From positions 1 to 9,244 of the forward strand of contig JBAWVI010000035.1 of NCBI GenBank assembly GCA_037147375.1: DNA of 9,244 nucleotides, in the 5' to 3' direction. The stretch's first letter is position 1. Each line of letters opens with the position of its first letter. The translations under genes were made by a program, and so were the position numbers. The notes below the pieces were generated by a model. That model was not told where the DNA came from, made no database searches, and was given only the letters and a program-made list of their open reading frames with translations. This document shows positions 1 to 9,244 of this stretch, one piece after another. This DNA comes from an archaeon (GTDB lineage Archaea > Iainarchaeota > Iainarchaeia > Iainarchaeales > CSSED10-239).

Positions 1-7
1 ACCTTTT

Positions 8-823
8 TTATTTAATCTTATTCTTTAAAAAAGCAGAAAGGTGTTGGTTCTTTGTGGTCTTTAATTTTTTTGAAATTTGGGTCTTTCTTCTTTCGTGCCC
101 AAATAAAAGCATATCCCCAAGTCCAGTTCCTTCTCTAATAAAATTATTATAGGATCTTATTGAATGTTTTTCTAATAATTGTATTTCTTTAACCTTAATA
201 TTGTTTTGATATAGTTTGGTTGGAATATATTTTTCACACCATTTTTTTACACAATCATTATAATATTCTCCAAATCCAATTATCTTAACTTCTTTATTTA
301 ATCTTGAATAATATTCTTGAGATAAAAAATTTGAATCGTGACCTGGAGAAAAGGTTGTTGTTACAAACCTATCCTTTAATAGTTCTTTACCATGAGAATT
401 AAATCTTTCAAGTAAAATATCATGTACTTGCTTGTAGGTATTGTATCTAAAATGTTGAGCATATTTTTCTCCAGCTTCTTGCTTGAAATCATCAAAGGTT
501 CTTATATGTTGGTTGACTATGCATACGCAAACTTTAGGATCATTTTTATATTTTTGGATGAGTTTACCGTATTCACCAAACTCTTTTTTAATAATTTTAT
601 TAACTTTGTTTAATTCTGGTTTTACATTCTTTTTTGGATTTAATATATTTTCAACTATAGATTTTGCAAAATCATTTATGTTTAATTTTTTATAATCATC
701 TATAGATATTTTATTGAACTTATCAATACAGTGAGGGATTATCATCATATCAAAAACAAGATAGAGAGGGTGTACTAGCACAACCATAGTATCATATTTT
801 TCTACCATATTATTATCAACCAT
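8..823 (-). CDS. Hypothetical protein, tandem paralog B of an uncharacterised family with a basic C-terminal tail
   Basis: 271-aa ORF with an ATG at 823, 1 nt after the stop of the upstream ORF (825-827). It shares ordered blocks with the 825..1472 product: VVLVHPLY/VVLVHPLW, GEYGKLIQKYK/GVYGNILNKYK followed by VC, HGKELLKDRF/HGKKVLGNRF, GFGEYYNDCV/YFGECREWCV, HERRKTQ/HERRMNQ, and a Lys-rich tail. Alignment with the paralog suggests the true start may be the internal Met at 808 (MVEKYDTMVV vs MVKYNKLVV). Function unknown. Confidence 0.6.
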   Translation of the reverse strand: MVDNNMVEKYDTMVVLVHPLYLVFDMMIIPHCIDKFNKISIDDYKKLNINDFAKSIVENILNPKKNVKPELNKVNKIIKKEFGEYGKLIQKYKNDPKVCVCIVNQHIRTFDDFKQEAGEKYAQHFRYNTYKQVHDILLERFNSHGKELLKDRFVTTTFSPGHDSNFLSQEYYSRLNKEVKIIGFGEYYNDCVKKWCEKYIPTKLYQNNIKVKEIQLLEKHSIRSYNNFIREGTGLGDMLLFGHERRKTQISKKLKTTKNQHLSAFLKNKIK

Positions 824-824
824 T

Positions 825-1472
825 TTATTTTAACATATATTTTCTTTGAAGAACTTGCTTTAATTTTGGATTCTTAAGCTTTGATATCTTCTTTGCTTGT
901 TGGTTCATTCTTCTCTCATGTGCTGTTTTAATTCTTAAATTTAAACCAATATCTTCACGAAACTTATAGAAGGTTCCTTCTTGTAATAGTTTATTACTTT
1001 TAACTTCTATTCCTCTCACCTTAAATTCATCAGGAATGCATTCCATGGTTTCCTTAACACACCATTCTCTGCATTCTCCAAAATATTCTATATCTATTTT
1101 TTTTCTAAAATTATTATATACTTCTTTATCTTTGAATAGTGGACGGGATTTCGCGTCTACTTCTCCAACATAATTTGAAATAATAAATCTGTTACCAAGA
1201 ACTTTTTTGCCATGCTGCACGAAAGGAGTTATGTGGGTTTCAAGAACTTTTATATTTTCTGGAATAGTAAAATCAGGTTTGATTAATAAGAAACAAACAT
1301 CTTCTCTTTGCTTGTATTTGTTTAGAATATTACCATATACACCTAATGTTTTGGTTAGTATTGATTTTGTTTTGTTGTATGCATCAGGTGTATTTCTTTT
1401 TAGTTCATTATATTCCTTAACAAAATACCAAAGAGGGTGAACTAATACAACTAATTTATTGTACTTTACCAT
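825..1472 (-). CDS. Hypothetical protein, tandem paralog A of the same uncharacterised family
   Basis: 215-aa ORF. Its ATG at 1470-1472 directly abuts the TAA of the gins ORF (1473-1475), so it is likely translationally coupled. See the shared blocks listed for 8..823. I recognise no confident family. Confidence 0.6.
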   Translation of the reverse strand: MVKYNKLVVLVHPLWYFVKEYNELKRNTPDAYNKTKSILTKTLGVYGNILNKYKQREDVCFLLIKPDFTIPENIKVLETHITPFVQHGKKVLGNRFIISNYVGEVDAKSRPLFKDKEVYNNFRKKIDIEYFGECREWCVKETMECIPDEFKVRGIEVKSNKLLQEGTFYKFREDIGLNLRIKTAHERRMNQQAKKISKLKNPKLKQVLQRKYMLK

Positions 1473-2039
1473 TTAGTCAACCTTTTCAATTATCTCCTTT
1501 GTTTCTAGAATCTTAAAGATATCTTCTGGGATTTCAACAACTTGCCCAGTATCAAATGGACCATATTCTTTCATGTCTCCTCCAATGAATGCTGGAATGT
1601 CTTGTAAGAATTTAACTTTGATTTGAGTTGTGGTATCTACATTTTGAGATTTCTTTGATAAACCAAATATTGTATTTGTTTGTTCGTTTTGCTTGTCTAT
1701 AAGTTTAAGTATTCCTTTTGCAAAATCAATTTCAAAATCAACTAATCCTTCATCTGCAAAATCATTTGTTCTACTGTACATCAGACACATGTTCATTATT
1801 TTTTTAATTCTTATTTCTCTTATCTTTTCAGTTATTCTTTTTAAGTTTTCAAATCTTTTTAAAGTGTTTGTTGAAAAAGAATCTTCAAATGAGGAGATGT
1901 ATTTATTTCTTTCTTCTGTTAAGAATTTCTTTAATGCTTTATAAAAAGAAGAATCTAATCTTGATAATTTAGGGGACTTAGTTTCTAGTCTATATATTTT
2001 TTGTAATTCATCGTAATCAACTTTGTAATCATCACTCAA
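1473..2039 (-). CDS. GINS complex subunit, Gins51/Gins15 type (DNA replication)
   Basis: 188 aa. The N-terminal helical region (LQKIYRLE...LSRLDSSFYKALKKFLTEE...IREIRIKKI) resembles the archaeal Gins51 A-domain. It is followed by a small C-terminal beta-rich domain (GPFDTGQVVEIPEDI). Its position immediately downstream of priS matches the priS-gins linkage known in archaea. The start is TTG at 2037-2039 (no in-frame ATG upstream before a stop). An SD-like GGGGTGG (plus-strand 2045-2052) sits about 7 nt upstream. The ORF overlaps the priS stop by 8 nt. Confidence 0.65.
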   Translation of the reverse strand: MSDDYKVDYDELQKIYRLETKSPKLSRLDSSFYKALKKFLTEERNKYISSFEDSFSTNTLKRFENLKRITEKIREIRIKKIMNMCLMYSRTNDFADEGLVDFEIDFAKGILKLIDKQNEQTNTIFGLSKKSQNVDTTTQIKVKFLQDIPAFIGGDMKEYGPFDTGQVVEIPEDIFKILETKEIIEKVD

Positions 2040-3297
2040 ATGTACCCACCCCTTTTAATATGAAATAAATGCAAACGTGTTCCTCAAGCTCTATAATTTC
2101 TCCAATAGTATATGGACCATATGTTTTGTTTAATAATTTTAGTTTAGGAATTGGTTTTAGGATCTTAATAGCTTTCTTAATATCAGATTTAAAAATTATA
2201 GGATCTTTTAAAGCATCAAAATCTTTAAGTTCTTGTACATCTTTTATTAAACTTGCTAAAAAACCAGTTCCTCCATGAATTGTGTTTGGCACTCTTACTA
2301 TCTTATATATATCTTGAGCAACAGAAGGATCTATCTTAAGCCTTGTGCTTTCAATTGCTTTGTTAATGAAATTACTCCAAAATTTGTCTTGAGATGTAAA
2401 ATCACTCCACAGTATACTATTATGATACATCTTATTTAAAATGATTTCCTTATTTTCGGATATAAGTTTTGCTTTTTGAGAAGTTATGTCTAACTTTGTT
2501 TTTAGTTCTTTTTCACTTGAATCTTTAATTGTTTCTATCATGTAATCAAGTATCTTCTTACCCCAACCCTTTGCTTTGTCTGGAGAGGGAATTGACCATT
2601 GCTTATGATCTAAGATAAATCCTAGTTTTTCTAAATTAATATCGTTACCTAAGATATAGTGCATCATAATTGCTCTTGATGCTTTTGATAAAGGAATTAT
2701 CTTTGGATCTATTATTCTTACGTGGTATCCTTTTGAACCAGAAAAGGAAATAATGAAGTAATTAGGATCTAAAGAGAAATCATTTACTAGAAATTCAATT
2801 AATCTTAAAGTCTCTTCTTTTGCTTTGCCAAGACACTTATCACAAGTCCATTCAATAATTTCTGTTGGAGAATTACACTCAGTGCACTTATCTATGTGAC
2901 CATAACCTGTTTTCTTACAAGCTACATTCTTACATAACCAAGTATCGTGCTCACTCTTACATGGAAGATCAAAGTCATCAGCATCAAACTCATAAACTAT
3001 GTCTGCTCCTGTCCATTCCTTAGCTTCCATAGGTCTTTTTTCTGGATATTTAAAATAACCAACTGAGTAAGAGATGTGAAAAGGAACATTTGTTTTAAGA
3101 TAAAAATTAAAATCATTAATTGAATTGAAGAAGAGATGACGAGCACTTATCTTCTTACCAAACTCTCCTATTCCAAACTCTCTTCTTTCTGGGACTACAA
3201 TAGTTGATACTGTATTATTAAGATAATAGTTCTTAAACTTATTTCTAACATAATTAACTGAATATGAGTTAAAATAAGTTGAATCTGTACCAGACAT
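2032..3297 (-). CDS. priS: DNA primase small (catalytic) subunit PriS, archaeo-eukaryotic primase (AEP) family
   Basis: 421 aa with the three AEP catalytic motifs in order: motif I DxD in VYEFDADD (2974-2997), motif II SGSKGYHVRI, and motif III IDPSVAQDIYKIVRVPNTIHGGTG. A Zn-knuckle cysteine cluster lies between motifs I and II (CKSEHDTWLCKNVAC...CTECNS...CDKC). The C-terminal segment (YGPYTIGEIIELEEHVCIYFILKGVG) is typical of PriS. Confidence 0.9.
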   Translation of the reverse strand: MSGTDSTYFNSYSVNYVRNKFKNYYLNNTVSTIVVPERREFGIGEFGKKISARHLFFNSINDFNFYLKTNVPFHISYSVGYFKYPEKRPMEAKEWTGADIVYEFDADDFDLPCKSEHDTWLCKNVACKKTGYGHIDKCTECNSPTEIIEWTCDKCLGKAKEETLRLIEFLVNDFSLDPNYFIISFSGSKGYHVRIIDPKIIPLSKASRAIMMHYILGNDINLEKLGFILDHKQWSIPSPDKAKGWGKKILDYMIETIKDSSEKELKTKLDITSQKAKLISENKEIILNKMYHNSILWSDFTSQDKFWSNFINKAIESTRLKIDPSVAQDIYKIVRVPNTIHGGTGFLASLIKDVQELKDFDALKDPIIFKSDIKKAIKILKPIPKLKLLNKTYGPYTIGEIIELEEHVCIYFILKGVGTFE

Positions 3298-3335
3298 AGA
3301 TAATATATAGAAAGAAAGAATTAAAAAGAAGAAGT

Positions 3336-5630
3336 TTACTGCATATTTATCTCTGAAATTCCATCATTTTCTTTATCTCTTTCTATTATGTACTTGTGGG
3401 AATTCAGGGTTTCAAGTAGCTTTGTATCATGGGTTATTATAAATACCTGGGCTATATATTGAGGAATATCATCTTCTAGTACTTGAGATAGCATTTCAAC
3501 TGCTTTAGTGTCTAAATTATGAGTTGGTTCATCAAGTATTAATAAACCGAGGTTCTTGGTTAAGATTAATGCAATAGCTATTCTTATTGATAAAGCAGCA
3601 CATGCTCTTTCTCCTCCACTTAAGAAGCCTTCAACCTTTATCCATTCTTTTGATTTTGTTTGGACCTCTAAGATGTAATCGTTGTCTGATCTTAAGCGAG
3701 CTGATAAATAGTCCTTGTATGGATAAACCTTTGGCCAGATTATTGAAAGAGCATCATTTATGTTATCAATTAAGACTTTTCTTAATTGGTGCTGGGAGAC
3801 TTCAATTGATTTAATGAAATTTGAGAGATCTTGTTTCTTAATCAAATAATTTTCTTTTGTGCTTTCTAAATCCTTTCTCTTTGATTCTAACTGGTTGTAA
3901 TTTGTTATTTGCTTTTCTAGATTGTCAAGTAAAGAATTGCTTGAACTTATTCTTGCAGTTAATGATTTTATTTCATTTTCTAAAGTCAAATAAGTTGAAT
4001 TGATTTTAATGTATTCTTCTTCGTTATATGATATTTGTTTTAAACTTTCTTCGATAGCTAGTATTTCATTTTTAAGATTTTCTTTAGTATTCATTTTTTC
4101 AAGAATCATTATTGAAAGATCTATTTGCTTTAGATTATCATTAATTTTTTGAAGATATGAATCATCTTCTTTAATTTCAGTTATAGATGTTGTTAATTTT
4201 TGTATTTCTACTTGAATTTCTTCTTTTCTTTTTTGATGTTGGGTAGTTGTTATCTCTAATTGTATGAGTGCAAGATCATCTTCTTTCTGCTTTGATATTT
4301 GTTTGTCTATTTTTTCTTCATCTTGCTTTAGCTTGTCTATTTCTTTTGTTGTGACTTCTAAGTATTGCTTATTTGTTTTTAATTCTTCTTCCTTAGATAG
4401 CTGTTTTTTTTGAATATCTTCTTTTGATAATTGATTATCACAGATTGGGCATTTTGAAAAGCCTTTCTTAAGCTCAGAAATTGATTTTTCAAGTTCTGAG
4501 ATTATTGATAAGCTTGTAATCCTTTTTTGCTTGATAAGAGATAGTTGTTCTTCAATAGATTTCTTTGTAAGTATAGTCTCGTGAAGGGGGGTTGCGGATA
4601 ATTTGGTTTTAGTGTCCAAGATTCTTTGTTGTTTTTCTTTAATTTCTGCTTCCAAACGAGAAAGCTCTCTTTCAAAAGATATTCTTTCATTAACTAGTTT
4701 TGATTTTTTATTTAACTCATCTTTTGTGCTTTCAAGATCTTTGCTTAAGATTAATTTTTCTTTTTCAATGTCTTGCGTATTATACGAAATATATTTTTCA
4801 TCAAGCTTATTTAAGTTTAAATAATTATTAATATCTTCTAATTTTACTTTTTTAAAAATTAATTCTTTTGTGCGCAAATCAAAGTCTTGTTTTTTCTTTT
4901 TTTGATTTGCAAGTTCAAGTGTTAGTTTATCTTCTTTACCTTTCCCAAGAAGAAGTTCTTCTTTTAATTTATTTTGAATATCTTTTGTTTCTTTTTGTTC
5001 TAGTAGCTTTGTTTCTAGATCAAAGGAAGTTAATTGAGAAGATATTTGTGAAATTAGTTGTGTTGTTGTACTCATTTCTACATCAACTAACCTATCAAGA
5101 GTTCTTGCACCATCTTTAATAGTATCTAGTTTAATTATTCCAAATAAATCATCAAATTTTTCTTTTCTTTTGCTAGGTTGGATTTTTAAAAAGTAATCAA
5201 GCTCGTTTTGCTCAGAATAAACAATCTTTGTAAATAATTCATAATCAACTCCGAGCAATTCTTCAATCCTTGTTGTGACATCAGTTTGTTTTGGGCCAGC
5301 AATAAGTTTATTATCTAGATAAAGCTTAGCAGAGGTTATTCCTTTATCATTTATTTCTCTTTCTATCTTGTATATCTTAGAATCAATAGTTAATGTAAGT
5401 ATTATTTTTGCATTTTCCTTCTTTACTGGTTTAAACATTATTACATCTATTGTTTTTAATTTCTTATTTGAAAGAGAAGGAAATGTTCCATAGAGAGCAT
5501 AACAAATAGCATCAGTTATGCTTGACTTACCAGAACCAACCTTACCAATAATTAGGTTAGTGCCGCTTGAGAAATCAAGAGATGAAGAAAGATGTGTTTT
5601 AAAATTCTCAAGATAAATAGAATTAATCAT
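3336..5630 (-). CDS. rad50: Rad50-type SMC-like DNA double-strand-break repair ATPase
   Basis: 764 aa. Walker A is GKVGSGKSS (5520-5546). A long K/E/L-rich coiled-coil region has a central CxxC zinc hook, CPIC, at aa 394-397 (4440-4451). The ABC signature LSGGERACAALSIRIA and Walker B LLILDEPTHNLD are followed by ITHD (H-loop). The central hook favours Rad50/SbcC over condensin-type SMC. Confidence 0.85.
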   Translation of the reverse strand: MINSIYLENFKTHLSSSLDFSSGTNLIIGKVGSGKSSITDAICYALYGTFPSLSNKKLKTIDVIMFKPVKKENAKIILTLTIDSKIYKIEREINDKGITSAKLYLDNKLIAGPKQTDVTTRIEELLGVDYELFTKIVYSEQNELDYFLKIQPSKRKEKFDDLFGIIKLDTIKDGARTLDRLVDVEMSTTTQLISQISSQLTSFDLETKLLEQKETKDIQNKLKEELLLGKGKEDKLTLELANQKKKKQDFDLRTKELIFKKVKLEDINNYLNLNKLDEKYISYNTQDIEKEKLILSKDLESTKDELNKKSKLVNERISFERELSRLEAEIKEKQQRILDTKTKLSATPLHETILTKKSIEEQLSLIKQKRITSLSIISELEKSISELKKGFSKCPICDNQLSKEDIQKKQLSKEEELKTNKQYLEVTTKEIDKLKQDEEKIDKQISKQKEDDLALIQLEITTTQHQKRKEEIQVEIQKLTTSITEIKEDDSYLQKINDNLKQIDLSIMILEKMNTKENLKNEILAIEESLKQISYNEEEYIKINSTYLTLENEIKSLTARISSSNSLLDNLEKQITNYNQLESKRKDLESTKENYLIKKQDLSNFIKSIEVSQHQLRKVLIDNINDALSIIWPKVYPYKDYLSARLRSDNDYILEVQTKSKEWIKVEGFLSGGERACAALSIRIAIALILTKNLGLLILDEPTHNLDTKAVEMLSQVLEDDIPQYIAQVFIITHDTKLLETLNSHKYIIERDKENDGISEINMQ

Positions 5631-5651
5631 AGATATATATTAGGTGGATAG

Positions 5652-5661
5652 TTATAAAAAA
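5652..5661 (-). promoter_or_regulatory. Candidate archaeal TATA box for the rad50-priS-gins operon
   Basis: The minus strand reads TTTTTTATAA at -31 to -22 relative to the rad50 ATG (5630). It lies in a 189-nt AT-rich intergenic region. The spacing fits a leaderless or short-leader archaeal transcript. The call rests on the sequence pattern only. Confidence 0.3.
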
Positions 5662-5819
5662 TAATTTATTAGATTAAAAGAAGATGAATATAAGAAGGCA
5701 AAGATAATTATAATTATATTTAAACCTACTTTTTATTACTTTATATAAAAATTAAGAAAAGATATAATTACAAGCAAAATTAAAATATTTATTATTTATA
5801 CTTAATTCATATATATTTA

Positions 5820-7451
5820 TTAATTTGATTTTCCTCTCAATTCATACCAAACATTATTTCCAGCACCTTGCCTTATAATCACATTCTGTTTTATTAAATA
5901 ATTTAAATCTCTAGATGCAATCTCTCTACTTATTACAAATCTTTTTTGTAAAATCTCACTTTTTAATTTATTATTTTGCTTTAAGTAATCTAATATCCAA
6001 TTTTGTCTAATTATTGGGTTTGTGTCAACATTTGTGTCAACATTTGTGTCAACATTGGTTAGATTATAAGCTTTATCTTCAATATAATCAAATTTAGGAT
6101 TTATTTTATATGCTTTATTTGTTTTTAAAAATATATTGTGATCTATGAAAAATTGCAATTCTTCAATTAATAACTTTTTATTAACTAAATATTCATATAA
6201 AAATTTATATTGATTATATTTTAAATTAATTTTATTATTTTCTAGTTTATCAATTATCTTGGCGAGTCTTAATGAATTTATTTCTGTATCTAATTTTAAA
6301 ACAACATTATAATCATCAGATTCGGAATAATCCGGGGTGTTTTTCCCAAATCTTACTTGATTATTATACATTTTGTTTGCGCCATCTCCAAAATTTTCAA
6401 TAAAATCACATTTATATAATACATCAGAAAGTAACTTATTTCTTGCTTTGGTTTTATCATATAAATTATCCTTGGTTATTCCTTTTAAAAAACCACCTGG
6501 ACTAGATATCTTGAAAGTATTTTCGGTTTGTTGAACAACTATAGATTCATTTTCAGAATAATCTCTATGAATAATTGCATTATTTATAGCTTCTCTTATA
6601 GATTCTTCATTAAATGCAAATTCTTCTTTTAAAGATAAACCTTTTGGAATGTGGATTAAATAATTTCTAAGATTAATTTTATCCCAAATTTTATTATAAT
6701 AATCAAAATATGCAAAGCGATATATCTCCATAACTTGATTTTTTGTGAAAGTCATATTCTTTCTATATCCAAATCTTATTTCTGAATGTAATAAATGCTT
6801 AAAAATTGTTTTTTCACTACCTAACAAAATAATACAAGCAATTGTAAGCTTATTATTATCTATAAGATTTAAATGCTCTAAAAGTTGCTTATCAGAATAT
6901 GAGTTTATATCTATTCTTATTCTATTTGATTCTTTTAATTTATTTTTTAATTCATGTATAGCAGATATTGAAAGATCTTTAATAGAAGTATTAGGAACAG
7001 GTAAAGACGAAAAATCAGATATATCTTCTTTTATTTTTTTATCTATATCTTCGGAATTTAAACAAATAATTTCATCTCCTAATCTACCTAAAAATTGGCC
7101 CTCAAAATCAAGTACAATTCCTTTTGGCCTAGAGGGTACATTAATTATTAATATTCTTATATTTTTTATAATTAGTTCCTGGACTTGAATTTTTCTTTTT
7201 AATCTATAATACACATCTTTTTCTAATTTTTTAATATCTTTAAATGCATGTGTTCCAATAATTTGTCTGGGTTTTTTATCAGTTACTCCTAAAATTAATT
7301 TACCTCCACCTTCGTTTGCTAATGCAACTATATATCCTAACAAACATTTTTTACCAGTATCAAAATTAAATTGTTCTTTTGCTTCTTTAAATTCTAAATG
7401 TTCTGTTTCTTTATCAACTTTTAGTAAATCCAATAATTCTTTTTTGTTCAT
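5820..7451 (-). CDS. AlbA_2 (Schlafen-type divergent AAA) / HATPase_c_4 (RecG-C-terminal-like) / C-terminal wHTH protein; putative nucleic-acid-binding regulator
   Basis: 543 aa. The N-terminus has ETEHLEFKEAKEQF...VALANEGGGKLILGVTD, the AlbA_2 signature. The centre has REAINNAIIHRDY, the HATPase_c_4 signature. The C-terminus has ISREIASRDLNYLIKQNVIIRQGAGNNVWYEL, which is winged-HTH-like. Signatures were recognised from memory; no HMM search was run. Confidence 0.7.
   Translation of the reverse strand: MNKKELLDLLKVDKETEHLEFKEAKEQFNFDTGKKCLLGYIVALANEGGGKLILGVTDKKPRQIIGTHAFKDIKKLEKDVYYRLKRKIQVQELIIKNIRILIINVPSRPKGIVLDFEGQFLGRLGDEIICLNSEDIDKKIKEDISDFSSLPVPNTSIKDLSISAIHELKNKLKESNRIRIDINSYSDKQLLEHLNLIDNNKLTIACIILLGSEKTIFKHLLHSEIRFGYRKNMTFTKNQVMEIYRFAYFDYYNKIWDKINLRNYLIHIPKGLSLKEEFAFNEESIREAINNAIIHRDYSENESIVVQQTENTFKISSPGGFLKGITKDNLYDKTKARNKLLSDVLYKCDFIENFGDGANKMYNNQVRFGKNTPDYSESDDYNVVLKLDTEINSLRLAKIIDKLENNKINLKYNQYKFLYEYLVNKKLLIEELQFFIDHNIFLKTNKAYKINPKFDYIEDKAYNLTNVDTNVDTNVDTNPIIRQNWILDYLKQNNKLKSEILQKRFVISREIASRDLNYLIKQNVIIRQGAGNNVWYELRGKSN
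6019..6056 (-). repeat. Perfect 12-nt tandem repeat (about 3.2 copies) inside the CDS, encoding (TNVD)x3
   Basis: The plus strand reads tttgtgtcaaca three times (6019-6030, 6031-6042, 6043-6054) followed by tt. It translates on the minus strand as NLTNVDTNVDTNVDTNP, in the linker before the C-terminal wHTH. Confidence 0.95.
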
Positions 7452-7590
7452 TATTTTTCACGCATATAGGTATTGATTTTATTTAGTAACTTGTACTTTT
7501 TTAATTAAACCATATATATTACATTTTTGGGGTGTATATTCTTTTCGGGGGGGTAGCTGGCCAAGCATCATTGTGTTTAAGGAAAATCAT

Positions 7591-8640
7591 TTATGATTGC
7601 TTTAACCAGAGGTACTTATAGGTAAGAAAACGCTCAGAGAATATTCTTTTTCCTAGAAAGTAAGTATCTGCGTGCATAATATACCCTAAAAAACTACATA
7701 TTGATGATTCCAATTGTTCTAAAGAAATAGTGTTTCTTTTCAAAGCTTTAATAAGCCTTTTTGTTCTTTTTGTAAACTTAAGTATATTTGCTCTTCTAAG
7801 TCTGGTGTGCGTTGGAAATGTTTTATAACCTACAAAGTCAACTCCATCCTTAATAAGATAAATATTTGTTTTTCGATTAGGAATATCAAGATATAAGTTT
7901 CTACGCAAAAAATATTTGATCTTACGTTTATATACTCGTAATTCTTTTTTTAAATTTGAAAAAATTATAAAATCATCAACATATCTATAATAGTATTTCG
8001 CTTTAAGTTTATGCTTAACAAACTTATCAAGCTCATTAAGATATATGTTTGCAAATAATTGACTTGTAAGATTTCCTATTGGTATTCCTTTGTTATCTCC
8101 AAAATCTGAATGATCAGAATCTATTATTAAATTTATTAGCCATAAGATTTGTTTGTCTTTTATTTTCTTTGCAATAATCCTTTTTAAGACTGTATGATCA
8201 ATTGAAGGAAAATATTTACGCACATCTGCTTTTAATGCGTGTCCCTTAAATCTGAAATGTAATTGTACGTCTTTTCTTATTGCTTTTAGTGCAGTATGTG
8301 TCCCTTTTTTCTTTCTACACGCATATGAATTTGATATAAATGTTTTATCAAATATTGGTTCAATTAGGTTACAGAGTGCATGTTGGACGACCCTATCTCT
8401 AAATGGGGGTGCTTTAATTAATCTTTCCTTAGGTTCATAGATCTTAAACACAAAGTAATTTGAACAAGTGTATTTTTTTGTAATTAATTCATCTTGTATT
8501 TTGAATAATTCAGATTCAAGATTGTATTTAAAATCAGTTATTCCTTTTGTTTTCTTTTTAGATCTTTTTGCTTTTAAAAATGCAGAATGTAGGTTTTCAA
8601 AAGAAATAAACTTATCCCAAAGATTATTATGTGATTTCAT
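7591..8640 (-). CDS. Diversity-generating retroelement (DGR) reverse transcriptase
   Basis: 349 aa. The RT motifs have DGR-clade hallmarks: FRDRVVQHALCN, YACRKKKGTHTA, ADVRKYFPSIDH, GIPIGNLTSQLFANIYLN (IGNLTSQ at 8059-8079; the xGxxxSQ variant of motif 4 is diagnostic of DGR RTs) and YVDD (7972-7983). The protein is collinear with my recollection of Bordetella phage BPP-1 Brt. The N-terminus is NLWDKFISFENLHSAF vs NLIDQITTWENLLDAY in Brt, and the tail contains HADTYFL. There is no group II intron maturase or endonuclease extension. A TR-like element lies directly upstream. Confidence 0.9.
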   Translation of the reverse strand: MKSHNNLWDKFISFENLHSAFLKAKRSKKKTKGITDFKYNLESELFKIQDELITKKYTCSNYFVFKIYEPKERLIKAPPFRDRVVQHALCNLIEPIFDKTFISNSYACRKKKGTHTALKAIRKDVQLHFRFKGHALKADVRKYFPSIDHTVLKRIIAKKIKDKQILWLINLIIDSDHSDFGDNKGIPIGNLTSQLFANIYLNELDKFVKHKLKAKYYYRYVDDFIIFSNLKKELRVYKRKIKYFLRRNLYLDIPNRKTNIYLIKDGVDFVGYKTFPTHTRLRRANILKFTKRTKRLIKALKRNTISLEQLESSICSFLGYIMHADTYFLGKRIFSERFLTYKYLWLKQS

Positions 8641-8880
8641 ATTTTACTACACTGTATTTATAGAATATTAAATAAACAGAATTTTCGCTAGGTTAAAGTT
8701 AACTACTAGTTCTGTTTATCTTGATTTGATTTTGGCACTCTCCAATAAACTAGATTATTGGGCAAAAGATTGCAGCCAAAGAATACACACTGATGTAGTC
8801 AAAACTTATAACCTTCTTTAGATATCAAAAATCGTGGATATCTAAACTCTTTTTAGTTTCCTACATTTATATAGGAGTAT
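8641..8880 (-). ncRNA. Non-coding spacer between TR and RT, probable structured part of the DGR RNA
   Basis: No ORF on the minus strand. Three inverted repeats are present. The first is at 8817-8846 (10-bp stem tttagatatc/gatatctaaa, 10-nt loop). The second is at 8742-8761 (ccaataa/ttattgg, 6-nt loop). The third is an extended imperfect hairpin at 8672-8719, with outer stem ataaacagaa/ttctgtttat and inner stems ctag/ctag and gttaa/ttaac. The position corresponds to the spacer RNA needed for cDNA priming in the BPP-1 DGR. Confidence 0.4.
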
Positions 8881-9012
8881 GACTGCTACGCAGCGGAGCC
8901 CGATGTTGTTGTTCGTGTTGCCTGGTTCGTTATTCAAGTTCAAGGCCATGAGCCCTGCGTTAGTCCCATTGTTCCAGTTCCCGCCAAATAACAAGGCACG
9001 AGCACCAATGCA
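8881..9012 (-). repeat. DGR template repeat (TR); boundaries approximate
   Basis: The minus strand translates as CIGARALLFGGNWNNGTNAGLMALNLNNEPGNTNNNIGLRCVAV. This is the conserved CLec-fold DGR variable-region scaffold (GGxWNNGxNAG...NIG[LF]RC). Eleven of 25 consecutive codons are AAC/AAT. The stretch is about 53% G+C by hand count, against a much more AT-rich background, and has roughly 34 adenines on the minus strand. The frame is open (8845-9108) but has no start codon upstream of the scaffold, which fits a non-coding TR rather than a VR. Confidence 0.8.
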
Positions 9013-9085
9013 CTTTATACAGTATGATTCTCCTCTTTCTTTTTTAGATAACTTAGAAAGAAAGATAAAGATAAGTTGTACTAAA

Positions 9086-9093
9086 TATTTAAA
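9086..9093 (-). promoter_or_regulatory. Candidate archaeal TATA box upstream of TR
   Basis: The minus strand reads TTTAAATA within TTTTTAAATATTT (9083-9095), matching the archaeal TTTAWATA consensus. It lies between the avd stop (9120) and the TR. Such matches are common by chance in sequence this AT-rich. Confidence 0.25.
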
Positions 9094-9119
9094 AATAGGG
9101 TTATATAACTAAAATACAA

Positions 9120-9244
9120 TTAACTTTTGTTATTTATTATTAATTTACCAAGCATTTTGCCAATTTCATTAATTTCACGTTCTGCAAACTCATACTTTTT
9201 AAAATCAAGTATTTTAAGATCCTTTGAAAGGCGAATAAATACTC
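9120..9244 (-). CDS. avd: Avd-like accessory variability determinant (four-helix-bundle, 23S rRNA IVS protein family), C-terminal 40 codons only; truncated by the window edge
   Basis: This ORF is not in the supplied track because it runs off the window. The minus frame ending at TAA (9120-9122) reads VFIRLSKDLKILDFKKYEFAEREINEIGKMLGKLIINNKS*. The tail E-I-G-K-M-L-G-x-L-I matches the C-terminal helix of Avd / four-helix-bundle proteins (BPP-1 Avd has EVGRILGSWI). The position upstream of TR-RT is canonical. Confidence 0.55.
   Translation of the reverse strand, partial: VFIRLSKDLKILDFKKYEFAEREINEIGKMLGKLIINNKS

Follow-up and report, generated by a model that had tools for sequence, protein, structure and literature searches.

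A diversity-generating retroelement with a predicted pilin-like target in an uncultivated archaeon

Introduction

To our knowledge, diversity-generating retroelements (DGRs) are the sole known prokaryotic system that hypermutates proteins in a targeted way, and they are reported to abound in both CPR bacteria and DPANN archaea.

The closest described system to the locus studied here is the DGR of Bordetella phage BPP-1 (brt, avd, TR, mtd; 8ub7-8ube, 4dwl). Archaeal DGRs are known from DUSEL4 Nanoarchaeota and the virus ANMV-1 (Paul et al. 2015, PMC4372165), and DGRs of CPR and DPANN members have also been described (Paul et al. 2017; Roux et al. 2021, PMC8144416). The published archaeal targets were described as orphan genes or as devoid of recognisable transmembrane or other domains (PMC4372165, PMC8144416). 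According to a large survey, neither a transmembrane domain nor any other conserved domain can usually be recognised in archaeal targets (PMC8144416). What such archaea diversify has therefore stayed obscure. Two avd genes were found in 1 of 372 DGRs (Wu et al. 2018, PMC5758913). DGR-diversified pilus adhesins are known from the type V pili of Bacteroides (bioRxiv 10.1101/2024.11.15.621889).

Here we analysed a 9,244-nt stretch of DNA (the window) together with related contigs. The minus-strand cassette at the end of the window is a genuine DGR in an uncultivated archaeon. Its reverse transcriptase (RT) is homologous over the full length to that of BPP-1 (E = 2.8e-58). The two systems share an Avd four-helix-bundle accessory protein, the order avd-TR-spacer-RT, a variable repeat (VR), about 130 nt long, right at the 3' end of a target with C-type-lectin fold, an AAY-rich template repeat (TR) with adenine-specific mismatches to the VR, a GC-rich 3' end common to TR and VR, and a hairpin downstream of the VR. 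Unlike in BPP-1, the host is an archaeon and not a phage, and the predicted target is a pilin-like cellular protein instead of a tail-fibre tip. A second, divergent and near-neutral (pI 7.7) Avd-like gene lies between target and avd, and the hairpin is found about 70-90 nt past the stop codon behind an ATCTG-repeat block, whereas that of BPP-1 directly follows the IMH.

The locus resembles the published archaeal and CPR/DPANN DGRs in being chromosomal, in belonging to an uncultivated archaeon with a small genome, in having its VR in a C-type-lectin-type C-terminus, in the poor annotation of its target family and in the cis hairpins near the VR. In contrast to the published archaeal targets, the target here has an N-terminus that profile and predicted structure mark as putatively archaeal type IV pilin-like with a class III signal. 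The DUSEL4 hairpins are located inside the target gene and have GRA loops, whereas the hairpin here is intergenic. As in the two-avd DGRs (PMC5758913), two predicted Avd-family genes occur in one cassette; unlike in those, the second copy is highly divergent, stays sub-threshold in Pfam and is recognised mainly by its predicted fold. It is also longer than Avd (130 versus 112 aa) and is not basic, and at least five related loci keep it in the same position. The fusion of a hypervariable C-type-lectin domain to a pilin-type module is shared with the Bacteroides pilus adhesins and with CPR homologs that we found, in which a bacterial N_methyl prepilin domain is fused to an FGE-sulfatase domain. 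This suggests the diversification of a pilus-displayed binding surface, although the pilus system here is predicted to be archaeal type IV pilin-like, unlike in Bacteroides and CPR. The locus is a fresh example of an already known system and not another kind, and our findings leave the picture of what a DGR is unchanged.

Results

The DGR cassette occupies 7591-9244 of the window in the order avd 3' end, TR, spacer and RT, all on the minus strand. The RT gene (7591..8640, minus strand) is intact and encodes 349 aa with a Pfam RVT_1 match. Searching PDB with this protein gave the Bordetella DGR RT (8ub7) at E = 2.8e-58 and 201 bits over residues 2-329, and the best group II intron RT (7uim) only at E = 4.9e-23. 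RTs of the DGR clade have [LIV]GxxxSQ in motif 4, a YxDD motif, a length of about 320-400 aa and no maturase or endonuclease domain. The ORF contains IGNLTSQ, which fits the DGR-type motif, and the catalytic YVDD; together with the PDB match, these motifs indicate that it belongs to the DGR clade. PADLOC returned generic RT models alone (UG17 and other DRT models were listed) and made no defence-system assignment. The closest relative of the RT in IMG/VR had 37% identity, and peptide patterns from the RT alignment matched 138 stretches in species-representative genomes, none of which was a relative.

The TR (126 nt, 8881..9006, minus strand) reads GARALLFGGNWNNGTNAGLMALNLNNEPGNTNNNIGLRCVAV. 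It contains 33 adenines, 11 AAY codons and 17 variable codons, which correspond to about 1.7e16 possible peptides, and adenine substitution yields a stop at no codon. The TRs of two near-identical contigs (L007 and L002) are identical to it. The region between avd and TR (9007..9119, minus strand) is strongly conserved in an alignment of four loci (A4) and carries an invariant A/T box, ATTTTTAAATATTTA, at about 9082-9096. Judged from its sequence, this box may be a putative archaeal TATA-like promoter for the TR-spacer-RT RNA.

The 240-nt spacer between TR and RT (8641..8880, minus strand) is structured. Its minimum free energy was -52.5 kcal/mol (z = -3.42), and 0 of 200 shuffled sequences were as stable. 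The fold includes a 10-bp hairpin (TTTAGATATC/GATATCTAAA), a branched GGC...GCC element and a 12-bp AACAGAA.../...TTCTGTT stem; in the consensus fold of three sequences, 2 of 57 pairs had compensatory changes. By analogy, its counterpart in the Bordetella DGR RNA is the Sp region. Rfam reported nothing at E <= 1 over the whole window, ribozyme and retron RNA included. The spacer is about 90% conserved across loci versus about 82% identity of their genes, and in the four-locus alignment TR and spacer are both better conserved than the flanking genes. Behind the RT, a 3' flank (7509..7590, minus strand) is still homologous to the related L010 cassette by blastn. It includes a 22-nt motif, ATGATGCTTGGCCAGCTACCCC, at 7550-7571, which a motif search found again elsewhere in the genome of a relative.

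The last 40 codons and the stop codon of avd lie at 9120..9244 (minus strand) and are cut by the window end; the translation of 9120-9242 is VFIRLSKDLKILDFKKYEFAEREINEIGKMLGKLIINNKS*. Full-length Avd (112 aa) is complete on the near-identical contigs L002 (56-394), L007 and L011. It passed NCBIfam NF033474 (DivGenRetAVD, 'DGR protein Avd') with 105.9 bits at a cutoff of 80, and matched Pfam bAvd at E = 8.5e-22. No PDB sequence matched the Avd profile at E <= 0.01. The accessory gene of a DGR thus adjoins TR and RT. An earlier note, made from the letters of the window, had placed a DGR-type RT at 7591-8640, a structured spacer, an AAY-rich TR and an Avd-like C-terminus at 9120-9244, and had expected the complete upstream ORF to be Avd. 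Our results agree on all of these parts, except that the TR ends at 9006 instead of about 9012.

We searched the window itself for a VR and none was present. The cognate VR was found at positions 1-124 of the Logan contig L011, an overlapping contig of the window population. L011 is identical to L007 over an overlap of 643 nt and to L002 over one of 539 nt; these two contigs are 98.6-99.4% identical to the window, whereas L011 itself reaches only 95% in the 270 nt of avd and TR that it has in common with the window. Both VR and target lie off the window's own contig and are linked to it through near-identical contigs. Compared with the window TR, the L011 VR has 12 mismatches in 124 nt, 9 of which are at TR adenines (hypergeometric P = 3e-4). 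In two related loci where TR and VR are present in cis, the mismatches at adenines were 20 of 20 (L021, P = 2e-13) and 14 of 15 (L008, P = 1e-8). On these sequences, the adenine bias of the TR/VR mismatches is not due to chance, as the earlier note had anticipated for a VR copy. Among the three non-adenine mismatches of the window-type VR, one is an internal G-to-T that changes a conserved Trp codon to Cys, and two are at the 3' edge. A published criterion for DGRs (PMC4372165) asks, per 100 bp, for a minimum of 10 mismatches at adenines and a maximum of 2 at other bases, and the window-type VR, with 9 and 3, just misses it.

TRs and VRs were also compared in a cross-matrix. Outside the adenines, each VR differed from its own TR at 0-3 sites and from the TRs of other lineages at 7-13. 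Since each VR follows its own TR at the non-adenine sites, copying from TR to VR (retrohoming) took place after the lineages split. Between 27 and 54% of the TR adenines were changed in the VRs. TR and VR have a common GC-rich 3' end, GGGCTCCGCTGCGTAG, and diverge right after GTAG(Y)AGT; the VR forms the last 42 codons of the target. An A-to-N degenerate pattern of the TR had no match in species-representative genomes or IMG/VR, and in JGI metagenomes it matched the same-locus TR of L007 alone. Contigs of many assemblies terminate in VR or TR, and each lineage has a VR of its own. In the cassette family, the 11 independent contigs in which the two repeats are not both resolved all stop inside or next to VR or TR, as expected when a 126-nt repeat has a variable copy.

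The relative L021 is complete in cis and has the gene order rpL1-rpL10-rpP1, target (443 aa), 130-aa ORF, avd, TR and RT. The earlier note had assumed the plain canonical order with the target immediately beyond 9244. The avd-TR-RT part on the minus strand and the position of the target past the window end were right; the actual order is target, avd-like gene, avd, TR and RT. The 130-aa avd-like gene, about 150 nt of noncoding DNA and the rest of avd intervene, so the VR is about 765-890 nt past 9244 (L011, L021).

The 130-aa gene between target and avd is conserved and, by its modelled fold, is a divergent Avd-like four-helix bundle. Its AF2 model (pLDDT 86) has four helices, and the best Foldseek matches belong to the 23S-rRNA-IVP/Avd family (2gsc, 2rld, 4dwl and the Avd chains of 8ub7). 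The assignment uses this predicted fold and a sub-threshold match to Pfam 23S_rRNA_IVP (E = 3e-4); hhalign against Avd gave a probability of 0.4%, the alignments being too shallow. Synonymous codon changes exceeded non-synonymous ones in 10 of 10 pairwise comparisons. The protein is near-neutral (pI 7.7), and the position of its gene is kept in at least five related loci. IMG/VR held no close relative of it and no Avd-like match. L007 had been considered to start directly after the VR. This was ruled out when a chimeric query of TR translation and upstream tail matched the tail alone, which exposed the 130-aa ORF as a separate gene.

For the window population, the last 42 residues of the target alone are seen, and the full-length protein is taken from the cis locus of a relative whose cassette is 85% identical to that of the window at the DNA level. 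We reached it by searching the window TR translation against a library of 1.84 billion proteins. Most matches were short ORFs called over other TRs. One protein, P0165, matched the pre-VR part of a target fragment on contig L012 and led to the full target family; a homologue search with the 94-aa L012 fragment itself found nothing. The target has about 440 aa: a pilin-like helix at the N-terminus, an Ig-like domain and, at the C-terminus, a C-type-lectin/FGE-sulfatase-like domain in which the VR makes up the final ~40 residues. The variable residues thus lie in a ligand-binding fold.

In the AF2 model of the ortholog P0173 (pLDDT 85.5), an N-terminal helix of 42 residues precedes a beta-sandwich, which matches pilins of Sulfolobus and Pyrobaculum. 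In Foldseek, the best matches of the target were the DGR variable proteins TaqVP (E = 1.8e-8) and Mtd, with TvpA also at the top, and its N-terminal part matched the archaeal type IV pili 6nav, 8q30 and 6w8u. PF03781 (FGE-sulfatase) scored above cutoff in the homolog P0195 and just below it in P0173. Archaeal pilin-like proteins are defined by a class III signal peptide and a hydrophobic alpha-1 helix (TIGR02537 / PF07790). P0195 passed TIGR02537 (arch_flag_Nterm) with 22.6 bits, and P0173 reached 18.8 bits at a cutoff of 20. These models suggest a putative archaeal class III signal and a type IV pilin-like N-terminus.

The ~150 nt of conserved noncoding DNA between target and 130-aa gene contain four ATCTG repeats and then a hairpin, about 70-90 nt after the target stop codon. 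The hairpin has compensatory stem changes and loops of GAAA, GTAA or AAA. An alternation of TGA and TGG at one position behind the target had suggested recoding. Translation of this stretch was ruled out by an indel between L008 and L011 that shifts the frame by 1 nt, and by a TGA that ends the 130-aa ORF of L008. In DGRs, directional retrohoming relies on cis elements: an IMH where the VR ends, an IMH* where the TR ends and an inverted repeat behind the VR. The GC-rich end of TR and VR and the post-VR hairpin are candidates for such elements.

The genes next to the cassette are archaeal. In line with the earlier note, Pfam identified archaeal PriS, Gins51 and Rad50 in the window, and the syntenic contig L013 carries Orc1/Cdc6, PCNA, aIF2-alpha and aRF1. 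The GC content is about 27%. The host is archaeal and its DPANN membership is plausible; a related genome consists of a 0.98-Mb contig, and some target homologs at about 50% identity belong to Candidatus Iainarchaeum. The core chromosomal context that had also been proposed stood in part. The cassette adjoins Rad50-PriS-GINS, and in L021 the target directly follows the rpL1-L10-P1 operon. The segment that holds the cassette is variable: L013 is 89% identical over window 1-5690 but has nothing of what is upstream of 5690, where synteny starts, and related cassettes have three different downstream neighbourhoods. The rest of this variable segment (5691..7508, minus strand), delimited by Pfam and by blastn against L013, is not part of the DGR. 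It encodes a 543-aa protein with Schlafen AlbA_2, HATPase_c_4 and HTH domains in Pfam (5820-7451, minus strand), for which PADLOC gave weak matches to pAgo-associated domains alone.

Discussion

Our analysis indicates with high confidence that the window region is the RT-proximal half of a functional chromosomal DGR in an AT-rich archaeon, which diversifies a predicted pilin-like target. By analogy with the BPP-1 DGR, the RNA of TR and structured spacer would be bound by the RT together with an Avd pentamer. The RT would make cDNA from the TR, misincorporating opposite template adenines, and this cDNA would take the place of the VR, with which the target gene ends. The direction of transfer would be fixed by the GC-rich end that TR and VR have in common (GGGCTCCGCTGCGTAG). 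Judging from the target domains, the cassette probably serves to vary rapidly the surface with which a pilus-associated or surface-anchored adhesin binds its ligands.

Other readings of the cassette were considered. The RT could belong to a group II intron, a retron or a DRT/UG/Abi defence system, and the Asn-rich repeat could be a coincidence. Existing labels point in this direction, as NCBI names the protein 'reverse transcriptase/maturase family protein', the top NCBIfam model is that for the RT/maturase of group II introns, and PADLOC lists UG17 among other DRT models. However, all of these families score far under their cutoffs (group II TIGR04416, 159 versus 300 bits; retron_St85, 56 versus 235; Drt3a, 60 versus 200; Drt2, 50 versus 390), the match to the Bordetella DGR RT surpasses that to any group II RT by 35 orders of magnitude, and Rfam gave neither an intron nor a retron RNA. 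The system also has an Avd gene, a TR and a VR with adenine-specific mismatches, and at the sequence level the TR/VR evidence already refutes a non-DGR RT, to which we assign next to no probability. If the cassette is a DGR, it could still be a decayed or domesticated one that is no longer mutagenic, with the TR/VR differences as relics. The non-adenine change in the conserved Trp codon of the window-type VR would fit such decay, as would the static scaffold copies in related genomes, where paralogous target genes have no nearby TR (L017, L019). We consider decay very unlikely. In all contigs seen, the reading frames of RT, Avd and the 130-aa protein are unbroken, with more synonymous than non-synonymous changes, the catalytic YVDD is kept, and TR and spacer are conserved beyond the flanking genes. 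In each of three lineages the VR is homogenised to its own TR outside the TR adenines, of which 27-54% are changed, and the assemblies break at VR and TR.

The cassette could also be the DGR of a virus, a provirus or a mobile island, in which case the real target would be a viral receptor-binding protein. The absence of the segment upstream of 5690 at the same site in L013 is compatible with this, and the three downstream neighbourhoods of related cassettes contain island-type genes (Schlafen-like ATPase, YhcG nuclease, ORF6N). Moreover, the closest full-length homolog of P0165, the target used as probe, is found on a tailed-virus contig (L018, with portal, Mu F and SU10 capsid genes) and has the first ~70 nt of the post-VR noncoding block. 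On the other hand, no virion, integrase or terminase gene adjoins any cassette, and the L021 target is directly behind a ribosomal protein operon. The N-terminus is of pilin type in the cellular targets but a different domain in the viral homolog, and the viral VR is incompatible with these TRs (21-26 non-adenine mismatches). IMG/VR, with its best RT match at 37% identity, contained no close relative of the RT or the 130-aa ORF. A viral or mobile origin is thus very unlikely, and a chromosomal DGR of the archaeon itself, still functional, is the reading that we prefer.

With this chromosomal DGR, the target can be named for this lineage: a predicted pilin-like surface protein with a C-type-lectin variable tip. 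It provides a concrete hypothesis of variable pilus attachment in an organism that probably depends on other cells. A broader proposal, which we regard as possible and rather doubtful, is that this lineage of small-genome archaea has a two-component Avd DGR, in which a basic Avd and its near-neutral 130-aa paralog hypermutate a type IV pilin-like adhesin tip, with the post-VR block as retrohoming address. The adhesin would presumably be what touches host cells or other surfaces. The paralog might form mixed pentamers with Avd or act at the target site. The 130-aa Avd-like gene and the post-VR block are cheap and specific biochemical leads on target recognition by DGRs other than that of Bordetella.

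Paralogous pilin genes and the tail-protein gene of a co-occurring virus are likewise followed by the post-VR block and the VR scaffold. Under the broader proposal, with block and scaffold behind other genes, a single RT could serve several targets, or binding modules open to diversification could pass between host and virus.

Components of the cassette

The long ORFs of the window (G+C 19-33%) are on the minus strand throughout, and the cassette of the diversity-generating retroelement (DGR) lies on this strand too. The gene for the accessory protein Avd is represented from 9120 to the window end at 9244 by a truncated ORF of 40 residues, VFIRLSKDLKILDFKKYEFAEREINEIGKMLGKLIINNKS. On near-identical contigs Avd is complete with 112 aa (L002:56-394), and the 40 residues are its C-terminus. 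The complete protein scored 105.9 bits against NF033474, the curated DGR Avd model of NCBIfam (cutoff 80), and also passed Pfam bAvd. The template repeat (TR; 8881-9006, minus strand) is non-coding and comparatively G+C-rich, with one frame reading GARALLFGGNWNNGTNAGLMALNLNNEPGNTNNNIGLRCVAV. With 33 adenines and 11 AAY codons, it can give rise to about 1.7e16 different peptides, and none of its 42 codons can reach a stop by adenine substitution. Between TR and reverse transcriptase (RT) lies a spacer of 240 nt (8641-8880, minus strand), whose fold was more stable than 200 of 200 shuffles (z = -3.4) and whose conservation was higher than that of the neighbouring genes. No RNA family was found when the window was searched with Rfam.

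The RT gene (7591-8640, minus strand) is intact and encodes 349 aa with IGNLTSQ and YVDD. Residues 2-329 matched the Bordetella phage DGR RT (PDB 8ub7) with E = 2.8e-58, versus 4.9e-23 for the best group II intron RT, and the models for group II, retron and DRT RTs all scored the protein far under their cutoffs. The Avd, TR, spacer and RT were each found where the earlier note had placed them, and therefore its coordinates and description were correct. NCBI labels the RT only as 'reverse transcriptase/maturase family protein'.

Mechanical ORFs over the TR were also observed, one of 50 aa at 8842-8994 (minus strand) and one of 77 aa at 8879-9112 (plus strand), the latter annotated by gene callers on L002. 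Short 'proteins' of this kind are common in public collections and accounted for the majority of the 150 best among 567 matches to the TR translation.

TR-to-VR transfer

No second TR copy was found within the window. The exact RT protein is present on six other contigs, all of which end at avd or just upstream. A degenerate TR pattern (A to N) was used to search a metagenome collection and detected L007, a contig of the same locus that extends 159 nt upstream of avd and enters another ORF. Protein search with the tail of this ORF gave a conserved 130-aa protein, and upstream of its gene the contigs carry a gene 3' end (...GLRCVVVP*) that contains a TR copy. Contig L011 (Logan SRR8517160, 1157 nt) begins inside this copy and ends inside the TR. 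Its overlaps with L007 (643 nt) and L002 (539 nt) show 100% identity, and both of these contigs have the same TR as the window, with an overall identity to it of 98.6-99.4%. The predicted variable repeat (VR) was thereby found on L011, outside the window.

Over 124 nt, the window TR and the L011 VR differ at 12 positions, 9 of them TR adenines (hypergeometric P = 3e-4). Two related cassettes carry TR and VR on the same contig: over 126 nt each, all 20 mismatches in L021 (P = 2e-13) and 14 of 15 in L008 (P = 1e-8) were at TR adenines. Cross-comparison was more telling still: non-adenine mismatches numbered 0, 1 or 3 between each VR and its own TR, versus 7-13 against the TRs of other lineages. 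Thus, substitutions that arose in a TR have been copied into its own VR since these lineages split, which is the signature of retrohoming. As judged from these repeat pairs, the transfer is shown to run from TR to VR, to be adenine-specific and to have occurred after divergence. The parts list of the element is likewise shown. The observation is real, and its reading as an archaeal avd-TR-RT element was essentially right. The conserved Trp of GGxW, encoded by TGG in the TR and all other VRs, is replaced by Cys (TGT) in the window-type VR (L011:31-33); this non-adenine change may be a minority variant captured by the unitig, or a real mutation.

By analogy with the Bordetella system, the TR-spacer RNA would be bound by an RT-Avd complex, the spacer would prime cDNA synthesis with misincorporation opposite adenines, and the cDNA would replace the VR. 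The direction would be set by a GC-rich 3' end common to TR and VR (GGGCTCCGCTGCGTAG), directly after which the two repeats diverge. Since DGRs of small-genome archaea were already known from 2015-2017 onwards, this one adds a new member to a known kind. Its pilin-like target, tandem Avd-like gene and conserved post-VR element, the last common to paralogs and a virus, are worth follow-up.

Gene order of the whole element

The cassette of L021, a 13.4-kb ENA contig, is 85% identical to that of the window. Its order is rpL1-rpL10-rpP1, target, about 150 nt of non-coding DNA, 130-aa ORF, avd, TR, spacer and RT, with the VR at 11201-11326 in a target gene of 443 aa. Projected onto window coordinates via L011, avd would start at about 9458, the 130-aa ORF would lie at about 9462-9854, and the VR at about 10008-10134, some 765-890 nt beyond position 9244. 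The target had been expected immediately past 9244. It does lie beyond the window end, but the rest of avd, the 130-aa gene and about 150 nt intervene.

The target protein

When the TR translation of the window was searched with HMMER against 1.84 billion representative proteins, the matches were mostly short ORFs over other TRs. Among them was P0165, which corresponds to the pre-VR part of a target fragment on contig L012 and has 805 homologs at E <= 1e-3. The target of the window population was seen as its last 42 residues only, and the full-length target is described from relatives' proteins. Cellular homologs are about 440-500 aa long, start with ..KKSVSALIATILLIVVAVALIAIILTWGK.. and end with ..GLRCVVVP. 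Against the archaellin/type IV pilin N-terminal model, homolog P0195 scored 22.6 bits (cutoff 20) and the L021 target P0173 18.8 bits; the C-terminal half of the homologs matches FGE-sulfatase.

In the AlphaFold model of P0173 (54 aligned sequences, pLDDT 85.5), an N-terminal helix of 42 residues is followed by a beta-sandwich, and the C-terminal domain is large. The model's best Foldseek matches were the DGR variable proteins TaqVP (E = 1.8e-8), Mtd and TvpA, and its N-terminal part matched type IV pili of Sulfolobus and Pyrobaculum. These models suggest that a pilin-type module is recognisable in the target of this archaeal lineage. In contrast, published archaeal DGR targets are typically without recognisable transmembrane or other conserved domains (Roux et al. 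2021, PMC8144416), and those of nanoarchaea were termed orphan genes (Paul et al. 2015, PMC4372165).

A second Avd-like gene

The 130-aa gene between target and avd lies outside the window (L011:278-670, L021:11486-11878, L008:299-691). The ORF is kept in five loci, with more synonymous than non-synonymous codon changes in every pair, and both observations indicate that it is a real gene. The protein was modelled as a four-helix bundle (pLDDT 86), whose best structural matches belong to the 23S-rRNA-IVP/Avd family (2gsc, 2rld, then Bordetella Avd 4dwl and the Avd chains of 8ub7). Its match to Pfam 23S_rRNA_IVP was sub-threshold (E = 3e-4), no Pfam or PADLOC family was above threshold, and hhalign against canonical Avd was uninformative. 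Its pI is near-neutral (7.7), versus 9.25 for Avd. The tandem Avd-like arrangement is uncommon, because two avd genes were present in 1 of 372 DGRs surveyed (PMC5758913).

A conserved block behind the VR

A conserved non-coding block follows the target stop (L011:128-277, L008:142-298, L021:11330-11485). It contains four ATCTG(G) repeats spaced 8-9 nt, a GTCGTCGT run, and a hairpin with a GAAA, GTAA or AAA loop and compensatory changes in its GC stem. Part of the block is also found behind paralogous target genes without a nearby DGR (L017:11321-11440, L019:3810-3950), and its first ~70 nt behind a homologous gene on the tailed-virus contig L018 (4024-4100). The block may act as a retrohoming address or as a 3' UTR element. 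The VRs of L017, L019 and L018 are incompatible with the TRs of these cassettes.

L018 (JGI Ga0247840_10011065) carries portal, Mu F, SU10 capsid and HNH genes, and no TR or RT was found on this 11-kb fragment. Its gene at 2521-4026 encodes a protein of 501 aa ending in GLRCVVVP; over its C-terminal 300 residues it has 63% identity to P0165, and its N-terminal domain is unlike the pilin-type one. The source samples (Ga0247840-42) have JGI ids adjacent to those yielding the host-like contigs L013 and L015.

Genomic neighbourhood and host

The earlier note had described a core chromosomal context. The flanking genes in the window (Rad50/SMC-type ATPase, PriS, Gins51) are indeed archaeal, and the syntenic contig L013 carries Orc1/Cdc6, PCNA, aIF2-alpha and aRF1. 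At NCBI, the proteins encoded in the window bear the label 'MAG: ... [archaeon]'. A fixed core position did not hold, as L013 lacks the DGR there and neighbourhoods vary. Over window 1-5690, L013 shows 89% identity before it diverges (breakpoint 5690/5691), having upstream of Rad50 a different 183-aa ORF and neither a DGR nor the 543-aa Schlafen-like gene; L014 is 89% identical to 1-4979, where that contig ends. Downstream of related cassettes lie YhcG-RadA in L008 and ORF6N-helicase-XPF in L010. No virion or integrase genes adjoin the cassettes, and the virus database IMG/VR gave no close relative. We read the cassette as a chromosomal DGR inside a variable region. The low G+C, a 0.98-Mb contig of a related genome and the Iainarchaeum labels of some target homologs are consistent with a possible DPANN host.

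The 543-aa protein (5820-7451, minus strand) has Schlafen AlbA_2, HATPase_c_4 and a DeoR-type HTH, with weak PADLOC matches to pAgo-associated SIR2-PNTD proteins. Its gene lies within the variable segment and is absent from the cassette in relatives. A 22-nt motif, ATGATGCTTGGCCAGCTACCCC, at 7550-7571 (minus strand), 20 nt past the RT stop, is G+C-rich within an A+T-rich genome, has no Rfam match, and recurs upstream of orc1/cdc6 in a relative (L013:2663-2684). At 4536-4815, comparison with contigs L002 and L003 revealed an indel in the Rad50 coiled-coil, and Rad50 is called there as a 252-aa fragment. Two tandem paralogous ORFs (8-823 and 825-1472, minus strand; 26% identity, E = 5e-20) matched no Pfam or NCBIfam family and are kept directly after Gins51 in L013, L014 and L015. 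In a precomputed Pfam list, the aRF1 gene at L013:18763-21308 contains an intein with a LAGLIDADG endonuclease.

Follow-up and report, generated by a model that had tools for sequence, protein, structure and literature searches.

We conclude that a segment of the minus strand at 9006..8881, within the 9,244-nt stretch of archaeal DNA analysed here (the window), is the template repeat (TR) of a chromosomal diversity-generating retroelement (DGR) in an AT-rich, DPANN-like archaeon, and we put the probability of this reading at about 0.93. The first-pass annotation, made from the letters of the window, had described the segment as a template rather than a gene, and three observations argue for that description over a gene end: the segment lies between an avd gene and a reverse transcriptase (RT) gene of the DGR clade, it is invariant in eight assemblies, and it has adenine at the sites where the variable repeats (VRs) vary.

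The avd and Reverse Transcriptase Genes

The window closes inside avd, of which the last 40 codons and the stop are present on the minus strand at 9120..9244 before the gene runs off the end (NCBIfam NF033474 DivGenRetAVD, E 8.4e-9); the partial translation is VFIRLSKDLKILDFKKYEFAEREINEIGKMLGKLIINNKS, followed by the stop. The full gene, read in the same-lineage assembly L002, encodes 112 aa and matches Pfam bAvd with an E of 8.5e-22. On the other side of the TR is the DGR reverse transcriptase, a 349-aa protein encoded on the minus strand at 7591..8640 (Pfam RVT_1, E 9e-23). Its best PDB match, which extends end to end with an E of 2.8e-58, is 8ub7_A, a 328-aa protein entered as 'Reverse transcriptase' whose length and residue numbering are consistent with the Bordetella phage bRT. 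In that enzyme R74 and I181 promote adenine mutagenesis (PMC7826257); in 8ub7, residue 74 is the Arg in PRLI and residue 181 the Ile in IGSLTSQ, and both are kept in the window RT. DGR RTs carry the signature [I/V/L]GxxxSQ in place of QGxxxSP (PMC7826257), and in the window RT this signature reads IGNLTSQ, within GIPIGNLTSQLFANIY, with the YVDD motif found within YRYVDDFIIF. NCBI names the protein only 'reverse transcriptase/maturase family'.

That name would also suit an RT of another class, from a group II intron, a retron or a defence system, lying next to an Asn-rich segment with which it has nothing to do, and the group II RT model TIGR04416 does match at E 1.6e-46, but with 159 bits this is far under the 300-bit cut-off. 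We regard such an explanation as next to impossible. 8ub7 is the closest solved relative by 35 orders of magnitude, group II intron RTs reaching E 5e-23 against 2.8e-58; the signature is IGNLTSQ and not QGxxxSP; Avd is adjacent; an Rfam search of the window gave no family match, intron and retron RNAs included; and adenine-biased TR/VR pairs, described below, exist.

The nearest RTs in reference genomes, with 40-47% identity, come from MAGs of Nanoarchaeia, Micrarchaeota, Woesearchaeota and Nanoarchaeota. When the surroundings of these reference RTs were searched with a regex for an Asn-rich TR peptide, only one, L033, was found; either the scaffold is not common to all related RTs or the regex was too strict. 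The gene order in the closer relatives and in L009, a contig from a near-identical strain, is target, a 130-aa ORF, avd, TR and RT. The 130-aa ORF between target and avd is conserved and belongs to no known family; compared with Avd it gave an hhalign probability of 1%, and searches of Pfam and NCBIfam returned only matches with an E of ∼0.05-0.09. The other genes of the window, on the minus strand, encode a Schlafen/AlbA_2-HATPase_c_4-HTH protein, a Rad50/SMC ATPase, the primase small subunit (PriS), GINS51 and two unknown tandem paralogues. Rad50, PriS and GINS51, which lie downstream of the RT, mark the host as an archaeon, and NCBI lists the proteins of the contig as those of an 'archaeon' MAG.

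Composition and Codon Design of the Template Repeat

The TR sits within the 479-nt intergenic region between avd and RT, flanked on the minus strand by the 3' end of avd (9244..9120) and by the RT gene (8640..7591). BLAST and alignment show homology between TR and VR from 9006 to 8881, so that of the bounds first proposed, 8881-9012, the 3' end was exact and the 5' end overshot the boundary at 9006 by 6 nt. The repeat has 126 nt, 33 of them adenines, and translates as GARALLFGGNWNNGTNAGLMALNLNNEPGNTNNNIGLRCVAV; the minus-strand translation of 8881-9012, CIGARALLFGGNWNNGTNAGLMALNLNNEPGNTNNNIGLRCVAV, includes the peptide given in the first-pass annotation. The 11 Asn codons noted there are present (9 AAC and 2 AAT) and were placed by codon enumeration at 8979-8977, 8973-8968, 8961-8959, 8940-8938, 8934-8929, 8919-8917 and 8913-8905 of the minus strand. 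Among the Asn codons of the window's genes the share of AAC is only 22%. The segment had also been called a GC-rich island in AT-rich DNA, and its GC content is indeed 53%, against 27% for the whole window.

The codons of the TR are so composed that adenine mutagenesis gives no stop. This had been claimed for the AAY codons and extends to the entire frame, in which 0/21 adenine-bearing codons reach a stop via adenine substitution when all substitutions are enumerated. The two other frames of the TR contain 3 and 2 stop-accessible codons, and shuffling the bases of the TR gave a frame with none in only 10 of 2000 trials. Full adenine substitution would allow a computed ∼1.7e16 peptides. As to the framework residues, said to be encoded free of adenines at the critical positions, this is true of the codons for GG, W, G and GLRC (GGC GGG, TGG, GGG, and GGG CTC CGC TGC), and the framework codon GCA has its sole adenine at the silent third position. 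It fails for the Ile codon of IGLRC, ATC, which has an adenine at its first position and varies in the VRs, from I to L or G.

A comparison of eight independent same-lineage assemblies (L001-L008) shows not a single difference in 8881-9006, and the flanks contain 8 SNPs within 9055-9227 and one at 8865. The window holds no second copy of the TR: when all adenines of the TR were replaced with N and up to 3 mismatches were allowed, only the TR itself matched, and a repeat search of the window found nothing related to it. Antisense to the TR, on the plus strand at 8879..9112, is a listed ORF of 77 aa, which was also called as a gene, without a Pfam match, in L002, L007 and L008; it is probably a gene-calling artefact.

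The TR frame is open for ∼100 codons. The first-pass annotation had stated that the segment has no start codon, and no possible start was found upstream of the TR in the frame of the peptide, nor any upstream ORF of which the segment might be the translated 3' end; the TR itself, however, contains an in-frame TTG at 8994, the first possible start, from which an ORF of 50 aa runs, and an internal ATG. The open frame, the TTG at 8994 and the recognisable CLec C-terminal motif would all be expected if the segment were itself a VR, or the decayed 3' remnant of a lectin gene. We nevertheless consider this highly improbable, given that the upstream ORF or start is lacking, that the body of a CLec domain is absent, that the sequence is invariant across assemblies and that its position, avd-TR-RT, is the canonical one. 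The direction of the relationship is also clear, with A (in Asn codons) in the segment at sites where the copies at gene ends have any base.

Variable Repeats and Adenine Bias

The assemblies that carry the RT all stop within about 870 nt upstream of it. Contigs bearing a VR were reached by using the full L002 avd as a query, which led to exact and 86-90% identical relatives, and by BLAST with the TR region. The one VR from the same lineage is that of L009, which begins inside the VR and whose avd is as in L002, with 8/256 nt different from the window; it is represented by 124 nt at a contig end, and the window genome's own VR and full-length target lie off the window. A comparison of these 124 nt of the L009 VR with the window TR gives 9 differences at adenines and 3 at other bases (binomial P = 6.5e-4 for the adenine bias). 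Of the non-adenine changes, one is a G to T that turns the conserved Trp codon TGG into TGT; the others, both C to T, sit at the very 3' edge. The translation of this VR, ARALLFGGNCFNGTHAGLMALYLNYEPGTTNLSIGLRCVVVP followed by the stop, closes an ORF, the VR itself being followed by P and the stop.

The bias is stronger in relatives. All 20 mismatches between TR and VR in L013 fall on TR adenines (P = 2e-11), as do 14/15 in L022/L016 and 19/27 in L015, where 8 are non-adenine. The count of mismatches by TR base, which had been suggested as a check, is thus 20/20, 14/15, 19/27 and 9/12 at A. L013 and L015 have identical TRs, yet their VRs are different. A metagenome scan with a degenerate pattern, in which A was changed to N, added 3 further VRs and 3 further TRs. 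Once aligned, the TR peptides prove nearly identical, and every one is rich in Asn. The 7 VR peptides vary almost only at codons with a TR A in position 1 or 2; at most Asn positions 5 to 7 different residues occur, and the framework is invariant. The CLec scaffold predicted for the VR is accordingly kept, as GGxW...AG...G[FL]RC at the extreme C-terminus, with the variable residues at the AAY positions of the TR. The mutable sites had been equated with the Asn codons; these do vary, but so do other codons of the TR that contain A, namely Glu GAA, Ile ATC, Thr ACT and ACG, Met ATG and Leu TTA.

In L013 the target gene, of 443 aa, occupies 8120-9451, and its VR (9320-9445) reaches to within 2 codons of the stop. 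This VR has 62% GC and 14% A, whereas the remainder of the target gene has 29-45% GC, and the GC island is specific to the repeat and not to the rest of that gene. The prediction that a target off the window would have a C-terminus aligning with the TR peptide was borne out by the L009 VR peptide, which aligns and ends an ORF, and by the 443-aa target of relatives, which ends in the VR. A 66-nt A-to-N pattern had no match in a collection of genome contigs, and since not even the TR itself was matched, the species appears to be absent from that collection. When the TR peptide was used as a protein query, just 6 short ORFs came back, most of them resembling other TRs or fragments and not this target. 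The window strain's own target was absent among the best 120 homologues, none of which has an EPG-type VR.

At both of its ends L009 has the 30-mer TGCTCGTGCCTTGTTATTTGGCGGGAACTG, which is common to TR and VR, and we therefore read this contig as a unitig bounded by the TR/VR repeat. The TR, or the sequence beside it, is also where other assemblies break off (L001 and L003 at 9054, L006 at 9004). Assembly breaks at the TR/VR repeat are typical of DGRs.

One might argue that the element is a fossil, in which avd, TR and RT are intact but mutagenic homing has ceased in this lineage, so that the VR differences are old. One VR is known for the window's lineage, that of L009, and its 3 non-A changes are such as ordinary mutation would introduce after the last homing. 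We think this unlikely. Neither the RT nor the avd ORF is disrupted, and both are conserved; the TR is strictly conserved, and its stop-free, AAC-biased design has been kept. The different VRs beside identical TRs in L013 and L015 also speak against a fossil, as do the breaks of same-lineage assemblies in or near the TR or VR, which fit two near-identical copies and possibly variable VR alleles.

The Target Protein

The fold and the pilin-like features of the target were assessed on proteins of relatives, P0063 (the L013 target) and P0095, and not on the window genome's own. The full target in L013 has 443 aa and ends ...LGLRCVVVP. It has more than 1000 homologues, with names that include 'flagellin-like protein' (JGI) and 'SUMF1/EgtB/PvdO family', and many of these carry the Pfam FGE-sulfatase domain PF03781, among them many at 40-70% identity (precomputed annotation). 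The L013 target scores 16.6 bits against PF03781, under the cut-off of 23.3.

The model of the C-terminal domain, from the 298-aa relative P0095, has a pLDDT of 94, and its significant Foldseek matches are to FGE-type CLec proteins only: TaqVP (3.9e-10), FGE (1e-4), Mtd (1.2e-3) and TvpA (1.4e-3), each with a probability of at least 0.99. The TM-scores are modest, 0.3-0.48, which we attribute to large inserts in the CLec domain. On these models the family assignment is unambiguous, and the C-terminal domain of the target is predicted to have an FGE-type C-type-lectin fold. The first-pass annotation had suggested structure prediction of the target C-terminus and a comparison with the Mtd/TvpA fold, and for the relatives' proteins the outcome agrees with its expectation, with matches to TaqVP, Mtd, TvpA and FGE. 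A profile of 59 homologues matches TaqVP (5vf4) weakly, at E 0.0028, with the VR motif included, and this is its only CLec profile match in the PDB.

The AlphaFold2 model of the full target, built with the alignment behind this profile (pLDDT 87), consists of a long N-terminal helix, a beta-rich middle, which in the model may be read as beta-sandwich-like, and a large C-terminal domain. Foldseek with the full model against the PDB returned TaqVP at E 1.4e-8 and Mtd variants at ∼1e-4 to 7e-4, and it also matched the archaeal pilins 8fk7, 6nav and 8q30 with a probability of at least 0.99. As the archaeal class III signal we took a basic stretch followed by a hydrophobic helix, [KR][GAS]hSPhIAThLL.... 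The N-terminus of the L013 target scores 18.8 bits against TIGR02537 arch_flag_Nterm, for which the cut-off is 20, and has weak matches to Pilin_N (E 0.077) and to the UpsA pilin (NCBIfam, E 1.2e-3). In the profile of 59 homologues the N-terminus matches the Pyrobaculum flagellar-like T4P pilin 8fk7 at E 4.8e-6. The window contains no pilus assembly genes. There are bacterial homologues in which the same lectin domain is fused to bacterial N_methyl pilin leaders.

Proposed RNA Region and Candidate Homing Signals

Relatives with an avd of 86-90% identity show striking conservation throughout the 479-nt intergenic region. On the minus strand at 9082..9095 lies TTTTTAAATATTTA, kept in 5/5 related loci aligned; because it resembles the archaeal TATA consensus, we propose that this element, at 9095-9082, is a candidate TATA box for an RNA that contains the TR. 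The leader upstream of the TR (9030..9064, minus strand) has a CTTTC/GAAAG hairpin that is kept in relatives and is paired in both the MFE and the centroid folds. Downstream, the 240-nt spacer between TR and RT (8641..8880, minus strand) shows very high conservation among relatives and is likely to be the 3' part of the DGR RNA. RNAalifold with five sequences places hairpins in it at 8877-8859, 8846-8817, 8762-8742 and 8720-8671 of the minus strand, with two double-sided compensatory pairs, which for so few sequences are suggestive only of conserved RNA hairpins. The fold of the whole region has a z of -2.2.

At the 3' end of the repeat is a GC-rich block, GGGCTCCGCTGCGTAG, that is common to TR and VR, and it is at the very 3' end that the two C-to-T changes separate the window TR from the L009 VR. 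No consistent IMH/IMH* difference was found in the relatives, and at the 3' end of the L013 pair TR and VR stay the same as far as the boundary. Beyond the VR, at a distance of ∼95 nt on the target side, there is a conserved GC hairpin with a compensatory change of GCAAGCCC/GGGCTTGC versus GCAAACCC/GGGTTTGC. The hairpin of BPP-1 adjoins the IMH and is nearer to the VR than ∼95 nt.

Proposed Mechanism

The mechanism that we propose starts from what was observed, namely the identities of the parts, the invariance of the TR, the adenine-specific differences between TR and VR, the position of the VR at the 3' end of the target gene and the fold of the target, and it would add transcription, cDNA priming, homing and present activity in the window strain by analogy with the Bordetella phage system, the paradigm for the mechanism (PMC6182149, PMC7826257). 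Transcription, probably from the TATA-like box near 9090, would cover the avd-RT intergenic region, and RT and Avd would copy the TR RNA into cDNA, misincorporating specifically opposite template adenines. The mutagenised cDNA would then replace the VR, which in the window strain should form the last 42 codons of a target gene lying off the window, ∼0.6 kb upstream of avd. The product would be a surface protein of ∼440 aa, with a type IV pilin-like signal and hydrophobic helix, a beta-rich middle and an FGE-subclass C-type-lectin domain, and the VR would encode the ligand-binding face of that domain. Mutagenesis of the 11 AAY codons together with ACT, ACG, ATG, GAA, ATC and TTA could in this way yield the ∼1.7e16 variants free of stops.

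Comparison with Known Systems

DGRs are common in DPANN archaea, where CLec-fold targets are thought to mediate attachment (PMC6349945, PMC4372165, PMC5006420), and among the target categories surveyed by Wu et al. 2018 (PMC5758913) the largest is that of a C-terminal CLec1 VR in an FGE-sulfatase-type domain. The closest counterparts are the DPANN DGRs of Nanoarchaeota (AvpA) and of Pacearchaeota/Woesearchaeota (Paul et al. 2015, PMC4372165; Handa et al. 2016, PMC5006420), which like the window locus are chromosomal and reside in a small-genome archaeon. They have in common with it the Avd-TR-RT cassette, a C-terminal VR in a CLec-fold protein and a presumed role in cell-cell attachment; the window system differs in its RT, which is 40-47% identical to the nearest reference RTs, in the pilin-like N-terminus of its target and in its extra 130-aa ORF.

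With TvpA of Treponema denticola, in 'category b' of Wu et al. (PMC5758913), the target shares a VR at the end of an FGE-subclass CLec domain and the scaffold GGxW...G[FL]RC with AAY codons between, and Foldseek matches 2y3c at E 1.4e-3 with a probability of 0.99. The window system is, however, archaeal; its target is pilin-like at the N-terminus, lies below the PF03781 cut-off in L013 (P0063), and has CLec inserts, with a TM-score of ∼0.3. TaqVP of Thermus aquaticus (5vf4; PMC6328139) is the best structural match (E 3.9e-10, TM-score 0.46-0.48), and its VR motif, RGGxWxNGxxAG...G.R, aligns with the target, although the identity is 15-18% and TaqVP is bacterial and without a pilin-like N-terminus. 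Bordetella phage BPP-1 has the same parts, Avd, TR and RT, and adenine-specific TR/VR differences, and the fold of its Mtd is matched at about E 1e-3. In contrast to BPP-1, the window system is cellular and archaeal, its target is not a tail fibre, it has the extra 130-aa ORF, its hairpin is ∼95 nt beyond the VR and not beside the IMH, and the L013 pair is without an IMH/IMH* difference.

The locus belongs to the DPANN archaeal CLec1/FGE DGRs, of which it is a clear but ordinary example. The pilin-like N-terminus of the target and the conserved 130-aa ORF might be less familiar features, for which we claim no novelty; no link between a DGR and an archaeal type IV pilin was found in the searchable papers, the main survey of DPANN DGRs (Paul et al. 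2017) being outside that scope.

A Possible Pilin Role and Significance

Elements of this kind are easily missed or split from their targets, as the probably spurious ORFs called at the TR in three assemblies, the breaks at TR/VR and the vague name of the RT all indicate. In the present case a prediction about a target outside the window, made from sequence alone, could be tested and held.

We suggest tentatively, and with more doubt than conviction, that the target is a genuine archaeal type IV pilin whose lectin head the DGR diversifies, with the 130-aa ORF as a new clade-specific DGR accessory factor. If this is true, an ultra-small archaeon would display an adhesive pilus, or a pilus tip, that is hypervariable and serves to find hosts and, taken with the N_methyl fusions of bacteria, DGR-diversified pilins would be a convergent theme across the two domains. 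The main reading adds a lineage with targeted hypermutation of a pilin-like, lectin-headed surface protein, in an archaeon that is probably host-dependent, and it fits the idea that DPANN DGRs retune attachment.

Variation in the variable repeat and its flank

The only variable repeat (VR) available from the same lineage as the window is that of L009, the near-identical strain that carries the VR end and the avd side of the cassette, and it contains a TGG to TGT change (Trp to Cys) at positions 29-31, aligned to window position 8974. The codon affected is that of the GGxW tryptophan, a scaffold residue that does not vary elsewhere, and the substituted base is not an adenine. The change could be a genuine mutation, or L009, a short Logan contig, could contain an assembly error at this point. 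Two contigs of relatives with their own repeats, L013 and L015, have identical template repeats (TRs) but VRs that diverge from each other at many adenine sites. In addition, 8 of the differences between the L015 VR and its own TR lie at non-adenine positions, a hint that the L015 population has a diverged target allele or a second one.

Downstream of the VR, by ∼95 nt and outside the window, lies a conserved GC-rich hairpin (L009 ∼215-240; L013 ∼9535-9555), which is preceded by four ATCTG motifs with a spacing of ∼9 nt and in which a compensatory change from G-C to A-T is seen between lineages.

Open reading frames around the TR and avd

Between the stop codon of the target gene and the start of avd there is, also off the window, a conserved 130-aa ORF (L009 278-670; L013 9605-9997; and 299-691 in L016, a further relative) that ends 3 nt ahead of avd and is 85% identical among relatives. 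Neither Pfam nor NCBIfam assigns it to a family, and hhalign against an alignment of Avd proteins returned a probability of 1%. This ORF may be a clade-specific accessory gene of the diversity-generating retroelement. Antisense to the TR lies an ORF of 77 aa (window 8879-9112, plus strand). Three further assemblies of the locus (L002, L007, and L008) annotate it as a gene; it has no family and is probably an annotation artefact due to the GC-rich TR.

Other genes of the window

Two adjacent minus-strand ORFs of 271 and 215 aa (window 8-823 and 825-1472) are paralogous (26% identity, E 5e-20). Both carry the motifs VVLVHPL at the N-terminus and HERR at the C-terminus, and neither has a Pfam family. 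In the Rad50/SMC gene (window 3336-5630, minus strand), part of the coiled coil (4536-4815) does not align to assemblies L002 and L003, where ∼100 nt replace ∼280 nt and the gene call is a 252-aa piece only. This difference could represent strain-level indel variation or misassembly in a repetitive coiled-coil region. The Schlafen/AlbA_2-HATPase_c_4-HTH gene contains a perfect 12-nt tandem repeat of 3.2 copies (window 6019-6056), which encodes TNVDTNVDTNVDTN.

Homologues of the lectin domain with pilin leaders

Among the proteins recovered in the target homologue search, five (P0135, P0141, P0142, P0174, and P0181) join a homologue of the target lectin domain to PF07963, the N-terminal methylation motif of bacterial type IV pilins. 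The architecture of a pilin or pilin-like leader plus an FGE-type lectin domain thus appears to be shared by bacteria and archaea.
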